IMG/VR virus record: IMGVR_UViG_2681813146_000009
Span: 1-38,349 of that record
Length of the DNA: 38,349 bases
Direction: 5' to 3' (one strand)
Source of the DNA: a virus
Lineage: Duplodnaviria; Heunggongvirae; Uroviricota; Caudoviricetes
Shown here: piece after piece, positions 1-38,349 of the stretch
Layout of the letters: the number at the start of each line of letters is the position of its first letter
Numbering within the stretch: position 1 is the stretch's first letter
Notes under the pieces: generated by a model
Seen by the model: the letters and a program-made list of their open reading frames with translations, nothing else
Database searches by the model: none
What the model was told of the DNA's origin: nothing
Made by a program: the position numbers and the translations under genes

Positions 1-1119
1 TCAAATAACCAACTTAACCCATTCCTGACCTCGAGTATCGTTATAGCGATCGGTGGTTGCCTGGACTTTATGTCCTAGTAATGTTTTTGTATCGATACCC
101 TGTGCACGGTACAGCCGTTCTGATAGAGAGCGTTGTTCATGAAATGTTGGCGAAGTTTTTCCTGCTGGTGGAATTATCCCAGCCAGATCCCGTGCTTTGG
201 CAAAGTAGTCGCTCAGGTTGTCTTTACTCATCGGCTTCGGTTGTTTCTGGTGCCGACTATGGATTAGATATGGACTTAATATTCTGTCTCGGCACCCATC
301 AATAACTTCTTTTAACGTTATCCCAATGGCATCACAGCGTAGTGTAAGCGGTAACGCCAGACGCATTCCGGTTTTTCCCTGGGTGATATGCAAGTGTTCG
401 TTCCACACATCTGAAAAACGCATGTGGCAAATGTCATCACGGCGCTGACCAGTAACAATCGCAAGAAGCATTGCGTTACGGATAAAGTGTTTTTCAGGCG
501 TTGCATTGTAAATTTTTTGCCAGTCTTCCATGGTGAGCCTGGCTCTGGTTACTTTAGGGATCGGTTTACGGGTAGCCTCCGGAGGATTCCATCCAGGAGG
601 AACTTCCCCTGCATGCTGTGCTTCTTTATAAATATCAACCCATAATCCACGATTTACTCTCGCTGTGCTGACCATGTCTTTATCCAGCCACTCATCCAGT
701 ATTAATGCAAAGTCTCTTACTTCCAGTTCTTTCAATGGGTGGTTTCCCAGACGGGAAACCAGGTATGCAGCCATTCGAGTTTTTTCTTTGTGAGTTGTAG
801 CTGCAATATCTCCATTTTTCAGTCGCGTGTCCTGTATTTTCAGATATCGATCAACCCATGCCTTTAATCTGATACCCCGACGTTTTGTTGCTGACGGACT
901 TTCATCAATTTTGCGCATGAAATATTCAGCTTCTGCTGCAGCTATTCGCTGATTGGCTGTGGAAGCGATTTTTTCTGCCTTACCTTTGTCTGTTCCGAGT
1001 CCGTGAAATTTTCCAGTCACAGGATTTTTATACTGGTAGTAAACTCTGCCAGTTCTGCGATCAAACTTTTCGTAAAGACCGGCTACGTCAGTGCTGTTTT
1101 TTCGTGGCCTCGGTGACAT
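1..1119 (-). CDS. int: Phage integrase (tyrosine recombinase), complete; stop codon at 1-3
   Basis: 372-aa ORF with lambdoid Int-like sequence; AGGAG upstream of ATG at 1119; followed by xis-like gene; position at prophage edge. Confidence 0.9.
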   Translation of the reverse strand: MSPRPRKNSTDVAGLYEKFDRRTGRVYYQYKNPVTGKFHGLGTDKGKAEKIASTANQRIAAAEAEYFMRKIDESPSATKRRGIRLKAWVDRYLKIQDTRLKNGDIAATTHKEKTRMAAYLVSRLGNHPLKELEVRDFALILDEWLDKDMVSTARVNRGLWVDIYKEAQHAGEVPPGWNPPEATRKPIPKVTRARLTMEDWQKIYNATPEKHFIRNAMLLAIVTGQRRDDICHMRFSDVWNEHLHITQGKTGMRLALPLTLRCDAIGITLKEVIDGCRDRILSPYLIHSRHQKQPKPMSKDNLSDYFAKARDLAGIIPPAGKTSPTFHEQRSLSERLYRAQGIDTKTLLGHKVQATTDRYNDTRGQEWVKLVI

Positions 1120-1357
1120 GAGTTAAAATCTCCTTCAGTGCATCATCATCGCCAGTATGAATTTCCGGCGCAATTCCCGTTTCACCAGGCCCAACAAATA
1201 CTGCTCGGCGATCTATCAGCCAACGCCCACGAATTTTTTGTGGCCTTGGAACGATGTATCCTAGTTTTCCGTATTTCACCAGGGTAGTGTTTGTTATTGG
1301 GAGACTGAACCGTTTTGGTTTCCACTCGTCGAGCGTTATCAGGTACTGTTCGCTCAT
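1088..1357 (-). CDS. xis: Excisionase (Xis-like)
   Basis: 89-aa ORF overlapping int start by 32 nt; YLxTLxEW motif pattern resembling lambda Xis; GGAG 8 nt upstream of ATG at 1357 (ORF-track start 1366 is GTG with no spacing to SD). Confidence 0.7.
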   Translation of the reverse strand: MSEQYLITLDEWKPKRFSLPITNTTLVKYGKLGYIVPRPQKIRGRWLIDRRAVFVGPGETGIAPEIHTGDDDALKEILTHVTEATKKQH

Positions 1358-1418
1358 GGCTATCACTCCGGAACGCGCCAGTTGCAGAATATCAACGACA
1401 ACTGGCGACGGTTGAACA

Positions 1419-3890
1419 TTAAAAATCAGCCTGACTCGGGATCAGTTTTTGCCAGATAACTGAAACGTATTTTGCCTGGTAACGGGCGTCATCAAGTGCA
1501 TTATGGCGCTCACCTTCGAATGGAATAGCCGTTCTGGCATCGAAGTCTATGGCTTTCCCCAGCTCAACGATTGTGCGTACATCGCGATCGTTGTAGTAAC
1601 GCCACGGGCAGGGGATCCCCTGCCGTTCGTATGAACGGCGCAAAATCGTGTTGTCGAAGTTGGCTCCATTTCCCCAGACCTGAACAAAAAATTCACCGGA
1701 GTTTTCGTCGATAAATTCCCGCAATTGTAACAGTGCATCATCTAACGGGATTTCATCGGTCATAATGGCAGATTGCGCTTCGCGTGATTGCTTAAGCCAC
1801 CATTTAATGGTGTCCCGATCAATGACTCCGCCAGCAGTTTCCAGATCGATAGTCTTACTAAATTCCGGTCCCATATCTCCGGTTTGCGGATCGAAAAATA
1901 TTGCACCTATTGAGATGATCGGGGCATCAGGATTTTTTCCCATGGTTTCAAGGTCGATCATTAGATGGTCACACGTCCTGCTGGTGGATGTGATTTCTTG
2001 ATGACCGTTCACCTTAATTGAGTGATCTGCCGTCTCGCCAGTTTCATTATCGCTATCGTGATGCTGATTGCCGCCAGTGTTCTCCTTGTGTGGATGTTCA
2101 GCGCCTTCCATTTCCTCCGGATCATCTTCCTGAACTTCAACCTGATACTCTTCATCGAATGTTTCCTGGTATGTTGCGTCGCCCATCACCGCGCCACAAT
2201 CAGGGCAGTTGCCGCCGCCGGTCTGACCGCAGGCGGTGCAGACTTTTTCCACTTCCTGTTGCGCCACTGGTTCAGGCTGTTTCGTTTCTGGCTCGTTTTG
2301 TAACGCATTTGGGCTGTTTTGTTCCGCTTTCTGGCCGTTCTGTTCCGTTTCTTGCTGGTTCTGATTCACTGAATCGCGGGTTTCAATCCCCTTCACCCAT
2401 TTCGGATCATTCGGGTCGCTAATCCCTGCAACAAATTCACCACGTGATACAGCAAGCAACTTATTGGCGTCAGGCTGGCTGATATTGGCTGCCTGCATAA
2501 TTTTGTTTACTTCGTCAGCGGTAACTTTTACCGGCTCTGGTTGTGCGATCGTGTCAGATGCACCAGTATTTTGTTGTGAACCAGAGTACGTGCCGTTTTT
2601 ACGTGCGAAGTATTCCTCTTTTGTGATTTCCGTAGCTCCCAGGGCCAGTGCTTTTTCCAGACCAGAAAGTTTGTTTGCGCGACCGTATTTTTCGCCGTCC
2701 TTATCGGTGAAAAGGAAGTAGAACGGTCCCTCACGCTCTACAGATGGTTCGTCTTCCACTTCGCATTCGGTTTTTTCGTTGTCCGGCATTGCCGTTTCCA
2801 CTGCATCAGTTTCTGGTACTGGCGACGAGAGAGTATCAGTTGCGCTCTGATTTCTTCCTTCATCTTCAAACACGCCCTTTGTAGTCAGGTATTCAGTAAT
2901 GTATTTGTTCAGTGCCACAGGGTCTTTGTGAATGTCGATCGGACGTTCACGGACAAGGCCAAAAATAGTCTGGCGGTCGTAGCGAAGGGCATCAGGCTGT
3001 TTGCGCATTGATGCCGAGATACGCTTCCAGTCTTCGCGGTCGTTGTCGATAACTTCATTTTTTGCCCAGCGATGGATGCTGCCGTCAATGTTTCCGGCAT
3101 CCACATCACCAGGCCAGAGAGCGTAGGCCAGTTCGTCATCCAGTGTTTTCCATGTCTGCTTGTATTCGCGATGAATGGCAGCAATGACCGGGCTGATTTT
3201 TCCTGTTGAATTTTCACTGTGCTGTTGATTGGTTCTGGCGCGGGCGAGATCAACAACAGACGTGTATTTTCCGGTTTCCTTGCGTTCACCTTCGCGACGT
3301 TTTTTCCAGATGCGCATCTCTGCCTGAATTTCGGGCCATTTGGCACCAGGCTTACATTTATGCTTAACCCACCCGATGGCATGCAGCTTAAGCTCCGGAT
3401 ACATGGCGTTAACTTCTGGCATTTTCATCAACGCTTCAACGATATGTCCGTCGAATGTTGCCATGTCTTCCTGCAACAATTCCTGTGCGCTAATAACCAT
3501 ATCAACGGTGATGTTTTCACATGTGTCGAACTTAACCATGACAGCGTTCTGTACTTCAGGGGCCAACTTGTCAAAAGTGACGTTCATCGGATCTGATTCA
3601 GTCTCAACCGGGACAAAGGAAGCAGACTCCTCATCCCAGCGGTTTTCCTGCATATATTCAGCATCCCAGGAATCGAGGGCAGGGCGGGGTATGCCGGGTT
3701 TATCCTCACAGACAATAAATTTATAAGCGCAGTCCTGAGCAGCCGGATAATGTTCCAGGAATTGCCAGTGAAATTTTGCGCGGGCGCGACGTTCATCACC
3801 GGCTTCAATGGCAGTGGCTACAGCGACTGCACCTTCTTCCTTTATTGCCTGTTCGTCCGGAATGGCGGCGCAAATAAAGACTTTACTCAT
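1419..3890 (-). CDS. Large early-operon exonuclease; C-terminal DnaQ-like DEDDh 3'-5' exonuclease domain, central Cys-rich zinc-ribbon-like motif
   Basis: 823-aa ORF; C-terminus shows Exo I (MIDLETMG), Exo II (GNGANFDNTIL) and Exo III (HNALDDARY) motifs; CTACGQTGGGNCPDCG motif; GAGG RBS. Confidence 0.8.
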   Translation of the reverse strand: MSKVFICAAIPDEQAIKEEGAVAVATAIEAGDERRARAKFHWQFLEHYPAAQDCAYKFIVCEDKPGIPRPALDSWDAEYMQENRWDEESASFVPVETESDPMNVTFDKLAPEVQNAVMVKFDTCENITVDMVISAQELLQEDMATFDGHIVEALMKMPEVNAMYPELKLHAIGWVKHKCKPGAKWPEIQAEMRIWKKRREGERKETGKYTSVVDLARARTNQQHSENSTGKISPVIAAIHREYKQTWKTLDDELAYALWPGDVDAGNIDGSIHRWAKNEVIDNDREDWKRISASMRKQPDALRYDRQTIFGLVRERPIDIHKDPVALNKYITEYLTTKGVFEDEGRNQSATDTLSSPVPETDAVETAMPDNEKTECEVEDEPSVEREGPFYFLFTDKDGEKYGRANKLSGLEKALALGATEITKEEYFARKNGTYSGSQQNTGASDTIAQPEPVKVTADEVNKIMQAANISQPDANKLLAVSRGEFVAGISDPNDPKWVKGIETRDSVNQNQQETEQNGQKAEQNSPNALQNEPETKQPEPVAQQEVEKVCTACGQTGGGNCPDCGAVMGDATYQETFDEEYQVEVQEDDPEEMEGAEHPHKENTGGNQHHDSDNETGETADHSIKVNGHQEITSTSRTCDHLMIDLETMGKNPDAPIISIGAIFFDPQTGDMGPEFSKTIDLETAGGVIDRDTIKWWLKQSREAQSAIMTDEIPLDDALLQLREFIDENSGEFFVQVWGNGANFDNTILRRSYERQGIPCPWRYYNDRDVRTIVELGKAIDFDARTAIPFEGERHNALDDARYQAKYVSVIWQKLIPSQADF

Positions 3891-3982
3891 TTTGTTTTAC
3901 CTCATTACAGATTTAAGGGTGAACAAATCCCTGCCATTGCTGGCATATAAGAATGAAACCGGATATTTATTACGGAACTGTT

Positions 3983-4174
3983 TTAAAGACCTGCCGGGAT
4001 TTCGTTATTATCCTGGTGAATAACTTTATCGACCGGGTAACAGTTACCGGGAATTTTCTGTTCGGTTGCTGCAGTCACACACTCCTGCATTGTCCTGTGA
4101 ACACTGACTGCAATATCAACTGGCTCTCCGGAAACAAGAAAAACTGTCAGAACAAGTGCAAATGCTGTATTCAT
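3983..4174 (-). CDS. ydfD: YdfD-like small protein with N-terminal signal/TM segment (Qin-type dicB operon distal gene)
   Basis: 63-aa ORF MNTAFALVLTVFLVSG...; AAGGA RBS; ATGA overlap with dicB stop; matches recalled K-12 YdfD. Confidence 0.7.
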   Translation of the reverse strand: MNTAFALVLTVFLVSGEPVDIAVSVHRTMQECVTAATEQKIPGNCYPVDKVIHQDNNEIPAGL

Positions 4175-4359
4175 TGTGCACATCCTTTTTGTATCGGACG
4201 TAAACGGGCCAGCATTGAAAGAATGCATATTTTATTTAATAACTCCCGTTCGTGTTTTCTCTTGTTAATGGCATCTTCAGTAAATACAGGGTTACTGATA
4301 GTGACACCAATTTCAAAACAACCTTCAGACGTATTAACGTTTGGTAATAACGTTTTCAT
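4171..4359 (-). CDS. dicB: Cell division inhibitor DicB
   Basis: 62-aa ORF MKTLLPNVNTSEGCFEIGVTISNPVFTEDAINKRK... matching recalled DicB; GAGGG RBS; immediately downstream of dicF. Confidence 0.85.
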   Translation of the reverse strand: MKTLLPNVNTSEGCFEIGVTISNPVFTEDAINKRKHERELLNKICILSMLARLRPIQKGCAQ

Positions 4360-4528
4360 TATCGCGCCCTCAACAATGAGTTTTGTGATGCGGTGCCTGG
4401 TGCCTCCAGGTGACGTTAACCAGTTAACAATTAACGCCGGATACAGAGAATCCACCCATAACACTGTTTTTGGTTTTAACTGTTCCGCGTGCGCTTAGCC
4501 GCATTCACCGCATCACAAAATTCACTTT

Positions 4529-4586
4529 AAAAAGGGCGGCAGAGCAGTCACGGAGTAAAACTGATACCGCCAAACGTCACCAGAAA
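4529..4586 (-). ncRNA. dicF: DicF small RNA (ftsZ-targeting sRNA), ends approximate
   Basis: Minus-strand sequence TTTCTGGTGACGTTTGGCGGTATCAGTTTTACTCCGTGACTGCTCTGCCGCCCTTTTT matches recalled DicF; ends in GC-rich stem plus T-run; lies between ydfC-like and dicB as in Qin. Confidence 0.85.
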
Positions 4587-4921
4587 ATTGATAACAGAGG
4601 GCGTTGCAGCGGGGTTGTCACTTAAGCGTATGGTCAACCTGACAACCCGGTGTCCTCAACGGGGGAAGGAATAACCCCGCCATACTTACCGCCGCGCCAT
4701 TTCGCGGATTGCCACAACCGGAAGCGCACGGTCGACGAAAATTTAACGACAGGCTATCTATGAACCAGCTACCTCGCCGAGCGCTTTCGCGTTATGGTCT
4801 GACTTTTCAGGGAAATATCCTTTCAGTAAACTGTCAGTGCCGGATGCTCACCCGTGTCCGGCGCACGCACTCCACCTCACCCGTGGAGAACTCCTTAATC
4901 ACCAACCCTCAGGAGGGTGAA

Positions 4922-5197
4922 ATGTCGACTGAAAATGATGAAATCATTAACTCCCTGATACGCCAGATTAATAATTTTGATAAAGCATTGCAGCATGCTG
5001 CGGCGCGTAGTGATATAACTCTTTTAGCAATTTCATTTCTTGCATCTGTTATGGATAAAAATGAAGTCGTACGACAGAGTCTTGTTGATTATATCGACTC
5101 GCTTCAACCCGGCACTTTCAATCATGAGAGCTTCAATCATGAGAAAGAGCATGTTAAGTCTGTAATTAATTCTCTTATTTTGAATCAAAAGAATTAA
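4922..5197 (+). CDS. Hypothetical protein, 91 aa, AT-rich, antisense to the dicB operon
   Basis: Strong AGGAGGG RBS 6 nt upstream of ATG 4922; contains FNHESFNHE tandem repeat; the in-frame upstream extension from TTG 4709 judged non-coding. Confidence 0.5.
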   Translation: MSTENDEIINSLIRQINNFDKALQHAAARSDITLLAISFLASVMDKNEVVRQSLVDYIDSLQPGTFNHESFNHEKEHVKSVINSLILNQKN

Positions 5198-5495
5198 TGC
5201 TTTTTGTTGCAAAGTAATTTTCAAGGGGTTCTATTCGAATCCCTTTCGTTTTCATTAACAAGCCAAACCCCTTATCAATGATGTCCATTAGATCCAGGAA
5301 GTATTTTTCATGTAAATCCTGGTTATCAGAGAGCAGCTTCTCTTCGTACAGACCGATAAAGGCACGACGCACGTTACCGGATATAGTATCGATGGTTTCT
5401 TTTTCTACGGTACTCAGGTCAAGAGTCGCCAGTTGGGAACGAACTATATTCGCTGCCATTTCCTGGAATGGCATTGGTAAATCTTTAAATTCCAT
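5175..5495 (-). CDS. Hypothetical protein, 106 aa, AT-rich
   Basis: ORF 2 nt downstream of ydfC-like stop; GAGG RBS; 3' end overlaps the convergent 4922..5197 gene by 23 nt. Confidence 0.55.
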   Translation of the reverse strand: MEFKDLPMPFQEMAANIVRSQLATLDLSTVEKETIDTISGNVRRAFIGLYEEKLLSDNQDLHEKYFLDLMDIIDKGFGLLMKTKGIRIEPLENYFATKSINSFDSK

Positions 5496-5497
5496 TA

Positions 5498-5737
5498 TTA
5501 GCCTCGTTGGTTAGCTATTAACGTGGGTATGTAACCATTCTGGCAATGCTTAATGCCGCTGCTTTTTTCCAGCCTGGTGATATCCTGCTCCAGAGCGGAC
5601 AGATTTTCAGCCTGCTTAGCTCTGGCTTCATTAGCCCATTTCAGATCCTGCGCTGCATTAATTTTCTGGCGCATCCACTCATAAAGTTCATCATCGGTAT
5701 AGTCTGGCGCGATGATGACGGGTTCTCGTTTCTGCAT
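5498..5737 (-). CDS. ydfC: YdfC-like small protein
   Basis: 79-aa ORF in dicB-operon position; identity by recall of Qin ydfC, unverified. Confidence 0.6.
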   Translation of the reverse strand: MQKREPVIIAPDYTDDELYEWMRQKINAAQDLKWANEARAKQAENLSALEQDITRLEKSSGIKHCQNGYIPTLIANQRG

Positions 5738-5766
5738 ACTGATTCCTCGCGGTGCTGTTTCGCTTA

Positions 5767-5895
5767 TCAGCCGTTAGATTTTGCCGAACTGGAAAGCGCC
5801 TGTTTAAATTCGTTGAAGCTGTGAGCTTCTTCGCCTTCGGCAAGGCCTTCGAAGTATTCTTCGTAAGCCTTTTCCATGATTGTGTCAAAATCCAT
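5767..5895 (-). CDS. ydfB: YdfB-like small acidic protein (42 aa)
   Basis: ORF MDFDTIMEKAYEEYFEGLAEGEEAHSFNEFKQALSSSAKSNG found by manual translation (below ORF-track cutoff); GGAG upstream; length matches K-12 YdfB. Confidence 0.5.
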   Translation of the reverse strand: MDFDTIMEKAYEEYFEGLAEGEEAHSFNEFKQALSSSAKSNG

Positions 5896-5896
5896 A

Positions 5897-6052
5897 TCAC
5901 TCACCTGAGTTTCTTTCCAGCCAGCGACGGGCACCATTTTCGGTTTTAAACGTTTTGCTTTTTGTATACGTCATTGCGGTGAAGGTGCCGTCCTGGTTTG
6001 GAAACACGCCGTACACCAGAGATTCGTTGTTGCCAAGCTCGATAGTATCCAT
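5897..6052 (-). CDS. ydfA: YdfA-like small protein (51 aa), first gene of leftward operon
   Basis: Internal ATG of ORF 5897..6133 with GAGG 6 nt upstream; 51 aa matches K-12 YdfA length. Confidence 0.55.
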   Translation of the reverse strand: MDTIELGNNESLVYGVFPNQDGTFTAMTYTKSKTFKTENGARRWLERNSGE

Positions 6053-6231
6053 GCTGACCTCATTTCCCCTTAACGCCGGGGTAGCGGAACAAAAACCTGC
6101 TGCATAGTTATTAAAGTTGAACCCTGCCGTCATGTTCTTACGCCTCGGGCTGGCTACTTAACCCCTGACCACTGCCTGGTAACTCGAAGTATTGCCCTGC
6201 ATTCTGTAGGATGGGGTGAGGGAATGAATGA

Positions 6232-6277
6232 AGTTTAGAAAAACGAACTTTTCAGGTCAATGTTTTTTTATCAAAAC
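6232..6277 (-). promoter_or_regulatory. Candidate PL promoter (-35 TTGACC, 17-nt spacer, -10 TAAACT on minus strand) with adjacent operator-like site GTTTTTTTATCAAAAC (6262-6277)
   Basis: Sigma70-like hexamers read on minus strand upstream of ydfA-like; 16-bp site shares GTTTT..AAAAC arms with the OR sites. Confidence 0.4.
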
Positions 6278-6344
6278 ATTTTAAGCAGGCAGCTGTTAAG
6301 CCATCACCACGATGGCATACAGTTAATCAAATAGATGAGGTTGG

Positions 6345-6983
6345 TTAAATATCTTGTTGAATTTTAAAGCATACGCCCAATATGCAAGATAGATCATCCA
6401 GCATAATTGAAGGGTAGCGAGGATTCGTGGGGACTAAAAGAATATCCGGCCCTTCTATCTCCAGTTTACGAATGACAGGTGTTGTGGTCCCTTTGGGTAA
6501 GGCAAGGACAATATTTCCTGGTTGTACGGTTCGATCGGGATCAACAAAAACTGTTGAACCATTTGGGATGGAAACTCCCCCACCAGATGTTGACATACTG
6601 TCACTCTCTAGAACAACTGCAAAGGTATTGACCGGGATTTCTCCGACAAGCTGCACACAAGAGGTTATTGAGGAATTTTTCATATAATCACTCCAGCTTG
6701 CTGCCTGCTGAAGTGATAGTAGCGGAACCGTTTTTATCGGCGGTAAAGATAGATCAAGCGAATCACCTGTATTTAACTCTCCTCCATTAAGAAGCCAATT
6801 TTCGTTTACTTTCAATATTTTTGCCAGTGAACTTATGTAACGCGAGGACGGCGCTCCTCCACCGTTCATCCATTGACTTACGGAGCCTTTTGATGCGCCA
6901 GTGCCATTGACAAGGTCTTTGCCTTTCAGGTTTAGCGCATGCATACGTTGGGTTATGCGTTCAGATATAGTTTGCTTGCTCAT
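6345..6983 (-). CDS. cI: CI-type repressor (N-terminal HTH, C-terminal S24 LexA-like autopeptidase domain)
   Basis: 212-aa ORF; XRE-type HTH region; S24-like Ser (DSMSTSGG) and Lys (VIRKL) motifs; divergent from cro. Confidence 0.9.
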   Translation of the reverse strand: MSKQTISERITQRMHALNLKGKDLVNGTGASKGSVSQWMNGGGAPSSRYISSLAKILKVNENWLLNGGELNTGDSLDLSLPPIKTVPLLSLQQAASWSDYMKNSSITSCVQLVGEIPVNTFAVVLESDSMSTSGGGVSIPNGSTVFVDPDRTVQPGNIVLALPKGTTTPVIRKLEIEGPDILLVPTNPRYPSIMLDDLSCILGVCFKIQQDI

Positions 6984-7045
6984 GTTTTGATTTTAAAACA
7001 CAGATGGTTTTGTTTCTTGACTTTCTTTGGTTTTGATTATTAAAC
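6984..7045. promoter_or_regulatory. OR region: three operator-like 16-bp sites (6984-6999 GTTTTGATTTTAAAAC; 7007-7022 degenerate; 7030-7045 GTTTTGATTATTAAAC), candidate PRM (-10 TAAAAT on minus strand) and PR (-35 TTGACT 7017-7022)
   Basis: Repeated GTTTTGAT..AAAC sites spaced 22-24 bp centre to centre; sites overlap promoter hexamers as in lambda OR. Confidence 0.55.
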
Positions 7046-7074
7046 TTTTGACGTTCAGTTTTATGGAGCGACTC

Positions 7075-7317
7075 ATGAAAAAATCAGAAGTATTAGGCTA
7101 TTTTGGCGGAGTTGTTAAAACAGCCGCAGCTCTAGGAACGTCAAAAACCACAGTCAGCATGTGGGGGGAAGAGGTTCCGTGGAAATGGGCGTTGCTAATT
7201 CAGGCAGTCACTGCCGGGGCGCTCAAATATGAGTTACACATACCGACGGTTGTCATTCCCGGTTCTGATCATAATCCGCCTTCTAACCAAGGGGGGATTC
7301 ATGAAAATCAAGCATGA
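7075..7317 (+). CDS. cro: Cro-like HTH regulator
   Basis: Small HTH protein MKKSEVLGYFGGVVKTAAALGTSKTTVSMW...; GGAG RBS; divergent from cI across operators. Confidence 0.75.
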   Translation: MKKSEVLGYFGGVVKTAAALGTSKTTVSMWGEEVPWKWALLIQAVTAGALKYELHIPTVVIPGSDHNPPSNQGGIHENQA

Positions 7318-7726
7318 ACACATCCGCATGGCGATGAATGCCTGGGCGCATCCGGACGGTGAAAAAGTTCCGGCAGCTGAAATAACCCGGGCTTATTTTG
7401 AGCTTGGTATGACGTTCCCGGAATTATATGACGACAGCCATCCGGAAGCCCTGGCTCGCAATACCCAGAAAATTTTCCGCTGGGTAGAGAAAGACACCCC
7501 TGATGCAGTTGAAAAAATTCAGGCGTTGTTACCAGCGATCGAAAAGGCAATGCCACCTTTGCTGGTGGCCAGAATGCGCAGCCACAGTTCAGCTTATTTT
7601 CGGGAGCTGGTGGAGACGCGGGAGCGACTGGTGAGAGACGCTGATGATTTTGTCGCAGTGGCAATCGCCGGTTTCAATCAGATGAACCGTGGTGGCCCGG
7701 CAGGAAATGCTGTGGCAGTACATTGA
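7301..7726 (+). CDS. Regulatory protein in cII position (YdaT-like by recall; family assignment tentative)
   Basis: 141-aa ORF MKIKHEHI...; GGGGGG RBS; overlaps cro 3' end; no similarity to lambda CII. Confidence 0.55.
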   Translation: MKIKHEHIRMAMNAWAHPDGEKVPAAEITRAYFELGMTFPELYDDSHPEALARNTQKIFRWVEKDTPDAVEKIQALLPAIEKAMPPLLVARMRSHSSAYFRELVETRERLVRDADDFVAVAIAGFNQMNRGGPAGNAVAVH

Positions 7727-7797
7727 CTGACAATAGCCATATCGAATCGCTTCCGGCAACTCGTGAGTAAAAAGATTCGGTATCAGAAGAGGTGAGT

Positions 7798-8838
7798 ATG
7801 GCTAACGCCTGGCTCAGATTATGGCATGACATGCCAAATGACCCTAAGTGGCGAACAATTGCCAGGGTGTCAGGGCAGCCAATTGCAACAGTGATGGCAG
7901 TGTATATCCACCTTCTGGTGAGCGCGTCACGAAATGTCACGACATGTCACGGCGTGTCACTACGTGGTCACATTGATGTCACGACGGAAGATTTAGCAAG
8001 TGCGCTTGATGTGACGGAAGAAGTAATTGATTCAATTTTACAGGCAATGCAGGGGCGGGTACTTGATGGTGATTTAATCACTGGATGGGAAAAACGCCAG
8101 GTGCTGAAAGAGGACAACGGCAATATTTCGCAAACCGCAAAATCTCCGGCAGAGCGCAAGAGGGCGCAGCGAGAGAGGGAAAAATTACGAAAACAGAATG
8201 AGGGGTGTCACGACGAGTCACGCATATGTCACGACATGTCACGACGAGTCACGACAGATAAAGATACAGATAAAGAATTAAACCCCACACATAACGCGCA
8301 CGTGCGCGAGAGTGCTCCGACCAGTGAGTCGAGTGGTACGCCGTTGCAGGCAGCAGAACCTGCATCCCTGGATGGACTGAGCGAACCCATCGGGAAATTT
8401 CCGATGGTCGATGACTGGCATCCGTCGCCGGATTTTCGACGACGGGCTGCGTTGTGGGGGATGGCTTTGCCGGAGCCGGAATTTACACCTGCTGAACTTG
8501 CCGCTTTCCGGGACTACTGGGCAGCGGAGGGGAAAGTTTTCACGCAGGTTCAGTGGGAGCAGAAATTCGCCCGTCACGTAAATCACGTCAGGGCGCAGGT
8601 TAAGCCAGTCAGCAAGGGGGTAAACCATGCAGCAGCACCAGGTGGCACCGCATCACGGGCAGTTCAGGAAATTCGGGCAGCACGTGAGCAGTGGGAACGT
8701 GAAAACGGATTTATCAGCGACGGAAACGGTCTGGAAGCTGTGGGAACTCATGGGGGAGGTTTATTCGAACCGCTGGACCCAGAAGAACGGGGCCGCACCT
8801 TCGAAGCTCTGGATTGCACAGATTGGCGCGATGACTGA
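7798..8838 (+). CDS. O: Replication initiator (O-like replisome organizer) containing origin iterons
   Basis: GAGG RBS before ATG 7798; two internal arrays of GTCACGAC repeats; followed by P-like gene. Confidence 0.75.
   Translation: MANAWLRLWHDMPNDPKWRTIARVSGQPIATVMAVYIHLLVSASRNVTTCHGVSLRGHIDVTTEDLASALDVTEEVIDSILQAMQGRVLDGDLITGWEKRQVLKEDNGNISQTAKSPAERKRAQREREKLRKQNEGCHDESRICHDMSRRVTTDKDTDKELNPTHNAHVRESAPTSESSGTPLQAAEPASLDGLSEPIGKFPMVDDWHPSPDFRRRAALWGMALPEPEFTPAELAAFRDYWAAEGKVFTQVQWEQKFARHVNHVRAQVKPVSKGVNHAAAPGGTASRAVQEIRAAREQWERENGFISDGNGLEAVGTHGGGLFEPLDPEERGRTFEALDCTDWRDD
7924..7986 (+). repeat. Iteron array 1: six GTCAC(G) units at about 10-11 bp periodicity
   Basis: GTCAC at 7926, 7936, 7946, 7956, 7967, 7978. 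Confidence 0.7.
8205..8255 (+). repeat. Iteron array 2: five (A/G)TGTCACGAC units followed by A-rich tract (candidate ori unwinding region)
   Basis: GTCAC at 8207, 8217, 8228, 8238, 8248; then agataaagatacagataaag. Confidence 0.7.
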
Positions 8839-9292
8839 GCAGCAAATCCGACAGGTCTGCCGCCAGTGCATGGACCGCTGCCGGGCGGGTGAAACATGGC
8901 CTCCGGACCTGGCTGAGTTTGTGGCGCTGATTTCAGAAAGCGGGGCCAATCCATTTGGCCTGACGGTGGATGCTGTGATGGAGGAGTACCGCCGCTGGCG
9001 TGATGAGTCCTGGCGATATGACGGAAGCGACAAATATCCGTGGCCTCAGCCTGTGCTGTACCACATCTGCCTCGAAATGCGTACCAGAGGGATTGAGCGC
9101 CAGATGACGCAGGGTGAGTTAAAACGACTTGCGGAACGGCAACTGACGAAATGGGCAAAGCATGTTGGTAACGGGATGAGTGTTCCGCCAGTGCGACGAC
9201 AACTGGAAGGGGCGAAACACCCGCAAGGGCCAACGCCAATTGAACGGCTGAAACAGGAATACGAACGCCGGAAGGCAGCTGGTTTTATTTGA
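8627..9292 (+). CDS. P: Replication protein P-like (helicase loader); start uncertain (8627 or later)
   Basis: Central and C-terminal similarity to lambda P by recall (KYPWPQP..., TQGELKRLAERQL...); AAGGGGG RBS before ATG 8627; overlaps O 3' end in another frame. Confidence 0.75.
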   Translation: MQQHQVAPHHGQFRKFGQHVSSGNVKTDLSATETVWKLWELMGEVYSNRWTQKNGAAPSKLWIAQIGAMTEQQIRQVCRQCMDRCRAGETWPPDLAEFVALISESGANPFGLTVDAVMEEYRRWRDESWRYDGSDKYPWPQPVLYHICLEMRTRGIERQMTQGELKRLAERQLTKWAKHVGNGMSVPPVRRQLEGAKHPQGPTPIERLKQEYERRKAAGFI

Positions 9293-9325
9293 ATCTGAGA
9301 AACGATTTTGTCGGAGGAAATTTTA

Positions 9326-10096
9326 ATGGAAACCGTATTTGACGCACTGAAAGCAATGGGAAAAGCCACATCGGTAGAACTGGCCGCGCGACTTGATATC
9401 AGTCGTGAAGAGGTTCTCAACGAGCTGTGGGAACTCAAAAGAAATGGCGTCGTTGATAAAACTGGTCACACCTGGTTTCTGGCTGGCGAAGGTGAATCCC
9501 GGGTAACCGAAGAGCGGCCAGTAAAATCTGAAGCACAGGATATGCTGACCGGGGAGGTCGAACAAAAAGTTACCGCAGACATGATGATTGAGTTTATCGG
9601 TCAGGATGGTGCTAAAACGTGTGAGGAACTGGCGGGTAAGTTCGGCGTCAGTACTCGCAAGGTTGCCTCCACGCTGGCGGTGGTAACCGCAACGGGGCGG
9701 CTGGCACGCGTTAATCAGAACGGTAAATTTCGTTACTGCATGCCGGGCGATAATTTACCAGCAGAGCCGAAAGCCGCGCTGGTAACGGAAAGTGATGGTA
9801 AGGCCTTTCCTCAGCCAGCAGGTGCTGCGTTACCAGTCCGGGAAGCCGCAACACAGGAAGAAATTAAAACAGAAACTGTGGCGGACATTGTGCAGCCGTT
9901 GCCATCGTTTACCGAAACGCAAGCAGATGAGCTGATTTTTCCGTCCCTTCGCAGGGCAAACCTGGCGCTGCGCAGGGCGAAAAGTGATGTTCAGAAGTGG
10001 GAGCGAGTCTGCGCCGCGCTGCGGGAGGTGAACAAGCACCGGGATATTGTTCGACAGATTACTGATTCTTCCCGCCGTGTTGTATCGGAAAAGTGA
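9326..10096 (+). CDS. Hypothetical nin-region protein with two winged-helix-like segments
   Basis: GGAGGAAA RBS before ATG 9326. Confidence 0.6.
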
Positions 10097-10503
10097 TTGC
10101 CGGAGGGCTTGTGGCAAAAGTTTTTACACAAGAAGAGCGGGAAAAAATTAAAGGACAGGTTCTTGAACTCGTACGCCAGAGTGGGCGCGAGACGTTACGA
10201 CAACTGGAAGCTAAAACTGGTGTCAGTAAGACCGCTATTCGTCGTTTATCTGGTGCGCTTGCGGCCAGTGGTGATGTCTGGCTCTCTGGTTGCGGGGTAT
10301 TTCCATCAGAGCAGGCGTATCGCGTATGGCGTAAGACACCGGAGAAGGCTGCTGACCCGACACTGATTCGAAAGTTACCTGACGGAGAAATACGTCGCTA
10401 CGACAGTCGCCTAAACATAATCTGTCGCGAGTGCCGGAAGAGTGAAGCTATGCAGCGTGTACTGGCTTTCTATCAGGGTAATTTTCAGGAGGCGGTACTG
10501 TGA
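10093..10503 (+). CDS. Hypothetical protein (GTG start overlapping upstream stop)
   Basis: 136-aa ORF; GTGA overlap with previous gene; HTH-like segment. Confidence 0.5.
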
Positions 10504-10560
10504 GTGAATTTAGCTATCAGGCTTCAATTACCGCTGGCATTCGCATCAAAGGAGAGGAGC

Positions 10561-10917
10561 ATGGAAATAAAACCAGAGGATGAGTTAAGCAATATCGTTT
10601 TATTTCCGGTAAAAGAGGATGACCCTCGTAATCAGGTTAATTTTCTTTATGAGCCATCGGAAAGACCATATTGTCATCACGCCTCTGTCCGGGTTGACGA
10701 AAAAGAGCGTCAGGTCCGCTGTAAAATCTGCGGTGCAGTTGTGGAGCCATTTGACTGGATGCTCTCTGTGGCGAAAAGAGAAACCAGACTGGCAGATGAT
10801 GTAAGGCTCTTGCGTCAGGAGGAGCGGGAAAGGCGAAAAAATATAGAAAAGCTAATTCAGATTGAGCGTAACGCGAAAGCGCGGATACGCAGGGCGACAA
10901 AATCCAGAACTGAATAA
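10561..10917 (+). CDS. Hypothetical protein with CHH...CxxC zinc-ribbon-like motif
   Basis: AGGAGAGGAG RBS before ATG 10561. Confidence 0.6.
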   Translation: MEIKPEDELSNIVLFPVKEDDPRNQVNFLYEPSERPYCHHASVRVDEKERQVRCKICGAVVEPFDWMLSVAKRETRLADDVRLLRQEERERRKNIEKLIQIERNAKARIRRATKSRTE

Positions 10918-11010
10918 TTAAATTTAGCTCTGTTAAAAATTTAATCCTTAACCGGAGGGATTTCTGCACCCTCAGAACATCAGGAGGCCGCCCGAAAGGG
11001 CGGTAGTTAA

Positions 11011-11193
11011 ATGCGAAAGTTTAAAATAATTATTGAAACGGGAATAGCCGGTGGAGATTTCGAGGATGAATTCGAAGTGGATGATGATGCGACGCCTGAT
11101 GAAATACATGACGAAGCAAAAGATATTTTCTTTAACTACTGCAATTACTCATATCACGAAATAAAAGACAAAGAGGAAGAACAAAATGGCTGA
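11011..11193 (+). CDS. Hypothetical small acidic protein (60 aa)
   Basis: ORF preceded by SD-hairpin arrangement; acidic composition. Confidence 0.45.
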   Translation: MRKFKIIIETGIAGGDFEDEFEVDDDATPDEIHDEAKDIFFNYCNYSYHEIKDKEEEQNG

Positions 11194-11362
11194 TTTTGGT
11201 TCAACTAAATACAACGTCAGTTTTGAAGAATGGCATGAACTGTTAATGGACTATGCAGAGTTACGTGGTGGCAGTGCTGCTGATGCTGAAGCATGGCGTG
11301 ATGATTATGAAGCAGGAAAAACTCCGGTCGAAGCATATTGTGATGAGTGGGGCGATGAATGA
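11186..11362 (+). CDS. Hypothetical small acidic protein (58 aa)
   Basis: Manual translation MADFGSTKYNVSFEEWHELL...; GAGGAAGAA RBS; overlaps upstream stop. Confidence 0.45.
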   Translation: MADFGSTKYNVSFEEWHELLMDYAELRGGSAADAEAWRDDYEAGKTPVEAYCDEWGDE

Positions 11363-11616
11363 GCGAGGTTAATTATCAGGAAGGGCATGAAACGGCGGGG
11401 CAAGCAAAAACAGTGGCATGGCGATATCGCTACGTGAAAAAAAAGGCGTTACGGACTTTCAGGGGAAGTAGTGGTCTGGTGACTGGAAATATGTACCGAA
11501 AAAAGAGGATTGTAACGACAGGCCGAACTATGAAATTCAGGCCTTATTCACTGCCCCGCCAGTCCCGGTTACATCAGAAGAACTGGTTAAAGCTGTGCAC
11601 TTTTATGAACAACTAA
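11359..11616 (+). CDS. Questionable basic ORF; region may be a decayed gene
   Basis: ATGA overlap with upstream gene but highly basic low-complexity product; an alternative frame has protein-like sequence without start codon. Confidence 0.25.
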   Translation: MSEVNYQEGHETAGQAKTVAWRYRYVKKKALRTFRGSSGLVTGNMYRKKRIVTTGRTMKFRPYSLPRQSRLHQKNWLKLCTFMNN

Positions 11617-11845
11617 AACGCGAAAATCCACCAGCATCCGGAAACCTGATTACAGATTCCCAGATAAGGCAATGAGCTACCTGGCGCAGAACGGGCTGAT
11701 AAGTATGGGGAATGTTTTACGATGAATATTTAGACTAAAGAGTTTGTAACGCTATGTAAGTGATTTTTTCTGGTTTAGATATTTATATGTCCGGCCAAAC
11801 TGAGGTGTGTTTAAATGTAATTGCACATTGATTGTAGGAGGAATA

Positions 11846-12025
11846 ATGAAAAACGCATTGCAGTTTTTGTTTGTTGCGTTCTGGTTGTTCGTATCATGTA
11901 TGCCCATCATCTTCACAGCAAGGTATATGGAAAAAGTTGATGTTTTGATATTAATATTTGGATATATAAATGCCCTTTTTTTAGGGGTGTTCATGGCGGT
12001 CATGTGCATTGAATACTGGCGGTAA
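11846..12025 (+). CDS. Small hydrophobic membrane protein (59 aa)
   Basis: Strong AGGAGG RBS before ATG 11846; AT-rich; upstream of hok-family gene. Confidence 0.55.
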   Translation: MKNALQFLFVAFWLFVSCMPIIFTARYMEKVDVLILIFGYINALFLGVFMAVMCIEYWR

Positions 12026-12227
12026 ATACAGCGAACGCCATTGGTTTAGTTGGATATTTACTGTGCCGGACAAAAACGGTTTGCGGGGAAATCTTAGTTA
12101 AGTAGAATGACTGCGGGTGCTTGAGGCTATCTGTCTCAGGCATGAACACCAAAAGGCAGATAGAGAAAAGCCCCAGTTAACATTACGCGTCCTGCAAGAC
12201 GCTTAACATTAATCTGAGGCCATATCT

Positions 12228-12287
12228 ATGCGACACATAGAGATTAGCCTCTTACGGACCGAAAGGTCAAGGAGAAGCAGGCTATGA
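12228..12287 (+). CDS. Short leader ORF overlapping hok start (mok-like coupling element, tentative)
   Basis: 19-codon ORF with TGAGG upstream; stop overlaps hok ATG as ATGA. Confidence 0.3.
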   Translation: MRHIEISLLRTERSRRSRL

Positions 12288-12439
12288 AGCAGCAAAAGGC
12301 GATGTTAATCGCCCTGATCGTCATCTGTTTAACCGTCATAGTGACGGCACTGGTAACGAGGAAAGACCTCTGCGAGGTACGAATCCGAACCGGCCAGACG
12401 GAGGTCGCTGTCTTCACAGCTTACGAACCTGAGGAGTAA
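12284..12439 (+). CDS. hok: Hok/Gef family type I toxin (HokD/RelF-like)
   Basis: 51-aa ORF MKQQKAMLIALIVICLTVIVTALVTRKDLCEVRIRTGQTEVAVFTAYEPEE; AAGGAGAAG RBS. Confidence 0.85.
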   Translation: MKQQKAMLIALIVICLTVIVTALVTRKDLCEVRIRTGQTEVAVFTAYEPEE

Positions 12440-12509
12440 GAGACCTGGCGGGGGAGAAATCCCTCGCCACCTCTGATGTGTCAGGCATCCTCAACGCACC
12501 CGCACTTAA

Positions 12510-12534
12510 CCCGCTTCGGCGGGTTTTGTTTTTT
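12510..12534 (+). terminator. Rho-independent terminator after hok (CCCGC-TTCG-GCGGG stem-loop plus T-run)
   Basis: Hairpin with UUCG tetraloop followed by TTTTGTTTTTT. Confidence 0.75.
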
Positions 12535-12606
12535 CCTGGCATTCTGGTTTACAATTCGCACGTCAGCCTGAACACCTGACACCTGCTGCGCCAGCAGAGA
12601 AAACAG

Positions 12607-12879
12607 ATGGCGCACAAAACCAAATTTCACAATTCTGATACCGACCTTGCCATCCGGCATGAGCGGCGTTCACACGCATTTAAAACCGACTGGTACCAAC
12701 ACCCACCATGTACTGAAGAACAGGCCGAATGGCTGATTCATTCTTACCGCAGGCGCGGGTTCGAGGTTAAGAAAGCTCTCAGTCTCGACTATCGGCACTG
12801 GATAATCTCTGTCAGGCTGCCTTATTCCGAACGCCCACCACGTCCGTCCCGCACTTTCCAGCAACGGATCTGGAGGTAA
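12607..12879 (+). CDS. Small protein upstream of ydfU-like gene (Rem-like position, tentative)
   Basis: 90-aa ORF; synteny with Qin rem-ydfU by recall. Confidence 0.55.
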   Translation: MAHKTKFHNSDTDLAIRHERRSHAFKTDWYQHPPCTEEQAEWLIHSYRRRGFEVKKALSLDYRHWIISVRLPYSERPPRPSRTFQQRIWR

Positions 12880-12880
12880 C

Positions 12881-13939
12881 GTGCGGGTATTACTTAGACC
12901 TGTTCTGGTGCCTGAGCTTGGGCTGGTGGTCCTTAAGCCGGGCCGTGAATCCATACAGATATTTCATAATCCTCGAGTGCTGGTGGAGCCGGAACCGAAA
13001 AGCATGTGCGGCCTGCCATCCGGAGTCGTCCCTGCCGTTCGCCAGCCGCTGGCGGAGGATAAATCATTACTGCCATTTTTCAGCAATGAGCGTGTGATTC
13101 GTGCTGCTGGCGGCGCTGGTGCACTGTCTGACTGGCTGTTGCGCCATATTAAATCCTGCCAGTGGCCACACGGTGATTATCACCACAGTGAAACCGTCAT
13201 TCACCGTTATGGTACCGGCGCAATGGTGTTGTGCTGGCACTGCGACAACCAGTTGTGTGACCAGACCTCAGAATCACTTGAGCAACTTGCTCACCAAAAC
13301 TTGTCAGCATGGATGATTGACGTCATCCGTCACGCAATCAGCGGTACGCAGGAGAGGGAGTTATCGCTGGCCGAATTATCCTGGTGGGCGGTCTGCAATC
13401 AGGTGGCTGATGCGCTTCCGGAGTCTGTATTGTGTCGTTCACTGGGATTACCGGTGGAAAAAATCCGCTCCGTATACCGTGAGAGTGACATCGTACCGGG
13501 AGAACAGACTGCCACCAGCATACTGAAGCAGCGCACAAAAAATATTGCGCTGCCACTTCACGTCCACCAGCAACAGCCCCCACTCCAGGAAAAGACGTTA
13601 GTAAGCATCGCCGTTGATCCGGAGTCTCCGGCTCAGTATCTCCAGCGCCAGAAACCACAACGGGAAGAGATGCCTGTATACACGCGCTGGGTAAAAACGC
13701 AGAAATGCATGACGTGCGGTAATCAGGCAGATGATCCGCATCACATCATTGATCATGGCCTGGGAGGTATGGGAACAAAGGCTGATGATTTGTTTGTTAT
13801 TCCGCTGTGCCGTAAATGTCATAACGAACTGCACGCCGGGGTAAAAGATTTTGAAGAAAAACACGGCAGCCAGCTGTTGTTGCTGATTCGTTTTTTAATG
13901 CACGCGAGAAATTCGGGTGTCCTGAAGTGGAAAGCATGA
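12881..13939 (+). CDS. ydfU: DUF968/YdfU-like protein with C-terminal HNH-like Cys/His motif
   Basis: 352-aa ORF, GTG start with GGAGG RBS; CMTCG...HHIIDHG...CRKCHNELH motif. Confidence 0.7.
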   Translation: MRVLLRPVLVPELGLVVLKPGRESIQIFHNPRVLVEPEPKSMCGLPSGVVPAVRQPLAEDKSLLPFFSNERVIRAAGGAGALSDWLLRHIKSCQWPHGDYHHSETVIHRYGTGAMVLCWHCDNQLCDQTSESLEQLAHQNLSAWMIDVIRHAISGTQERELSLAELSWWAVCNQVADALPESVLCRSLGLPVEKIRSVYRESDIVPGEQTATSILKQRTKNIALPLHVHQQQPPLQEKTLVSIAVDPESPAQYLQRQKPQREEMPVYTRWVKTQKCMTCGNQADDPHHIIDHGLGGMGTKADDLFVIPLCRKCHNELHAGVKDFEEKHGSQLLLLIRFLMHARNSGVLKWKA

Positions 13940-14302
13940 ATGACTGAACGCATAGAATTTGTTTTGCCTTACCCGCCGACGGTGAATACCTACTGGCGAC
14001 GTCATGGCAATACGTATTTCATCTCGGAGGCCGGAAAGCGTTATCGCCGTGATGTGGCGCTAATTGTTCGCCAGCAGCGGCTGAAATTAAACCTGTCCGG
14101 AAGGCTGGCGATAAAGGTGATTGCAGAGCCACCGGATAAGCGTCGTCGCGACCTGGACAATATCCTGAAAGCACCGCTGGATGCGCTGACGCATGCGGGA
14201 GTGTTAATGGACGATGAGCAGTTTGATGAAATCAATATCGTTCGTGGTCAGCCAGTATCTGGTGGACGTCTGGGGGTGAAGATTTACCCCATAATGCATT
14301 AA
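13940..14302 (+). CDS. rusA: Holliday junction resolvase RusA
   Basis: 120-aa ORF with RusA-like motifs (YPPTVNTYWR, RRDLDN); start abuts upstream stop. Confidence 0.85.
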   Translation: MTERIEFVLPYPPTVNTYWRRHGNTYFISEAGKRYRRDVALIVRQQRLKLNLSGRLAIKVIAEPPDKRRRDLDNILKAPLDALTHAGVLMDDEQFDEINIVRGQPVSGGRLGVKIYPIMH

Positions 14303-14316
14303 GAGCAGGTCAAAAA

Positions 14317-15138
14317 ATGAAACTGGAAGATTTACCGAAATACTACTCCCCAAAATCCCCTGGCCTGACCGATGCATCGGCCTCAACGTCAAAAGATGCG
14401 CTGAGTATCACTGATGTGATGGCCGCGCAGGGCATGACACAGAATCGGGCTGAGATGGGTTTTTCTGCGTTCCTGGGGAAAATGGGCATCAGTATGAATG
14501 ACAGGGCGCGGGCAACAGAATTACTGGCAGATTATGCACTCAGTCGGTGCGATCGTGTGGCGGCGTTGAGAAAACTTCCGGCAGAAATAAAACCGGTAGT
14601 GATGCGCATTATGGCTTCGTACGCTTTTGAGGATTATGCCCGCAGCGCAGCGAGTAAAAAGCAGTGCCCTTGTTGCTATGGGGAAAAATTTATTGAAAGC
14701 GTAGTTTTTACAAACAAGGTCCAGTATCCGGATGGTAAGCCGCCGGTATGGGCAAAGTGTACGAAAGGTGTGTATTCGTCTTACTGGGAAGAATGGAAAA
14801 AAGTCAGGGAGGTGGTAAAAGTTGCCTGTCCGGAGTGTGGCGGAAAGGGTGAGGTTTCCACCGCCTGTAAGGATTGCCGTGGGCGTGGTGTCGCCATTCA
14901 TCGTGAAGAGTCGGTAAAACGTGGTATGCCTGTTATCAGAGACTGCCAGCGTTGTGGTGGTCGTGGCTATGAAAGACTACCATCAACGGAGGCATTTAAT
15001 GCTATATGCGAGGTGACAAACCAGATAACACGCGCGTCATGGGAAAAAACAGTTAAGAAATTCTATGATGCGCTGGTGACCCGGTTTGATATTGAAGAAG
15101 CATGGGCTGAGCGGCAGTTAAAAAAGGTAACTAGGTAA
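14317..15138 (+). CDS. Q: Late-gene antiterminator Q (Cys-rich zinc-binding type)
   Basis: 273-aa ORF with multiple CxxC pairs; immediately upstream of PR'-like promoter, terminator and tRNAs. Confidence 0.75.
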   Translation: MKLEDLPKYYSPKSPGLTDASASTSKDALSITDVMAAQGMTQNRAEMGFSAFLGKMGISMNDRARATELLADYALSRCDRVAALRKLPAEIKPVVMRIMASYAFEDYARSAASKKQCPCCYGEKFIESVVFTNKVQYPDGKPPVWAKCTKGVYSSYWEEWKKVREVVKVACPECGGKGEVSTACKDCRGRGVAIHREESVKRGMPVIRDCQRCGGRGYERLPSTEAFNAICEVTNQITRASWEKTVKKFYDALVTRFDIEEAWAERQLKKVTR

Positions 15139-15143
15139 CAAGG

Positions 15144-15171
15144 TTGATTTTTCCGGAATCTGTGGTAAATT
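15144..15171 (+). promoter_or_regulatory. Candidate late promoter PR' (-35 TTGATT, 16-nt spacer, -10 TAAATT); qut expected nearby
   Basis: Sigma70-like hexamers directly after Q. Confidence 0.45.
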
Positions 15172-15220
15172 CGTCATAACAATGGGCTTTTTATGCCTGG
15201 CGTTAGAAGAGTTTCTACAA

Positions 15221-15242
15221 CCCGCCGCCGAGCGGGTTTTTT
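15221..15242 (+). terminator. Rho-independent terminator (tR'-like): CCCGC-CGCCGA-GCGGG plus T-run
   Basis: GC stem-loop followed by TTTTTT. Confidence 0.7.
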
Positions 15243-15281
15243 ATTGCGGAATTAATTACGGACCGTTATTATTCTGCTCCC

Positions 15282-15357
15282 GGCCCTTTAGCTCAGTGGT
15301 GAGAGCGAGCGACTCATAATCGCCAGGTCGCTGGTTCAAATCCAGCAAGGGCCACCA
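15282..15357 (+). tRNA. ileZ: tRNA-Ile2 (anticodon CAT, lysidine type; ileZ-like) with encoded CCA
   Basis: Manual cloverleaf: acceptor GGCCCTT/AAGGGCC, anticodon loop CTCATAA, T-loop GGTTCAAATCC; close to recalled E. coli tRNA-Ile2. Confidence 0.8.
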
Positions 15358-15457
15358 TCACAAACCGCCATTAGCTTATCAGGAAGAGCAGACGACACGA
15401 TAACAGGGTTGTTGGTGCGGGGGCGGGTCCCCGATGGCGGTCCATTATCGGTATTCA

Positions 15458-15531
15458 GCGTTGTTAGCTCAGCCGGACAGAGCAATTGCCTTCTAAGCAA
15501 TCGGTCACTGGTTCGAATCCAGTACAGCGCG
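15458..15531 (+). tRNA. tRNA-Arg (anticodon TCT; argN/argO-like)
   Basis: Manual cloverleaf: acceptor GCGTTGT/ACAGCGC, anticodon loop CTTCTAA, T-loop GGTTCGAATCC. Confidence 0.75.
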
Positions 15532-15644
15532 CTATATTCATTCTTCCAGATTCCTTCCGGCAGAGCCTTATACTGAAATATACCTGGCTCAGGATATTGT
15601 TGAAAATATTTTATGTTTGTCAAAAATAAAAGTTCTGTTAAGTA

Positions 15645-15998
15645 TTGATTGAGTGTTTGTTATACGGTCTAATGGTTTTTTCAGCATTAAATATTTATCA
15701 TTCATATGGTGTGGGTAGAGTGAATATTGATGAGGCGTCGGGGTGTTTCATCCTTAGGCAGCGTATTGATATAGTCAATGCAGGACGAGCAAAGGCCTTC
15801 AGCCGTTTGACAGTTTTGTTCTGTACTCCTGATCGTCTTTCGGGAAGAGACGTTATTATTCTGAATAGTGATGCTATACAGAGGGTTTGCGATGAGTTCA
15901 TGGTTGCTAATTCAGAATTATTTGCTCTTGTTCAGGAGTACAACAGAATAGCCAGTACCTGTGGTATGGATGAACTTCGGATTACTCATCTGGGGTAG
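15645..15998 (+). CDS. Hypothetical ORF in AT-rich island; start uncertain (TTG 15645, ATG 15672 or GTG 15720), may be non-functional
   Basis: No convincing RBS; AT-rich. Confidence 0.25.
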   Translation: MIECLLYGLMVFSALNIYHSYGVGRVNIDEASGCFILRQRIDIVNAGRAKAFSRLTVLFCTPDRLSGRDVIILNSDAIQRVCDEFMVANSELFALVQEYNRIASTCGMDELRITHLG

Positions 15999-16078
15999 AT
16001 ACATATCTGGATTATCACTTGTTACGGTAAAAAGTGATTGCTTACTGTTTTTGTGAGTGGCATTGCAGCAGCCGGATA

Positions 16079-16165
16079 ATGTCAGTGCTGGCTGACGGTG
16101 TGCTGGTGGCGGGTGTGGTGGTTGTTGCTTTCCCGTTGCTGAAAAAGAAAACGCCAGACTGTTAG
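16079..16165 (+). CDS. Possible 28-aa hydrophobic peptide MSVLADGVLVAGVVVVAFPLLKKKTPDC
   Basis: Manual translation; weak RBS; hydrophobic core plus KKK resembles small membrane toxin peptides. Confidence 0.2.
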   Translation: MSVLADGVLVAGVVVVAFPLLKKKTPDC

Positions 16166-16390
16166 CCGGGTATCAGTTAGCGGGAGAAATTTTTAAATAC
16201 TTCACAATTCAGGCGGTTGACTGTTGTCTGGTTTGCGGGGAGTTTGTTAAAAGAAACTGGCATGGTGAATCCCCCTGTGCGGAGGGGCAATCAGCGAGTA
16301 GGTATATGGGATAATCGCGGATTCAGGTGCTGGTACTGAATTCACCGGGAGGCACCCGGCACCATGCAATGGCACATAGCGCCACTCTCC

Positions 16391-16425
16391 AGCCCCTCTC
16401 CGGAGGGGCTGTTTATATTGATTTT
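16391..16425 (+). terminator. Candidate rho-independent terminator (AGCCCCTC-TCCG-GAGGGGCT plus T-rich tail)
   Basis: 8-bp GC stem with tetraloop followed by GTTTATATTGATTTT. Confidence 0.5.
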
Positions 16426-16445
16426 GTCAGATGTGAGTAAACTCC

Positions 16446-16781
16446 TTATGGACTTTGTTGTTTTAGTCCATAAGGACATATTTGCAGAGTGCAACGGTTA
16501 TTAAAGCATTCATTCAATACGTTATCTGTATTTGTAGGACATTCCTGGCTGTTTTTGATTAAATTCCAGAATGTTTTATTGAATGGTGCTACGTTGTAAA
16601 TGGTTACAGGTAGCACTTTGTTATTGAGCATGATACCTGTGTGAGTCAGTGTAAATATACTTTCAGGAGGTAAGAAAGCATCCGATTGATACCAGATTAT
16701 TAATTTTATTTTACTCCATATGACTGAAAAAGATATTCCGCATGATGGCTGGATAACTGTATCAATCACAATCCACTTCAT
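16446..16781 (-). CDS. Hypothetical protein (111 aa) in AT-rich island
   Basis: AAGGAAA RBS 6-7 nt upstream of ATG; coding 3' end carries a perfect 10-bp inverted repeat. Confidence 0.55.
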
Positions 16782-17041
16782 TTAGTTTCCTTGTTTATGT
16801 CTTGCTGGTGATGTTCTGAAAAGTATAAATGATATTTTTGAATGTAAACCATAGAGCAGAATTATTTTTCTGATGTTGTTTATTGTTTATTTAAATGCAG
16901 GGTGGTTTATATCTCGTCTTGTAGTTTATCCATGCATATCTGCTTGATGATGAGGTTTTTATTTAAGGTATGGTTTTGTGTTTTTTCTGTATTACATGTC
17001 AGGTATTTTAAAGAATTATTTTTCAGATGGTGGAAAGAACC

Positions 17042-19003
17042 ATGGCATTTAAACACTATGATGTTGTCAGGGCGGCATCGCCGTCAGACCTTGCGAAACG
17101 ACTGACACAAAAACTGAAGGAGGGGTGGCAGCCATTTGGCAGTCCGGTGGCCATCACGCCTTATACCCTGATGCAGGCCATTGCGGCGGAAGGTGATGTC
17201 ACCACACCTGTGGTGGTGAAGCCGTCGGATGGAGAAGGCGCAGTTATCAGCACCACCAGCAACCCGGAGTATTACTTTGTTGTTGCCCTGGCCGGGCAGT
17301 CAAACGGTATGGCGTATGGTGAAGGGCTTCCGCTGCCGGAGACATATGACCGTCCGGACCCGCGTATTAAACAGCTGGCGCGTCGCAGCACTGTCACGCC
17401 GGGTGGTGCGTTCTGTAACTACAATGACATTATTCCTGCGGACCACTGCCTGCATGATGTTCAGGATTTGAGTAAGTTTTCACACCCGAAAGCCAGTGCA
17501 GCTCAGTATGGATGCGTGGGGCAGGGATTACATATCGCGAAGAAATTGTTGCCGTTTATTCCGGCGAATGCCGGTATTCTTCTGGTTCCGTGCTGCCGTG
17601 GTGGTTCTGCATTTTTGGCGGGCGATGAAGGTACCTTCAGCGAATCCACCGGCGCAAGCGAGACCTCGGCACGCTGGGGTGTAGATAAGCCACTGTACAA
17701 GGACCTGCTTACCCGTACTCAGGCCGCACTGAAGGCCAACCCTAAAAATATTCTGCTTGCAGTGGTCTGGATGCAGGGCGAGTTTGATTTGAAACAGGGT
17801 GCATACGCCACTCAGCCGGGGCTGTTTGATTCCATGGTGGAAAAATATCGTTCTGACCTGTCGGAATTCGGAGGTCAGTGTCTCGGGGGCTCTCCGTCAT
17901 CGGTTCCCTGGATTTGTGGCGACACGACCTACTACTGGAAGCAGACTTATTCTTCGCAATACGATGCGGTGTATGGTGCATACAAGACGAAATCCGCAAA
18001 AAAAATCTTCTTTGTGCCGTTTATGACGGATGAAAACGGGCGAAATGTGGGTACCAACGAGCCGTCAGAAGATCCGGATGTTGCGGATATTGGGTATTAC
18101 GGAGCCGGTGGTCGAACGGACGCCAAAACCTGGACGACGGCTGACCGTAAAACGCATTTTGGATCATGGGCACGTCGTGGGATTATTTCCGACCGTCTGG
18201 CAACGGCGATTCTTGTGCATGCCGGGAGAAACGCTGAATTCATTACCGGAAAACAGCCTGATACGGTGAAGCCCACCGGACCTTCCGGTGAAGGTACGGA
18301 GAGAGAGCCGGAAGCCCCGGTCAGTAACCGAACCCTGATGAGTCTGCTGGCGTCCGGCGAAGACCTGGCATCACAGGGCTGGCGCTATTATCACAAACCG
18401 GCGAGCGGAGACAATGTTAACAAAAACATTGCTGAAGCGGTGGTCAGTGATGCGGGGGCTACGGGAGGTAAGGCCCTGCAACTGAATAAACCGGAAAACC
18501 ACATCTGGTTTCTGGAGCATGATGCAGCCGGACAGGGAGTGGAGTTACTGAAGAAGGGGGGACGTGTGAGCGTACGGTTTAAGTTGCCGGGTTCACTGGT
18601 GCCGAATCAGTTTGCCCTGGGCATTTACTGGCAGTTGTCGTCCCTGCCGGAGGGAGTGACGCTGGCAGAGGAAGGCAACGACATGCTGATGTCCTTCTTT
18701 CTGCAGACGGATGCGACGAACCTGAACGCGATGCACCACAAGAAGCCGAATGCGAAGCTGGAAACGTTCGGGGTCTTTGATAACGGATGGCACACACTGG
18801 CTTTTGAGTTTGCCGGAAACAACAGCATTCAGGTGACGCCGGTACTGGATGAGAAACGGGGGACGCCGTTCACACTGGTGAAATCTCCGGCATCAGGGGC
18901 GGCGGACAAACTGCAACTGACAGGCATATCAAAGGCGGCGACATATACGCTGCTGATTGACAGTGTGAAGGTGGAAGTGAACAACGCGGACATCGCGGCA
19001 TGA
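17042..19003 (+). CDS. nanS-p: Prophage sialate O-acetylesterase NanS-p-like (N-terminal DUF1737-like region plus SASA-type esterase)
   Basis: 653-aa ORF starting MAFKHYDVV; recalled similarity to EHEC prophage NanS-p; position downstream of Q/tRNAs and upstream of lysis genes as in Stx phages. Confidence 0.8.
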   Translation: MAFKHYDVVRAASPSDLAKRLTQKLKEGWQPFGSPVAITPYTLMQAIAAEGDVTTPVVVKPSDGEGAVISTTSNPEYYFVVALAGQSNGMAYGEGLPLPETYDRPDPRIKQLARRSTVTPGGAFCNYNDIIPADHCLHDVQDLSKFSHPKASAAQYGCVGQGLHIAKKLLPFIPANAGILLVPCCRGGSAFLAGDEGTFSESTGASETSARWGVDKPLYKDLLTRTQAALKANPKNILLAVVWMQGEFDLKQGAYATQPGLFDSMVEKYRSDLSEFGGQCLGGSPSSVPWICGDTTYYWKQTYSSQYDAVYGAYKTKSAKKIFFVPFMTDENGRNVGTNEPSEDPDVADIGYYGAGGRTDAKTWTTADRKTHFGSWARRGIISDRLATAILVHAGRNAEFITGKQPDTVKPTGPSGEGTEREPEAPVSNRTLMSLLASGEDLASQGWRYYHKPASGDNVNKNIAEAVVSDAGATGGKALQLNKPENHIWFLEHDAAGQGVELLKKGGRVSVRFKLPGSLVPNQFALGIYWQLSSLPEGVTLAEEGNDMLMSFFLQTDATNLNAMHHKKPNAKLETFGVFDNGWHTLAFEFAGNNSIQVTPVLDEKRGTPFTLVKSPASGAADKLQLTGISKAATYTLLIDSVKVEVNNADIAA

Positions 19004-19139
19004 TAAAAAAAGCCGCCAGCGGCAGGAATGGAAGCTGGCGGAGGTAATCCCAATGGAGAATGTAAAGAAAAGATGCTTTCGACATCAATCATTTCTAAAT
19101 GAAAACAGTTCTCATTGTCAACCATAACGGTAAGAAATT

Positions 19140-19322
19140 ATGACATTTATTCATCAGGTAATGCTGTACTTCTGTATGGCAGTCTGTGTTATGTATCTTC
19201 TTTCGGGTGGGTACAGGGCAGTGCGCGATTTCTGGCGCAGGCAGATTGATAAAAGGGCCGCTGAGAGAATCAGCGCCAGTCAGTCAGCCGGAAGCAAACC
19301 CGAAGATCCGCTCATTCCGTAG
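19140..19322 (+). CDS. Possible small membrane protein (60 aa)
   Basis: Hydrophobic N-terminal segment; weak RBS. Confidence 0.3.
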   Translation: MTFIHQVMLYFCMAVCVMYLLSGGYRAVRDFWRRQIDKRAAERISASQSAGSKPEDPLIP

Positions 19323-19359
19323 TCACTTTCTTGACAACACCTTTCAACGAGAAAATCCC

Positions 19360-19605
19360 ATGTCAGAAATCACATCCCTGGTCACTGCTGAGGCAGTGAA
19401 GGAAGTCCTGCGCTCTGAAGAAGTCCTGAGCGCACTGAAACAGAAACTCCGCCAGAACCTTGAGTCGCGTCTTGATGCAGAAGTGGATGCCATTCTGGAT
19501 GAGCTGCTGGGCGTACCAGCGGTTCCGGAGCCGGAAGGTATCGCGGGTGACGGGAGTGCTTCAGATGGCGGTGAACCCACACCTGACAGCGACATGATGA
19601 TGTAA
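19360..19605 (+). CDS. Hypothetical acidic protein (81 aa)
   Basis: Internal ATG of ORF 19186..19605; weak RBS. Confidence 0.4.
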
Positions 19606-19681
19606 GCCTGCGCAAGGGACCATCGGTGTGTGCCGGTGGTCTTTATATTGTTGTGAGCTTCCGGATAACGGGAGACGGGGT

Positions 19682-19897
19682 ATGTACCAGATGGAAAAAA
19701 TCACAACAGGTGTGTCATACACCACGTCAGCGGTGGGAACGGGCTACTGGTTCCTGCAGTTGCTGGACAGGGTTTCCCCGTCTCAGTGGGCGGCAATAGG
19801 CGTGCTGGGGAGTCTGCTGTTTGGGCTGCTGACGTACCTGACTAACCTGTATTTCAAAATCAAAGAGGACCGGCGTAAGGCGGCGCGGGGAGAGTAA
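19682..19897 (+). CDS. S: Class II pinholin (S21-type) with dual-start motif (Met1 antiholin, Met4 holin)
   Basis: [29 protein letters not shown]...[13 protein letters not shown] closely resembles recalled phage 21 S; GGGAGACGGGG RBS. Confidence 0.85.
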
Positions 19898-19901
19898 AGT
19901 G

Positions 19902-20792
19902 ATGAATAAAAAATATGAACTGGTTGTTAAGGGGATAAATAATTACGGGGATAAGGTTACTGTTACTGTGAAGTCGGAAGGTGACGGGCAAGCGTCGCTG
20001 TTGTTGCCAGATGTGGCGATTAGTCTTGACCGTACTGAAGGTGCCACGCTGGAGTTTTACGAAGCTGAGGCGAAAAAGCAGGCGAAGCAGTTTTTCATGG
20101 ATGTTGCTGCCGGGTTATGTGAATGGAACGAACCGTTGCCGGAAAAGCGCCCCGTAATTTTAGAGGCGCAGGATGTGTTGATAACCTACAAAGGAAAGCT
20201 ACCGGGAAGAATTACTTGTTCTCTGAAGATGCCGCCGTCAACACTGCGGTCAGAAAAAGATGATGTTGAATCACGTATTGAAAAACTGGAGAGCTACGTC
20301 GTTGAGCTGAATAAGAAATGGTCGATATTGGTGCCTTCTGGCGATGAAAAGCAGTTTGCTGCGTTTGACGATTATTGTCGGAAAGTGATGAGCAGAAATC
20401 TCGCAGAGTGTTTCAGTATTCATAATGATAATTTCAGTGACCCGGAATGGGAGTGTAACCGGCCATCCTTTGTTGTATCCGGTGATGCTGGGAAAATAAC
20501 CATCTCAGAAAATGGGAAAGTAACACCTCCATCGCACCAGCACAGTGAGGAGCTCATTGAATTTGCCATTGATTACCTGAAGAACAATAAAAAGCAGGGG
20601 CTGATGAAGCGCGTTGGCCGTTGCATGGGATATCTTCAGGTAGCCGCTGAGATTGAAGCGCTGGCCAGTGGTGCTGATAAGGATGCAATTGTGCGGGAGG
20701 CTCTTCTTCGTGATTTTAATACTCCACCCTTTAAAAAAGTGCCGGCTTACTGGCTTCATCCGGGGCTGACTTATCTTAAAGTGCGTATTTAG
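19902..20792 (+). CDS. Hypothetical protein (296 aa) inserted between holin and endolysin
   Basis: ORF starts 4 nt after holin stop with GGGGAGAG RBS; no TM segment or motif I recognise. Confidence 0.7.
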   Translation: MNKKYELVVKGINNYGDKVTVTVKSEGDGQASLLLPDVAISLDRTEGATLEFYEAEAKKQAKQFFMDVAAGLCEWNEPLPEKRPVILEAQDVLITYKGKLPGRITCSLKMPPSTLRSEKDDVESRIEKLESYVVELNKKWSILVPSGDEKQFAAFDDYCRKVMSRNLAECFSIHNDNFSDPEWECNRPSFVVSGDAGKITISENGKVTPPSHQHSEELIEFAIDYLKNNKKQGLMKRVGRCMGYLQVAAEIEALASGADKDAIVREALLRDFNTPPFKKVPAYWLHPGLTYLKVRI

Positions 20793-20828
20793 TGGGCCAG
20801 GGACAGCGGCTGAATATTTAATATATCC

Positions 20829-21362
20829 ATGAACACCAAAATCAAATACGGCCTGTCGGCTGCCGTTCTGGCGCTGATTGCCGCTGGTGCGCCTGCGCCT
20901 GACATTCTCGACCAGTTTCTGGATGAAAAGGAAGGCAACCACACCACGGCATACCGTGATGGTGCAGGTATCTGGACCATCTGCCGTGGTGCCATCATGG
21001 TGGATGGCAAACCTGTCGTTCCGGGCATGAAGTTGTCGAAGGAAAAATGCGACCAGGTTAACGCCATTGAGCGTGATAAAGCGCTGGCGTGGGTGGAGAA
21101 AAACATCAGAGTGCCGCTGACCGAACCCCAGAAAGCGGGGATCGCGTCATTCTGTCCGTACAACATTGGTCCCGGTAAGTGTTTCCCGTCGACGTTTTAC
21201 AGACGAATTAATGCTGGTGATCGAAAAGGTGCCTGCGAAGCGATTCGCTGGTGGATTAAGGACGGTGGCAGAGACTGCCGTATTCGTTCAAACAACTGTT
21301 ACGGTCAGGTATCCCGTCGTGACCAGGAGAGCGCGCTGGCGTGCTGGGGTATCGACAGATAA
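20829..21362 (+). CDS. R: SAR endolysin (R21-type lysozyme, GH24-like)
   Basis: N-terminal hydrophobic Ala/Gly-rich SAR segment; C-terminal similarity to recalled phage 21 R. Confidence 0.85.
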   Translation: MNTKIKYGLSAAVLALIAAGAPAPDILDQFLDEKEGNHTTAYRDGAGIWTICRGAIMVDGKPVVPGMKLSKEKCDQVNAIERDKALAWVEKNIRVPLTEPQKAGIASFCPYNIGPGKCFPSTFYRRINAGDRKGACEAIRWWIKDGGRDCRIRSNNCYGQVSRRDQESALACWGIDR

Positions 21363-21518
21363 GCAGAATATTTTGCTGAAAAATGAGGAATGGCCACGCG
21401 GGCGGATAACACGAAATCCTGCGAACTGGCGAAACGTAAGTGAATAAAAGTAAAAACCCCGTTTGTTGGCACCAAGCGAGGTTTTGTGTTTCTGACCTTG
21501 AGTAAGGCAAGGGAGAAC

Positions 21519-21701
21519 ATGGCGAAGTGTAAACGAATTCTGTTGAGGTTGACTATGAAAAATGGCCTTGAACTGAAAGCGCCTGTAACTGATGACATCA
21601 GCAGAGCACTGGCTTTTGCCATTAAGTGGGTGGCGGTCGGTGTTGCTGTGTCCCCGATGCTGTATGGGCTGGCAAAACTGGTCATTGCGTTGAAATCGTG
21701 A
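21519..21701 (+). CDS. Small protein with C-terminal TM segment (60 aa); alternative start 21555
   Basis: AAGGGAGAA RBS before ATG 21519. Confidence 0.4.
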
Positions 21702-21715
21702 AGGGAGGATTAAGC

Positions 21716-21847
21716 ATGTCAGACAAACTCATAACGCTGGCGAAGATCCTCTGTGTAATTGTCGGCATTTCATTTTCACTAATGCTGGTTGCTCTTTTTC
21801 TTTCCATGGCCTGGATGATGTTGTCTTCGTCGGGGTTGCTGGGGTGA
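21716..21847 (+). CDS. Small membrane peptide (43 aa)
   Basis: AAGGGAGG RBS before ATG 21716; single hydrophobic helix. Confidence 0.4.
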
Positions 21848-22317
21848 ACATAAACCGAATGCTTTCCGCGTTTATCGTTATTCTGCTGGTGGCCTGTGGT
21901 GCGCTGTGGATGGCAACAGACCATTACCGTGATAACGCGATTACCTACAAAGCGCAGCGCGATAACAAAGCCAGTGAACTGAAGCTGGCGAACGCAACCA
22001 TTACTGATATGCAGGTGCGCCAGCGCGATGTTGCTGCGCTCGATGCAAAATACTCGAGGGAATTAGCCGATGCGAGAGCTGAAAATGAAACTCTTCGCGC
22101 TGACGTTGCCGCTGGTCGTAAGCGCCTGCGGATCAACGCCACCTGTCCAGGCTCCGTGCGTGAAGCCCCCACCACCTCCGGCGTGGATAATGCAACCGGC
22201 CCCCAACTGGCAGACACCGTTACACGGGATTATTTCACCCTCAGAGAGCGGCTGATGACGATGCACAAGCAACTGGAAGGGGCACAGGACTATATCCGCA
22301 CTCAGTGCCTGAAATAA
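21844..22317 (+). CDS. Rz: Spanin inner-membrane subunit Rz (start GTG 21844 or ATG 21859)
   Basis: N-terminal TM, coiled-coil; [15 protein letters not shown] motif as in lambda Rz. Confidence 0.85.
22070..22255 (+). CDS. Rz1: Spanin outer-membrane lipoprotein Rz1, embedded in Rz in +1 frame
   Basis: Lipobox VVSAC; proline-rich [14 protein letters not shown] matches lambda Rz1. Confidence 0.8.
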
Positions 22318-22627
22318 GTTTTGTTGATGCGCCGTATCGTCGCTATATTCCCTCATTAACAGAGACCGCAGCCCGACAGGGAGACTCCTCTGCGCGAGTG
22401 TGCGGGGATAATTAAAAACGATGCACACCGGGTTTTTACCGCGTTAATGATTCGCGGGTTTATCCCGGTGCGATGGTGGAAGAAACAGGAAGCTGTATTA
22501 CAGAAAGTGCTACTACTGTATCCCGATGCGATGTATGTAATGTGAGTCAGATAATGGCACAGGATGTGGTGATGTGGCAGTCTGGAACACAGGATATATT
22601 GTCAGAATAAGACCCGTAGGAATAAAA

Positions 22628-22954
22628 ATGAAAAGACGCCTTTTACTACTTTTTCTGTTATCTGTCCTGGCAGTGGGATGCTCGCAGCAAAAAGCTGATG
22701 AGCCCCGGCAATTAGTGACGGTGTATCCACGATATCCGGAATATGCTGCAGCAAATTATATCAAGGGGCTGGTTGAGGTTAAGTTCGATATTGGTGCTGA
22801 TGGGACTGTGACACGGATCGTTTTTCTCCGCTCAGAGCCTCATAATTTGTTTCGTGATGAAGTGGTGAAGGCCATGGCGAAATGGCGATTTGAAAAGAAT
22901 CGCCCCTGTCAGGGAGTGAAGAGACAATTTATCTTTACGCCGTCACGTCCTTGA
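22628..22954 (+). CDS. Lipoprotein with TonB C-terminal-like domain (108 aa)
   Basis: Signal peptide with lipobox LAVGC; YPxxA...GxVEVKFDIGADGTV...AMAKWRFE resembles TonB_C signature; AGGAATAAAA RBS. Confidence 0.7.
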   Translation: MKRRLLLLFLLSVLAVGCSQQKADEPRQLVTVYPRYPEYAAANYIKGLVEVKFDIGADGTVTRIVFLRSEPHNLFRDEVVKAMAKWRFEKNRPCQGVKRQFIFTPSRP

Positions 22955-23076
22955 TGCTTCCAGGTAGAGAGGGGCTGGACGCAGGAGAAAAATGAAAGAG
23001 CCAGCGGTTATATTTTTGTCATGGCTGACGAGGAATGATGGAAGAAGGCGTTGTATGCCACACAACGCCTCACTGT

Positions 23077-23256
23077 TCATTTCTTCTTTTTCTCTGGTGG
23101 AACCCGATGAATAAGAGTTGCACTGGTTTCCGATGAGATGGCGATATACTCGGGCAAAGTATGCTGGCAGTTTTCCAACTGGTCAAAAATACCTGCTCTC
23201 GTCTGTTGCAATGCCTGCAGCATGCGGCGGCAATGCGCCTTGCTTTTACTAACCAT
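23077..23256 (-). CDS. Hypothetical small protein (59 aa)
   Basis: Strong GAGGAAGGAAAG RBS before internal ATG 23256; longer 117-aa form rejected. Confidence 0.4.
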   Translation of the reverse strand: MVSKSKAHCRRMLQALQQTRAGIFDQLENCQHTLPEYIAISSETSATLIHRVPPEKKKK

Positions 23257-23317
23257 CTTTCCTTCCTCTATCAGTCGCTGCGTGAACTCATCATGTAATA
23301 CCAGGTAAATGCGGATG

Positions 23318-23569
23318 TTATCGGTTTTGGCTACGCAGCATAGTACAAAACGGACAGGTGCATCCCGGGACGGGGGAGGCGTCACATGTCCCTGTGATGG
23401 TTGTTCCGGGTAATGCACTGTGTGGGGCATAAAAATGTCCGATAATTTTACTTTCTACCGCAGTTAGTTGATTCGTTGGTCCTGGTAGCACATTGGGCGA
23501 GGATTTAAATGCCAGGCAACTGAAGGATGATGTTGCAAGGGAGATAGCGAGAATATTTCTGATTTTCAT
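23318..23569 (-). CDS. Small secreted Cys-containing peptide (83 aa precursor)
   Basis: N-terminal signal peptide MKIRNILAISLATSSFSCLA; C-terminal GTCDASPVPGCTCPFC; AGAGG RBS. Confidence 0.5.
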   Translation of the reverse strand: MKIRNILAISLATSSFSCLAFKSSPNVLPGPTNQLTAVESKIIGHFYAPHSALPGTTITGTCDASPVPGCTCPFCTMLRSQNR

Positions 23570-23717
23570 TTGATGATGCCTCTGTGTGAAATGACGGTAA
23601 ACGACGCACTTGTGCCGGCACATAATAGCAAGCACCATAATAGATCAGATTCGATTCTTGCTGTAAGTGATAATTATTCTCGTTTTCGGGTCCTTTCCGT
23701 CGATCCAACAGGTTACG

Positions 23718-23729
23718 GGGCGGCGACCT
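23718..23729. other. cosN cohesive-end site (GGGCGGCGACCT) with cosB-like flank
   Basis: Exact match to recalled lambda left cohesive end and following CGCGGGTTTTCGCTATTTATGAAAATTTT; lies upstream of Nu1. Confidence 0.85.
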
Positions 23730-23898
23730 CGCGGGTTTTCGCTATTTATGAAAATTTTTAGGGAAAAATCAGATCCGTTTTTCTTCTTTTTAACTGATTG
23801 ATTATCAATAGAATTTTAAAAATATAAAAGGATCTAACAAAGGCTGTTTTTGTTAGAAAACGCCATTTTCAGATCCTTTCTGGTTCCCGGGGGAGTGT

Positions 23899-24447
23899 AT
23901 GAACGTCAATAAGAAAAAACTGGCCGATATTTTTGGCGTTGATGTCAGGACCATCACCGCCTGGCAGAGTCAGGGGTTACCACTAGTTTCTGGTGGAGGG
24001 AAAGGGACTGAATCAGTTTTTGATACAACTGCTGCCATTCAGTGGTATGCGCAGAGGGAAGCTGATATTAAAAACGAAAAACTCCGTAAAGAGATCGAGG
24101 ATTTGAGGGCTGCCAGCGAATCAGACCTTCAGCCCGGCACCATTGATTACGAACGTTACCGACTGACGAAGGCACAGGCCGATGCACAGGAGCTGAAAAA
24201 TGCTCGTGAGGAAGGCCTTGTCCTCGAGACGGAGTTATTTACCTACATCTTTCAGCGAGTGGCACAGAATATATCAGGGATCCTTGTCCGTGTCCCTCAG
24301 ACACTGCAGCGTAAATACCCTGATATATCACCCGTACATCTTGATGCTGTGAAAACTGAAATCGCGAAAGCATCCGATGTGGCTTCTGAAGCCGGTGAGA
24401 ATGTGCGCAGGTGGATTGATGATTTCAGACGAACTGAGGGCGGCTAA
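23899..24447 (+). CDS. nu1: Terminase small subunit Nu1
   Basis: Strong similarity to lambda Nu1 by recall (NKKxLADIFG...). Confidence 0.9.
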
Positions 24448-26347
24448 TTCTGCAGGAGCGATAGCAACCGGCCTCCTTGCGCTAAAAATTCCTGTCCCTC
24501 TGACGACAGTTCAGTGGGCAGATCGACATTATTACCTTCCGAAAGAGTCATCTTACACCCCGGGGCGGTGGGAAACACTGCCGTTTCAGGTTGCCATCAT
24601 GAACAGCATGGGGAATGACCGGATCCGCACTGTTAATCTGATTAAATCTGCCCGTGTTGGTTATACAAAGATGTTGCTGGGAGTGGAGGCTTATTTTATT
24701 GAGCATAAATCACGCAACAGCCTTCTTTTCCAGCCCACGGATTCTGCTGCTGAAGATTTTATGAAATCTCATGTGGAACCCACGATCAGGGATGTGCCGG
24801 TTTTACTCGATCTTGCACCGTGGTTTGGGCGTAAACATCGTGATAATACCCTCACGCTGAAACGTTTTTCATCGGGCGTGGGCTTCTGGTGCCTGGGCGG
24901 GGCTGCCGCTAAAAACTACCGTGAAAAATCCGTGGACGTGGTCTGCTATGACGAACTTTCCTCGTTCGAACCGGATGTCGAAAAAGAGGGTTCGCCAACC
25001 CTGCTTGGGGATAAACGTATTGAGGGCTCGGTATGGCCAAAATCCATTCGCGGCTCGACGCCTAAAATAAAAGGCTCCTGCCAGATCGAAAAAGCGGCCA
25101 ACGAGTCGGCGCATTTCATGCGTTTTTATGTGCCCTGCCCACACTGTGGGGAGGAGCAGTATCTGAAATTTGGCGATGAATCCACGCCTTTTGGCCTTAA
25201 ATGGGAGAAAGACAGCCCCGAAAGCGTTTTCTACCTCTGTGAACATCATGGCTGCGTGATCCATCAGTCTGAGCTTGACCAGAGCAACGGGCGGTGGATC
25301 TGTGAAAACACGGGGATGTGGACCCGTGACGGTCTGACGTTTTTCAGCGCCGCGGATAATGAAATTCCGCCGCCGCGCTCCATCACGTTCCATATCTGGA
25401 CGGCGTACAGTCCGTTCACCACCTGGGTACAGATAGTCTATGACTGGCTGGATGCACTGAAAGATCCCAACGGCCTGAAAACCTTTGTGAACACCACGCT
25501 GGGCGAGACCTGGGAAGAGGCCGTGGGCGAAAAACTCGATCACCAGGTACTGATGGATAAGGTCGTGCATTACACGGCGGCGGTGCCAGCCCGGGTGGTT
25601 TATCTGACGGCGGGCATTGACTCGCAGCGAAACCGTTTTGAGATGTATGTCTGGGGATGGGCACCGGGAGAGGAAGCTTTTCTGGTGGATAAAATCATCA
25701 TTATGGGCCGTCCCGATGAGGAAGAGACGCTGTTACGTGTGGATGCGGCGATCAACAAAAAATACTGCCATGCAGACGGAACCGAAATGACCATTTCCCG
25801 TGTCTGCTGGGACACCGGGGGGATCGATGGTGAAATTGTCTATCAGAGGTCAAAAAAACACGGTGTTTTCCGGGTGCTGCCGGTAAAAGGTGCATCTGTT
25901 TATGGCAAGCCGGTGATCACCATGCCAAAAACCCGCAATCAGCGGGGCGTGTATCTGTGCGAAGTGGGGACGGACACCGCAAAAGAAATTCTCTATGCCC
26001 GTATGAAAGCCGATCCCACGCCTGCGGATGAAGCCACGTCGTATGCCATCCGTTTTCCTGATGATCCGGAGATTTTTTCGCAGACAGAGGCGCAGCAACT
26101 GGTGGCGGAAGAGCTTGTGGAGAAGTGGGAAAAAGGAAAGATGCGTCTGCTGTGGGATAACAAAAAGCGGCGTAACGAAGCGCTGGACTGCCTGGTGTAT
26201 GCCTATGCGGCATTACGTGTGTCCGTGCAACGCTGGCAGCTTGATCTGGCTGTACTGGCAAAATCCCGGGAAGAAGAGACGACCCGGCCAACCCTTAAAG
26301 AACTGGCAGCGAAGCTGTCCGGAGGAGTGAATGGTTACAGTCGCTGA
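24419..26347 (+). CDS. A: Terminase large subunit A
   Basis: Extensive lambda gpA similarity; start ATG 24419 overlaps nu1 end. Confidence 0.9.
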
Positions 26348-26537
26348 ACTACAGGCGCTGCGTCAGGCGCGCCTTGATTTATTAACCGGTAAACGGGTGG
26401 TGTCTGTCCAGAAAGATGGTCGCAGAATTGAATATACGGCGGCCTCTCTGGATGAGCTTAACCGTGCGATCAATGATGCTGAGTTGGTACTGGGGACAAC
26501 CCGCCGTCGCCGTCGTCCGCTGGGAGTGAGGTTATGA
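26331..26537 (+). CDS. W: Head-tail joining protein W
   Basis: Lambda gpW similarity (LxTGKRVxxVQKDGRR); GGAGGAG RBS. Confidence 0.85.
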   Translation: MVTVAELQALRQARLDLLTGKRVVSVQKDGRRIEYTAASLDELNRAINDAELVLGTTRRRRRPLGVRL

Positions 26538-28126
26538 AACGAACGCCTGTCCTGATTGATGTGAACGGCGTTCCGCTTCGGGAGAGCCTCAGCTACAACG
26601 GGGGCGGCGCAGGATTTGGCGGGCAAATGGCGGAGTGGTTGCCACCGGCGCAGAGTGCCGATGCGGCCCTGCTGCCCGCGTTGCGTCTGGGGAATGCCCG
26701 GGCAGATGATCTGGTGCGCAATAACGGGATAGCGGCCAATGCGGTGGCCCTGCATAAGGATCACATTGTCGGGCATATGTTTCTTATCAGCTACCGCCCG
26801 AACTGGCGCTGGCTGGGGATGCGGGAGACCGCGACAAAAAGTTTTGTCGATGAGGTGGAGGCGGCCTGGTCAGAATACGCAGAAGGGATGTTTGGTGAGA
26901 TCGACGTGGAAGGGAAACGCACGTTTACGGAATTTATCCGTGAAGGTGTGGGCGTTCATGCGTTTAACGGCGAAATCTTTGTGCAGCCGGTCTGGGATAC
27001 GGAGAGCACGCAACTGTTTCGTACGCGTTTTAAAGCCGTGAGTCCGAAACGGGTGGACACGCCAGGACACGGTATCGGGAACCGTTTTCTGCGGGCCGGT
27101 GTGGAGGTTGATCGATATGGCCGTGCCGTTGCGTACCATATCTGTGAGGATGATTTTCCTCGCTCCGGGAGTGGACGATGGGAACGGATCCCGCGTGAAC
27201 TTCCCACCGGGCGTCCGGCCATGCTGCATATTTTCGAGCCGGTGGAGGACGGGCAGACCCGTGGGGCCAACCAGTTTTACAGCGTCATGGAACGGCTGAA
27301 GATGCTCGATTCCCTGCAGGCAACACAGCTTCAGTCGGCCATTGTCAAGGCGATGTATGCAGCGACAATTGAAAGTGAACTGGATACCGAAAAGGCCTTT
27401 GAATATATCGCCGGTGCGCCGCAGGGGCAGAAGGATAATCCGCTTATTAATATTCTGGAGAAGTTCTCCAGCTGGTATGACACGAATAACGTGACGCTGG
27501 GCGGTGTCAAAATTCCGCACCTTTTCCCTGGTGATGATCTGAAACTACAGACAGCGCAGGATTCAGACAATGGATTTTCTGCGCTTGAACAGGCGCTGCT
27601 GCGGTATATCGCCGCCGGTCTTGGCGTTTCCTACGAACAGTTGTCCCGTGATTACTCGAAGGTCAGTTACTCAAGTGCCCGCGCCTCCGCCAATGAGTCG
27701 TGGCGCTATTTTATGGGGCGGCGAAAATTTATTGCGTCCCGGCTGGCCACGCAGATGTTTTCCTGCTGGCTGGAAGAGGCACTTCTGCGGGGGATTATCC
27801 GTCCGCCACGGGCACGTTTTGATTTTTATCAGGCGCGTTCAGCCTGGTCACGGGCTGAGTGGATTGGTGCCGGAAGAATGGCCATTGACGGGCTCAAGGA
27901 GGTTCAGGAATCGGTGATGCGTATTGATTCCGGACTGAGCACGTATGAGAAAGAGCTGGCGCTGATGGGCGAGGATTATCAGGACATTTTCCGCCAGCAG
28001 GTCAGGGAATCTGCAGAGCGGGAAAAAGCCGGACTCTCACGTCCGGTGTGGATAGCGCAGGCGTATCAGCAGCAGATAGCGGAGAGTCGCAGGCCGGAAG
28101 AGGAGACAACACCACGTGAGACGTAA
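26534..28126 (+). CDS. B: Portal protein B
   Basis: 530-aa ORF in lambda B position. Confidence 0.9.
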   Translation: MKRTPVLIDVNGVPLRESLSYNGGGAGFGGQMAEWLPPAQSADAALLPALRLGNARADDLVRNNGIAANAVALHKDHIVGHMFLISYRPNWRWLGMRETATKSFVDEVEAAWSEYAEGMFGEIDVEGKRTFTEFIREGVGVHAFNGEIFVQPVWDTESTQLFRTRFKAVSPKRVDTPGHGIGNRFLRAGVEVDRYGRAVAYHICEDDFPRSGSGRWERIPRELPTGRPAMLHIFEPVEDGQTRGANQFYSVMERLKMLDSLQATQLQSAIVKAMYAATIESELDTEKAFEYIAGAPQGQKDNPLINILEKFSSWYDTNNVTLGGVKIPHLFPGDDLKLQTAQDSDNGFSALEQALLRYIAAGLGVSYEQLSRDYSKVSYSSARASANESWRYFMGRRKFIASRLATQMFSCWLEEALLRGIIRPPRARFDFYQARSAWSRAEWIGAGRMAIDGLKEVQESVMRIDSGLSTYEKELALMGEDYQDIFRQQVRESAEREKAGLSRPVWIAQAYQQQIAESRRPEEETTPRET

Positions 28127-29621
28127 TCTTTCACACATTATTGCAGCAGCATTCAATGAACCGCTGCTTCTGGAGCCCGCCTATGCGCGGGTTTTCTTTT
28201 GCGCGCTCGGGCGCGAGATGGGGGCAGCAAGTCTTTCGGTACCGCAACAGCAGGTACAGCTTGATGCTCCCGGGATGCTGGCTGAAACGGACGAGTACAT
28301 GGCCGGAGGTAAACGACCGGCCCGTGTTTACCGGGTGGTGAACGGTATTGCGGTACTGCCGGTGACCGGCACGCTGGTGCACCGGCTGGGGGGGATGCGG
28401 CCATTTTCCGGAATGACTGGCTATGACGGCATTGTCGCCTGTCTTCAGCAGGCAATGGCAGATAGCCAGGTGCGGGGCATACTGCTGGACATTGACAGTC
28501 CGGGCGGGCAGGCCGCCGGCGCGTTTGACTGCGTTGACATGATTTACCGCCTCCGGCAGCAGAAGCCGGTCTGGGCACTGTGCAATGACACGGCCTGTTC
28601 TGCAGCCATGCTGCTGGCGTCGGCCTGCTCCCGACGGCTGGTTACCCAGACATCCCGTATCGGCTCCATTGGCGTGATGATGAGCCATGTCAGCTATGCC
28701 GGTCATCTGGCGCAGGCCGGTGTGGATATCACGCTGATTTATGCCGGGGCGCACAAGGTGGATGGCAATCAGTTTGAAGCGTTGCCGGCAGAGGTTCGCC
28801 AGGACATGCAGCAGCGGATTGATGCGGCGCGCCGGATGTTTGCCGAAAAAGTGGCGATGTATACCGGTCTGTCTGTTGATGCCGTCACGGGAACAGAGGC
28901 TGCCGTTTTTGAAGGTCAGTCCGGCATTGAGGCCGGGCTGGCGGATGAATTAATCAATGCGTCGGATGCCATCAGTGTGATGGCCACGGCGCTGAACAGT
29001 AATGTCAGAGGAGGCACTATGCCGCAATTAACTGCAACGGAAGCCGCCGTGCAGGAGAACCAGCGAGTGATGGGGATCCTGACATGCCAGGAAGCGAAAG
29101 GACGTGAACAGCTTGCCACGATGCTGGCAGGGCAACAGGGCATGAGCGTTGAACAGGCCCGGGCGATTCTGGCCGCGGCGGCACCGCAGCAGCCGGTGGC
29201 ATCCGCACAGAGTGAAGCCGATCGCATTATGGCGTGTGAAGAAGCGAACGGTCGTGAACAACTGGCAGCAACGCTGGCGGCGATGCCGGAGAGGACGGTG
29301 GAAAAAGCCCGCCCGATCCTGGCTGCTTCACCGCAGGCGAATGCCGGGCCCTCACTTCGTGATCAGATCATGGCACTGGATGAGGCAAAAGGGGCTGAGG
29401 CGCAGGCTGAACAGCTGGCTGCCTGCCCGGGAATGACTGTGGAGAGCGCCCGGGCTGTGCTGGCTGCGGGATCAGGTAAGGCAGAACCGGTCTCTGCATC
29501 CACAACCGCCCTGTTTGAACATTTCATGGCGAACCATTCACCGGCTGCGGTCCAGGGGGGCGTGTCACAGGCGTCAGAAGACGGTGATGCGGACGTGAAA
29601 ATGCTCATGGCCATGCCATGA
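28116..29621 (+). CDS. C: Capsid assembly protease C (S49 family), GTG start, extended C-terminal repeat region
   Basis: Similarity to lambda gpC (AFNEPLxLEPAYARVFFCAL, GSIGVMM); three EAxGREQLA-type repeats. Confidence 0.85.
   Translation: MRRNLSHIIAAAFNEPLLLEPAYARVFFCALGREMGAASLSVPQQQVQLDAPGMLAETDEYMAGGKRPARVYRVVNGIAVLPVTGTLVHRLGGMRPFSGMTGYDGIVACLQQAMADSQVRGILLDIDSPGGQAAGAFDCVDMIYRLRQQKPVWALCNDTACSAAMLLASACSRRLVTQTSRIGSIGVMMSHVSYAGHLAQAGVDITLIYAGAHKVDGNQFEALPAEVRQDMQQRIDAARRMFAEKVAMYTGLSVDAVTGTEAAVFEGQSGIEAGLADELINASDAISVMATALNSNVRGGTMPQLTATEAAVQENQRVMGILTCQEAKGREQLATMLAGQQGMSVEQARAILAAAAPQQPVASAQSEADRIMACEEANGREQLAATLAAMPERTVEKARPILAASPQANAGPSLRDQIMALDEAKGAEAQAEQLAACPGMTVESARAVLAAGSGKAEPVSASTTALFEHFMANHSPAAVQGGVSQASEDGDADVKMLMAMP
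29019..29621 (+). CDS. nu3: Scaffold protein Nu3, nested in frame within C
   Basis: Internal ATG with strong GAGGAGG RBS; product corresponds to the lambda Nu3 region. Confidence 0.5.
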   Translation: MPQLTATEAAVQENQRVMGILTCQEAKGREQLATMLAGQQGMSVEQARAILAAAAPQQPVASAQSEADRIMACEEANGREQLAATLAAMPERTVEKARPILAASPQANAGPSLRDQIMALDEAKGAEAQAEQLAACPGMTVESARAVLAAGSGKAEPVSASTTALFEHFMANHSPAAVQGGVSQASEDGDADVKMLMAMP

Positions 29622-29657
29622 AGTCAGTGCTGAACATCAATACGAGGTTTTAACAAT

Positions 29658-30005
29658 ATGGTGACGAAAACCATCACTGAACAGCGTGCGGAAGTACGTA
29701 TTTTTGCCGGTAATGATCCGGCTCACACCGCCACAGGCAGCAGCGGGATTTCCTCGGCAACACCGGCACTGACACCCCTGATGCTGGATGGGGCCACCGG
29801 GAAACTGGTGGTCTGGGACGGACAGAAAGCCGGTAGTGCGGTTGGCATACTGGTACTGCCGCTTGAAGGCACAGAGGCGGTGCTGACGTATTACAAGTCG
29901 GGGACCTTTGCGACGGAGGCAATCCGCTGGCCTGAAAGTGTGGATGAACACAAAAAGGCCAACGCCTTTACCGGCAGTGCCCTGAGTCACGCGGCGCTGC
30001 CGTAA
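29658..30005 (+). CDS. D: Head decoration protein D
   Basis: Similarity to lambda gpD (DPAHTAT, LTFYKSGTF). Confidence 0.85.
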   Translation: MVTKTITEQRAEVRIFAGNDPAHTATGSSGISSATPALTPLMLDGATGKLVVWDGQKAGSAVGILVLPLEGTEAVLTYYKSGTFATEAIRWPESVDEHKKANAFTGSALSHAALP

Positions 30006-30062
30006 CACGTTATCAGGCCACCGCGTTGGCCTGACTGATTTCTTAATGAAAGGAACTGATTT

Positions 30063-31091
30063 ATGGGATTGTTTACGACCCGCCAGTTACTCGGTTATAC
30101 CGAACAAAAAGTGAAATTCCGTGCGCTGTTTCTGGAGCTGTTTTTCCGCCGTACGGTGAATTTCCACACCGAAGAGGTGATGCTGGACAAAATTACCGGA
30201 AAAACGCCGGTGGCGGCCTATGTCTCCCCGATCGTTGAAGGAAAAGTGCTTCGCCATCGCGGTGGTGAAACCCGCGTGTTACGTCCGGGCTACGTCAAGC
30301 CCAAACACGAATTTAATTACCAGCAGGCGGTTGAGCGCCTTCCTGGTGAAGATCCGGCTCAGCTGAACGACCCGGCCTACCGTCGTCTGCGTATCATTAC
30401 CGATAACCTCAAACAGGAAGAGCACGCCATTGTCCAGGTGGAAGAAATGCAGGCGGTGAATGCCGTGCTGTATGGCAAATACACCATGGAAGGGGATCAG
30501 TTTGATACTGTCGAGGTGGATTTCGGGCGCTCTGAAGGAAATAACATTGAGCAGGCTGACGGTAAAAAATGGTCTGAGCAGGACCGTGATACGTTTGATC
30601 CGACGCATGATATTGACCTCTACTGCGATCAGGCCAGCGGCCTTGTGAATATCGCCATTATGGACGGTACGGTCTGGCGTCTGCTGAATGGCTTTAAGCT
30701 GTTCCGCGAAAAACTGGATACCCGTCGCGGCTCAAATTCACAACTCGAAACGGCAGTGAAAGACCTGGGGGCGGTGGTGTCCTTCAAGGGGTATTACGGC
30801 GATCTGGCCATTGTGGTGGCGAAAACGTCTTATGTGGCAGAGGACGGTACCGAAAAACGTTATCTGCCGGAGGGCACACTGGTCCTGGGGAATACGGCAG
30901 CAGAGGGCATTCGTTGCTATGGTGCCATTCAGGATGCGCAGGCGTTGTCCGAAGGTGTGGTGGCCTCTTCCCGTTATCCGAAACACTGGCTGACCGTGGG
31001 CGATCCGGCCCGTGAATTCACCATGACGCAGTCCGCACCGCTGATGGTGCTGCCGGATCCGGATGAGTTTGTGGTGGTACAGGTGAAATAA
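30063..31091 (+). CDS. E: Major capsid protein E
   Basis: Strong lambda gpE similarity. Confidence 0.9.
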   Translation: MGLFTTRQLLGYTEQKVKFRALFLELFFRRTVNFHTEEVMLDKITGKTPVAAYVSPIVEGKVLRHRGGETRVLRPGYVKPKHEFNYQQAVERLPGEDPAQLNDPAYRRLRIITDNLKQEEHAIVQVEEMQAVNAVLYGKYTMEGDQFDTVEVDFGRSEGNNIEQADGKKWSEQDRDTFDPTHDIDLYCDQASGLVNIAIMDGTVWRLLNGFKLFREKLDTRRGSNSQLETAVKDLGAVVSFKGYYGDLAIVVAKTSYVAEDGTEKRYLPEGTLVLGNTAAEGIRCYGAIQDAQALSEGVVASSRYPKHWLTVGDPAREFTMTQSAPLMVLPDPDEFVVVQVK

Positions 31092-31100
31092 TCCGTGAGC

Positions 31101-31128
31101 GGGGGCGAAATGCCCCCGTGTCTTTTTT
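31101..31128 (+). terminator. Hairpin plus T-run after E (candidate attenuator)
   Basis: GGGGGC-GAAAT-GCCCCC followed by GTGTCTTTTTT. Confidence 0.5.
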
Positions 31129-31142
31129 CACAGGAGGCTGAG

Positions 31143-31526
31143 ATGGCAACAAAAGAAGAAAATCTGAATCGTCTTCGTCAACTGGCTGGCCTGCTGGGGC
31201 GCGAGGCGGATATGTCGGGGAGTGCTGCGGATATTGCTCAACGTGTGTCTGAGTGGGAAGAGGAGCTTGCTGTTTCCCCGGAGGGCATTATGCACTCTGA
31301 TGAGAGCGGGGCTGATCAAAATCACACAGACGATGGTGAGCAGTTGCACAACACTGATGCTACGGATGATGTTAAAGCGGTCCGTGTGCGGAAATGCCTG
31401 CATGTGATGGGGTATTGCCCGGAGACAGGCCGTCCCGTTGAACTGACGTACCGGGGCATGCGTGTTATGGTGCCATCACCACTGGCGACAGCCATGATAC
31501 AGCACGGAACGGCTGAGCATGCGTGA
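31143..31526 (+). CDS. FI: DNA packaging/head completion protein FI-like
   Basis: AGGAGG RBS; position between E and FII; weak similarity to lambda FI. Confidence 0.65.
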   Translation: MATKEENLNRLRQLAGLLGREADMSGSAADIAQRVSEWEEELAVSPEGIMHSDESGADQNHTDDGEQLHNTDATDDVKAVRVRKCLHVMGYCPETGRPVELTYRGMRVMVPSPLATAMIQHGTAEHA

Positions 31527-31872
31527 TTTTCAGAATGCCTTTGATGCTGCCCTTGCCGGGGTGGACAGCACGATTGTTGAAGTGATGGGGATCCGTGCGC
31601 AGTTCACCTCCGGAGCACAACGTGGCGGCGAAGTTCAGGGGGTTTTTGACGATCCGGAGTCGCTGGGTTTTGCCGGTGGCGGGGTCCGTATTGAAGGAAG
31701 CAGCCCGTCATTATTTGTGCGGACGGATACGGTGCGTGCCGTGCGGCGTGGTGACACGCTGACCATTAACGGCGAGATGTTCTGGGTGGATCGTGTTTCT
31801 CCGGATGACGGGGGAAGCTGTTATCTCTGGCTCAACCGTGGGCAACCACCCGCTGTTAACCGGCGACGATAA
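31519..31872 (+). CDS. FII: Head-tail connector FII
   Basis: Strong lambda FII similarity (WVDRVSPDDGGSC). Confidence 0.9.
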   Translation: MRDFQNAFDAALAGVDSTIVEVMGIRAQFTSGAQRGGEVQGVFDDPESLGFAGGGVRIEGSSPSLFVRTDTVRAVRRGDTLTINGEMFWVDRVSPDDGGSCYLWLNRGQPPAVNRRR

Positions 31873-31887
31873 ACGCAGGGTGAAATT

Positions 31888-32421
31888 ATGGCGATAAAAG
31901 GGCTTGATCAGGCGATTGATAATCTGAGCCGGGTTCGTAAAAACGCCATTCCGGCGGCTTCAGCAATGGCCATTAACCGCGTGGCCACAACGGCGATTAA
32001 TCAGTCTTCATCACAGGTTGCCCGGGAGACAAAGGTACGCCGGAAACTGGTAAAGGAACGGTCCAGACTGAAACGGGCGACGGTCAGAAATCCGAACGCA
32101 AAAATTATCGTTAACCGCGGTGATCTTCCAGTGATTAAGCTGGGGATCAGGATGCTGGGCCGTCGTCCGAACAGCATACTTAAAGCCGGTCAGCATCGGT
32201 ATCAGCGGGCATTCATTCAGCGATTAAAAAACGGTCGCTGGCATGTCATGCAGCGTGTGGCCGGGAAAAACCGTTACCCTATTGATGTGGTGAAAATCCC
32301 GATGGCGGCCCCACTGAAACAGGCGTTTGATGAGAATGTTGACCGTATCCGGCGTGAACGCCTGCCCGGAGAACTGGCATCCGCGCTGAAACAACAACTG
32401 AGGATTGCGATAAAACGATGA
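31888..32421 (+). CDS. Z: Tail completion protein Z
   Basis: Lambda Z similarity (MAIKGL, RWHVMQRVAGKNRYPIDVVKIPMA). Confidence 0.9.
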   Translation: MAIKGLDQAIDNLSRVRKNAIPAASAMAINRVATTAINQSSSQVARETKVRRKLVKERSRLKRATVRNPNAKIIVNRGDLPVIKLGIRMLGRRPNSILKAGQHRYQRAFIQRLKNGRWHVMQRVAGKNRYPIDVVKIPMAAPLKQAFDENVDRIRRERLPGELASALKQQLRIAIKR

Positions 32422-32813
32422 AACACACTGACATTCGTGCCGCAGTGCTGGATGCACTCGAGCAGCATGAACACGGGGCGACGCTGTTTGATGGTCGCCC
32501 CGTTGTTTTTGACGAAGAGGATTTTCCTGCGATCGCGGTTTATCTGACGGATGCAGAGTATACCGGTGAAGAGCTGGATGCAGATACCTGGCGGGCCACG
32601 CTGCATATTGAGGTGTTTTTACCGGCACAGGTACCGGATTCAGAGCTTGATCAGTGGATGGAAAGCCGGATTTACCCGGCGATGACCGCGATCCCGGCAC
32701 TGGCAGGACTGATTACCACGATGGTTACGCAGGGCTATGAGTATCGTCGTGATGACGATATGGCGTTATGGAGTTCTGCAGATCTGACTTATTCCATTAC
32801 ATACGAGATGTGA
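32418..32813 (+). CDS. U: Tail terminator U
   Basis: Near-identical to recalled lambda U over most of its length. Confidence 0.9.
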
Positions 32814-32820
32814 GGACGAT

Positions 32821-33567
32821 ATGGCAACACCAAATCCCCTTGAGCCGGTAAAAGGTGCCGGTACCACTCTGTGGGTTTACAACGGCAAGGCTGATGCTTA
32901 TGCAAACCCGTTGTCAGACGATGGCTGGCAGCGACTGGCTAAGGTGAAGGATCTGACGCCGGGCGAGATGACGGCTGAACCCTACGATGATAACTACCTG
33001 GATGATGAAGACGCGGACTGGACCGCGACCGGGCAGGGACAGAAATCTGCAGGTGATACCAGTTTTACGCTGGCCTGGAAACCGGGAGAGGAAGGCCAGA
33101 AAGGGCTTATAGGCTGGTTTGAAAGCGGCGATGTCCGGGCCTATAAAATCCGTTTTCCGAATGGCACGGTGGATGTGTTTCGTGGCTGGGTCAGCAGTAT
33201 CGGTAAGGCCGTGACGGCGAAAGAAGTGATCACCCGCACGGTGAAAGTCACTAACGTGGGTAAACCTTCTGTAGCGGAAGAACGCAGCAAAATTACGCCG
33301 GTCACTGCGATTAAGGTGACGCCGACAGGTACGGTTGAAAAAGGGAAAACAACCACCCTGACCGTTACTGTGGAACCGGAAAATGCAACGGATAAGACAT
33401 TCAGGGCGATTTCCGCCGATCCATCAAAAGCCACCATTAGCGTGAAAGATATGACGATTACTGTGGCGGGGGTTAAGGATGGAAAAGTCAGCATCCCTGT
33501 GATTTCCGGTAATGGTCAGTTTGCTGCGGTGGCTGAAATTACCGTTAATAATGTGCCGGGTGGCTAA
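32821..33567 (+). CDS. V: Major tail tube protein V (with C-terminal Ig-like domain)
   Basis: Lambda V-like; lambda position. Confidence 0.9.
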
Positions 33568-33585
33568 AGAGCTGAGAGATAAGCG

Positions 33586-34017
33586 ATGTTCCTGAAAACA
33601 GAACAATTTGAATATAACGGTGTATCCGTCACGCTTTCTGAGCTGTCTGCGCTGCAGCGTATTGAGCATCTTGCCCTCCTGAAACGGCGGGCAGAAGAGG
33701 CTGAAGCCAGCGGCAACCTGCAGGTGAGTGTGGAAGATCTTGTCAGAACCGGCGCGTTTCTGGTGGCGATGTCCCTGTGGCATAACCATCCACAGAAAAC
33801 GCAGTCACCGTCAATGAATGAGGCCGTGATGAAGATAGAGCAGGAAGTGCTCACCACCTGGCCTGCCGATGCCATTGCCCGGGCGGAAGACGTGGTGTTG
33901 TGCCTGTCCGGGATGATCGAAGCTGTTCGTCCGGATACTGATATTACTGAAGTGGCGAAAAATAACACGCTGACTGATGATGATTTTTCTGCGGGAAAGT
34001 CTTCGACGGCGAGCTGA
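33586..34017 (+). CDS. G: Tail assembly chaperone G
   Basis: Lambda G similarity (MFLKTE); contains slippery heptamer near 3' end. Confidence 0.9.
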   Translation: MFLKTEQFEYNGVSVTLSELSALQRIEHLALLKRRAEEAEASGNLQVSVEDLVRTGAFLVAMSLWHNHPQKTQSPSMNEAVMKIEQEVLTTWPADAIARAEDVVLCLSGMIEAVRPDTDITEVAKNNTLTDDDFSAGKSSTAS

Positions 34018-34457
34018 ACTTTGCCCTCAGACTGGCGCGTGAGATGGGGAGACCCGACTGGCGCGCCATGCTTGCCGGGATGACATCCACCGAATATGCC
34101 GACTGGCACCGTTTTTACCGCACGCATTATTTTCAGGATACCCAGCTGGATATGCATTTTTCCGGGCTGACGTACGCTGTACTCAGCCTGTTTTTTTGCG
34201 ATCCGGATATGCATCCCTCTGATTTCAGTCTGCTTGTCCCCCGGCATGAGGAAGAGCAGGTGGAGAGGCCGGATGAGGACAAAATGCTGATGCAGAAAGC
34301 GGCAGGACTTGCCGGAGGCGTCCGGTTCGGTGGGGACGGAGGGCGCGATATTTTATCGTCTGTGGATGTGGCGGATGTCATGGTGGATGATGCCGCATTA
34401 ATGATGGCTTCAGCGGGGATTCCGGGAGGTGTGAGATATGTCCCAGCCGGTTGGTGA
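33993..34457 (+). CDS. T: T portion of G-T fusion, expressed by -1 programmed frameshift at GGGAAAG (33993-33999)
   Basis: Slippery G GGA AAG in G frame; -1 frame open to 34457 and encodes lambda gpT-like sequence (MGRPDWRAMLAGM...). Confidence 0.8.
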   Translation, partial: GKVFDGELNFALRLAREMGRPDWRAMLAGMTSTEYADWHRFYRTHYFQDTQLDMHFSGLTYAVLSLFFCDPDMHPSDFSLLVPRHEEEQVERPDEDKMLMQKAAGLAGGVRFGGDGGRDILSSVDVADVMVDDAALMMASAGIPGGVRYVPAGW

Positions 34458-36999
34458 TCTTGTTATTGACCTGAGTCTGGATGCTGTCCGTTTCGATGAG
34501 CAGATGAGCCGGGTAAGGCGTCATTTTTCAGGTCTGGATACCGACGCCAGAAAAACCGCCAGTGCTGTTGAACAGGGCCTGAGCCGCCAGGCGCTGGCTG
34601 CACAAAAAGCCGGGATTTCCGTCGGGCAGTATAAAGCGGCCATGCGAACCCTGCCCGCACAGTTTACGGATATCGCCACGCAGCTTGCCGGTGGTCAGAA
34701 TCCCTGGCTGATCCTGCTGCAACAGGGCGGTCAGGTGAAGGACTCCTTCGGCGGGATGATCCCCATGTTCAGGGGGCTTGCCGGTGCGATCACCCTGCCG
34801 ATGGTCGGGGTCACCTCGCTGGCGGTGGCGACAGGTGCGCTGGTGTACGCCTGGTACCAGGGAGATTCCACGCTTTCAGCGTTTAATAAAACCCTGGTTC
34901 TTTCCGGTAATCAGTCCGGACTGACTGCCGATCGCATGCTGACGCTCTCCAGAGCCGGACAGGCCGCAGGGCTGACGTTTAACCAGGCGAGTGAGTCACT
35001 GGCAGCCCTGGTGAATGCCGGTGTGCGTGGTGGTGAACAGTTTGATGCCATCAACCAGAGTGTCGCGCGTTTTGCTTCTGCATCCGGTGTGGAGGTGGAC
35101 AAGGTTGCAGAGGCTTTCGGAAAACTGACCACTGACCCGACGTCGGGGCTGATTGCGATGGCGAAGCAGTTCCATAACGTGACGGCGGAGCAGATTGCGT
35201 ATGTTGCTCAGTTGCAGCGTTCCGGCGATGAAGCCGGGGCATTGCAGGCGGCGAACGAGGCCGCAACGAAAGGGTTTGATGACCAGACCCGACGCTTGAA
35301 AGAGAACATGGGCACGCTGGAAACCTGGGCAGACAGGACAGCACGGGCATTCAAATCCATGTGGGATGCGGTGCTGGATATTGGTCGTCCTGATACCGCG
35401 CAGGAGATGCTGATTAAGGCAGAGGCCGCGTTTAAGAAAGCGGACGATATCTGGAATCTGCGCAAGGATGATTATTTTGTTAACGATGAAGCGCGGGCGC
35501 GTTACTGGGATGATCGTGAAAAGGCCCGTCTTGCGCTTGAAGCCGCCCGAAAGAAGGCTGAGCAGCAGAGTCAACAGGACAAAAATGCGCAGCAGCAGAG
35601 CGATACCGAAGCGTCACGGCTGAAATATACCGAAGAGGCGCAGAAGGCTTACGAACGGCTGCAGACGCCGCTGGAGAAATATACCGCCCGTCAGGAAGAA
35701 CTGAACAAGGCACTGAAAGACGGGAAAATCCTGCAGGCGGATTACAACACGCTGATGGCGGCGGCGAAAAAGGATTATGAAGCGACGCTGAAAAAGCCGA
35801 AACAGTCCGGCGTGAAGGTGTCTGCGGGCGATCGTCAGGAAGACAGTGCTCATGCTGCCCTGCTGACGCTTCAGGCAGAACTCCGGACGCTGGAGAAGCA
35901 TGCCGGAGCAAATGAGAAAATCAGCCAGCAGCGCCGGGATTTGTGGAAGGCGGAGAGTCAGTTCGCGGTACTGGAGGAGGCGGCGCAACGTCGCCAGCTG
36001 TCTGCACAGGAGAAATCCCTGCTGGCGCATAAAGATGAGACGCTGGAGTACAAACGCCAGCTGGCTGCACTTGGCGACAAGGTTACGTATCAGGAGCGCC
36101 TGAACGCGCTGGCGCAGCAGGCGGATAAATTCGCACAGCAGCAACGGGCAAAACGGGCCGCCATTGATGCGAAAAGCCGGGGGCTGACTGACCGGCAGGC
36201 AGAACGGGAAGCCACGGAACAGCGCCTGAAGGAACAGTATGGCGATAATCCGCTGGCGCTGAATAACGTCATGTCAGAGCAGAAAAAGACCTGGGCGGCT
36301 GAAGACCTGCTTCGCGGGAACTGGATGGCAGGCCTCAGGTCCGGCTGGAGTGAGTGGGAAGAGAGTGCCACGGACAGTATGTCGCAGGTAAAAAGTGCAG
36401 CCACGCAGACCTTTGACGGTATTGCACAGAATATGGCAGCGATGCTGACCGGCAGCGAACAGAACTGGCGTGGTTTCACCCGTTCTGTGCTGTCCATGCT
36501 GACAGAGATTTTTCTGAAGCAGGCGATGGTGGGGATTGTCGGGAGTATCGGCAGCGCTATTGGCGGGGCTGTTGGTGGCGGCGCATCCGCGTCAGGCGGT
36601 ACAGCCATTCAGGCCGCTGCGGCGAAATTCCATTTTGCAACCGGAGGATTTACGGGAACCGGCGGCAAATATGAGCCAGCGGGGATTGTTCACCGTGGTG
36701 AATTTGTCTTCACGAAGGAGGCAACCAGCCGGATTGGTGTCGGCAACCTGTATCGTCTGATGCGCGGGTATGCGGAAGGTGGTTATGTCGGCGGTGCCGG
36801 AAGTCCGGCGCAGATGCGGCGGGCCGAAGGTATTAATTTTAATCAGAACAATCACGTGGTGATTCAGAACGACGGTATCAACGGACAGGCGGGGTCGCAG
36901 CTGATGAAGGCGGTGTATGACATGGCCCGCAAGGGGGCACAGGATGAACTCCGGCTGCAGTTGCGTGATGGCGGTCTGTTATCAGGGAGCGGTCGATGA
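34438..36999 (+). CDS. H: Tail tape measure protein H
   Basis: 853-aa ORF in lambda H position; GGGAGG RBS. Confidence 0.9.
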   Translation: MSQPVGDLVIDLSLDAVRFDEQMSRVRRHFSGLDTDARKTASAVEQGLSRQALAAQKAGISVGQYKAAMRTLPAQFTDIATQLAGGQNPWLILLQQGGQVKDSFGGMIPMFRGLAGAITLPMVGVTSLAVATGALVYAWYQGDSTLSAFNKTLVLSGNQSGLTADRMLTLSRAGQAAGLTFNQASESLAALVNAGVRGGEQFDAINQSVARFASASGVEVDKVAEAFGKLTTDPTSGLIAMAKQFHNVTAEQIAYVAQLQRSGDEAGALQAANEAATKGFDDQTRRLKENMGTLETWADRTARAFKSMWDAVLDIGRPDTAQEMLIKAEAAFKKADDIWNLRKDDYFVNDEARARYWDDREKARLALEAARKKAEQQSQQDKNAQQQSDTEASRLKYTEEAQKAYERLQTPLEKYTARQEELNKALKDGKILQADYNTLMAAAKKDYEATLKKPKQSGVKVSAGDRQEDSAHAALLTLQAELRTLEKHAGANEKISQQRRDLWKAESQFAVLEEAAQRRQLSAQEKSLLAHKDETLEYKRQLAALGDKVTYQERLNALAQQADKFAQQQRAKRAAIDAKSRGLTDRQAEREATEQRLKEQYGDNPLALNNVMSEQKKTWAAEDLLRGNWMAGLRSGWSEWEESATDSMSQVKSAATQTFDGIAQNMAAMLTGSEQNWRGFTRSVLSMLTEIFLKQAMVGIVGSIGSAIGGAVGGGASASGGTAIQAAAAKFHFATGGFTGTGGKYEPAGIVHRGEFVFTKEATSRIGVGNLYRLMRGYAEGGYVGGAGSPAQMRRAEGINFNQNNHVVIQNDGINGQAGSQLMKAVYDMARKGAQDELRLQLRDGGLLSGSGR

Positions 37000-37325
37000 A
37001 AACCTTTCGCTGGAAAGTGAAGCCGGATATGGAGGTGAACTCGCAGCCATCGGTGCGTGAAGTGCGTTTTGGTGACGGGTACTCACAGCGTATGGCGGCA
37101 GGGCTGAATGCTGACCTGAAAACATACAGGGTGACGCTTTCCGTGACCCGGGAGGAGGCCCGGCATCTGGAAGCGTTCCTGGCAGAGCACGGTGGCTGGA
37201 AGGCATTTTTGTGGAAGCCACCCTATGCATACCGGCAGATAAAGGTGACCTGTGCCGGGTGGTCTGCGCGGGTCGGGATGTTGCGCGTTGAGTTCAGCGC
37301 GGAGTTTAAGCAGGTGGTGAACTGA
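36996..37325 (+). CDS. M: Minor tail protein M
   Basis: Lambda M similarity and position. Confidence 0.9.
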   Translation: MKTFRWKVKPDMEVNSQPSVREVRFGDGYSQRMAAGLNADLKTYRVTLSVTREEARHLEAFLAEHGGWKAFLWKPPYAYRQIKVTCAGWSARVGMLRVEFSAEFKQVVN

Positions 37326-38023
37326 TGCAGGATATTCGCGAAGAAAGTCTGAACGAGTCGGTTAAGTCAGAGCAGTCACCGCGGGTGGTACTCTGGGAAA
37401 TCGACCTGACGGTACAGGGTGGTGAGCGGTATTTTTTCTGTAATGAGCTGAATGAAAAAGGGGAGCCGGTCACCTGGCAGGGGCGTAAGTATGAGGCATA
37501 CCCGATTGACGGCAGCGGCTTTGAGATGAACGGCCGGGGCAGCAGTGCCAGACCGTCGCTGACGGTGTCCAATCTGTTCGGTCTGGTCACCGGGATGGCG
37601 GAAGACCTGCAGAGTCTGGTGGGGGCCACGGTGGTCCGCCGCCGGGTGTATGCCCGTTTTCTGGATGCGGTGAATTTCGTTGCGGGCAATCCGGAGGCGG
37701 ACCCGGAGCAGGAGCTGAGTGACCGCTGGGTGGTGGAGCAGATGTCGCAGCTGACAGCCATGACGGCCTCGTTTGTGCTGGCTACACCGACCGAGACGGA
37801 CGGGGCGCTGTTTCCCGGTCGCATCATGCTGGCGAACACCTGTATGTGGGATTACCGGGGAGATGAATGCGGGTATAACGGTCCTGCGGTGGCGGATGAG
37901 TTCGACAACCCCACCACGGATATCCGTAAGGACAGATGCAGCAAGTGCATGCGCGGGTGTGAGATGCGCGGCATGGTGGCTAATTTTGGCGGTTTCCTTT
38001 CCATTAACAAACTTTCGCAGTAA
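37325..38023 (+). CDS. L: Minor tail protein L
   Basis: Lambda L similarity and position. Confidence 0.9.
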   Translation: MQDIREESLNESVKSEQSPRVVLWEIDLTVQGGERYFFCNELNEKGEPVTWQGRKYEAYPIDGSGFEMNGRGSSARPSLTVSNLFGLVTGMAEDLQSLVGATVVRRRVYARFLDAVNFVAGNPEADPEQELSDRWVVEQMSQLTAMTASFVLATPTETDGALFPGRIMLANTCMWDYRGDECGYNGPAVADEFDNPTTDIRKDRCSKCMRGCEMRGMVANFGGFLSINKLSQ

Positions 38024-38028
38024 ATCCA

Positions 38029-38349
38029 ATGACACAGACAGAATCAGCGATTCTGGCGCATGCCCGGCGGTGTGTGCCTGCGGAGTCGTGCGGCTTAGTG
38101 GTGAGAACGCCGGAGGGGGAGCGGTATATCCCTTGTGTGAATATCTCTGCAGAGCCGGAGGCGTATTTTCGTATTGCACCGGAAGACTGGCTGCGGGCAG
38201 AGATGCAGGGGGAGATTGTGGCACTGGTCCACAGTCATCCCGGTGGGCTGCCCTGGCTGAGCGAGGCTGACCGGCGGCTGCAGATAAAAAGCGCACTGCC
38301 CTGGTGGCTGGTCTGCCGGGGTGACATTCACAAATTCCGCTGCGTGCCG
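38029..38349 (+). CDS. K: Tail assembly protein K, 3'-truncated by window edge
   Basis: Manual translation MTQTESAILAHARRCVPAESCG...HSHPGG matches lambda K N-terminus; ORF runs off window. Confidence 0.85.
   Translation, partial: MTQTESAILAHARRCVPAESCGLVVRTPEGERYIPCVNISAEPEAYFRIAPEDWLRAEMQGEIVALVHSHPGGLPWLSEADRRLQIKSALPWWLVCRGDIHKFRCVP

What the first reader, a model, noticed from the sequence alone, without database searches (positions are those of the whole stretch)
4922..5495. Convergent AT-rich gene pair inserted into the dicB operon
Between the ydfC-like gene and dicF there is a 106-aa gene (5175..5495, minus) tightly coupled to ydfC, and a 91-aa gene on the opposite strand (4922..5197) with a strong AGGAGGG RBS. 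Their 3' ends overlap by 23 nt and both are markedly AT-rich against GC-richer flanks. The plus-strand gene is antisense to the operon transcript that must be processed to give DicF, so the two transcripts should interfere. The pair could be a toxin-antitoxin, exclusion or anti-defence module; neither protein has a motif I recognise.
Basis: partly seen in the sequence, partly recalled or inferred. Interest (0 to 1): 0.6.

Follow-up and report, generated by a model that had tools for sequence, protein, structure and literature searches.

The report
Antisense gene pair in prophage operon
A 590-base optional cassette in the cell-division-inhibitor (dicB) operon of an E. coli prophage carries two real but uncharacterised small genes that face each other and overlap at their ends, an arrangement that recurs with unrelated gene pairs at the same spot in many prophages and probably ties their expression to the dormant-versus-active state of the virus.

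Summary
The two ORFs, F106 (5175-5495, minus) and R91 (4922-5197, plus), overlap by 23 nt. R91 has an AGGAGGG ribosome-binding site. The pair is AT-rich (38% GC against 47-55% in the flanks) and lies between ydfC and DicF. Together they make a precise 590-nt indel (4908-5497) relative to K-12 Qin.

Both are real genes. R91 shows dN/dS 0.30 between alleles. F106 matches PHROG 6937.

The tight coupling to ydfC comes from a minority frameshift allele. The normal gap is 22 nt.

The site is polymorphic. About half of complete E. coli genomes have it empty, 3.6% carry R91 and 1.6% carry an unrelated R73. Other cassettes pair F133 with R92 and F135 with R77. Every reverse gene sits at the same junction with the same ribosome-binding site, converges on its partner and overlaps it by 11-41 nt.

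Two pairs persist outside this backbone. The forward C-domain then stands alone: F71 with an R92-like gene in Salmonella, and F80 with an R77-like gene in other genera.

No Pfam, NCBIfam, PADLOC, PDB or fold match gives a function.

My best reading is inferred, not shown. It is a gene nested antisense in an early lytic operon, giving mutually exclusive lysogenic and lytic expression, probably of an effector and its antidote.

The parts
4908..5497 (.). 590-nt accessory cassette that is absent from K-12 Qin. It contains the R91 ribosome-binding site, R91 and all of F106.
   Evidence: Three-way DNA alignment with K-12 and strain 33F4. GC 38.3%.
4922..5197 (+). R91: a 91-aa protein of an orphan family, predicted to be all-helical. 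RefSeq WP_000102678.1, 'hypothetical protein'.
   Evidence: dN/dS 0.30 and a permutation test. The family is limited to E. coli and Salmonella, with R92-like relatives at 26-36% identity. AlphaFold2 pLDDT 76, helices 2-43, 49-60 and 68-84.
4911..4917 (+). Shine-Dalgarno AGGAGGG of R91, inside the palindrome ACCCTC-AG-GAGGGT (4905-4918).
   Evidence: Sequence. The same GGAGGGT(G/A)A(A)ATG precedes R73, R77, R92 and the Salmonella R92-like genes.
5175..5495 (-). F106: an early-operon gene with a near-invariant 53-aa N-domain and a variable C-part. RefSeq WP_000394534.1, 'hypothetical protein'.
   Evidence: PHROG 6937, E 9e-67; the N-terminus also matches PHROGs 1363, 2151 and 9419. 234 homologues. 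Alignment. AlphaFold2 pLDDT 70, four helices. dN/dS 0.16-0.27 for the N-domain and 0.34-0.84 for the C-part.
5175..5197 (.). 23-nt overlap of the two 3' ends.
   Evidence: The overlap is fixed for each cassette type: 23 or 32 nt (R91), 11 nt (R73), 23 nt (R77), 41 nt (R92).
5498..5737 (-). ydfC, here a 79-aa frameshift allele caused by an extra base in the run at 5563-5568.
4837..4888 (.). Two conserved hairpins directly upstream of R91 in the R91 sense. Hairpin A core stem is 4839-4844 / 4857-4862. Hairpin B is 4870-4875 / 4883-4888.
   Evidence: Fold z = -3.1. The stems differ but stay paired in Salmonella, phage PA2 and other genera. The hairpins are also present at empty sites such as K-12.
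4804..4832 (+). Candidate sigma-70 promoter for R91: TTTTCA, 17 nt, TAAACT. The start site would fall near 4838-4840. Weak, read by eye.
   Evidence: Read from the sequence. 8 of 12 matches to consensus, so the scan does not list it. TTTTCA-18-TAAGCT is kept in a Salmonella Rac-like prophage although the spacer differs. Unverified.
4586..4907 (-). Conserved GC-rich non-coding leader between the cassette and DicF.
   Evidence: Conserved in K-12 and in Salmonella prophages that lack dicF. The part at 4610-4707 also lies just downstream of the C1-controlled Pban promoter of P1 and P7. No Rfam family.
4534..4585 (-). DicF small RNA.
   Evidence: Rfam RF00039, 76.7 bits.
5223..5245 (+). Terminator-like hairpin with a T-rich tail, starting 26 nt after the R91 stop, inside the F106 coding sequence.
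   Evidence: The count of such sites does not differ from shuffled sequence, and the stem encodes the conserved KGIRIEPL of F106, so it may be coincidental.

Best explanation
The feature is an optional two-gene cassette at a recombination hotspot of the early lytic (dicB, pL-type) operon of Qin-like lambdoid prophages.

Shown:
- F106 is an operon-sense early gene of a widespread phage family.
- R91 is an independent small protein gene nested antisense inside the operon. It sits directly after a conserved two-hairpin leader, has a consensus ribosome-binding site, and overlaps the 3' end of F106.
- At the same junction other prophages carry unrelated reverse genes (R73, R77, R92) with the same ribosome-binding site and the same convergent overlap.
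- Two pairs of forward C-domain and reverse gene travel together into other prophage backbones and genera.

Inferred mechanism:
- This is a 'noncontiguous operon' that acts as a life-cycle switch.
- In the lysogen the operon is repressed, and R91 is made from its own weak promoter in the leader.
- On induction, strong transcription from the operon promoter runs head-on through R91. It shuts R91 off by polymerase collision and by double-stranded RNA, and it produces F106.
- I favour R91 as a lysogen-phase effector (exclusion, defence or guard function) and the F106 C-part as its lytic-phase neutraliser, so that the prophage is not hurt by its own gene.

The biochemical activity of both proteins is unknown.
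For: - Clean 590-nt indel relative to K-12.
- Both genes are under purifying selection.
- The site is polymorphic in 5,426 complete E. coli genomes: 2,697 empty, 198 with R91, 88 with R73.
- Each reverse-gene type nearly always has a forward partner at a fixed overlap, in 31, 76 and 58 IMG/VR loci. No reverse gene was seen without a converging partner.
- The RBS-ATG junction is identical for four reverse-gene types.
- The F133 C-domain is 60% identical to the stand-alone F71, which is paired with an R92-like gene in a Salmonella Rac-like prophage.
- The F135 C-domain is homologous to F80 and F144 (z = 11-28 with the overlapping tails removed). These are paired with R77-like genes of 57-62% identity in other genera.
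- R91 and the 3' part of F106 are the most AT-rich stretch (33-35% GC), as expected for an acquired accessory gene.
- Precedent for a nested antisense gene that couples a prophage effector and its inhibitor to the life cycle: Tha/Ith of phage 80alpha (PMC11087260).
Against: - There is no transcript or promoter evidence. The candidate promoter matches only 8 of 12 consensus positions and was not listed by the scan.
- The type-A forward C-domain, which is the one in this window, occurs with R91, with the unrelated R73, or alone: 15 of 85 loci have a 124-aa forward gene and no reverse gene. It is therefore not a strictly cognate partner of R91.
- R92-like genes also pair with an unrelated XRE-type helix-turn-helix protein that shares only its last ~21 residues.
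- R91 and R92 are homologous, but their forward C-domains show no similarity.
- No hit to any known defence, toxin or antitoxin family. Fold searches were uninformative.
- Which protein is the effector and which the antidote is a guess.
Confidence: 0.35

Rival explanations
1. Reverse polarity, a toxin-antidote logic. F106 is a host-directed early protein that harms the cell, like its neighbours DicB, DicF, YdfD or Kil. R91 is made in the lysogen to neutralise leaky F106.
For: - The dicB operon is rich in growth-inhibiting products: dicB and DicF are present here.
- A forward gene without a reverse gene exists. That is tolerable if the operon is well repressed.
- The forward C-domains co-occur with their reverse genes across backbones.
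- The convergent overlap would also lower F106 mRNA.
Against: - No toxin-like domain. F106 is an acidic, helical, soluble-looking protein.
- The same forward C-domain occurs with two unrelated reverse genes or with none.
- The arrangement is not the co-transcribed, autoregulated layout of type II systems.
Confidence: 0.25
2. Two functionally unrelated accessory genes. The shared architecture only reflects recombination between two conserved anchors, the forward N-domain and the leader with its ribosome-binding site. The 3' overlap is a by-product of tight packing.
For: - The variable segment is flanked by near-invariant DNA on both sides.
- The type-A forward C-domain pairs with R91, R73 or nothing.
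- An R92-like gene joins an unrelated helix-turn-helix protein through only a ~21-aa tail.
Against: - F71 with R92-like, and F80/F144 with R77-like, stay together without the N-domain anchor, in other backbones and genera, and keep identical overlaps of 41 and 23 nt.
- No reverse gene was found without a converging partner.
Confidence: 0.2
3. The main role is at the RNA level. The R91 transcript acts as a cis-antisense regulator of the operon transcript, changing read-through or RNase III processing and so the output of DicF and DicB. The protein is secondary.
For: - All of R91 is antisense to the F106-to-DicF spacer of the polycistronic RNA.
- The reverse genes always abut the conserved structured leader that precedes DicF, or C4 RNA in Salmonella.
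- Lambda OOP RNA, which overlaps the 3' end of cII, is a precedent (my own knowledge).
Against: - R91 is under clear protein-level purifying selection, and R77-like and R92-like proteins are conserved at 57-62% and 26-36% identity across genera.
- Four unrelated coding sequences would not be needed for a purely antisense function.
- Half of E. coli genomes produce the DicF locus without any cassette.
Confidence: 0.1
4. One or both ORFs are annotation artefacts, chance ORFs in AT-rich DNA.
For: Both are annotated only as 'hypothetical protein'. R91 has few homologues: 15 clusters, and 9 hits among 1.84 billion cluster representatives.
Against: - Expected stop frequency in 36% GC DNA makes a 91-codon open frame rare (my estimate, about 0.1% per frame).
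- dN/dS 0.30, and 0 of 20,000 random mutation sets as conservative as the observed differences.
- A consensus ribosome-binding site.
- Relatives in Salmonella with the same length and ten invariant residues beyond the start Met and Leu12.
- F106 belongs to a large PHROG family.
Confidence: 0.02

Closest known systems
Tha/Ith 'noncontiguous operon' of Staphylococcus aureus phage 80alpha (Rostol et al. 2024, PMC11087260)
   Same: A small gene nested antisense inside a prophage operon, next to the gene it is proposed to act with. [quoted passage not shown]
   Different: - The layout is mirrored. In 80alpha the operon is the lysogenic cI operon, which carries the defence gene, and the nested gene is the inhibitor. 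Here the operon is the early lytic operon.
- There is no sequence or fold similarity and no HEPN domain.
- Expression and interaction are untested here.
- The genes here overlap at their 3' ends.
Lambda OOP RNA and cII, and type I toxin-antitoxin pairs with 3'-overlapping convergent transcripts (for example txpA/RatA); recalled from my own knowledge
   Same: Convergent transcription units that overlap by tens of nucleotides at their 3' ends inside a prophage operon. Double-stranded RNA and RNase III cleavage are expected.
   Different: The antisense partner here is a conserved protein-coding gene, not a small non-coding RNA. F106 is not a short hydrophobic toxin peptide.
Type II toxin-antitoxin modules
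   Same: Two small adjacent genes on a mobile element, occurring as swappable pairs.
   Different: The genes are convergent, not co-transcribed. There is no known toxin or antitoxin domain. The forward gene occurs without the reverse gene, and with unrelated reverse genes.
Pore-forming colicin operons with the immunity gene on the opposite strand, and polymorphic toxin-immunity cassettes; recalled from my own knowledge
   Same: A conserved N-terminal part with a variable C-terminal part, followed by a variable small gene that in colicins is encoded on the opposite strand inside an inducible operon.
   Different: The proteins are 70-147 aa, with no delivery, receptor-binding or toxin domains. 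Co-variation of the forward C-domain with the reverse gene is only partial.
Canonical dicB operon of Qin (ydfA-ydfB-ydfC-dicF-dicB-ydfD)
   Same: Same operon, same order of flanking genes, same DicF and leader sequence.
   Different: K-12 and about half of complete E. coli genomes lack both genes.

Membership tests
Canonical dicB operon component | Present between ydfC and dicF in the reference Qin operon of K-12 | tested here: not met
   The 590 nt are absent from NC_000913.3. An empty junction is found in 2,697 of 5,426 genomes.
Type II toxin-antitoxin | Two co-directional, co-transcribed genes | tested here: not met
   The genes are convergent with a 23-nt 3' overlap.
Type II toxin-antitoxin | Toxin or antitoxin domain of a known family | tested here: not met
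   No Pfam, NCBIfam or PADLOC hit at a meaningful E-value. No PDB sequence hit. No fold hit.
Type II toxin-antitoxin | One product is toxic and the other neutralises it | not testable with these tools
   Needs expression experiments.
Type I toxin-antitoxin / cis-antisense RNA | Small hydrophobic toxin peptide and a non-coding antisense RNA | tested here: not met
   F106 is a 106-aa acidic helical protein with no predicted membrane segment. R91 is protein-coding under purifying selection.
Type I toxin-antitoxin / cis-antisense RNA | Convergent transcripts that overlap at their 3' ends | tested here: inconclusive
   The genes overlap by 23 nt. The transcript ends are unknown.
Noncontiguous operon life-cycle switch (Tha/Ith type) | A gene nested antisense within an operon that is regulated by the phage repressor | tested here: met
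   R91 lies on the plus strand between F106 and DicF of the minus-strand operon, downstream of the LexA-family repressor gene at 6345-6983.
Noncontiguous operon life-cycle switch (Tha/Ith type) | Own promoter for the nested gene | tested here: inconclusive
   Only a weak candidate, TTTTCA-17-TAAACT at 4804-4832 (8 of 12 matches). It is not listed by the scan. It is partly conserved in Salmonella.
Noncontiguous operon life-cycle switch (Tha/Ith type) | Reciprocal expression in lysogeny and in the lytic cycle | not testable with these tools
   Needs strand-specific RNA-seq with and without induction.
Noncontiguous operon life-cycle switch (Tha/Ith type) | The nested and neighbouring gene products form an effector-inhibitor pair | tested here: inconclusive
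   Co-occurrence of F71/F133-C with R92 and of F80/F135-C/F144-C with R77 across backbones argues for it. The type-A forward C-domain with R91, R73 or none argues against strict pairing.
Known anti-phage defence systems (PADLOC v2.0.0) | Significant match to a defence-system protein model | tested here: not met
   Best E-values were 0.014 and 0.043 for the two window proteins, and nothing for the partner families apart from the generic helix-turn-helix. The library dates from 2023.
Polymorphic toxin-immunity cassette | Conserved N-terminal region, variable C-terminal domain, cognate downstream gene that co-varies with it | tested here: inconclusive
   The N-domain is invariant and the C-part falls into at least four types. 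Co-variation holds for two types and not for the type in this window. There is no delivery domain, and the proteins are far too small.

The most novel reading that the evidence does not exclude
The ydfC-to-leader junction of enterobacterial prophage early operons may be a hotspot for a previously unrecognised class of miniature two-gene modules. Each module would be a lysogen-expressed small effector gene nested antisense, 3'-overlapped by a lytic-phase gene whose C-domain is its cognate antidote. The modules would be anchored to a conserved two-hairpin RNA element. There would be at least three unrelated effector families (R91/R92, R73, R77), acting in phage exclusion or defence with built-in self-immunity.
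Probability: 0.2. Interest if true: 0.75.

Novelty: new variant of a known kind. Interest (0 to 1): 0.55.

Why it matters
If the model is right, this site would provide several new families of very small prophage effector and antidote proteins (70-135 aa). It would also give a Gram-negative counterpart, in mirrored layout, to the Tha/Ith way of coupling a prophage function to its life cycle.

The cassette sits directly upstream of DicF and DicB. Both affect cell division, metabolism and phage receptor function, so strains with and without the cassette may differ in how much DicF and DicB they make.

The conserved leader with two hairpins is shared with Salmonella prophages and, in part, with the P1 ban leader. 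It is itself an uncharacterised RNA or DNA element worth testing.

If the model is wrong, these are two more phage ORFs of unknown function at a mosaic junction.

Tried and rejected
- Domain and family searches. Pfam, NCBIfam and PADLOC on both window proteins and on ten partner proteins gave nothing except a generic helix-turn-helix in the Salmonella 171-aa partner. PHROGs gave only families of unknown function.
- PDB sequence-profile search: nothing.
- Exhaustive HMMER search with R91 against 1.84 billion cluster representatives: only its own family and one R92-like protein.
- Deposited phage genomes: no R91 match, and only N-domain matches for F106.
- Profile-profile comparison of R73 with R91/R92: no relation.
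- Forward C-domain of type A against type B: no similarity.
- Idea that the conserved leader is an HK022 put-type antiterminator: no sequence similarity to the HK022 PL or PR regions. The idea was dropped as untested.
- Rfam at gathering and at permissive thresholds: no family in 4586-5250.
- Literature: no paper cites the two RefSeq accessions. Papers on DicF and ydfC do not mention genes in this interval.
- Terminator-like hairpin after R91: judged unreliable, because the count matches shuffled sequence and the stem lies in conserved F106 codons.
- The 145-162-aa upstream extension of R91 (starts at 4709 or 4761): rejected. It runs through the conserved non-coding leader that is also present at empty sites.

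Full report
**Observation**

The window region 3.9-6.2 kb is a dicB-type early operon on the minus strand:
- ydfA (DUF1391, 5897-6133), ydfB and ydfC (5498-5737);
- a 106-aa ORF, called F106 here (5175-5495);
- DicF (4534-4585, Rfam RF00039, 76.7 bits);
- dicB (4171-4359, PF05358);
- a DUF1482 protein corresponding to ydfD, and a YdfE-type exonuclease.

On the plus strand lies a 91-aa ORF, called R91 here (4922-5197). It is preceded by AGGAGGG at 4911-4917 and overlaps the 3' end of F106 by 23 nt. RefSeq annotates both in near-identical genomes as 'hypothetical protein' (WP_000394534.1 and WP_000102678.1).

An alignment with K-12 Qin shows that K-12 lacks exactly 590 nt, window 4908-5497. This stretch holds the R91 ribosome-binding site, R91 and F106. 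The flanks, including the 320-nt leader upstream of DicF, are about 97% identical.

The cassette is AT-rich: 38.3% GC overall, 35.1% for R91 and 33.3% for the 3' part of F106. The leader has 54.7%, ydfC-ydfA 47.5% and the whole window 51.2%.

One detail of the finding needs correcting. The 2-nt spacing between ydfC and F106 comes from an extra base in the run at 5563-5568, which frameshifts ydfC to 79 aa. The common YdfC is 72 aa and ends 22 nt upstream of F106. The frameshift allele is in 7 of about 130 loci I could examine.

**Both ORFs are genes**

R91:
- It is the only one of six frames without internal stops.
- Two alleles (MSTEN... and MGFDV...) differ at 43 nt but at only 19 aa, giving dN/dS 0.30.
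- In 20,000 random placements of 43 substitutions, 74.5% created a stop and none was as conservative as the observed set.

F106:
- It matches PHROG 6937 end to end (E 9e-67) and has 234 homologues.
- dN/dS is 0.16-0.27 in the N-terminal 53 codons and 0.34-0.84, on small counts, in the rest.

**What the proteins are**

No search gave a function.
- Pfam, NCBIfam and PADLOC gave no meaningful hit.
- PDB sequence profiles gave nothing.
- The AlphaFold2 models are small helical bundles. F106 has pLDDT 70 with helices 8-23, 32-55, 59-83 and 94-101. R91 has pLDDT 76 with helices 2-43, 49-60 and 68-84.
- An exhaustive HMMER search with R91 over 1.84 billion cluster representatives found only its own family and one R92-like protein.
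- A profile search found 45 proteins, all from E. coli or Salmonella.
- Ten residues beyond the start Met and Leu12 are invariant in a 12-sequence alignment of full-length members: R29, D31, L34, S38, K46, R51, E74, K75, H77, S84.
- No paper in the library cites either accession or describes genes in the ydfC-dicF interval.

**The site is a polymorphic cassette locus**

The F family has a near-invariant N-terminal 53 residues (MEFKDLP...ISGNVRRAFIGLYEEK). The C-terminal part falls into unrelated types of 106/109/124, 122, 133 and 135 aa. In Stx phages such as PA2 the N-domain is 46% identical and is joined to yet another C-part.

Each type brings its own reverse gene:

| Forward gene | Reverse gene | Overlap |
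|---|---|---|
| F106/F109 | R91 | 23 or 32 nt |
| F124 | R73 | 11 nt |
| F133 | R92 | 41 nt |
| F135 | R77 | 23 nt |

- R91 and R92 are distant homologues (28% identity, E 9e-6).
- R73 and R77 are unrelated to them. R73, R77 and R92 each match a PHROG of unknown function: 7249, 10348 and 18692.
- All four reverse genes start at the same junction with the same GGAGGGTGA(A)ATG, directly after the conserved leader.
- Among 5,426 complete E. coli genomes, 2,697 have the empty K-12-type junction, 198 carry R91 and 88 carry R73.
- In 15 of 85 IMG/VR loci a 124-aa F gene stands alone with no reverse gene.
- I found no reverse gene without a converging partner.

**Evidence for and against a functional pair**

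For:
- The pairing survives outside this backbone.
- In Salmonella Rac-like prophages an R92-like gene converges, again with a 41-nt overlap, on a 71-aa gene. That gene is the stand-alone equivalent of the F133 C-domain (60% identity, E 1e-24).
- In other genera, R77-like genes of 57-62% identity converge with a 23-nt overlap on an 80-aa or a 144-aa gene. In one of them (locus L202) the 80-aa gene follows a ydfC-like gene.
- Those genes have C-domains homologous to the F135 C-domain (z = 11-28 against shuffles, with the overlapping tails removed).

Against strict cognate pairing:
- The C-part present in this window (type A) occurs with R91, with the unrelated R73, or alone.
- R92-like genes in a Salmonella prophage with P2-like immunity genes converge on an XRE-type helix-turn-helix protein that shares only its last ~21 residues.
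- The C-domains that accompany the homologous R91 and R92 show no similarity.

**The leader**

The 320 nt between the cassette and DicF are conserved in K-12 and in Salmonella prophages that have no dicF. One of those prophages has a C4 antisense RNA downstream instead.

The part at window 4610-4707 also lies just downstream of the C1-controlled Pban promoters of P1 and P7, where the P1 annotation marks a 'dicF-like region'.

Next to R91 there are two hairpins (4839-4862 and 4870-4888):
- The fold z-score is -3.1.
- The stems differ between E. coli (GCCGGA/TCCGGC, CTCCAC/GTGGAG), the Salmonella prophage with P2-like immunity genes (CCCGAC/GTCGGG), phage PA2 (GTACG/CGTAC) and other genera (GCCTGA/TCAGGC, CTTGG/CCAAG). 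Pairing is kept in most.
- They are present with and without a reverse gene, so they are a feature of the operon or of the site, not of R91 alone.
- No Rfam family matches.
- There is no similarity to HK022 put.

A weak promoter-like pair, TTTTCA-17-TAAACT (4804-4832), would place a start site at the foot of hairpin A. It is read by eye, matches 8 of 12 consensus positions, and the scan did not list it.

**Mechanism**

Shown:
- A protein gene is nested antisense in an early lytic operon and is 3'-overlapped by an operon gene.
- The arrangement is exchangeable as a cassette.

Inferred:
- This is the architecture described as a noncontiguous operon for Tha/Ith of phage 80alpha. There, head-on transcription and an inhibitor protein couple a prophage function to the life cycle (PMC11087260).
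- Here the layout is mirrored.
- In the lysogen the repressor (LexA-family protein, 6345-6983) keeps the operon off, and R91 would be made from its own promoter.
- On induction the operon transcript runs through R91, silences it and delivers F106.
- I favour R91 as the lysogen-phase effector and the F106 C-part as its neutraliser (confidence 0.35).
- The reverse polarity, with F106 harmful and R91 the antidote, is nearly as likely (0.25).
- No functional link at all is possible (0.2).

**Comparison with known systems and novelty**

The pair is not a canonical dicB operon component. It is not a type II or type I toxin-antitoxin module by layout or by domains. It matches no model of the 2023 PADLOC library of known defence systems.

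It resembles the Tha/Ith noncontiguous operon in architecture only. I therefore rate it as a new variant of a known kind, with function unproven.

Interest is moderate (0.55). The locus is cheap to test in K-12, which lacks the cassette. The recurrence of unrelated pairs at one junction, next to a conserved structured element, is more than an ordinary pair of hypothetical ORFs. Every functional statement is still an inference.

Noticed in passing
window 5498-5737 (run at 5563-5568): ydfC carries a +1 frameshift here: six T on the plus strand where K-12 and strain 33F4 have five. This gives a 79-aa product with a new C-terminus that ends 2 nt before F106. The same allele is in 7 of about 130 loci, so it is a lineage variant rather than a read error.
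   Followed up: yes
window 4586-4907; also L094/L095 3600-4000, L097 3700-4000, P1 AF234173 68420-68514: The GC-rich, 320-nt non-coding leader upstream of DicF is conserved in Salmonella prophages that lack dicF. Part of it (window 4610-4707) lies just downstream of the C1-controlled Pban promoters of P1 and P7. No Rfam family matches and there is no similarity to HK022 put. Its function is unknown.
   Followed up: partly
window 4837-4888: Two hairpins next to the R91 start. Their stem sequences differ between E. coli, Salmonella, phage PA2 and other genera, but pairing is mostly kept. The loops carry CUCACCC in the R91 sense (GGGUGAG in the operon sense), which is complementary to the GGGUGA at the R91 ribosome-binding site. 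In the Salmonella Rac-like prophage the loop is UUACCC and the site is GGGUAA. I could not decide which strand is functional.
   Followed up: partly
window 4905-4918: The R91 ribosome-binding site lies in a perfect palindrome, ACCCTC-AG-GAGGGT, exactly at the cassette boundary (4908). RNA folding partly sequesters the site.
   Followed up: partly
window 4709-4921 (plus strand): The R91 frame stays open upstream, with a TTG at 4709 and an ATG at 4761. Some database entries therefore list 117-145-aa versions. The extension runs through the conserved non-coding leader that is also present at empty sites, so it is most likely not translated.
   Followed up: partly
window 5223-5245 (plus strand): A terminator-like hairpin with a T-rich tail starts 26 nt after the R91 stop, inside F106 codons for the conserved KGIRIEPL. 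The number of such sites in the region does not differ from shuffled sequence.
   Followed up: no
L094 3026-3113 and L095 3034-3121 (Salmonella prophages): A C4-type antisense RNA (RF01695, 77 bits) lies downstream of the same conserved leader that precedes DicF in E. coli. The leader may be a general upstream element for phage antisense RNA genes.
   Followed up: no
L092 (phage PA2, NC_028449.1 11677-12120) and other Stx2 phages: Stx phages carry a 147-aa protein with the same N-domain (46% identity) but no reverse gene. It is followed by a hairpin pair resembling the one in the window.
   Followed up: partly
window 12115-12286, 15282-15354, 15458-15531, 16231-16420: Other RNA features of the prophage at Rfam gathering threshold: a sok antitoxin RNA (106.7 bits), two tRNA genes, and the small RNA STnc100 (132.4 bits).
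   Followed up: no
four matches to R91 on plasmids in complete E. coli genomes: R91 also occurs on a few plasmid records, possibly phage-plasmids. I did not inspect them.
   Followed up: no

What the first reader, a model, noticed from the sequence alone, without database searches (positions are those of the whole stretch)
7924..8255. Two separate iteron arrays inside the O-like gene
The initiator gene contains two clusters of direct repeats built on GTCACGAC, six units at 7926-7982 and five at 8207-8255, each spaced about one helical turn, the second followed by an A-rich tract. Lambda has a single four-iteron ori within O; two arrays about 280 bp apart is unusual and may reflect a duplicated or bipartite origin. 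The repeats also force repetitive peptide segments in the protein.
Basis: seen in the sequence. Interest (0 to 1): 0.5.

Follow-up and report, generated by a model that had tools for sequence, protein, structure and literature searches.

The report
Two-part iteron origin inside initiator gene
A prophage replication-initiator gene carries two clusters of the same short repeat, and relatives from many bacteria keep both clusters and change them together, so this is a conserved, apparently undescribed two-part version of the familiar "origin inside the initiator gene" design rather than an oddity of this phage.

Summary
Six GTCAC(G) units lie at 7926-7985 and five at 8207-8255, all on the + strand and 10-11 nt apart. 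An A-rich tract (8254-8294) follows the second array. Chance does not give such clusters.

The gene (7798-8838) is not a lambda O homologue. It encodes an N-terminal winged-helix domain of the DnaD / replisome-organizer type, a disordered linker and a DnaT-like ssDNA-binding domain. A lambda-P-like loader gene follows.

Array 2 and the A-rich tract lie in the linker codons, at a mosaic joint, as in ori-lambda and SPP1 oriL. Array 1 lies in the codons for the beta-1 region of the winged helix.

Among 57 homologous genes from diverse bacteria and phages, 50 of the 52 with arrays carry the same unit class in both. The survey plus Ralstonia phage Firinga gives at least five classes: GTCACG, CGAACGC, GTAACGC, GTGACGC and GCAACGC. 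Synonymous codons in array 1 are strongly skewed towards the unit, so selection acts on the DNA. A few lineages lack array 1, and one has it elsewhere.

My verdict is one conserved bipartite origin module. Array 2 plus the A-rich tract is the core, and array 1 is an auxiliary initiator-binding cluster whose exact role is untested. It is a new variant of a known kind. I found no published description.

The parts
7798..8838 (+). Replication initiator gene (346 aa). It has an N-terminal winged-helix domain, a basic helix, a disordered linker, a DnaT-like ssDNA-binding domain and a disordered tail.
   Evidence: ORF, with ATG at 7798 preceded by GAGGTG. Pfam DnaT domain, E 9.6e-18. PHROG 'replication initiation protein' families. 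AF2 model. RefSeq names the homologue a 'DnaT-like ssDNA-binding domain-containing protein'.
7798..8097 (+). Codons for the N-terminal winged-helix domain (aa 1-100), the presumed iteron-binding part.
7926..7985 (+). Array 1: six GTCAC(G) units (GTCACGAA, GTCACGAC, GTCACGGC, GTCACTAC, GTCACATT, GTCACGAC). It encodes aa 43-63, covering the end of helix 1 and the beta-1 hairpin of the winged helix.
   Evidence: for the units, and for the structure. The array is conserved and co-varies with array 2 in homologues. Synonymous codons are biased towards the unit. Relatives have 4 or 6 copies, differing by a 21-nt in-frame indel.
8146..8202 (+). Codons for the basic helix (aa 117-135, AERKRAQREREKLRKQ) between the winged helix and array 2. 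Outside the array-encoded residues, its sequence type tracks iteron class best.
   Evidence: AF2 helix 117-135. GTCAC-class genes read AERKRAQRER and CGAACG-class genes read AERAKAWRE. A role in DNA recognition is inferred only.
8207..8255 (+). Array 2: five units (four GTCACGAC and one GTCACGCA). It encodes aa 137-153 of the disordered linker and is the presumed core initiator-binding site of the origin.
   Evidence: Linker pLDDT is about 50. The position is the same as the AB boxes of SPP1 oriL in gene 38 (PMC5737612) and the iterons in the middle of lambda O (PMC7466680).
8254..8294 (+). A-rich, purine-skewed tract ((ACAGATAAAGAT)x2 and following bases). It is the presumed DNA-unwinding element and also the recombination joint between the N and C modules of the gene.
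   Evidence: 23 A in 41 nt and a G+C minimum of 0.375. A (GATAAA)n or purine-rich tract follows array 2 in almost every homologue, including those from G+C-rich hosts. BLAST matches to other phages break at 8256-8276.
8295..8308 (.). A perfect 14-bp G+C-rich palindrome, CGCGCACGTGCGCG, directly after the A-rich tract. It belongs to the C-terminal (DnaT-type) module. It may be part of the origin, by analogy with the palindrome next to the AT-rich region of ori-lambda.
   Evidence: Near-palindromic versions occur at the same place in the O157 copy, in Rac-SA53 ydaU and in a Serratia homologue. Any function is untested, and the lambda analogy is from memory.
8398..8598 (+). Codons for the DnaT-like ssDNA-binding domain (aa 201-267).
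   Evidence: Pfam PF17948. It is 58% identical to the Salmonella DnaT ssDNA-binding domain 6aeq_A. phmmer hits E. coli DnaT chains at E about 1e-20.
8831..9292 (+). Lambda-P-like helicase-loader gene. The start is as annotated in RefSeq homologues. The open frame reaches back to 8627.
   Evidence: Pfam Phage_lambda_P, E 5.2e-16. PHROG 109 'P-like helicase loader'. RefSeq annotation. The gene is inherited together with the C-module of the initiator.

Best explanation
Both arrays are clusters of binding sites (iterons) for the initiator's own N-terminal winged-helix domain. Together they form one origin module that sits inside the initiator gene.

Array 2 and the A-rich tract lie in the codons of the disordered interdomain linker. 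They form the core origin. Initiator molecules line up on one face of the helix, one unit per turn, and the neighbouring A-rich tract opens. The DnaT-like domain and the lambda-P-like loader then bring in the host helicase.

Array 1 lies about 230 bp upstream, in the beta-1 codons of the winged-helix domain. It is a conserved auxiliary cluster of mostly weaker sites. Most likely it raises the local concentration of initiator or joins the complex on array 2 by looping, which stabilises the initiation complex.

Shown here:
- The arrays are real.
- They are conserved.
- The two arrays co-vary.
- Selection on array 1 acts at the DNA level.
- The arrays map to the domains as described.
- The gene has a mosaic joint just after array 2.

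Inferred only:
- That the N-domain is the binding protein.
- That the A-rich tract is the unwinding element.
- That array 1 acts positively.
For: 1. The clusters are far beyond chance.

2. The layout is family-wide. In 57 genes surveyed (the window, the Aeromonas phage gene, four metagenomic contigs and 51 genome loci), the unit class of array 1 equals that of array 2 in 50 of the 52 that have arrays. The counts are 27 GTCAC, 17 GAACG and 6 TAACG. Unit density is 26.6 per kb in the array 1 zone and 16.3 per kb in the array 2 zone, against 0.83 per kb in the flanks. The unit was also derived separately from each zone.

3. The classes GTGACGC (L138) and GCAACGC (Ralstonia phage Firinga, 37% identity) also occur in both arrays.

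4. Sister lineages differ by one base in both arrays. Erwinia L110 has GTCACG, while Pantoea L111 and Enterobacter L113 have GTAACG. The unusual palindromic sub-layout of this clade is also present in both arrays.

5. Selection on array 1 acts on the DNA, not only on the protein. In 24 GTCAC-class genes, V is GTC in 82% of cases inside the array against 18% outside. T is ACG in 79% against 20%, and G is GGT in 96% against 20%.

6. Copy number varies by whole units while keeping the reading frame: 6+5, 6+4 and 4+5.

7. One lineage (L137) has the upstream array in a different part of the domain, the recognition-helix codons. This points to selection for an upstream array as such, not for a particular peptide.

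8. The only gene product shared by all loci is the N-domain. C-terminal parts and neighbouring genes differ: lambda-P-like, DnaC/IstB-like or DnaB-like partners.

9. BLAST matches break right after array 2, so the N-domain and both arrays travel as one cassette.

10. The N-domain is a DnaD-NTD / plasmid-RepA-like winged helix.

11. An A-rich or purine-rich tract follows array 2 only, even in G+C-rich hosts.

12. Experimental precedents exist for the same layout. SPP1 G38P binds repeats next to an AT-rich unwinding element inside its own gene 38, and it binds a second, distant region (PMC5737612; sequence checked). Lambdoid ori lies in the middle of O. In Stx phages, extra weakly bound iterons are still needed for replication (PMC7466680).
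Against: - No binding or replication experiment exists for this family, so everything about function is inferred.
- Array 1 is missing in some lineages: Edaphobacter L124, a spring-water phage L145, and the Ventosimonas/Entomomonas clade. It therefore cannot be essential for origin firing in general.
- Nothing here distinguishes a stimulating role for array 1 from an inhibiting one.
- The helical phasing between the arrays is not demonstrably conserved.
- The loci are phylogenetically related, so the 50 of 52 agreement reflects roughly five or six independent class changes, not 50.
Confidence: 0.7

Rival explanations
1. Array 1 is a negative control element rather than a helper. It could titrate initiator, or pair with array 2 ('handcuffing', as proposed for incA of P1 or incC of F). 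Alternatively, bound initiator could block transcription from the early rightward promoter (the lambda pR analogue) inside the gene, so that the initiator limits its own synthesis and that of the loader.
For: Array 1 has the same units and orientation as array 2, so the same protein would bind both. It lies early in the transcribed gene, with no unwinding element of its own. Some lineages replicate without it. Second iteron clusters that act negatively are standard in iteron plasmids (general knowledge; review PMC4980987 appeared but I did not read it).
Against: Strict copy-number control is not an obvious need for a phage that replicates lytically after induction. Two lineages without array 1 have unusually long second arrays, with 7 units in L124 and about 6 in L145. 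That looks more like compensation for lost binding sites than release from inhibition. Neither point is decisive.
Confidence: 0.2
2. The gene holds two independent or recently duplicated origins, each array being an origin in its own right.
For: There are two separate arrays of similar size built from the same unit.
Against: Only array 2 is followed by an A-rich or purine-rich tract, in this window and across the family. The DNA after array 1 encodes the conserved helix-turn-helix. The flanks of the two arrays share no similarity beyond the units. The layout is shared by homologues down to 37% protein identity, so it is old.
Confidence: 0.04
3. The repeats are bound by some other factor, a host protein or another phage protein, and not by the initiator's N-domain.
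For: No binding data exist. The upstream YdaT-like gene is shared with the closest relatives.
Against: The unit class changes with the N-domain lineage, while upstream and downstream genes and hosts differ widely. A host factor would not explain five unit classes within enterobacteria and pseudomonads. No DnaA box, IHF consensus site or GATC occurs in 7700-8400.
Confidence: 0.04
4. The arrays are by-products with no DNA-level function, produced by slippage-prone repeats or kept only because the protein needs those residues.
For: Unit number varies by slippage-like indels. The array 1 residues are part of a folded domain.
Against: Codon choice inside array 1 is strongly biased towards the unit. 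The two arrays co-vary although one encodes a folded segment and the other a disordered linker, and the units are read in all three frames. In L137 the upstream array sits at a different position.
Confidence: 0.02

Closest known systems
Bacillus phage SPP1 origin oriL with replisome organizer G38P (and its second binding region, oriR)
   Same: The initiator has a DnaD-like winged-helix N-domain and no AAA+ module. Its binding repeats lie inside its own gene, in the linker codons, directly followed by an AT-rich unwinding element (PMC5737612; sequence). G38P also binds a second discrete region. The SPP1 boxes (GAAACGAC) share the ACG core at positions 4-6 with all unit classes found here.
   Different: The SPP1 second site (oriR) is a separate region elsewhere in the genome, not inside the gene. 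I saw no array in the beta-1 codons of gene 38. Sequence similarity of the N-domains is not detectable by BLASTP. The match to the family model TIGR01714 is below its cut-off. The C-terminal half here is DnaT-like and the loader is lambda-P-like.
ori-lambda inside gene O, with O and P proteins (including Stx-phage variants with six iterons)
   Same: The origin lies in the middle of the initiator gene, at the boundary between an origin-specific N-domain and a loader-specific C-domain. The order is iterons, then an AT-rich tract, then a palindrome. A P-family loader gene follows. The N-module exchanges by recombination at the origin. In Stx phages, extra weakly bound iterons are still required (PMC7466680).
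   Different: There is no homology to the lambda O N-domain. The units are 8-10 bp direct repeats spaced one turn apart, not 19-bp dyad-symmetric sites. Lambda has one contiguous array. Here a second array lies about 230 bp upstream, inside the codons of the DNA-binding domain.
Two-site iteron replicons: satellite phage P4 ori and crr; plasmid prophage P1 oriR and incA; F plasmid incB and incC (from general knowledge, not tested here)
   Same: One initiator binds two separate clusters of the same repeat. One cluster is next to the unwinding region and the other is an enhancer (P4 crr) or a negative regulator (incA, incC).
   Different: In those systems the second cluster lies outside the initiator's coding sequence, flanking the gene or kilobases away, and the initiators belong to other families. 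Here both clusters are coding sequence of the initiator itself.
RepA_N plasmid initiators of Gram-positive bacteria (structure 4pta)
   Different: There is no detectable sequence relationship. These are plasmid rather than phage replicons, and I know of no second in-gene array.

Membership tests
Lambda O initiator / ori-lambda | N-terminal domain homologous to lambda O (Pfam Phage_rep_O) | tested here: not met
   The Pfam scan of the whole protein and of aa 1-136 gives no such match. Only the DnaT domain is found.
Lambda O initiator / ori-lambda | About 19-bp iterons with internal dyad symmetry, in one array of four | tested here: not met
   The units are 8-10 bp direct repeats at 10-11 nt spacing without dyad symmetry, in two arrays of 6 and 5.
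Lambda O initiator / ori-lambda | Origin in the middle of the initiator gene, iterons followed by an AT-rich tract, and a P-type loader gene downstream | tested here: met
   Array 2 and the A-rich tract fall in the linker codons. Phage_lambda_P matches at E 5.2e-16.
Phage replisome organizer (SPP1 G38P type; TIGR01714 / PF09681) | N-domain matches the family model above its curated cut-off | tested here: not met
   TIGR01714 scores 20 bits (E 5.9e-4) over the whole model, against a cut-off of 49.8. PF09681 was seen only at E 0.12, in the phage Evi homologue. NCBI does name close relatives 'phage replisome organizer'.
Phage replisome organizer (SPP1 G38P type; TIGR01714 / PF09681) | DnaD-N-terminal-like winged-helix fold | tested here: met
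Phage replisome organizer (SPP1 G38P type; TIGR01714 / PF09681) | Protein binds repeats within its own gene next to an unwinding element | not testable with these tools
   The layout matches at the sequence level. Binding needs an experiment.
Iteron-type replication origin (general) | Multiple direct repeats about one helical turn apart, next to an AT-rich region, linked to an initiator gene | tested here: met
Iteron-type replication origin (general) | Repeat sequence specific to the cognate initiator (repeats and initiator change together) | tested here: met
   At least five unit classes follow the N-domain lineages, and they change in both arrays.
Iteron-type replication origin (general) | Region supports initiator-dependent replication | not testable with these tools
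   Needs a mini-replicon or in vitro assay.
Primosomal protein DnaT | Full-length equivalence to DnaT | tested here: not met
   NF002770 scores 97 bits against a cut-off of 201. Only the ssDNA-binding domain (aa 192-278) matches.
Bipartite origins with a separate enhancer or control cluster (P4 ori/crr, P1 oriR/incA type) | Two separated clusters of the same initiator-binding repeat | tested here: met
Bipartite origins with a separate enhancer or control cluster (P4 ori/crr, P1 oriR/incA type) | Second cluster shown to be required for, or to regulate, replication | not testable with these tools
   Only indirect evidence: conservation, codon bias, and loss in a few lineages.

The most novel reading that the evidence does not exclude
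Array 1 is an obligatory half of a looped two-site origin. Initiator molecules on arrays 1 and 2 pair across the roughly 230 bp that encode the initiator's own helix-turn-helix, and this loop, not array 2 alone, drives opening of the A-rich tract. Because one site cluster is written into the codons of the DNA-binding domain itself, any change of specificity has to alter the protein and both site clusters within 450 bp. That would make the cassette a self-contained unit of replicon identity and incompatibility among co-resident prophages.
Probability: 0.25. Interest if true: 0.65.

Novelty: new variant of a known kind. Interest (0 to 1): 0.5.

Why it matters
This initiator type is common. It is present in about an eighth of complete E. 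coli genomes, including O157 strains, and in phages of Aeromonas, Pseudomonas and Ralstonia, yet its origin has not been described.

The family offers a compact natural series for studying how a DNA-binding protein and its sites change specificity together. There are at least five unit classes, some differing by one base between sister lineages. A simple experiment is available, because array 1 can be destroyed by synonymous recoding without touching the protein.

The result also gives annotators a rule for locating the origin in such prophages, and it may help predict replication incompatibility between co-resident prophages.

Tried and rejected
1. Helical phasing between the arrays. The gap ranges from 117 to 319 nt. 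The apparent clustering modulo 10 (R 0.48) is explained by shared ancestry plus gain and loss of 10-nt units. At 10.5 nt the signal is weak (R 0.27). I treat this as inconclusive.

2. A third, distant array like SPP1 oriR. There is no other GTCAC cluster in the 38-kb window.

3. Host-factor sites. There is no DnaA box (up to 1 mismatch), no IHF consensus site and no GATC in 7700-8400.

4. Internal promoters or terminators at the arrays. None was found. The only 'terminator-like' hits on the minus strand are the 8295-8308 palindrome.

5. Whether a different N-module has two arrays. The DUF1376 / YdaU-type module of Rac-SA53, which shares the C-module, has only an inverted repeat (TGTTCAAACA / TGTTTGAACA) before the A-rich tract. 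No second array was seen.

6. Whether SPP1 gene 38 has an array in the loop codons. It does not.

8. N-domain fused to HNH (P0101, locus L150). It keeps array 1 but has no array 2. It looks like a truncated remnant and says little either way.

9. Literature. Six full-text searches found no description of this origin. The library lacks most subscription journals, so an older description cannot be excluded.

Full report
**1. The observation**

Array 1 has GTCAC units starting at 7926, 7936, 7946, 7956, 7967 and 7978, and ends at 7985. Array 2 has units starting at 8207, 8217, 8228, 8238 and 8248, and ends at 8255. All are on the + strand with 10-11 nt between starts.

Tandem Repeats Finder reports period-10 arrays at both places. 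Six of the seven exact GTCACGAC copies in the 38-kb window lie in the arrays. No other place on either strand has three or more GTCAC within 62 nt. In 300 first-order Markov simulations of the window the largest cluster was never above 3.

Array 2 is followed by a tract with 23 A in 41 nt (8254-8294). It contains ACAGATAAAGAT twice and is one of the two 40-nt windows with the lowest G+C (0.375) in the gene.

**2. The gene**

Both arrays lie in ORF 7798-8838 (+), in the early-right region of a lambdoid prophage. Upstream are an S24 repressor gene, a P22-Cro-like gene and a YdaT-like gene. Downstream is a lambda-P-like loader gene.

The protein is not a lambda O homologue. Pfam finds only a DnaT ssDNA-binding domain at aa 201-267. 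That domain is 58% identical to the solved Salmonella DnaT domain.

The N-terminal 130 residues match PHROG families called 'replication initiation protein'. They also match the replisome-organizer N-domain model TIGR01714 weakly but over its whole length, at E 5.9e-4, below the cut-off.

Mapped onto the model, the three elements fall as follows:

| Element | Residues | Structure |
|---|---|---|
| Array 1 | aa 43-63 | end of helix 1 and the beta-1 hairpin of the winged helix |
| Array 2 | aa 137-153 | disordered linker |
| A-rich tract | aa 153-166 | disordered linker |

**3. A mosaic joint after array 2**

BLAST against phage and E. coli genomes splits the gene at 8256-8276. The part from 7700 to 8276 holds the N-domain and both arrays. 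It recurs at 89-92% identity in phages Evi, Tritos and others, joined to a different C-terminal half.

The part from about 8256-8272 onwards holds the A-rich tract, the DnaT domain and the P-like gene. It recurs joined to a DUF1376 (YdaU) N-domain in Rac-type prophages.

So the N-domain and both arrays travel as one cassette, and the C-half travels with the loader. This is the same logic as in lambdoid O genes. The full-length gene is present in 658 of 5426 complete E. coli genomes.

**4. Both arrays are family-wide and change together**

Aeromonas phage pAEv1818 (about 70% identity) has four GTCAC units at the array 1 position. It has three at the array 2 position, followed by GATAAA repeats.

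Distant homologues (52-56% identity) from metagenomes use other units, and each uses its own unit in both places:
- CGAACGC in L006, L007 and L009.
- GTAACGC in L008.

I then surveyed 57 genes: the window, the Aeromonas phage gene, four metagenomic contigs and 51 genome loci. They come from Gamma-, Beta- and Alphaproteobacteria and some other phyla. The commonest 6-mer of the first 620 nt falls into two clusters, around +129 to +181 and +345 to +490, in most of them. Deriving the unit separately from each zone gives the same class.

| Array 1 class | Array 2 class | Genes |
|---|---|---|
| GTCAC | GTCAC | 27 |
| GAACG | GAACG | 17 |
| TAACG | TAACG | 6 |
| none | none | 5 |
| none | GAACG | 1 |
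| mixed | GTGACG | 1 |

Unit density is 26.6 and 16.3 per kb in the two zones against 0.83 per kb in the flanks.

Ralstonia phage Firinga (37% identity) has GCAACG units at +130 to +182 and +401 to +431, followed by a purine-rich tract.

Sister lineages differ by a single base in both arrays. Erwinia L110 has GTCACG, while Pantoea L111 and Enterobacter L113 have GTAACG. They also share an unusual palindromic sub-layout in both arrays.

All classes, and the SPP1 boxes, share ACG at unit positions 4-6.

**5. Selection acts on the DNA of array 1**

In 24 GTCAC-class genes from different hosts, codon use inside the array 1 zone differs sharply from the rest of the domain.

| Residue and codon | Inside array 1 | Outside |
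|---|---|---|
| V as GTC | 82% | 18% |
| T as ACG | 79% | 20% |
| G as GGT | 96% | 20% |

Among 49 distinct E. coli-type copies the unit numbers are 6+5 (28 copies), 6+4 (12), 4+5 (7), 6+6 (1) and 6+3 (1). The 6-versus-4 difference is a 21-nt, two-unit, in-frame indel.

Exceptions are informative:
- L124 (Edaphobacter) has seven units in array 2 and none in array 1.
- L145 has about six units in array 2 and none in array 1.
- A Ventosimonas/Entomomonas clade has no array 1 and only a vestigial array 2.
- L137 has its upstream array of four CGAACGCA units in the recognition-helix codons instead of the beta-1 codons.
- L115 has an expanded array 1 with direct and inverted units.

Array 1 is therefore conserved and selected as DNA, but it is not indispensable.

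**6. Mechanism**

The only gene product common to all these loci is the N-domain. Partners differ: lambda-P-like, DnaC/IstB-like or DnaB-like. The N-domain is therefore the best candidate for the binding protein. This is an inference.

A tract rich in A or purines follows array 2 only, even in G+C-rich hosts. After array 1 comes conserved coding sequence. I therefore read array 2 plus the tract as the core origin. This matches ori-lambda (PMC7466680). It also matches SPP1 oriL, where binding, the unwinding element and sufficiency of a 356-bp fragment have been shown experimentally (PMC5737612).

Array 1 is made of more degenerate units. Only 2 of its 6 are perfect 8-mers, against 4 of 5 in array 2. 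I read it as an auxiliary cluster.

My preferred role is positive, through local concentration or looping. This compares with the weakly bound but required extra iterons of Stx phages (PMC7466680) or with P4 crr (from memory). The long second arrays in two lineages that lack array 1 fit this weakly. A negative role (titration, handcuffing or transcriptional roadblock) cannot be excluded, and I give it about 0.2. Two independent origins, binding by another factor, or no DNA function at all are unlikely, for the reasons in sections 4 and 5.

**7. Comparison with known systems and novelty**

The design 'iterons plus AT-rich tract inside the initiator gene at the domain boundary' is classical. It is known from lambda, SPP1 and RepA_N plasmids. 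Replicons with two clusters of the same iteron are also known (P4, P1, F).

What I have not found described is a second cluster written into the codons of the initiator's own DNA-binding domain, conserved and co-varying across a broad phage family. The library searched lacks most subscription journals.

Membership in the lambda O family fails on domain homology and on iteron type. Membership in the curated replisome-organizer family fails on score, although the fold agrees. I classify the finding as a new variant of a known kind, of moderate interest.

**8. Limits**

All functional statements are inferences from sequence, conservation and analogy. The loci are phylogenetically related, so the co-variation rests on roughly five or six independent class changes rather than on 50 observations. 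The phasing analysis was inconclusive.

Noticed in passing
window 8627-8838: The lambda-P-like reading frame is open from 8627 and overlaps the 3' end of the initiator gene by 212 nt in another frame. RefSeq homologues start P at the position matching 8831. However, homology to P-like loaders (PHROG 109 covers residues 19-221 of the long ORF; Pfam covers residues 55-188) reaches upstream of that start. One PHROG family (15931, 482 positions) covers both proteins. This could mean an earlier start, a real overlap, or a fusion or frameshift product.
   Followed up: partly
window 8295-8308: A perfect 14-bp palindrome, CGCGCACGTGCGCG, lies directly after the A-rich tract. Near-palindromes occur at the same place in other DnaT-type C-modules (O157 prophage, Rac-SA53 ydaU, a Serratia homologue). 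It recalls the palindrome beside the AT-rich region of ori-lambda.
   Followed up: partly
L137 +193 to +234 (Gemmataceae MAG contig); L115 +149 to +225 (Pseudomonas sp. JAI111): In L137 the upstream array (four CGAACGCA units) lies in the recognition-helix codons, not the beta-1 codons. In L115 array 1 is expanded by about 25 codons and mixes direct and inverted GTCACG units.
   Followed up: partly
L110, L111, L113 (Erwinia, Pantoea, Enterobacter), +140 to +230 and +410 to +455: In this clade many sites are 10-bp palindromes (GTCACGTGAC, GTAACGTTAC) or 5-nt-spaced GTCAC runs, in both arrays. An extra pair of units lies in the helix-turn-helix codons. This suggests a different binding stoichiometry.
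   Followed up: no
window 8146-8202 (aa 117-135) and homologues: Outside the array-encoded residues, the positions that best track iteron class lie in and just before the basic helix after the winged helix. GTCAC-class genes read GNPETGAKSAAERKRAQRER and CGAACG-class genes read SAERAKAWRE. This is a candidate specificity determinant.
   Followed up: partly
L150 2501-3046 (metagenomic contig); proteins P0050, P0081, P0101: Some homologues have the N-domain, with array 1 intact, fused to an HNH endonuclease domain instead of the linker, array 2 and C-half. HNH genes also sit next to the initiator gene in L009.
   Followed up: partly
L133 and L139 (Serratia, Pantoea), +320 to +380: The N-domain is fused to a different C-terminal part (sequence motif YYVY...GIS.NPWAR). 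There are no GTCACG-type arrays, but there is a run of TACGTAG-like repeats at the junction.
   Followed up: no
L143 1930-1975 (Rac-SA53 ydaU): The DUF1376-type initiator that shares the C-module has an inverted repeat, TGTTCAAACA...TGTTTGAACA, just before the same A-rich tract. This is probably its own initiator-binding site. No second array was seen.
   Followed up: partly
window 2277-2352 and 19388-19439: Two other tandem repeats elsewhere in the window: period 21 with 3.7 copies, and period 20 with 2.7 copies.
   Followed up: no
window 8009-8017: A near-unit, GTGACG (in GATGTGACGGAAG), lies between the arrays in the DVT codons of the helix-turn-helix. The third-codon positions vary among relatives, so it is probably not a conserved site.
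   Followed up: partly

What the first reader, a model, noticed from the sequence alone, without database searches (positions are those of the whole stretch)
12026..12534. hok-family type I toxin with coupled leader ORF and a candidate antisense promoter
The 51-aa ORF is a Hok/Gef family toxin. A 19-codon upstream ORF stops on the hok start codon (ATGA), a mok-like coupling arrangement. On the minus strand a sigma70-like promoter (-35 TTGACC at 12265-12270, -10 TAATCT at 12241-12246) would fire an antisense RNA across the leader ORF start, as Sok does. Inverted repeats in the leader (CTATCTG...CAGATAG) and a UUCG-tetraloop terminator fit a hok mRNA. Here the locus sits upstream of the YdfU-like gene with a small membrane protein rather than relBE before it.
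Basis: partly seen in the sequence, partly recalled or inferred. Interest (0 to 1): 0.5.

Follow-up and report, generated by a model that had tools for sequence, protein, structure and literature searches.

The report
Intact prophage hok/mok/sok toxin–antitoxin module

Summary
Window 12080-12534 is a self-contained hok/mok/sok type I toxin-antitoxin module in a Qin-like lambdoid prophage of E. coli.

- **Toxin:** the 51-aa ORF (12284-12439) is a Hok/Gef toxin whose coding DNA is identical to K-12 hokD.
- **Leader:** it matches Rfam RF01794 at 106.7 bits. It can form both conformations expected of a hok mRNA: tac/fbi closed, and tac/ucb plus SD/dcb open.
- **Leader ORF:** the 19-codon ORF (12228-12287) is the positional homologue of mok.
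- **Antisense promoter:** the minus-strand TTGACC-18-TAATCT sits exactly where the Sok promoters of R1-type plasmids and of phage 933W sokW sit. The sokW system has been validated experimentally.

Unlike K-12 hokD, which is fused behind relBE and keeps only about 17 nt upstream of its start codon, this copy has the full leader.

The one unusual feature is that mok stops on the hok ATG (ATGA) instead of overlapping hok. This type is ≥99% identical in 777 complete E. coli records. It fits published R1 data showing that mok needs to be translated only as far as the hok start.

Transcripts and toxicity were not testable here. Novelty: already known. Interest is low.

The parts
12080..12108 (+). 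hok promoter: weak -35 (TTTGCG/TTGCGG, 12080-12086) and -10 TAGAAT (12103-12108). The inferred +1 is G12115.
   Evidence: The -10 TAGAAT and the 5' GGGTGCTTGAGG are conserved upstream of 95 homologous loci. Their position is the same as TATGAT/+1 GGCGCTTGAGG in the R1-type locus. They fall below the threshold of the consensus scan. The transcription start is inferred, not measured.
12115..12534 (+). Full-length hok (mok-hok) mRNA, about 420 nt.
   Evidence: Homology blocks between 138 loci recurrently start at 12080-12113 and end at 12527-12534. The MFE is -175.1 kcal/mol with z -8.4. The window's MFE structure is 92.7% paired across 95 loci, against 36-44% when partners are slid. Forty-eight pairs carry double changes, against 20-30 in the slid controls.
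12115..12126 (+). tac element (5' end GGGUGCUUGAGG). It pairs either with fbi (closed form) or with ucb (open form).
   Evidence: The MFE pairs 12115-12126 with 12489-12501. That helix is 97.8% paired in 95 loci. The alternative tac/ucb pairing, 12115-12122 with 12168-12174, comes from the Rfam consensus structure and is 99% paired but invariant.
12127..12163 (+).
   Evidence: Helix 3 is 95.6% paired, and 2 of its pairs have changes on both sides.
12168..12174 (+). ucb / anti-SD (AAGCCCC). It sequesters the mok SD in the closed form.
   Evidence: In the full-length MFE, 12170-12176 pair with 12214-12220, which contain the mok SD. In the Rfam structure the same bases pair with tac.
12165..12234 (-). 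Predicted Sok antisense RNA, about 70 nt. It has a 5' tail complementary to the mok start codon region, a long hairpin, and a UUUCUCU tail.
   Evidence: It folds at -31.9 kcal/mol with z -5.7. Its coordinates correspond to the annotated sokW of 933W, L003 1597-1667(-) (alignment). The 5' end is placed 7 nt downstream of the -10 box. The transcript itself was not observed.
12241..12270 (-). Sok promoter: -35 TTGACC (12270-12265), 18-nt spacer, -10 TAATCT (12246-12241).
   Evidence: Hexamers of the same kind occupy the same alignment columns in other loci: TTGCCT-17-TAACCT in 57 loci including 933W, and TTGCGC-17-TATCCT in the R1-type plasmid. Mutating the -10 of sokW abolished antitoxin activity (PMC8621323). 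The hexamers fail the consensus scan, with only 3 of 6 matches in the -10.
12216..12219 (+). mok Shine-Dalgarno sequence GAGG, 8 nt before the mok ATG.
   Evidence: It is invariant in all 95 aligned loci (G102 A103 G104 G105).
12216..12251 (+). Sok target hairpin. The outer stem is SD/dcb (GAGGC 12216-12220 with GCCUC 12247-12251). The inner stem (12222-12230 with 12236-12244) carries the mok AUG. The loop is CGACA.
   Evidence: The structure comes from the Rfam consensus. Among 95 loci there are 40 distinct sequence versions, and nearly all fold to the same two-tier hairpin (-9.6 to -16 kcal/mol). This is the most variable stretch among 73 close relatives, with entropy 0.94 against a mean of 0.18.
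12228..12287 (+). mok-type leader ORF, 19 codons (MRHIEISLLRTERSRRSRL). Its TGA overlaps the hok ATG (ATGA).
   Evidence: The sequence is. The aligned ATG is conserved in 94 of 95 loci, and the ORF is open to the hok ATG in 94 of 95, against 13/95 and 7/95 for the other two frames. The mok-to-hok distance is 56, 57 or 58 nt depending on the locus.
12271..12274 (+). hok Shine-Dalgarno sequence GGAG, 9 nt before the hok ATG and inside mok.
   Evidence: It lies within the conserved CAAGGAGAAG box shared with the R1-type locus.
12284..12439 (+). hok CDS, 51 aa (HokD-type toxin).
   Evidence: Pfam HOK_GEF 82.9 bits. PHROG 251 'MokW-like host killing', E 2.8e-33. The DNA is identical to the K-12 hokD CDS in the alignment. 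PGAP names it hokD.
12489..12501 (+). fbi element (CCUCAACGCACCC), the 3' partner of tac.
   Evidence: K-12 hokD retains it.
12508..12534 (+). Intrinsic terminator of the hok mRNA: 7-bp stem, UUCG loop, T-run.
   Evidence: Terminator scan. The stem shows double changes in 8 of 9 pairs across homologues (helix 22).

Best explanation
Window 12080-12534 is an intact hok/mok/sok type I toxin-antitoxin module carried in the early-right (nin) region of a Qin-like lambdoid prophage.

**Proposed mechanism.**
1. A weak promoter makes a stable hok mRNA of about 420 nt.
2. The 5' end of that mRNA (tac) is clamped to a 3' element (fbi). In this closed form an upstream box (ucb) hides the mok ribosome-binding site.
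3. Slow 3' trimming removes fbi.
4. The leader then refolds: tac pairs with ucb, and the mok SD pairs with dcb. This exposes a hairpin that carries the mok start codon.
5. Ribosomes that translate the 19-codon mok ORF run through the hok SD and stop on ATGA. This opens the hok start, or lets ribosomes re-initiate there, so the membrane toxin Hok is made.
6. A constitutive antisense RNA of about 70 nt (Sok) is made from TTGACC-18-TAATCT inside mok. It pairs with the mok start region, blocks mok translation and therefore hok translation, and marks the duplex for RNase III.
7. Because Sok is unstable and hok mRNA is stable, Hok is made when Sok synthesis falls, for example on loss of the element or on prophage induction.

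**What is shown here:** the presence, position and conservation of every sequence element, and the potential for both RNA conformations.

**What is inferred from R1 and hokW-sokW:** transcription start sites, 3' processing, translational coupling, RNase III cleavage, toxicity and the biological role.
For: - **Toxin:** Pfam HOK_GEF 82.9 bits. The CDS is identical to K-12 hokD.
- **Leader:** RF01794 scores 106.7 bits over 12115-12286 on the hok-sense strand. The same model hits the hok-sense leaders of 933W (113.5 bits) and an R1-type plasmid (87.2 bits), but does not hit K-12 Qin.
- **Homology to a validated system:** 90.8% nucleotide identity to 933W hokW/mokW/sokW over window 12069-12511. That system behaves as a type I TA dependent on the sokW promoter, RNase III and Hfq (PMC8621323).
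- **Closed form:** the full mRNA MFE pairs tac with fbi, z -8.4. Across 95 distinct homologues the structure is 92.7% paired, against 36-44% in slid controls. It has 48 pairs and 211 cells with double changes, against 20-30 pairs and 58-79 cells in the slid controls.
- **Open form:** 90.5% paired, against 33-52% in slid controls.
- **mok:** the ATG and SD are invariant, and the ORF is open to the hok ATG in 94 of 95 loci, against 13 and 7 of 95 for the other frames. This holds across three different frame relationships.
- **Published R1 mutagenesis:** mok must be translated up to the hok initiation region, and stop codons after the hok start are harmless (PMC9841398).
- **Sok:** promoter hexamers occupy homologous columns in all loci. 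The Sok candidate folds with z -5.7.
- **Persistence:** the window-type mok segment is ≥99% identical in 777 complete E. coli records.
Against: - No expression data were available. The Sok and hok transcripts, their ends, the 3' processing and the toxicity are all unobserved for this locus.
- Neither promoter reaches the consensus threshold of the scan tool. The Sok -10 matches TATAAT at only 3 of 6 positions and the spacer is 18 nt.
- MFE folding of a 3'-truncated mRNA (12115-12486) gave a 5' metastable-type hairpin rather than the textbook tac/ucb stem. The open form therefore rests on the Rfam consensus and on conservation. Its tac/ucb and SD/dcb pairs never vary, so they give no covariation evidence.
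- The window type has the shortest target-hairpin loop (5 nt, CGACA), because of a 2-nt deletion relative to the majority. This deletion removes the C-U-N-R loop motif seen in 933W. Read by eye against the literature's U-turn model, it could slow Sok binding.
- Chromosomal hok loci have been reported unable to mediate post-segregational killing (cited in bioRxiv 10.1101/2025.08.07.668861).
Confidence: 0.85

Rival explanations
1. The module is structurally intact but physiologically silent or strongly attenuated. It would be a passenger copy that is transcribed but never kills, as has been reported for chromosomal hok loci.
For: Chromosomal hokA, hokB and hokC loci were reported unable to mediate post-segregational killing or to respond to rifampicin (cited in bioRxiv 10.1101/2025.08.07.668861). 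Both promoters are weak matches to consensus. The target loop is shortened to 5 nt.
Against: Every regulatory element is conserved, with compensatory changes. The toxin ORF is intact and identical to HokD. The 91%-identical hokW-sokW locus is toxic when sokW is silenced, and it contributes to phage release (PMC8621323). The type persists unchanged in 777 genomes.
Confidence: 0.12
2. The 19-codon leader ORF is a frameshift lesion of mok: a 2-nt deletion after codon 1 plus a 1-nt insertion near the hok SD. This lesion would weaken or abolish coupling, leaving hok poorly translated.
For: Most relatives have 57 nt (in frame, 70-aa Mok) or 58 nt (+1 frame, 68 codons). The window type differs from them by two indels.
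Against: The ORF still runs through the hok SD and stops on the hok ATG. R1 mutagenesis shows that translation only up to the hok initiation region is required (PMC9841398). With the majority's spacing, the window's CATAGAG would put a TAG in frame, so the deletion keeps the ORF open (sequence). The type occurs on at least three different leader backgrounds (L043, L083 and the window group). It is present in 777 genomes.
Confidence: 0.05
3. The leader ORF and the antisense hexamers are chance features next to a hok gene that is simply co-transcribed with its neighbours, as hokD is with relBE in K-12.
For: A 19-codon open frame and an 8-of-12 promoter match are each unremarkable on their own. 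K-12 hokD is indeed co-transcribed with relBE (PMC3598666).
Against: The features are positionally homologous to R1 and 933W elements. There is an RF01794 hit. The frame is open in 94 of 95 loci, against 7-13 of 95 for the control frames. The module boundaries are sharp, at 12080 and 12534.
Confidence: 0.01

Closest known systems
hokW/mokW/sokW of Stx2 phage 933W and Sakai prophage Sp5 (AF125520; PMC8621323)
   Same: It shares 90.8% nucleotide identity over the whole module and has the same order of promoter, tac, ucb, Sok, mok, hok, fbi and terminator. Both sit in lambdoid phages. The Hok proteins are identical except near the C-terminus. Its sokW promoter occupies the same columns.
   Different: In 933W, mokW is in frame with hokW (57 nt upstream, 70 aa) and its sokW promoter is TTGCCT-17-TAACCT. 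Here mok is 19 codons ending on ATGA and the promoter is TTGACC-18-TAATCT. The target-hairpin loop and stem sequences differ. The 3' terminator of 933W is not homologous beyond 12511. The flanking genes differ.
hokD (relF) of E. coli K-12, in the relB-relE-hokD operon of cryptic prophage Qin
   Same: The hok CDS, 3' UTR, fbi and terminator are identical or nearly so (98.9% over 12270-12533). The prophage neighbourhood is the same, with a ydfU homologue downstream (79% aa identity). PGAP gives the same name.
   Different: K-12 homology starts only about 17 nt before the hok ATG, and relE lies upstream of that point. K-12 therefore has no hok promoter, tac, ucb, mok start or Sok gene, and gives no RF01794 hit. 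There hokD is co-transcribed with relBE (PMC3598666). The gene between hok and ydfU is unrelated to rem.
hok/sok (parB) of plasmid R1, the paradigm type I TA system
   Same: The architecture is the same and the sequence boxes are conserved: GCTTGAGGCT at +1, GGCAGA-AG...AGCCCC, GAGGC, the mok ATG, TAGCCTCTTAC, CAAGGAGAAG and the hok ATG. It matches the same Rfam model. The mok start lies 56-58 nt before hok.
   Different: The Hok protein is only distantly similar; PMC8621323 reports 44% identity between HokW and R1 Hok. The Sok-terminator hairpin is about 21 nt longer here. R1 mok is about 70 codons and overlaps hok, whereas here it stops at the hok ATG. R1 hok/sok is on a plasmid and this module is in a prophage.

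Membership tests
[quoted passage not shown] | A toxin ORF of about 50 aa in the Hok/Gef family. | tested here: met
   PF01848 scores 82.9 bits against a cut-off of 22, E 1.2e-23, covering residues 6-47. PHROG 251, E 2.8e-33.
[quoted passage not shown] | A conserved hok mRNA 5' leader (sequence plus structure) running from +1 to the hok AUG. | tested here: met
   RF01794 scores 106.7 bits against a gathering score of 59, matching the full model 1-157 at 12115-12286(+). The positive controls 933W and the R1-type plasmid hit on the same strand, and K-12 hokD does not hit.
[quoted passage not shown] | A mok leader ORF with its own SD, starting about 57 nt upstream and translated through the hok initiation region. 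| tested here: met
   ATG at 12228 with GAGG 8 nt upstream. The ORF is open for 19 codons, to a TGA overlapping the hok ATG. The aligned ORF is open to the hok ATG in 94 of 95 loci, against 13 and 7 of 95 for the other frames. It departs from canonical mok by not overlapping the body of hok. Translation itself was not tested.
[quoted passage not shown] | A cis-encoded antisense Sok RNA whose promoter lies inside the 5' part of mok and which covers the mok initiation region. | tested here: inconclusive
   The hexamers TTGACC-18-TAATCT sit at columns homologous to the R1-type and 933W Sok promoters. The predicted RNA of about 70 nt folds with z -5.7 and matches the annotated sokW coordinates. 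The hexamers fail the consensus scan, and no transcript data were available.
[quoted passage not shown] | Long-range tac/fbi pairing between the 5' and 3' ends of the full-length mRNA. | tested here: met
   In the MFE, 12115-12126 pair with 12489-12501. The helix is 97.8% paired in 95 loci, and 2 pairs change on both sides.
[quoted passage not shown] | An alternative open conformation (tac/ucb and mok SD/dcb) forming the Sok target hairpin. | tested here: inconclusive
   The pairing potential is present and 99-100% conserved, and the target hairpin is preserved through 40 sequence versions. However, the tac/ucb and SD/dcb pairs never vary, so they give no covariation. The MFE of a truncated RNA did not reproduce tac/ucb.
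[quoted passage not shown] | 3' processing of hok mRNA, RNase III cleavage of the Sok-hok duplex, and killing when Sok decays. | not testable with these tools
   These are known for R1 (PMC9841398) and partly for hokW-sokW (PMC8621323). Nothing could be measured for this locus.
HokD as defined by the K-12 relBE-hokD (relBEF) operon | A HokD protein sequence. | tested here: met
   The CDS is identical to K-12 hokD in the alignment. PGAP names it HokD. The NCBIfam Hok subfamily HMM scores only 48.5 bits against a cut-off of 73, so the name does not come from that model.
HokD as defined by the K-12 relBE-hokD (relBEF) operon | The gene lies directly downstream of relE, is co-transcribed with relBE, and has no mok or sok of its own. 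| tested here: not met
   No relBE lies upstream here. A full leader, mok and the Sok promoter are present instead.

The most novel reading that the evidence does not exclude
The prophage hok loci may form a set of orthogonal 'specificity types'. Among near-identical modules, variation is concentrated in the hairpin around the invariant mok AUG, which is also the 5' end of Sok. The fold is kept by compensatory changes, and the indels there shift mok through all three frame relationships (56, 57 and 58 nt). The window's 19-codon mok ending in ATGA would then be a distinct, fully functional termination-reinitiation coupling mode. The hypervariability would reflect diversifying selection, so that the Sok RNAs of co-resident prophages do not cross-neutralise each other's hok mRNAs.
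Probability: 0.3. Interest if true: 0.35.

Novelty: already known. Interest (0 to 1): 0.15.

Why it matters
It matters little as a discovery. hok/sok is the textbook type I toxin-antitoxin system, prophage copies (hokW-sokW) have been characterised, and this exact sequence is annotated as hokD in many genomes.

It is still useful in three small ways.

1. It shows what the K-12 hokD locus looked like before it was fused behind relBE. RefSeq annotation of such loci names only the toxin and omits mok and Sok.
2. The natural 56/57/58-nt mok frame polymorphism, including a stand-alone 19-codon mok, is an evolutionary replicate of the R1 mutagenesis result that mok translation matters and the Mok peptide does not.
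3. The hypervariable Sok-target hairpin is a testable candidate for antisense specificity switching among co-resident prophages.

Tried and rejected
- **Consensus promoter scan of 11700-12700.** It found no sigma-70-like site, where shuffles give 1.9. It therefore neither supports nor excludes the hok and Sok promoters, and I relied on positional homology instead.
- **MFE folding of a 3'-truncated mRNA (12115-12486).** This was meant to reproduce the active conformation. It gave a 5' metastable-type hairpin and no tac/ucb stem, so it does not demonstrate the switch.
- **Is the 90-aa ORF after hok the K-12 rem gene?** There is no similarity. It belongs to PHROG 1212, of unknown function.
- **The upstream small ORF.** It has no Pfam, PHROG or NCBIfam hit. 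It accompanies the hok module in only 18 of the fetched loci, so it is not part of the system.
- **NCBIfam scan of Hok.** It was below cut-off, so the PGAP name 'HokD' must rest on sequence identity rather than on that HMM.
- **Literature searches** for a described short mok, or for an explicit statement on the truncation of K-12 hokD. They found nothing specific in the held library. Pedersen & Gerdes 1999 is not held.
- **Do co-resident copies in one genome always differ in the target hairpin?** Too few multi-copy genomes were among the fetched loci, so this was not pursued.
- **Not used:** the large protein searches and structure prediction, because the family assignment was already unambiguous.
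Full report
**1. What is in the sequence**

- The 51-aa ORF at 12284-12439 matches Pfam HOK_GEF at 82.9 bits, E 1.2e-23, and PHROG 251 'MokW-like host killing'.
- ATG 12228 opens a 19-codon frame (MRHIEISLLRTERSRRSRL). Its TGA at 12285-12287 overlaps the hok ATG at 12284-12286.
- On the minus strand, TTGACC (12270-12265) and TAATCT (12246-12241) are separated by 18 nt.
- A 7-bp stem with a UUCG loop and a T-run lies at 12508-12534.
- Rfam finds its family RF01794 ('sok') at 12115-12286 on the plus strand, at 106.7 bits against a gathering score of 59.
- The same scan shows DicF, STnc100 and two tRNAs elsewhere in the window. These are typical contents of a lambdoid prophage.

**2. Where it comes from and what is annotated**

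Window 11800-12900 is 100% identical to many complete E. coli chromosomes, and 1,052 genomes hold at least 80% of it. In strain MCJCHV-1 the neighbourhood runs in this order: dicB, ydfC, a cI-like repressor, cro, ydaT, replication genes, then hokD, a DUF968 (YdfU-like) gene, rusA, the Q antiterminator and two tRNAs. This is a Qin-like lambdoid prophage, with hok in the early-right (nin) region and in the same orientation as cro and Q. PGAP annotates only the toxin CDS. It annotates no mok and no Sok.

The DUF968 protein is 79% identical to K-12 YdfU. The 90-aa ORF between hok and that gene is unrelated to K-12 Rem.

**3. Relation to K-12 hokD**

In K-12 the order is relB-relE-hokD-rem-ydfU. 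Aligned to the window, K-12 is essentially identical from about 12267/12270 to 12533, which covers the hok SD, CDS, 3' UTR, fbi and terminator. Upstream of that point K-12 carries relE and the homology is lost.

The K-12 Qin segment gives no RF01794 hit, whereas the window, phage 933W and an R1-type plasmid all do. K-12 hokD is co-transcribed with relBE (PMC3598666). The window therefore holds the complete form of the locus, of which K-12 keeps only the 3' two-thirds. Five other fetched loci share the K-12 breakpoint.

**4. Relation to characterised hok/sok systems**

- **Phage 933W.** It carries annotated mokW, hokW and sokW (AF125520). The module is 90.8% identical to window 12069-12511.
- **hokW-sokW of Sp5.** It was shown to be a type I TA system. 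HokW is toxic, and a locus with a mutated sokW -10 box arrests growth. The antitoxin effect partly needs RNase III and Hfq. After mitomycin C, sokW falls and HokW rises, which aids phage release (PMC8621323).
- **R1-type hok/sok plasmid locus.** A three-way alignment shows the same conserved boxes in the same order: the 5' GCTTGAGGCT, GGCAGA.AG...AGCCCC, GAGGC, the mok ATG, TAGCCTCTTAC, CAAGGAGAAG and the hok ATG.
- **Sok coordinates.** Annotated sokW (L003 1597-1667, minus strand) maps to window positions of about 12165-12234.
- **A caution on the Rfam name.** Although RF01794 is called 'sok', it matches the hok-sense strand from the mRNA 5' end to the hok AUG in all three loci. It is evidence for the hok leader and not, in itself, for the antisense RNA.

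**5. RNA structure**

- **Closed form.** The 420-nt mRNA (12115-12534) folds at -175.1 kcal/mol, z -8.4. Its 5' GGGUGCUUGAGG is paired to CCUCAACGCACCC at 12489-12501, which is the tac/fbi clamp. AGCCCC (ucb) is paired to the mok SD.
- **Comparative support.** I aligned 95 distinct homologous modules: 73 close relatives, more distant Escherichia, Kluyvera, Photorhabdus, Erwinia and other copies, and the R1-type locus. On this alignment the window's MFE structure is 92.7% paired, against 36-44% when partners are slid. It has 48 pairs and 211 cells changed on both sides, against 20-30 pairs and 58-79 cells in the slid controls. No shuffle of 500 reached the observed values. The tac/fbi helix is 97.8% paired.
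- **Open form.** The Rfam consensus gives the alternative conformation: tac/ucb (12115-12122 with 12168-12174), SD/dcb (12216-12220 with 12247-12251), and an inner hairpin carrying the mok AUG. It is 90.5% paired, against 33-52% slid. Its tac/ucb and SD/dcb pairs never vary, so they are uninformative.
- **Truncated RNA.** Folding a 3'-truncated RNA did not by itself reproduce tac/ucb.
- **Sok candidate.** The segment 12234 to 12160 on the minus strand forms a 5' tail, a long hairpin and a U-rich tail, at -31.9 kcal/mol, z -5.7.

**6. The leader ORF**

The aligned ATG and its GAGG are invariant. The frame from that ATG stays open at least to the hok ATG in 94 of 95 loci, against 13 and 7 of 95 for the other two frames.

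The distance from the mok ATG to the hok ATG takes three values:

| Distance | Frame relationship | Occurrence in the 95-locus alignment |
|---|---|---|
| 57 nt | In frame; Mok is an N-extended Hok of about 70 aa | Most loci, including 933W and the R1-type plasmid |
| 58 nt | +1 frame; about 68 codons | A minority |
| 56 nt | 19 codons; stop on ATGA | 13 loci, including the window |

R1 itself has 58 nt, by the numbering in PMC9841398. [quoted passage not shown] In other words, only translation up to the hok initiation region is required.

The window's short mok satisfies that requirement, because it reads through the hok SD at 12271-12274 and terminates on the hok ATG. It is not a rare lesion. 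A 91-nt segment spanning it is ≥99% identical in 777 complete E. coli records, and it occurs on several leader backgrounds.

**7. Promoters**

- **hok.** The -10 TAGAAT (12103-12108) is conserved in nearly all homologues. It lies 7 nt upstream of the conserved 5' GGG.
- **Sok.** The hexamers occupy the same columns everywhere: TTGCCT-17-TAACCT in 57 loci including 933W, TTGACC-18-TAATCT in the window type, and TTGCGC-17-TATCCT in the R1 type.
- **Limit.** Neither promoter passes the scan tool's consensus threshold. The promoter calls therefore rest on homology to experimentally defined promoters, not on the strength of the motif.

**8. Hypervariable recognition hairpin**

Among the 73 close relatives, the most variable 10 columns of the module are 12231-12239, with mean entropy 0.94 against 0.18 overall. 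A second variable patch lies at 12221-12227. Together they flank the invariant mok ATG.

The 95 loci contain 40 different versions of the SD-to-dcb segment. Nearly all fold into the same two-tier hairpin with the AUG in the 5' arm, and the window has the shortest loop at 5 nt. This segment is also the 5' end of Sok. The pattern fits selection for distinct Sok-hok specificities, but I could not test that.

**9. Verdict**

The feature is a complete member of the hok/sok family, closest to hokW-sokW. It is the untruncated counterpart of K-12 hokD.

The mechanism is inferred from R1 and Sp5. What is shown here is the presence, placement and evolutionary conservation of each element. Transcripts, processing, coupling and toxicity remain untested for this locus.

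Novelty is 'already known' and interest is low. The stand-alone 19-codon mok and the hypervariable target hairpin are the only points worth a follow-up.

Noticed in passing
window 12422-12425 (TACG; Tyr47 codon TAC of hok): The hok Tyr47 codon lies in a TACG motif, the TadA A-to-I editing motif. The TACGAA columns are invariant in all 95 aligned hok loci, including the R1 type. Editing of hokD at this Tyr to Cys has been reported in K-12 (PMC5630033), so this copy is probably recoded in the same way.
   Followed up: partly
window 11846-12025 (+): An unannotated 59-aa strongly hydrophobic ORF (MKNALQFLFVAFWLF...) sits in an AT-rich segment just upstream of the hok module, preceded by AGGAGG. 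It is intact in 18 of the 19 fetched loci that hold it, and the substitutions are conservative. It has no Pfam, PHROG or NCBIfam hit and PGAP does not annotate it. It is not part of the hok module, because homology between loci breaks at about 12080.
   Followed up: partly
window 12481-12660 (-): A 59-aa ORF antisense to the hok 3' UTR (fbi and terminator) is annotated as a hypothetical protein in RefSeq (WP_001112736.1). It matches PHROG 2947 at E 1.3e-44. Its conservation may simply reflect the conserved hok RNA structure on the other strand.
   Followed up: no
window 12115-12286; L003 1547-1721; L139 332-503: Rfam RF01794 is named 'sok antitoxin', but it matches the hok-sense strand from the mRNA 5' end to the hok AUG. 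This holds in the window, in 933W (where sokW is annotated on the opposite strand) and in an R1-type plasmid. A hit to this family marks the hok leader, not the strand of the antisense RNA.
   Followed up: yes
window 12221-12243 and homologous columns of alignment A1: A hypervariable stretch flanks the invariant mok ATG in otherwise 95%-identical modules. There are 40 sequence versions that all keep the same hairpin. The indels here also set the mok frame (56, 57 or 58 nt).
   Followed up: partly
L100 (Acinetobacter idrijaensis, 275-bp contig), L105 (Xanthomonas pisi, 431-bp contig), L138 (MAG), PP818812 (Actinobacillus phage): E. coli-type hok modules that are 91-100% identical turn up on very short contigs of unrelated genera and in an 'Actinobacillus phage' record. 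The short contigs are most likely E. coli contamination of those assemblies.
   Followed up: no
window 11359-11675 (+): The gene upstream of the AT-rich segment is annotated as a frameshifted pseudogene with an internal stop in the identical RefSeq genome. The same holds in another strain. This suggests the prophage region is partly decayed.
   Followed up: no
window 4534-4585 (-), 15282-15354 (+), 15458-15531 (+), 16231-16420 (+): DicF sRNA, two tRNA genes (annotated tRNA-Ile and tRNA-Arg in the identical genome) and the STnc100 sRNA are present. They confirm a Qin/DicF-type lambdoid prophage context.
   Followed up: no

Follow-up and report, generated by a model that had tools for sequence, protein, structure and literature searches.

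The window, the whole 38,349-nt stretch of viral DNA that was analysed, carries a 1510-nt interval (15532-17041) between a tRNA-Arg gene and a nanS-p esterase gene, and this interval holds iraL, orf92 and a DUF3927 gene together with an STnc100-family sRNA gene (Table 1). The sequence-only reading of this DNA had noticed the iraL and orf92 ORFs, both of which exist, but missed the DUF3927 gene and the sRNA. Its description of the interval as AT-rich was borne out by the measured GC content (0.393, against 0.512 for the whole window): no other 1.5-kb stretch of the window is poorer in GC, and only 0.07% of segments of the same size had a GC content as low. The AT-richness is unevenly distributed, with a GC content of 0.38 in the left arm (15533-16033), 0.51 in the centre (16034-16445) and 0.32 in iraL plus its upstream region (16446-17041), falling to 0.30 in 16782-17041. 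The island is a composite of two cassettes, unlike in composition, around a conserved sRNA gene of normal GC content.

The order of Q, tR', ileZ-like and Arg tRNAs and nanS-p was as that reading had claimed and is collinear with phage 933W; the interval lies in the cargo slot: Q/PR'/tR' and the ileZ-arg tRNA block precede it, and nanS-p and the lysis genes follow. The PR'/tR' stretch (15144..15246) had a folding energy of -34.3 kcal/mol. In Stx phages, a transcription start driving the tRNAs has been mapped at the place equivalent to the candidate tRNA promoter pT (PMC7547250). The CAT tRNA aligned without difference to ileZ of 933W, and the argN remnant behind it, diverged in the anticodon-arm region, was called by neither ARAGORN nor Rfam. 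The nanS-p gene starts at a conserved ATG at 17042, which is also the start chosen by PGAP. A promoter consensus scan over 15100-17100 found 6 promoter-like sites against 5.6 expected from shuffled sequence, which is chance level, so it supports neither the promoter proposed earlier from TTGTCA at 15617-15622, itself absent from the plus-strand scan list, nor any promoter for the sRNA.

Table 1 Features in and around the interval between tRNA-Arg and nanS-p
Feature	Position	Strand	Basis
Q, late-gene antiterminator, 273 aa	14317..15138	+	Pfam PF03589 Antiterm, 184 bits; PGAP 'antitermination protein' in an identical genome
Candidate PR' (TTGATT, 16-nt spacer, TAAATT)	15144-15171	+	Position only; 8/12 consensus bases, under the scan threshold
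tR' intrinsic terminator	Stem 15219-15238 plus T-run	+	Terminator scan
Candidate tRNA promoter pT (TTGCGG, 17-nt spacer, TATTAT)	15244..15272	+	Aligns with annotated pT region of 933W
tRNA, anticodon CAT, ileZ-like	15282..15357	+	ARAGORN; Rfam tRNA, 72.5 bits; PGAP tRNA-Ile
Decayed homologue of middle tRNA argN	15364..15445	+	Aligns with 933W and CFT073 argN
tRNA-Arg(UCU), argO-like	15458..15532	+	ARAGORN; Rfam, 68 bits; aligned with 933W argO
Cassette A, ~645 nt	15545..16190	+	Junctions of filled versus empty sites (IMG/VR loci L007, L015, L035); 933W map
orf92, conserved 92-aa protein, GTG start	15720..15998	+	Homologue comparison; phrog_2873
43-aa DUF3927/TciB-like protein	16034..16165	+	Pfam PF13064; phrog_1470; PGAP WP_000562553.1 at the same coordinates
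STnc100-family sRNA gene with intrinsic terminator	16231..16420	+	Rfam RF02076
Cassette B, ~630 nt, GC 0.32	16413..17041	-	Takes the place of the 205-nt AsxR/nanS-p leader of 933W
iraL, RssB anti-adaptor, 111 aa	16446..16781	-	Identity to CFT073 IraL; NCBIfam model; PDB match
iraL 5'UTR (33 nt) and sigma-70 promoter	16782..16848	-	Mapping of 5'RACE sequence; CFT073 hexamers
AT-rich intergenic region, divergent iraL/nanS-p	16849..17041	.	GC and polymorphism
nanS-p-type sialate O-acetylesterase	17042..19003	+	Pfam DUF1737, SASA, DUF6645; PGAP 'SASA family carbohydrate esterase'

The island (1494 nt) has 100% identical copies in many E. coli genomes, and at least 80% of its length was present in 863 of 5426 genomes, where its products are annotated as IraM, DUF3927 and hypothetical protein. 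Comparison with the potB prophage of uropathogenic E. coli strain CFT073 (Hryckowian et al. 2014, PMC4045071) revealed ~99% nucleotide identity over 15440-17100 with gene order unchanged, and the integrase of the window is 99.1% identical to that of CFT073. The two prophages share the tRNAs, DUF3927 gene, STnc100 element, iraL and nanS-p as neighbours, as well as the iraL 5'UTR and -10/-35 hexamers; they differ in that CFT073 has three intact tRNAs, an IS200 upstream and a truncated nanS-p, whereas the window has a decayed argN and a full-length nanS-p.

iraL and its promoter

The 111-aa minus-strand ORF credited earlier with a good ribosome-binding site has AAGGAA 6-7 nt before its ATG, and its product matches CFT073 IraL at 110 of 111 residues (99%), the sole difference being A65 here and V65 there. 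It matched the NCBIfam IraM model NF007393 over its full length (162.4 bits; cut-off, 121) and the IraM structure PDB 8TWD (E 2e-32). K-12 IraM, whose gene lies beside the e14 element, belongs to the same family and shares the role of RssB anti-adaptor, but is 63% identical and differs in genomic context and promoter. iraL has been delimited from iraM by at least 95% identity to CFT073 iraL across the coding region (PMC4045071), and with 99% identity to CFT073 IraL the gene is assigned to IraL rather than IraM. It was intact in 139 of 139 related loci.

The CFT073 5'RACE sequence ACATCACCAGCAAGGCATAAACAAGGAAACCA (PMC4045071) mapped to 16814..16783 with 2 mismatches, and the CFT073 data place the transcription start at 16814 on the minus strand, with a -10 element TATACT at 16827..16822 and a -35 element TTTACA at 16848..16843. 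The 133-nt promoter fragment from -100 to +33 contained 3 mismatches relative to CFT073, none of them in the hexamers, in line with the identity of at least 96% reported for the promoter and start in all iraL strains (PMC4045071). High Q-dependent expression had been offered as an argument for a conversion role; this argument does not apply to iraL, which is encoded antisense to the late transcript from PR' and is driven by a separate, mapped sigma-70 promoter. The divergent intergenic region beyond this promoter was the most polymorphic part of the island, with 11.4 segregating sites per 100 nt among 139 copies.

Previous work on CFT073 IraL comprised a genetic screen, evidence of RpoS stabilisation and of interaction with RssB, 5'RACE, and complementation in single copy with the -100 to +33 fragment. 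It showed that IraL acts in unstressed log phase, whereas IraM is stress-induced; the RssB contacts of the two proteins also differ, and iraL is over-represented among uropathogenic and Shigella isolates (PMC4045071). By this likeness, we infer that IraL of the window binds the adaptor RssB and stabilises RpoS: RssB bound by IraL would be unable to deliver RpoS to ClpXP, so that RpoS would rise, even in exponential phase, as seen with the 99%-identical CFT073 protein. The island's contribution to lysogenic conversion would be iraL, which the resident prophage would express without need of Q, and late transcription after induction would run antisense to the gene. As IraL raises RpoS in growing cells, the prophage probably alters host stress physiology. 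The earlier proposal of lysogenic-conversion cargo thus stands in that a conversion gene is present, but not in that the cargo was unrecognised, since the 111-aa gene is iraL.

The sRNA, the DUF3927 gene and the stx slot

The sRNA gene matched Rfam RF02076 over its full length (model positions 1-206) at 132.4 bits, compared with a gathering score of 47 (E 4e-30), and ends in a terminator with a 9-bp stem (16390-16411; 7 G-C pairs) followed by a T-rich tail TTTATATT. Neither the scan nor inspection by eye revealed a convincing sigma-70 -10 element before the Rfam start, and a by-eye search past the conserved TTGAC(T/A) upstream of the gene yielded only a poor -10 match. In the literature, STnc100 is described as PasD-related and linked to Q and esterase genes, and an STnc100-type element has been reported downstream of stx2 (PMC12370729). 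For other copies, the literature describes expression as a discrete Hfq-associated RNA. Like these elements, the window copy matches the full-length model, ends in a terminator and lies between Q and a sialate esterase gene; it scores lower than the 933W copy (208 bits), and its internal region is shortened. The predicted product is a structured RNA that ends in a terminator and belongs to the STnc100/PasD family; by analogy with that family, its most likely role is Hfq-dependent regulation by base pairing. A pseudogene called by PGAP at 16250-16375 on the minus strand is best read as spurious, because it overlaps this high-scoring sRNA.

The product of the DUF3927 gene matched Pfam PF13064 with 95.6 bits (gathering score, 25) and the 'TciB-like' profile phrog_1470 (E 8e-13), and, judging by the hydrophobic stretch VLADGVLVAGVVVVAFPLL, is likely to be a small membrane protein. 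Of 125 copies of the gene, 4 were interrupted by a premature stop. TciA and TciB (PHROG 632 and PHROG 1470) are accessory genes of P1-like and lambdoid phages, and the name 'Tci' rests on putative annotation; a literature search on tciB returned nothing relevant. In Citrobacter, TciA-like and TciB-like genes follow a distant homologue of orf92, whereas the window contains no TerB/TciA gene and leaves just 35 nt between orf92 and the DUF3927 gene.

In 933W, the stx2 locus is ordered Q, PR'/tR', ileZ argN argO, stx2AB, STnc100, AsxR and nanS-p, and the framework of the window is collinear with it: the tRNA block is 86.6% identical, the 5' end of nanS-p is 91% identical, and the STnc100 element, found 75 nt after stx2B in 933W, is at the same place. 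Within this framework, stx2AB corresponds to orf92 and the DUF3927 gene, and AsxR with the nanS-p leader corresponds to iraL. Homology to 933W in blastn ends after the sRNA and restarts at 17041, and alignment of cassette B with the 933W leader revealed no similarity. The window and 933W differ in the type of Q and PR', with no similarity upstream of the tRNA promoter. The absence of stx noted from the sequence was confirmed, as 14300-19100 contained no match to stx2AB of 933W, and no ORF contained a toxin domain in Pfam or NCBIfam. Alignment to the 933W stx flanks, which had been suggested as a way to distinguish replacement from remnant, indicated a replacement positionally homologous to the stx locus, with no decayed stx. 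The slot is homologous to the stx slot, yet the prophage is not an Stx phage.

Related prophages with an empty sub-slot A have only 76-80 nt at this place, consisting of the post-argO terminator alone, and the terminator found in empty and stx-bearing sites is absent from the window. Neither a scan of the window nor comparison of loci revealed a terminator between the tRNA promoter and orf92. The orf92 and DUF3927 genes would be transcribed from PR' by Q-modified polymerase, and in lysogens the tRNA promoter may transcribe them as well, since absence of the post-argO terminator makes read-through possible.

These comparisons indicate with high confidence that the interval is the iraL-bearing accessory ('moron') island of a lambdoid prophage that is a close relative of the potB prophage in CFT073, situated at the late-operon stx position and built of two independently exchangeable cassettes flanking a conserved STnc100-family sRNA gene. 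The island is real and functional, and it is essentially already known, because its main gene encodes IraL, an already characterised prophage protein; the present findings leave the understanding of how such elements work as it is.

orf92 and alternative explanations of the island

The plus-strand ORF at 15645..15998, described earlier as weakly supported, turned out to hold a real gene under selection, shorter than first described, with a conserved core that starts at GTG 15720. It is improbable that this ORF is a gene-finder artefact, leaving only iraL and the sRNA functional, even though its Shine-Dalgarno sequence is weak, it has no Pfam or NCBIfam match, and RefSeq is blank under 15560-16033 in all 36 matches listed (1183 genomes carry at least 80% of this segment). 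Comparison with homologues at two other loci (L005:3032-3310 and L006:3071-3349; 67-72% nucleotide identity) revealed equal length and 0 indels, such that three lineages keep exactly 92 codons; with dS ~1, dN/dS was 0.24-0.28 (about 0.25), indicating purifying selection, and third codon positions changed ~2 times as frequently as first or second positions. The other five frames mostly contained stops, apart from one antisense frame of L005, which was open over the 273 nt scored and corresponds to a 95-aa minus-strand ORF. orf92 was intact in 130 of 130 IMG/VR copies. A profile match to phrog_2873 (E 9e-58), together with the conserved length and the purifying selection, places it in PHROG 2873, a family without assigned function, and relatives of 33-40% identity occur in other genera and contexts, including Citrobacter and other mobile contexts. 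The AlphaFold model of the protein is a two-helix hairpin (pLDDT 84.7), for which Foldseek against PDB and BFVD returned only generic helical hairpins and no match at E<=0.001; a profile search against PDB sequences also gave no match. In tblastn against phages, orf92 and its Citrobacter-type relative each matched only the deposited phage mEp460_ev081, and a profile search of genome contigs found one orf92 locus, in Citrobacter braakii. A reading of the island as a defence system was dropped because the PADLOC scan was negative: orf92 and DUF3927 matched no model, and IraL gave only noise (E 0.05).

Cassette A could be a module for a late phage function (e.g., envelope, lysis timing or superinfection) that serves the lytic cycle only and is not conversion cargo. 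This is a possibility that we regard as unlikely on balance but give some weight: cassette A follows Q and PR' on the late strand, the C. braakii prophage has a 39%-identical orf92 homologue followed by TciA-like (TerB) and TciB-like (DUF3927) genes and holins, and another homologue lies ~1 kb downstream of a Q-like gene. However, sub-slot A is empty in many iraL prophages, so the cassette is dispensable for the phage; some relatives of orf92 lack a DUF3927 neighbour and lie outside prophages; and the terminator-free path from the constitutive tRNA promoter to orf92 would permit expression in lysogens. That orf92 is instead a second lysogenic-conversion or regulatory factor, expressed in lysogens, is a tentative idea that we consider rather doubtful. 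It is very improbable that the interval holds, in place of stx, a previously unrecognised toxin or virulence cargo whose expression is driven by Q antitermination. The interval has the same position as stx, and orf92, of a family without assigned function, sits exactly in the stx sub-slot on the late strand; but the longest gene, iraL, encodes a known regulator and is read from its own promoter on the other strand, and orf92 encodes a cytoplasmic-looking helical hairpin in which neither a signal peptide nor a toxin domain was detected, with relatives that also lie beside fimbrial and pilus gene clusters outside phage late regions. Least credible, to the point of being negligible, is a decayed remnant of the stx flanks or of other lost cargo with chance ORFs only. 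AT-rich DNA, the decayed argN next to it, the PGAP pseudogene call and the lack of annotation in 15533-16033 would fit such decay, whereas the interval has no similarity to stx2AB, 121-139 independent copies keep its three ORFs (iraL, orf92 and DUF3927) intact, purifying selection acts on orf92, iraL is experimentally functional in CFT073 (PMC4045071), and the pseudogene call is best discounted. The outcome named beforehand as refuting the cargo proposal, a decayed remnant with no intact ORF, is thus not what was found.

With the interval read as an iraL accessory island, the stx hotspot resolves into two exchangeable sub-slots around a conserved sRNA: depending on the strain, sub-slot A holds stx, orf92 with the tciB-like gene, or nothing, and sub-slot B holds AsxR and the leader or iraL. 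Loci combining orf92 with a 933W-type leader instead of iraL also exist. Sub-slot B of two loci that lack iraL (L147 and L151) was considered as AsxR, which Rfam did not confirm; alignment revealed a 933W-type nanS-p leader in which the segment at the AsxR position is diverged. This scheme helps to interpret the late regions of prophages and to predict what a particular lysogen acquires, and it exposes annotation gaps, namely the absence of orf92 from RefSeq among the matches listed and the spurious pseudogene over the sRNA. In a broader version, the late region may be a hotspot repeatedly loaded with host-regulatory cargo converging on the RpoS/Hfq network. The regulators in that broader reading are IraL here, the tR'-terminated StxS RNA of Stx phages, AsxR, and the STnc100/PasD sRNAs.

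Framework and composition of the island

The order of Q, terminator, tRNAs and nanS-p proposed by the sequence-only reading was confirmed by Pfam, the terminator scan and tRNA calls. The interval 15532–17041, described there as AT-rich, was the 1.5-kb stretch of lowest GC within the window (0.393 vs 0.512), though unevenly so: GC was 0.38 in the left arm (15533–16033), 0.32 in iraL and its upstream region (16446–17041), and normal (0.51) in the centre (16034–16445). As that reading had stated, stx was absent, with no match to 933W stx2AB anywhere in 14300–19100, and both ORFs that it named were present; the DUF3927 and STnc100 genes had been missed. Its candidate TTGTCA promoter found no support, since a consensus scan gave 6 promoter-like sites vs 5.6 expected from shuffles and TTGTCA was not among the plus-strand sites.

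Features of the island and its flanks, with counterparts in phage 933W (L004)
Feature	Window	Strand	933W	Basis or remark
Q-type antiterminator	14317–15138	+		Pfam Antiterm
Intrinsic terminator	15219–15238			after Q; terminator scan
tRNA block	15282–15532		3121–3372	
tRNA, anticodon CAT	15282–15357	+		ARAGORN, Rfam
Decayed argN	15364–15445			
tRNA-Arg(UCU)	15458–15532	+		ARAGORN, Rfam
orf92 (sub-slot A)	15720–15998	+	stx2AB, 3463–4703	GTG start, 92 aa
DUF3927 protein, 43 aa (sub-slot A)	16034–16165	+	stx2AB, as above	Pfam, 95.6 bits
STnc100-family sRNA	16231–16420	+	4778–4983 (+)	Rfam, full-length match
iraL, 111 aa (sub-slot B)	16446–16781	−	AsxR, 4985–5037 (−)	
SASA/nanS-p esterase, 3' of island	17042 (conserved start, ATG)	+	5190	

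The 1494-nt sequence that separates tRNA-Arg from nanS-p was 100% identical in many complete E. coli genomes, and at least 80% of this length was carried by 863 of 5426 genomes. RefSeq labels in the island were "anti-adapter protein IraM", "DUF3927 family protein" and a partial "hypothetical protein"; the last, a pseudogene at 16250–16375 (−) in identical genomes, falls inside the STnc100 match and is most likely spurious. In the potB prophage of uropathogenic CFT073, the region corresponding to 15440–17100 was ~99% identical with the same gene order, and the integrase was 99.1% identical; judged by sequence, the window in its entirety is related to this prophage in mosaic fashion.

The Q gene is of the PF03589 type and includes a zinc-finger region of the DnaJ-like CXXCXGXG kind, which at 29.6 bits was under the Pfam cut-off. 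Since this Q bears no relation to that of 933W, PR' and the short terminated RNA made from it (~15172–15246) differ from StxS. Of the three tRNAs in Stx phages, the middle one, argN, was kept only as a decayed copy, which aligned with argN of 933W and CFT073, was diverged in the anticodon-arm region and was called as a tRNA by neither ARAGORN nor Rfam.

Two sub-slots around a conserved sRNA

Alignment with 933W bore out the proposed homology to the stx slot, in three pieces: the tRNA block (86.6% identity), the sRNA (71%) and the start of nanS-p (91%), separated by unrelated sequence. Among related IMG/VR prophages, the cargo of sub-slots A and B varied independently. Many iraL prophages had an empty sub-slot A of 76–80 nt, holding the post-argO terminator alone and meeting the sequence 5' of the sRNA at a shared TTTTTAAAT, and some contained DUF3927 alone or additional sRNA copies. 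Two orf92 loci without iraL (L147 and L151) had a 933W-type nanS-p leader (177/232 identical), in which AsxR was not confirmed by Rfam. This piecewise homology and independent variation indicate a replacement, and the reading of the island as a remnant was rejected. By its sequence, the island consists of cassette A (~15545–16190) and cassette B (~16413–17041) flanking the conserved sRNA; its description as a hotspot of two sub-slots is a small novelty. The parts of the island other than iraL belong to catalogued families.

The sRNA scored 132 bits against Rfam STnc100 (gathering score 47, E 4e-30) over its full length and ended in a strong terminator (16390–16411). One study places STnc100 75 nt 3' of stx2 (PMC12370729), and a 2026 preprint relates it to PasD sRNAs, linking both to Q and sialate-esterase genes. 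Other prophages contained tandem STnc100-family arrays lying between nanS-p and either the tRNAs or an orf92 homologue, with five copies in L006 (at 1667–1879 and 3639–4618) and two each in L039 and L151. A deletion variant in two IMG/VR prophages (L044 and L052; equivalent to ~15415–16130 of the window) fused the decayed argN region straight to the DUF3927 3' end at a shared GGTTGTTG microhomology, taking out tRNA-Arg and orf92.

The cargo genes

The 111-aa minus-strand product scored 162 bits against the NCBIfam IraM model (cut-off 121), matched the solved IraM structure 8TWD (E 2e-32), and was identical to CFT073 IraL at 110/111 residues and 63% identical to K-12 IraM; by these matches, the gene is the already characterised iraL, named in CFT073 by Hryckowian et al. 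2014 (PMC4045071). [quoted passage not shown] This sequence was placed on the minus strand at 16814..16783 with two mismatches, and the upstream hexamers TATACT and TTTACA were the same as in CFT073, which indicates that iraL in the window is driven by a sigma-70 promoter of its own and runs counter to the late operon. A 12-bp hairpin spanned the iraL stop codon (16443–16476, −), and after it came the sRNA terminator in reverse complement; the 111-nt stretch had a folding z-score of −6. Since iraL converges on the sRNA gene with just 25 nt between them, their transcripts could overlap. iraL was intact in 139/139 related IMG/VR copies and orf92 in 130/130, two sets that share contigs.

Segment blastn revealed ~126 genomes with copies at just 60–80% identity, confined exactly to orf92. 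Homologues at L005:3032–3310 and L006:3071–3349 shared the GTG start at 15720 and had 92 residues each; the three lineages were 67–72% identical in nucleotides with zero indels, dS was ~1, dN/dS was 0.24–0.28, and third-position changes were about twice as frequent as first- or second-position changes. The other five frames mostly contained stops, and one L005 antisense frame, a 95-aa minus-strand ORF, was open across the 273 nt scored. The plus-strand ORF at 15645–15998, previously considered weakly supported, is thus shorter than proposed, but these substitution patterns identify it as a real gene under selection. This evidence is likewise a small novelty, for a gene without RefSeq annotation in all 36 close-copy matches listed. 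The protein matched PHROG 2873 (function unknown; E 9e-58) and nothing in Pfam, NCBIfam or PADLOC. Its family is tiny (~20 clusters among 1.8–5.8 billion proteins) and includes relatives at 33–40% identity. The AlphaFold model was a two-helix hairpin (pLDDT 84.7), in which the conserved T/S-P-D-R/K motif lies within the segment joining the helices, and fold searches returned only generic coiled-coil hairpins. The adjacent DUF3927 protein also matched PHROG 1470 ("TciB-like") and had a hydrophobic stretch suggestive of a small membrane protein.

Expression of the island and neighbouring genes

The sequence-only reading, which took any gene in the slot, expressed at high level after Q antitermination, as a strong conversion candidate, is partly supported: a conversion gene is present, but it is the characterised iraL, expressed independently of Q. 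By transfer from work elsewhere, IraL expressed in the lysogen under its own promoter would sequester RssB and spare RpoS from ClpXP. The sRNA probably acts as an Hfq-dependent regulator, and orf92 and the TciB-like gene would be transcribed from PR' after Q antitermination, late transcription then running antisense to iraL. The main rival holds that orf92 and DUF3927 form a lytic-phase module and are not conversion cargo. Bearing on it are the contexts of distant orf92 relatives: one in a Citrobacter braakii prophage (P0025) is followed by TciA-like (TerB) and TciB-like (DUF3927) genes and holins, P0026 lies ~1 kb 3' of another Q-like gene, P0027 adjoins a fimbrial operon, and P0030 comes after type IV pilus genes. 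Because the post-argO terminator of empty and stx-bearing sites is missing in the window, orf92 and the TciB-like gene may also be read from the promoter of the tRNAs; in lysogens of Stx phages this promoter is active (PMC7547250).

Downstream, a 297-aa ORF (19899–20792, +) between holin and lysozyme combined 100 N-terminal DUF1327/YdfR-like residues with a ~195-aa extension and matched PHROG 1085 from end to end; in a genome identical across the island (the part compared), PGAP annotated the N-terminal part only, as a truncated pseudogene. A hokD-type type I toxin gene was annotated upstream of DUF968-RusA-Q in a genome identical across the island (again the part compared); by offset from locus L001 it would fall at window ~12284–12439, and the related CFT073 prophage had a sok RNA match at this position.

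Follow-up and report, generated by a model that had tools for sequence, protein, structure and literature searches.

The window, a stretch of 38,349 nucleotides covering positions 1 to 38,349 of the Caudoviricetes record IMGVR_UViG_2681813146_000009, carries a lambdoid lysis cassette on its plus strand. The gene at 19,682 to 19,897 encodes an S21-type class II pinholin of 71 amino acids (aa) (PF04971, E = 7.2e-33; phrog_9876 and phrog_20, 'holin') whose translation carries the MYQM dual-start motif. The endolysin gene lies downstream at 20,829 to 21,362 (plus strand; 177 aa; PF00959, E = 2.4e-24; phrog_7, 'endolysin'), and we assign its product to the R21-like SAR endolysins because the translation displays a hydrophobic, Gly/Ala-rich N terminus, YGLSAAVLALIAAGA, and an E-x8-D-x5-T triad. 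The cassette is closed by the gene for the Rz i-spanin (21,844 to 22,317, plus strand; PF03245, E = 2e-47), within which that for the Rz1 o-spanin is embedded (22,070 to 22,255, plus strand; PF06085, E = 4e-20). The prophage in the window has no stx genes.

Between the pinholin and endolysin genes lies an open reading frame (ORF) of 296 codons followed by a TAG stop (19,902 to 20,792, plus strand), as the original prediction had placed it. The ORF list gives the plus-strand frame as 19,899 to 20,792, opening at a GTG, with an in-frame ATG at 19,902 and the stop at 20,790–20,792. Read from the sequence, this ATG comes 4 nt after the holin TAA stop (19,895–19,897) and is preceded by a Shine–Dalgarno-like stretch, GGGGAGAG (19,887 to 19,894, plus strand), which sits within the 3′ end of the holin gene and whose GGAG core is 9 nt ahead of the ATG, bearing out the good ribosome-binding site and tight abutment to the holin stop that had been described. 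A holin-to-ORF gap of 3–4 nt recurs in the K-12 Qin prophage and at loci L010, L013 and L015, and the endolysin gene starts 36 nt 3′ of the ORF. The product has a GRAVY of −0.41; Kyte–Doolittle analysis in 19-residue windows detected no transmembrane or hydrophobic segment (highest mean 0.75), and Pfam and NCBIfam scans detected no catalytic domain, in agreement with the earlier description of a soluble-looking protein with neither a transmembrane segment nor a catalytic motif.

Promoter-like sites were not seen on the plus strand near the ORF, and the sole plus-strand terminator-like match between the holin (S) and endolysin (R) genes in a lenient scan was a weak hairpin at 20,751–20,768, at the 3′ end of the ORF. 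Because no plus-strand promoter is near and only this hairpin intervenes, the natural inference is that the ORF is co-expressed with the lysis genes from the Q-dependent late transcript, and the late co-expression originally proposed holds in that sense. With a 4-nt gap and a ribosome-binding site inside the holin gene, the ORF would be translated together with the holin and hence made only late after induction.

Comparison with four homologous genes gave dN/dS values of 0.28–0.62 for the whole ORF, 0.17–0.60 for its N-terminal domain and 0.16–0.37 for its C-terminal module, with values of up to 0.9, almost neutral, in the middle segment. As dN/dS is well below 1 and the exact protein, named YdfR family or DUF1327, is found on at least 1000 public contigs, the ORF is confirmed as a real gene under purifying selection rather than a chance frame. 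Its GC content is 43–48%, compared with 52–56% in the flanks. RefSeq annotation of strain MCJCHV-1 nevertheless gives the identical ORF only as a pseudogene fragment ('YdfR family protein, incomplete, missing C-terminus') over its first 112 codons and leaves the remaining 184 codons unannotated. A reading as a pseudogene or an untranslated frame is highly improbable in the face of 296 open codons with a good ribosome-binding site, the low dN/dS, a frame and motifs kept in homologues down to 25% identity, and other NCBI records in which this 296-aa protein is an ordinary CDS. The RefSeq call appears to have arisen from comparing the long form with reference proteins of 103–112 aa, and a long-form reference model could fix this mis-annotation of identical copies as truncated pseudogenes.

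Profile searches place the product in a known family. PF07041 (DUF1327) matches aa 1–100 at 137.9 bits (cut-off 25; E = 1.3e-40; profile positions 1–88 of 93), and phrog_1085, a PHROGs family of unknown function with a profile length of 296, aligns end to end (protein 1–296 on profile 1–296; E = 3.1e-190). BLASTP against YdfR of Escherichia coli K-12 gave 47% identity over aa 1–74 (E = 6e-21). It is near certain that the ORF encodes a YdfR/DUF1327 protein in its long form, built of two modules; at 296 aa it departs from the canonical single-domain size of about 100–115 aa and is a long-form variant. With similar near certainty, the family is accessory and non-essential in lambdoid prophages of Escherichia, Shigella and Salmonella, and is invariably linked to the pinholin/SAR-endolysin cassette within the Q-dependent late operon. 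The gene had been called unrecognised, a description that fails given its YdfR/DUF1327 membership, the full-length phrog_1085 match and the copies already named at NCBI. The family is already catalogued and no new element is revealed; what we add is an anatomy comprising a DUF1327 domain, a disordered linker, a helical hairpin and a conserved basic C-terminal module.

The N-terminal DUF1327/YdfR domain (PF07041; aa 1–76; 19,902 to 20,129, plus strand) is acidic and predicted to consist of three strands and a long helix (AF2 pLDDT 65–87). A Pro-rich linker (aa 77–118; 20,130 to 20,255, plus strand), delimited by alignment and predicted to be disordered (pLDDT 23–35), is kept in the common 112-aa short forms, and tblastn matches over aa 1–112 occur in 62 phage records. 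The helical hairpin or coiled-coil-like segment that follows (aa 119–172; 20,256 to 20,417, plus strand) varies more than any other part, and it is here that alleles differ by indels. Alignments define a conserved, basic C-terminal module (aa 186–296; 20,457 to 20,789, plus strand; pI about 9; pLDDT 68–88 over aa 190–260) with the motif H-x3-I..L..(M/L)K(R)(L/I)GR(C/S/A)MG(Y/L)LQVAAEIEA ... DF(D/N)xPPFK..P..W..PG..YLK.R(I/L). No Pfam family corresponds to this module of about 110 aa, for which 1.84 billion proteins yielded only 25 cluster representatives and which is confined to prophages of Escherichia, Shigella and Salmonella. AF2 models built with E. coli homologues alone had a mean pLDDT of 53, which rose to a moderate 58.7 when Salmonella homologues were added, with both folded modules at 65–88. 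Both modules are predicted to have three strands and then a helix; the idea that the C-terminal module is an internal duplicate of the N-terminal domain was rejected (hhalign probability below 1%).

Anchoring a census on the holin, we surveyed the slot at 71 IMG/VR loci in which a holin at least 97% identical has a lysozyme gene downstream. A YdfR-family gene was present in 58 of the 71, as an N-terminal domain alone (N-only) in 34, both modules (N+C) in 14 and a C-terminal module alone (C-only) in 10; one further locus held other cargo and the remaining 12 were empty, the holin abutting the lysozyme. The arrangement originally expected, a 21-type holin with the endolysin directly after it, is therefore not typical here, and in K-12 Qin, too, the order is essQ–ydfR–rrrQ; in Stx-type and related prophages, a gene usually sits between the pinholin and the SAR endolysin. 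N-only forms (103–112 aa) outnumber all others, and the 185-aa C-only forms match the 296-aa form in frequency. Separate, adjacent C and N genes in swapped order also occur, an arrangement that fits modules working together. Alleles are mosaic, the ORF having a dS relative to L013 of 1.13 in the N-terminal domain and 0 in the C-terminal module, and frameshifted copies occur at about 7 of 101 loci. The search for related loci used an alignment of the C-terminal module only, and a scan of genome contigs with this module found only 3 loci and hence no wider taxonomic spread. Fused N+C proteins are kept at 25–30% identity in Salmonella and on another enterobacterial contig, each beside holin, lysozyme and Rz genes. 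A conserved, convergent small ORF (phrog_1853) accompanies the gene in some E. coli and Salmonella relatives, HicAB and Tad2-like genes occupy neighbouring slots of related prophages, and a Pfam scan of the unassigned neighbouring ORFs in related loci gave no match.

Among known relatives, K-12 YdfR (P76160, b1555), encoded by the cryptic prophage Qin, belongs to the same family (PF07041). Qin has the order essQ (holin), 4-nt gap, ydfR, rrrQ (lysozyme) and rzpQ, so that the window reproduces both its layout, with the gene directly after an S21-type holin, and its coupling. K-12 YdfR has only 103 aa, however, comprising the N-terminal domain and an unrelated short tail, and lacks the linker, helical hairpin and conserved 110-aa C-terminal module of the window protein. 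Full-length homologues with 70–78% identity occupy the same S–R slot in the Stx2-converting phage 86 (orf5, YP_794052.1, 268 aa) and the Stx2a phage Stx2_95 (BCI50300.1, 329 aa), where they are annotated as hypothetical or YdfR family; they differ from the window protein by indels in the middle segment, and phage 86, unlike the window, has an additional convergent ORF of 104 aa ahead of R. Hypothetical proteins of Salmonella enterica prophages (such as P0151, 298 aa, and P0168, 257 aa) share the arrangement of N-terminal domain, coiled coil and C-terminal module, with 39–47% identity in the C-terminal module, and are likewise encoded in the late operon by a class II holin, SAR endolysin and Rz. 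Their genes, however, lie upstream of the holin instead of between holin and endolysin, the holin is of the HP1 type (PF16080), and the N-terminal domain is too divergent for the Pfam DUF1327 model, its homology being detected by hhalign only (probability 91%, E = 1e-6). Some of the Salmonella proteins contain a Cys-rich stretch in the C-terminal module.

None of the sequence or fold searches gives the window protein a function. Profile and structure comparisons for a characterized lysis accessory protein, the match that would have overturned the original prediction, returned none across Pfam, NCBIfam, the PHROG 'lysis' category and PDB sequences and folds; all PHROGs that match the protein are of 'unknown function'. 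Nothing in NCBIfam was significant, and when all 51 family members were scanned against Pfam at E ≤ 5, DUF1327 was joined only by scattered coiled-coil noise. The best of the PADLOC-DB v2 defence models, PbeC, was not significant (E = 0.018, 11.3 bits), and a PDB sequence-profile search with the 51-sequence alignment reached E = 0.2 at best, for β-lactoglobulin, which is noise. Foldseek gave a best E of 0.34 against the PDB and of 6.6e-3 against BFVD, the latter for an uncharacterized protein with poor superposition.

A concrete lead comes instead from the literature, in which we found one functional study of the DUF1327/YdfR family (PMC13232886, 2026). Residues 1–72 of K-12 YdfR bind the N-terminal half of RNase E (Rne 1–597) in a bacterial two-hybrid assay, Rne 1–598 co-elutes with Strep-YdfR, and DNase-resistant nucleic acid co-purifies with the protein (PMC13232886). 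Binding was observed under over-expression and for the 103-aa protein only, and full-length YdfR scored in the two-hybrid assay only with the Rne 1–597 construct (PMC13232886). The 47% identity between the window protein and K-12 YdfR spans exactly the RNase E-binding region. Over-production of YdfR barely changed the transcriptome and left growth unaffected (PMC13232886), making a strong global effect of the N-terminal domain alone on RNase E unlikely.

These observations suggest that the window protein may be a late-expressed cytoplasmic adaptor for RNase E and RNA, a reading that we offer only tentatively, though we prefer it to defence cargo or direct regulation of lysis. By analogy with the short K-12 homologue, the DUF1327 domain would attach to the N-terminal, catalytic half of the host's RNase E, the hairpin may oligomerize the protein, and the basic C-terminal module could bind RNA or another partner. 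Together, the modules might alter how RNA is degraded at late stages of infection, with the long late/lysis transcript as one example, and would influence lysis timing or burst size, if at all, only indirectly. Against an adaptor stand the AF2 model, which is only moderately confident (mean pLDDT 58.7), and the frequency of N-only and C-only genes, from which it appears that the modules need not act together. Phage proteins such as T4 Srd and T7 gp0.7 are RNase E modulators that retune host RNA decay. RapZ, which has one surface for the N-terminal half of RNase E and a separate RNA domain (PMC7430671), and phage modulators such as phiKZ Dip (PMC4980113) offer a possible functional analogy only; within RNase E, Dip targets the C-terminal scaffold and not the catalytic half, and we found no sequence or fold likeness between the window protein and those RNase E modulators whose structures have been solved (Dip, RapZ and RraA). 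Taken as a whole, the account that combines identity, anatomy, late expression and the adaptor mechanism is the best explanation available, to which we give somewhat less than an even chance.

The position of the gene invites a more direct role, in which the protein would delay or sharpen triggering by binding to the pinholin on its cytoplasmic side or to the unreleased SAR endolysin. The soluble P1 protein LydB and the T4 antiholin factors RI and RIII are models for such control of lysis timing. In three divergent clades the gene always adjoins the holin/SAR-endolysin cassette, translational coupling would hold the two proteins in fixed proportion, and deletion of ydfR in the Keio collection scored in a screen for envelope leakage (PMC3879167 supplement), although that phenotype is probably explained by polarity of the resistance cassette on the lysozyme gene rrrQ. 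The S21-71 antiholin, P1 LydB, T4 RI/RIII and the Mu releasin gp25 are likewise encoded in or next to lysis cassettes and made late, but the window protein has no similarity to them, has neither a transmembrane nor an amphipathic membrane segment, and matches no PHROG in the lysis category. With near-identical holins, the slot is empty at 12 of 71 loci, and N-only, C-only and N+C genes are interchangeable within it, so a YdfR gene is not required for the holin to work, and the dual start of S21 already supplies its own antiholin. The C-terminal module also accompanies an S21-type holin (PF04971) in E. coli and an HP1-type holin in Salmonella, where the gene is moreover upstream of the holin; such a change of holin family argues weakly against a holin-specific regulator. 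On balance we consider direct regulation of lysis improbable.

Slightly better placed, yet still unlikely, is cargo for defence, anti-defence or superinfection exclusion, a moron riding a recombination hot spot in the late operon. The GC content below that of the flanks, the presence/absence polymorphism and mosaic alleles, the narrow host range of a very small family, the phrog_1853 companion, which suggests a small cassette, and the HicAB and Tad2-like genes in adjacent slots would all suit such cargo. The PADLOC models, however, gave no match, and a gene with no promoter-like site of its own and tight coupling to the holin would be silent in the lysogen and expressed only late, which suits neither lysogen defence nor early anti-defence; K-12 ydfR likewise has almost no RNA-seq reads in uninduced cells (PMC13232886). 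A less probable alternative still is that DUF1327 and the C-terminal module are two unrelated accessory genes fused by deletion, a by-product of the hot spot under weak selection and with no joint function. The abundance of N-only and C-only forms, the separate genes in swapped order, the frameshifted copies and the near-neutral middle segment speak for this reading, whereas each module is under purifying selection and the layout of N-terminal domain, hairpin and C-terminal module persists at 25–30% identity, which is hard to explain unless the fusion is itself selected.

As an object the gene is ordinary, a member of a catalogued family found in most E. coli genomes. The 2026 report on YdfR and RNase E (PMC13232886) makes a concrete hypothesis for the occupant of the slot testable, and the C-terminal module of 110 aa stands out as a separate unit under strong constraint, restricted to a very limited range of hosts and matched by no Pfam family. 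That it is found fused to DUF1327, split from it and in exchanged order suggests a device made of two parts. Carrying the adaptor reading further, the long YdfR may represent a new kind of phage RNase E adaptor, in which the C-terminal module selects the RNA or protein target and late transcripts, among them those of the lysis genes and, in Stx phages, of genes in the toxin region, are stabilized or processed differently, the short N-only and C-only genes being split or degenerate versions; we regard this extension as speculative and unlikely. If true, the adaptor would tune burst size, lysis time or toxin yield.

The 296-aa open reading frame (ORF) occupies positions 19902-20792 (+), from an ATG at 19902 to a TAG stop at 20790-20792; it is listed as 19899..20792 (+), opening with a GTG in the same frame. 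Its flanks form a standard lysis cassette. Upstream is an S21-type class II holin (S; 19682-19897, 71 aa, MYQM dual start; PF04971, E 7e-33), and downstream a phage lysozyme (R; 20829-21362; PF00959) whose hydrophobic, Gly/Ala-rich N terminus and E-x8-D-x5-T triad identify it as an R21-like SAR endolysin, with Rz (21844-22317) and Rz1 (22070-22255) 3′ of it. Coupling to the holin is tight: the holin stop, ending at 19897, precedes the ATG by 4 nt, with GGGGAGAG 5′ of that ATG at 19887-19894. A lenient scan of the + strand between S and R found no promoter-like site and a single terminator-like match, a weak hairpin at 20751-20768 within the 3′ end of the ORF. From these features and the holin coupling we infer, as the natural reading of the sequence, that the ORF is co-expressed with the lysis genes on the Q-dependent late transcript. 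The protein is soluble (GRAVY −0.41; highest 19-residue hydropathy mean 0.75), and GC content is 43-48% within the ORF versus 52-56% in its flanks. The coordinates, the abutment to the holin and the soluble-looking product that the original prediction described are all confirmed, whereas its interpretation is supported only in part.

Several neighbouring features accompany this arrangement. A 13-pair hairpin at 19615-19644 (+), between DUF826 and the holin start, was flagged by the terminator scan and may instead be part of a holin translational control region. The 480-nt endolysin-Rz gap holds two small ORFs with hydrophobic segments (21486-21701 and 21626-21847, +), neither with a Pfam match; RefSeq places 60-aa and 43-aa hypothetical proteins there. 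Rz/Rz1 are directly followed, at the site of bor in lambda and phage 86, by a lipoprotein-like ORF (22574-22954, +) carrying a TonB C-terminal domain (PF03544, E 1e-12) and named 'TonB family protein' in RefSeq. The Q antiterminator (14317-15138) is followed, as in Stx-phage late regions, by two tRNA genes (15282-15357 and 15458-15532, +), one with a CAT anticodon (Met by ARAGORN, Ile in the RefSeq homologue) and the other tRNA-Arg(TCT), with a terminator-like hairpin just upstream (15219-15238). Between the tRNAs and an intact 658-aa NanS-p-type esterase gene (17027-19003, +; DUF1737, SASA and DUF6645) lies a 111-aa ORF (16446-16781, −) with no Pfam match, whose RefSeq homologue is named 'anti-adapter protein IraM'. 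The esterase gene is followed by DUF1378 (19140-19322) and DUF826 (19360-19605), the set usually found downstream of stx in Stx phages; the window contains no stx genes. Rfam matches above the gathering score are STnc100 sRNA (16231-16420, +) upstream of the esterase gene, sok antitoxin RNA of a hok/sok-type locus (12115-12286, +) and DicF sRNA in the early region (4534-4585, −).

The ORF had been described as unrecognised, but as an object it is already known. Pfam DUF1327 covers residues 1-100 (137.9 bits; cut-off 25), and phrog_1085 matches the entire protein end to end (E 3e-190). At least 1000 public contigs encode the exact protein, labelled YdfR family, DUF1327 domain-containing or hypothetical, and orf5 of Stx phage 86 is a counterpart. 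Identical copies of the 1.8-kb S-ORF-R stretch occur in many complete Escherichia coli genomes, where PGAP names the product 'YdfR family protein', and 554 of 5426 E. coli genomes hold at least 80% of this stretch. The type member, the 103-aa YdfR of the K-12 Qin prophage, occupies the corresponding position (essQ, a 4-nt gap, ydfR, rrrQ, rzpQ) and shares 47% identity across window residues 1-74. Profile, homology and position all agree, and we regard membership in the YdfR/DUF1327 family as virtually certain. In contrast to the canonical short, single-domain form, the window protein carries an additional conserved module. The annotation of RefSeq strain MCJCHV-1 (NZ_CP030111.1 2863033-2863923) reduces the identical ORF to a 112-codon pseudogene fragment ('YdfR family protein; incomplete; missing C-terminus'), and the conserved 184 C-terminal codons are without annotation in several genomes. 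This label probably arose because the long ORF was compared with short reference proteins.

Alignments and two concordant AlphaFold2 runs (mean pLDDT of the better, 58.7) resolve four segments: an acidic DUF1327 domain of three strands and a long helix (residues 1-76, pLDDT 65-87), a disordered, Pro-rich linker (77-118), a helical hairpin that takes most indels (119-172, pLDDT about 50-58), and a basic C module (186-296, pI about 9) of three short strands and helices (pLDDT 68-88 for 190-260). Near-invariant in the C module are H214 and the motifs K(R)xGR(C)MGxLQxAAEIEA (236-252) and DFxxPPFKxxPxxWxxPGxxYLKxR (271-295). No Pfam model covers the C module, an exhaustive HMMER search of 1.84 billion cluster representatives with residues 113-296 returned only 25 proteins, and a scan across 185,579 species, with one genome apiece, returned Escherichia and Shigella loci only. 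The C module is a family in its own right. In pairwise Nei-Gojobori comparisons with the homologous genes of Stx2_95, phage 86 and three E. coli loci, dN/dS was 0.16-0.37 for the C module, 0.17-0.60 for residues 1-76 and 0.4-0.9 for the middle segment; the ORF is a real gene. Against one of these loci (L013), dS is 1.13 in the N domain and 0 in the C module, indicating recombination breakpoints between the modules and mosaic alleles.

How the slot between S and R is filled was assessed by a holin-anchored census, unbiased as to the ORF, of 80 IMG/VR loci with a holin at least 97% identical to that of the window, 71 of which have a lysozyme downstream and form the base. The slot held the N domain only in 34 of the 71, both modules in 14, the C module only in 10 and other cargo in 1. 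Holin abutted lysozyme (gap 5-8 nt) in 12, so the premise that an endolysin directly follows a 21-type holin describes phage 21 itself and a minority of such cassettes. Among complete E. coli genomes, N-domain DNA occurs at 6716 places in 3158 genomes, C-module DNA at 970 places in 787 and the S21-type holin at 16738 places in 5153. The S..R region is matched by 368 GenBank phage records, 106 with a YdfR-family gene (mostly Stx1a, Stx2c and Stx2a phages with the 112-aa form) and only 3 with the long form.

The two-module layout extends beyond E. coli. Salmonella enterica prophages carry a sister clade with N domain, coiled coil and C module as in the window, at 25-32% identity overall and 39-47% in the C module; their N domain falls below Pfam reach and is homologous by hhalign (probability 91%, E 1e-6). 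The Salmonella gene lies in the late operon immediately upstream of an HP1-type class II holin, followed by SAR endolysin and Rz. A more distant two-module homologue on an enterobacterial contig (P0142; 30% identity with orf5 of phage 86 across 81% of its length) is encoded two genes 5′ of an S21-type holin with lysozyme and Rz. The constant partner is the holin/SAR-endolysin cassette, not the exact S-R gap. N-only forms in E. coli are 103-112 aa, and the 185-aa C-only form and the 296-aa form account for 29 C-module loci each. At three E. coli loci (L010-L012, 3001-3897), the modules are fissioned into adjacent genes with their order swapped (holin, 213-aa C-module ORF, 75-aa DUF1327 ORF, reverse 95-aa ORF, lysozyme); about 7 of 101 loci carry frameshifted copies. 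Fusion kept at low identity, independent purifying selection on each module and fission with order swapping together favour cooperation between the two modules.

Other variants occur among the relatives. Two E. coli homologues (P0047, P0054) have tandemly duplicated DUF1327 domains, and a 305-aa E. coli form on 275 contigs (P0057) ends in about 90 residues unrelated to the C module. Some relatives have a convergent ORF of 86-106 aa 3′ of the long gene (− strand; L002 4085-4399, L008 4771-5091, L003 3852-4112, L010 3902-4189, L017 4849-5145), which may be a partner gene. The phage 86 copy and one from Salmonella share 41% identity (E 3e-27) and both match phrog_1853, labelled unknown function; other loci have unrelated small reverse ORFs (phrog_2572, phrog_10490). 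The window lacks the convergent ORF and has only 36 nt between the 296-aa ORF and R.

Function searches with the protein gave no match in NCBIfam or PADLOC, nothing in a PDB profile search and no functional match by Foldseek against PDB (best E 0.34) or BFVD (best E 6.6e-3, an uncharacterised protein); every matching PHROG is labelled 'unknown function'. Experimental evidence exists solely for K-12 YdfR: a bacterial two-hybrid screen yielded its 1-72 fragment three times. RNase E residues 1-597 interact with full-length YdfR, Strep-YdfR co-elutes with Rne 1-598, and the co-purifying nucleic acid is DNase-resistant; ydfR is silent in uninduced cells, and its over-production barely altered transcriptome or growth (Gopel et al., RNA Biol 2026, PMC13232886). 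The Keio ydfR mutant scored positive in an envelope-leakage screen (PMC3879167 supplement), a phenotype that likely reflects a polar effect on the downstream lysozyme gene.

What is established here is how the gene is built and coupled to the holin, the family to which it belongs, the selection on it and its distribution. Beyond this, the mechanism that seems most likely is a tentative one. The protein would be made late, along with the holin, and remain cytoplasmic, its DUF1327 domain docking on the catalytic half of RNase E, a binding known only from the 47%-identical homologue. The C module would engage RNA or another partner, which would make the protein an adaptor, so that decay or processing of late transcripts would be altered and lysis timing touched indirectly, if at all. 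We favour this reading over the others considered, although it is less likely than not to be correct.

The original prediction offered regulation of lysis timing or a defence or anti-defence role. Defence or anti-defence cargo, an unlikely reading, would fit the low GC content, polymorphism and narrow range, but not the missing promoter, the presumed late-only expression or the lack of a PADLOC match. A direct regulator of holin or endolysin seems slightly less likely still: cassettes with an identical holin can do without the slot gene, the conserved module has different holin families as neighbours and lies before the holin in some cassettes and after it in others, and the protein has no membrane segment. 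Single-module forms are common, as would be predicted if two unrelated accessory genes had fused as a by-product, yet the fused form is conserved in Salmonella, and we consider this origin improbable. A pseudogene is contradicted by selection and conservation and can be practically dismissed.

To the catalogued family the analysis adds a C module delimited as a separate unit, under strong constraint and of narrow distribution, which is fused to, split from and permuted with DUF1327 and conserved in Salmonella, together with the slot occupancy statistics and the RefSeq annotation artefact. The ORF is a common, uncharacterised passenger of the lysis cassette with one testable lead.

What the first reader, a model, noticed from the sequence alone, without database searches (positions are those of the whole stretch)
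22628..22954. Prophage lipoprotein with a TonB C-terminal-like domain at the bor position
Immediately after Rz/Rz1, where lambda carries the bor lipoprotein, this prophage encodes a 108-aa lipoprotein whose mature part matches the TonB C-terminal signature (YPxxA, KVKFD, DG-V, WR-E). A stand-alone TonB-C domain could compete for TonB boxes of outer-membrane receptors and so exclude TonB-dependent phages or colicins, or alter iron uptake. The function is inference only.
Basis: partly seen in the sequence, partly recalled or inferred. Interest (0 to 1): 0.65.

Follow-up and report, generated by a model that had tools for sequence, protein, structure and literature searches.

The report
Prophage lipoprotein carrying a TonB C-terminal domain
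A small prophage gene encodes an outer-membrane-anchored copy of the part of TonB that grips nutrient receptors; databases already label it, nobody seems to have tested it, and it most plausibly acts as a decoy that uncouples those receptors from TonB.

Summary
Window 22628-22954 (+) encodes a 108-aa protein with a lipoprotein signal peptide (lipobox AVGC, Cys18, Ser at +2). Its mature part is a TonB C-terminal domain: Pfam TonB_C scores 49 bits against a cut-off of 24.6, it is 40% identical to E. coli TonB 151-230 without gaps, and the AlphaFold model fits TonB structures at 0.9-1.1 A. It lacks TonB's membrane anchor and proline-rich spacer, so it cannot transduce energy.

The gene is not new. 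An identical protein is annotated in phage 21 ("TonB C-terminal domain protein"), and RefSeq calls it "TonB family protein". It occurs in 1617 of 5426 complete E. coli genomes.

It does not replace bor. Bor lies between Rz and this gene in phage 21 and in 45 of 80 related viral contigs.

It belongs to a conserved family of small TonB_C lipoproteins (Cys invariant in 30 sequences, dN/dS 0.09-0.30). Members also sit in non-phage chromosomal sites in Klebsiella, Raoultella, Serratia and Erwinia.

The decoy idea (capping TonB boxes at the outer membrane) is the best-supported mechanism but remains untested. Phage 21 uses LamB, so this would not be self-exclusion. Expression in lysogens is not shown. 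Interest is moderate.

The parts
22628..22954 (+). CDS of the 108-aa lipoprotein with a TonB C-terminal domain (stop codon included)
   Evidence: ORF and translation. Identical protein annotated in phage 21 and RefSeq. Pfam TonB_C 49.2 bits.
22618..22621 (+). Shine-Dalgarno AGGA, 6 nt before the ATG
   Evidence: Read from the sequence. Phage 21 annotation places an RBS at the same spot.
22628..22681 (+). Lipoprotein signal peptide, residues 1-18, with lipobox A-V-G-C and the acylated Cys18 (codon 22679-22681)
   Evidence: Sequence. Cys invariant in the 30-sequence family alignment; in the 29 sequences where the lipobox scan parsed a lipobox, +2 is never Asp.
22682..22702 (+). Short tether, residues 19-25 (SQQKADE), low model confidence
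   Evidence: pLDDT below 50 at residues 19-21 and low up to about residue 25.
22703..22942 (+). TonB_C domain, residues 26-105, equivalent to E. coli TonB 153-232: helix 38-42, strands 47-55 and 61-70, helix 76-83, strand 94-103
   Evidence: phmmer against PDB; AlphaFold model; Foldseek hits to 1u07, 2gsk_B and 2grx_C at rmsd 0.9-1.1 A.
21844..22317 (+). Rz i-spanin, the upstream neighbour and last gene of the lysis cassette
   Evidence: Pfam Phage_lysis 161 bits; phrog_13.
22085..22255 (+). Rz1 o-spanin embedded in Rz in another frame
   Evidence: phrog_3198, E=4e-26.
22328..22500 (.). Generic lambdoid backbone DNA between Rz and the gene; not specific to the TonB_C gene
   Evidence: Matches 432 phage records including lambda, whereas only 15 carry the gene.
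23718..23729 (+). cosN cohesive-end sequence GGGCGGCGACCT; the gene therefore lies about 0.76 kb from the right end of the packaged chromosome
   Evidence: Single exact match in the window. Nu1 starts at 23899.

Best explanation
[quoted passage not shown] There a 7-residue tether holds a TonB C-terminal domain just under the periplasmic mouths of TonB-dependent transporters. It has the receptor-binding domain of TonB but neither the inner-membrane anchor nor the proline-rich spacer that couple TonB to ExbB/ExbD. It could therefore pair its exposed last strand with the TonB box of transporters, or of incoming colicins, yet could not pull on it. It would act as a non-productive cap that competes with TonB. 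The expected effect is lower TonB-dependent import: resistance to TonB-dependent phages (T1, phi80), group B colicins and microcins, at some cost in siderophore and B12 uptake. Shown here: the domain identity, the fold, the lipoprotein architecture, purifying selection and the genomic position. Inferred: outer-membrane localisation, TonB-box binding, the inhibitory outcome, and when the gene is expressed. It reads in the same direction as the late operon, so late expression is the default, and expression in lysogens is unproven.
For: The domain aligns to E. coli TonB 151-230 without a gap at 40% identity. The YP motif is kept (Y36 P37 = Y163 P164), as are the positions aligned with F180, G186, F202, W213, Y215 and F230. 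The protein covers 26-103 = residues 1-78 of the 81-residue TonB chain in the BtuB:TonB complex (2gsk_B). The AlphaFold model (pLDDT above 95 in the domain) superposes on receptor-bound TonB (2gsk_B, 2grx_C) at 1.1 A over 76-79 residues. TonB-box capture is parallel beta-augmentation, mostly through backbone hydrogen bonds, so it depends little on side chains (PMC6699858). [quoted passage not shown] 2001, as cited in PMC9841981). The lipobox Cys is invariant in 30 family members; in the 29 of them where a lipobox was parsed, none has Asp at +2, and 15-24 residues separate the Cys from the PxYP motif. This fits an obligatory short outer-membrane tether. dN/dS is 0.12 between the two E. coli alleles and 0.09-0.30 among chromosomal members. 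There is precedent for phage outer-membrane lipoproteins that act on the periplasmic face of a TonB-dependent transporter: Llp and Cor.
Against: There is no experimental or co-folding evidence that this protein binds a TonB box. The residues aligned with TonB Q160 and R166 differ (Y33; Y39, nearly invariant in the family), although as I recall Q160 substitutions are tolerated in TonB. Phage 21, with an identical gene, uses LamB, so the protein cannot be a self-exclusion device like Cor. I found no sigma-70 promoter on the + strand and no Fur box upstream. A constitutive TonB inhibitor would hurt iron acquisition in the ExPEC strains that carry it, such as UTI89. I recall no report of T1 or phi80 resistance in phage 21 lysogens. 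There is no PADLOC hit. Chromosomal relatives outside prophages suggest a housekeeping role that need not be inhibitory. I could not check whether a 7-residue tether is geometrically compatible with the docked pose, because no coordinates were available.
Confidence: 0.4

Rival explanations
1. The protein binds TonB itself rather than the transporters. It would pair with the C-terminal domain of host TonB, through the same sticky edge strand and aromatic cluster that let TonB CTD fragments dimerise. This would hold TonB unproductively at the outer membrane. The outcome is again inhibition of TonB-dependent uptake, but the target differs.
For: The closest structural match is 1u07, whose two chains A and B both match; TonB CTD fragments such as this crystallise as dimers, from my own knowledge. 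The aromatic positions equivalent to F180, F202, W213, Y215 and F230 are kept.
Against: No direct evidence. The physiological relevance of CTD dimers is debated (my own knowledge). A receptor-side decoy explains the outer-membrane tether more simply.
Confidence: 0.1
2. It is a lysogenic-conversion or envelope moron of the bor/lom type that does not inhibit TonB. The TonB_C fold would be used as a general periplasmic binding module, for peptidoglycan, Lpp/OmpA or another partner, changing envelope properties or host interaction.
For: It lies in the moron zone next to bor. GC is 47% against 53-55% in the flanking lysis and terminase genes. Relatives sit as stand-alone chromosomal genes in Klebsiella, Raoultella, Serratia and Erwinia with no conserved neighbours. 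The gene is common in extraintestinal pathogenic strains that need TonB. Position 39 is a family-specific, nearly invariant Tyr where TonB has R166.
Against: Within the PDB the fold matches TonB CTDs specifically, with TolA and others far behind. No alternative partner is indicated by any result.
Confidence: 0.2
3. It is a lysis accessory or spanin-like protein, as the PHROG label 'Rz-like spanin' (phrog_1267) suggests. It would act with the lysis cassette at the end of the lytic cycle.
For: phrog_1267 match at E=5e-43. It is an outer-membrane lipoprotein encoded just after Rz/Rz1, on the late-operon strand.
Against: The window already has a complete Rz/Rz1 pair, which falls in different PHROGs (phrog_13 and phrog_3198), so the label is not backed by homology. 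The mature part is a globular TonB_C domain, unlike the short proline-rich o-spanins. Chromosomal homologues have no lysis genes nearby.
Confidence: 0.04
4. It is a non-functional fragment of host tonB picked up by the phage, as older annotations imply ('partial tonB-like membrane protein', 'TonB fragment').
For: Older record names. Only the C-terminal third of TonB is present.
Against: dN/dS is 0.12 at dS about 1.5 between alleles. There is a dedicated lipoprotein signal with an invariant Cys. The same-length ORF is retained in the two large 90%-identity protein clusters (368 and 395 member sequences), and the gene is found at 80% or more coverage in 1612 E. coli genomes. The family separates from true TonB CTDs in a distance tree, though without bootstrap support.
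Confidence: 0.02

Closest known systems
C-terminal domain of E. coli TonB (PDB 1U07, 1XX3; receptor-bound in 2GSK and 2GRX)
   Same: Same fold (rmsd 0.9-1.1 A) and 40% identity without gaps over TonB 151-230. The YP motif and the aromatic core are kept. It covers the same residues that are ordered in the BtuB complex.
   Different: It has no N-terminal transmembrane anchor and no proline-rich spacer, and it ends 4 residues short of TonB's C-terminus. A lipoprotein signal peptide anchors it to the opposite membrane. The positions of Q160 and R166 are Tyr. TonB equivalog models score 45-69 bits against cut-offs of 265-448.
Periplasmically expressed TonB C-terminal fragments (Howard et al. 2001, J Bacteriol 183:5885)
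   Same: A TonB receptor-binding domain uncoupled from ExbB/ExbD and placed in the periplasm. Such fragments inhibit iron import through TonB-dependent transporters (as cited in PMC9841981).
   Different: Those were laboratory constructs, soluble and overexpressed. This is a natural, conserved, membrane-tethered protein whose effect has not been measured. I could not read the original paper.
Phage superinfection-exclusion lipoproteins Llp (T5) and Cor (phi80, N15, HK022)
   Same: Small phage-encoded lipoproteins of the outer-membrane inner leaflet. They act on the periplasmic face of a TonB-dependent transporter and block phage infection (bioRxiv 10.64898/2026.03.26.714494).
   Different: The fold is unrelated. 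Llp and Cor are specific to FhuA and are carried by FhuA-using phages as self-exclusion. This protein would be receptor-agnostic, targeting any TonB box, and phage 21 uses LamB.
Lambda Bor / Iss lipoprotein
   Same: A small lipoprotein moron in the same region between the lysis cassette and cos.
   Different: No sequence or fold similarity. Bor is on the opposite strand, and the two coexist in phage 21 and in 45 of 80 related loci.

Membership tests
TonB_C domain family (Pfam PF03544 / TIGR01352) | Profile score above the curated threshold | tested here: met
   PF03544 49.2 bits against 24.6; TIGR01352 47.4 bits against 27.1.
TonB_C domain family (Pfam PF03544 / TIGR01352) | Fold of two helices packed on a three-stranded sheet with a long C-terminal edge strand, plus the conserved YP motif | tested here: met
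   AlphaFold model with pLDDT above 95. Foldseek to 1u07, 2gsk_B and 2grx_C at rmsd 0.9-1.1 A, TM 0.87-0.91 on the target. Y36-P37 = Y163-P164.
TonB_C domain family (Pfam PF03544 / TIGR01352) | Binds the TonB box of a transporter by beta-augmentation | not testable with these tools
   No complex prediction or coordinates were available. It is inferred only from the fit to receptor-bound TonB and the backbone nature of the contact.
Functional TonB energy transducer | N-terminal inner-membrane anchor that couples to ExbB/ExbD | tested here: not met
   The N-terminus is a lipoprotein signal peptide that is cleaved at Cys18. Five TonB equivalog models score 45-69 bits against cut-offs of 265-448 and match only their C-terminal third.
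Functional TonB energy transducer | Proline-rich periplasm-spanning spacer | tested here: not met
   Only 7 residues (SQQKADE) lie between Cys18 and the domain.
Bacterial outer-membrane lipoprotein | Signal peptide with lipobox and invariant Cys; no inner-membrane retention signal (Asp at +2) | tested here: met
   MKRR-LLLLFLLSVL-AVGC followed by SQQ. Cys is invariant in 30 family sequences, and +2 is S/T/A/V in the 29 that were parsed. Acylation and localisation themselves are not testable here.
Small TonB_C lipoproteins of Enterobacterales (unnamed; phrog_1267) | About 105-130 aa: lipobox, 15-24 residues to PxYP, S-x-P-x-x-L-F-D motif, ends a few residues after the last strand | tested here: met
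   Alignments A2 and A4. phrog_1267 E=5e-43, also hit by the Klebsiella phage and Klebsiella chromosomal members.
Spanins (Rz1-type o-spanin) | Homology to o-spanins, and need for an i-spanin partner with no other spanin present | tested here: not met
   The window's Rz and Rz1 fall in phrog_13 and phrog_3198. A complete pair is already present. Chromosomal relatives lack lysis genes.
Cor / Llp superinfection-exclusion lipoproteins | Sequence or fold homology to Cor/Llp | tested here: not met
   The only Pfam hit is TonB_C. The top 16 PDB fold matches are all TonB C-terminal domains or TonB homologues, followed by much weaker TolA and HasB matches; no Llp or Cor structure appears. Functional analogy remains possible.
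Bor / Iss family | Sequence homology to Bor | tested here: not met
   No Bor family hit in Pfam or NCBIfam. The Bor of phage 21 is a separate gene on the other strand.
Known anti-phage defence systems (PADLOC) | Match to a PADLOC model | tested here: not met
   No hit at E up to 0.1.

The most novel reading that the evidence does not exclude
Outer-membrane-tethered TonB C-terminal domains form an unrecognised, receptor-agnostic class of inhibitors of TonB-dependent import. By capping any exposed TonB box they would give a cell broad protection against TonB-dependent phages, group B colicins and microcins. This contrasts with the receptor-specific Cor and Llp lipoproteins. The family would serve both as a prophage moron, present in about 30% of complete E. 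coli genomes, and as a chromosomal gene in Klebsiella, Raoultella, Serratia, Erwinia and Pantoea.
Probability: 0.3. Interest if true: 0.7.

Novelty: new variant of a known kind. Interest (0 to 1): 0.45.

Why it matters
The TonB system is the gateway for iron, vitamin B12, many phages, colicins, microcins and siderophore-antibiotic conjugates. A natural, widespread, membrane-tethered TonB decoy would be a new way for prophages, and for some chromosomes, to tune that gateway. It would change how we read the phage, colicin and siderophore-drug susceptibility of the roughly 30% of E. coli genomes that carry it, including UTI89, ATCC 25922 and O157:H7. It would also give a compact natural inhibitor of the TonB-box interaction, which is already pursued as an antibiotic target (PMC9841981). 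If the protein does not inhibit TonB, it is still a conserved TonB_C-fold lipoprotein of unknown role with a simple set of decisive experiments.

Tried and rejected
1. Literature. Ten full-text searches were run. The targeted ones combined TonB with prophage, lipoprotein, superinfection exclusion, phage 21, tonB-like, decoy, moron or TonB C-terminal. None found a functional study of this gene. The phage 21 genome announcement does not discuss it. The Howard 2001 paper is not held.
2. Own promoter or iron regulation. The consensus scan gave no + strand promoter upstream. One of the two terminator-like hits lies on the + strand about 470 bp downstream of the gene (23425-23440), and the total of two is not above the shuffled expectation. 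The best Fur-box matches upstream are 10-11 of 19, which is background level. Expression timing stays open.
3. Conserved upstream block as a gene-specific regulator. The block is about 90% identical between the two alleles, against 73% for the CDS. It turned out to be generic lambdoid backbone, found in 432 phage records including lambda. There is no Rfam match in 21800-24000.
4. The upstream 45-aa ORF (22473-22610), annotated in phage 21. It is not conserved in the JLK-2012 allele's flank and has no PHROG or PADLOC hit, so it is probably not a partner gene.
5. Self-exclusion via the phage's own receptor. This is rejected for phage 21, which uses LamB. The J C-terminus of the closest full prophage matches J proteins of unknown receptor type, so that test was uninformative.
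6. Prophage context of distant homologues. tblastn with lysis and terminase proteins found nothing in the Klebsiella, Raoultella, Erwinia or Serratia loci, and ORF inspection shows ordinary chromosomal neighbours.
7. TonB_C fold in viral structure predictions. BFVD gave no match at E up to 0.001, so nothing was learned from viral relatives.
8. Defence-system databases. No PADLOC hit.
9. Complex prediction with a TonB-box peptide. This is not possible with the tools, and model coordinates could not be inspected.

Full report
WHAT IS THERE

Window 22628-22954 (+) is an intact ORF of 108 codons. It starts with ATG and has an AGGA Shine-Dalgarno at 22618-22621. The product begins MKRRLLLLFLLSVLAVGC|SQQ: a basic n-region, a hydrophobic core and a lipobox ending in Cys18. 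Ser follows at +2, so there is no Asp inner-membrane retention signal.

The rest of the protein is a TonB C-terminal domain.
- Pfam TonB_C scores 49.2 bits against a 24.6 cut-off (E=7e-13, residues 33-99).
- TIGR01352 scores 47.4 bits against 27.1.
- Five full-length TonB "equivalog" models match only with their C-terminal third, at 45-69 bits against cut-offs of 265-448.
- Against solved structures, the protein aligns without a gap to E. coli TonB. Query 24-103 equals TonB 151-230 at about 40% identity, E about 1e-14.

With that offset of +127, Y36-P37 correspond to the Y163-P164 motif. F53, G59, F75, W86, F88 and F103 correspond to F180, G186, F202, W213, Y215 and F230. Two positions differ: Y33 stands where TonB has Q160, and Y39 where it has R166. 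The protein ends at the equivalent of TonB T235.

The protein covers residues 1-78 of the 81-residue TonB chain seen in the BtuB:TonB crystal (2gsk_B). It therefore spans almost exactly the part of TonB that is ordered when bound to a receptor.

An AlphaFold2 model was built from a 30-sequence family alignment. It has pLDDT above 95 for residues 30-105 and shows helix 38-42, strands 47-55 and 61-70, helix 76-83 and strand 94-103. Foldseek places it on E. coli TonB CTD at rmsd 0.9-1.1 A over 76-81 residues (1u07, 2gsk_B, 2grx_C). TolA and everything else fall far behind.

CONTEXT

Upstream are a phage lysozyme (20829-21362), Rz (21844-22317) and the embedded Rz1 (22085-22255). Downstream are cosN (GGGCGGCGACCT at 23718-23729) and Nu1 and terminase (23899 onward). 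The gene is thus the last + strand gene before the right end of the packaged chromosome, and it reads in the same direction as the late operon.

It is not "in place of" bor.
- In phage 21, bor lies on the opposite strand between Rz and an identical copy of this gene.
- Among 80 IMG/VR loci, 45 have Rz, bor, then the gene. About 28 have Rz then the gene, as in the window. Two have another ORF in between.
- In all of these loci the gene is on the + strand, and wherever enough flanking DNA was recovered it lies between a lysis cassette and a terminase. This holds even where the terminase type differs, as in JLK-2012 and Klebsiella phage ST13-OXA48phi12.4.

The stretch 22318-23727 has 47% G+C against 53-55% for the neighbouring lysis and terminase genes, which is moron-like.

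The first ~170 nt of the Rz-to-gene spacer are generic lambdoid backbone, present in 432 phage records including lambda. DNA specific to this gene starts near 22500.

HOW COMMON IT IS, AND WHETHER IT IS ALREADY KNOWN

The identical protein is annotated as "TonB C-terminal domain protein" in phage 21 (OL657228). In other records it is "TonB family protein", "TonB fragment" or "partial tonB-like membrane protein ... CP-933N", and in RefSeq it is WP_000830178.1. The domain call is therefore already public.

The gene is present in 1617 of 5426 complete E. coli genomes. In 1202 genomes the best copy is at least 99% identical to this allele; these include UTI89 and ATCC 25922. In 392 genomes the best copy belongs to a second allele at about 73% nucleotide identity, and these include O157:H7. 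Only 15 of 50,697 phage records carry it.

Ten full-text literature searches were run, most of them built around TonB and prophage terms, and none found a functional study. The phage 21 genome announcement does not discuss the gene.

A REAL, SELECTED FAMILY, NOT A tonB FRAGMENT

Between the two E. coli alleles dN/dS is 0.12, with dS about 1.5.

An exhaustive profile-free search found about 20 further short proteins (105-135 aa) that match from the signal peptide to the end. A genome scan found members in Klebsiella, Raoultella, Erwinia and Serratia at 37-49% identity. These sit in ordinary chromosomal surroundings with no lysis or terminase genes: near lacZ-lacI in Klebsiella and Raoultella, and next to what look like dsbB and nhaB in Serratia. 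Among them dN/dS is 0.09-0.30.

In a 30-sequence alignment the lipobox Cys is invariant. In the 29 sequences where the lipobox scan parsed a lipobox, +2 is never Asp, the Cys lies 15-24 residues before the PxYP motif, and most proteins stop a few residues after the last strand.

In a neighbour-joining tree without bootstrap support, these lipoproteins, phage and chromosomal together, separate from genuine TonB C-terminal domains.

The phage gene is therefore a member of a distinct family of small TonB_C lipoproteins and not a recent piece of E. coli tonB.

PHROGs files the family as phrog_1267 with the label "Rz-like spanin". The window's own Rz and Rz1 fall in other PHROGs, phrog_13 and phrog_3198. 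The label therefore looks like annotation by neighbourhood.

MECHANISM

What defines TonB as an energy transducer is absent here: the N-terminal inner-membrane anchor that couples to ExbB/ExbD, and the proline-rich spacer. What remains is the receptor-binding domain, now tethered by 7 residues to a lipid anchor predicted to go to the outer membrane.

TonB boxes are captured by parallel beta-augmentation on the last long strand of the domain, mostly through backbone hydrogen bonds (PMC6699858). The model superposes on receptor-bound TonB at 1.1 A. [quoted passage not shown] 2001, as cited in PMC9841981). Phage lipoproteins that act on the periplasmic face of a TonB-dependent transporter are known: Llp and Cor.

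The most economical reading is a non-productive cap on TonB boxes that competes with TonB. I give this a confidence of 0.4. The fold, the architecture, the selection and the position are shown. Localisation, binding, inhibition and timing are inferred.

EVIDENCE THAT LIMITS THE CLAIM

- Phage 21 uses LamB, so the protein cannot serve self-exclusion as Cor does for FhuA-using phages.
- I found no + strand promoter or Fur box upstream. By default the gene would be read with the late operon, where the benefit of a decoy is less obvious.
- A constitutive inhibitor would be costly in the iron-dependent ExPEC strains that carry the gene.
- The chromosomal relatives suggest a role not tied to phage warfare.
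- I recall no report that phage 21 lysogens resist T1 or phi80.

The rivals are: binding host TonB itself (0.1); a non-inhibitory envelope or virulence moron that uses the fold as a binding module (0.2); a lysis accessory (0.04); a dead fragment (0.02, effectively refuted).

COMPARISON AND NOVELTY

The protein is a member of the TonB_C domain family (thresholds and fold met). It is not a TonB (anchor and spacer tested and absent). It is not a spanin, nor Bor, nor Cor/Llp, and it matches no PADLOC defence model.

It would work like the dominant-negative TonB fragments made in the laboratory, and it would be deployed like Llp or Cor. It would differ by being receptor-agnostic.

The gene and its domain are already annotated. 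What is not in the literature I could search is the lipoprotein family as such, its chromosomal members, or any functional test. I rate it a new variant of a known kind, with interest 0.45. The hypothesis is attractive and cheap to test, and the gene is widespread, but the function rests on inference alone.

Noticed in passing
window 22328-22500: This block of the Rz-to-gene spacer is about 80-90% conserved across 432 lambdoid phage records, including lambda itself, whether or not they carry the TonB_C gene. In phage 21 it lies to the right of bor, and in the window bor is missing while the block remains. It has no Rfam match, and its function (bor-side regulatory DNA or a late-transcript element) is unknown.
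   Followed up: partly
window 23077-23430 (-) and 23318-23572 (-): Two overlapping minus-strand ORFs lie between the TonB_C gene and cos. One is 117 aa, and its last 59 aa match phrog_4843 (RefSeq annotates only those 59 aa as hypothetical). The other is 84 aa with a signal-peptide-like start (MKIRNILAISLATSSFSCLA). Most related viral contigs match only one of the two at half length or more (a few match both or neither). There are no Pfam or PADLOC hits.
   Followed up: partly
window 23663-23687: The two best Fur-box-like matches in the whole window (14 of 19, GTAAGTGATAATTATTCTCGTTTTC) lie 30-55 bp left of cosN. From memory, lambda has a similar GTGATAATGATTATC sequence in its cosQ neighbourhood, so this is probably packaging-site DNA and not iron regulation.
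   Followed up: partly
window 17027-19003 (+): An intact 658-aa ORF has DUF1737, a SASA sialate O-acetylesterase domain and DUF6645, which is a NanS-p-type prophage esterase. It lies between the Q region and the lysis genes. In E. coli 7/2, whose TonB_C region is identical, the same position holds only a truncated DUF1737 pseudogene, so the window comes from a related but different prophage.
   Followed up: no
window 19899-20792 (+) and 19186-19605 (+): The lysis cassette is interrupted or padded by a 297-aa DUF1327 protein and a 139-aa DUF826 protein upstream of the lysozyme. RefSeq marks a YdfR-family pseudogene at the corresponding place in strain 7/2.
   Followed up: no
protein P0139 (152 aa; not in the window): This is a second, apparently independent fusion of a lipobox (LALAGC) to a TonB C-terminal domain. 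It has a longer linker and a full TonB-like C-terminus, and it clusters with genuine TonB domains rather than with the small-lipoprotein family. This hints that lipid-anchored TonB_C domains arose more than once.
   Followed up: no
L012 (Raoultella planticola) 6001-6336 versus Klebsiella phage ST13-OXA48phi12.4 (L004 4956-5291): The Klebsiella phage copy is closest to a Raoultella chromosomal copy (dS 0.24). That copy sits in an island with what look, from reading the translations, like a toxin-antitoxin pair and a transposase fragment. This suggests recent exchange between chromosomal islands and phages.
   Followed up: partly
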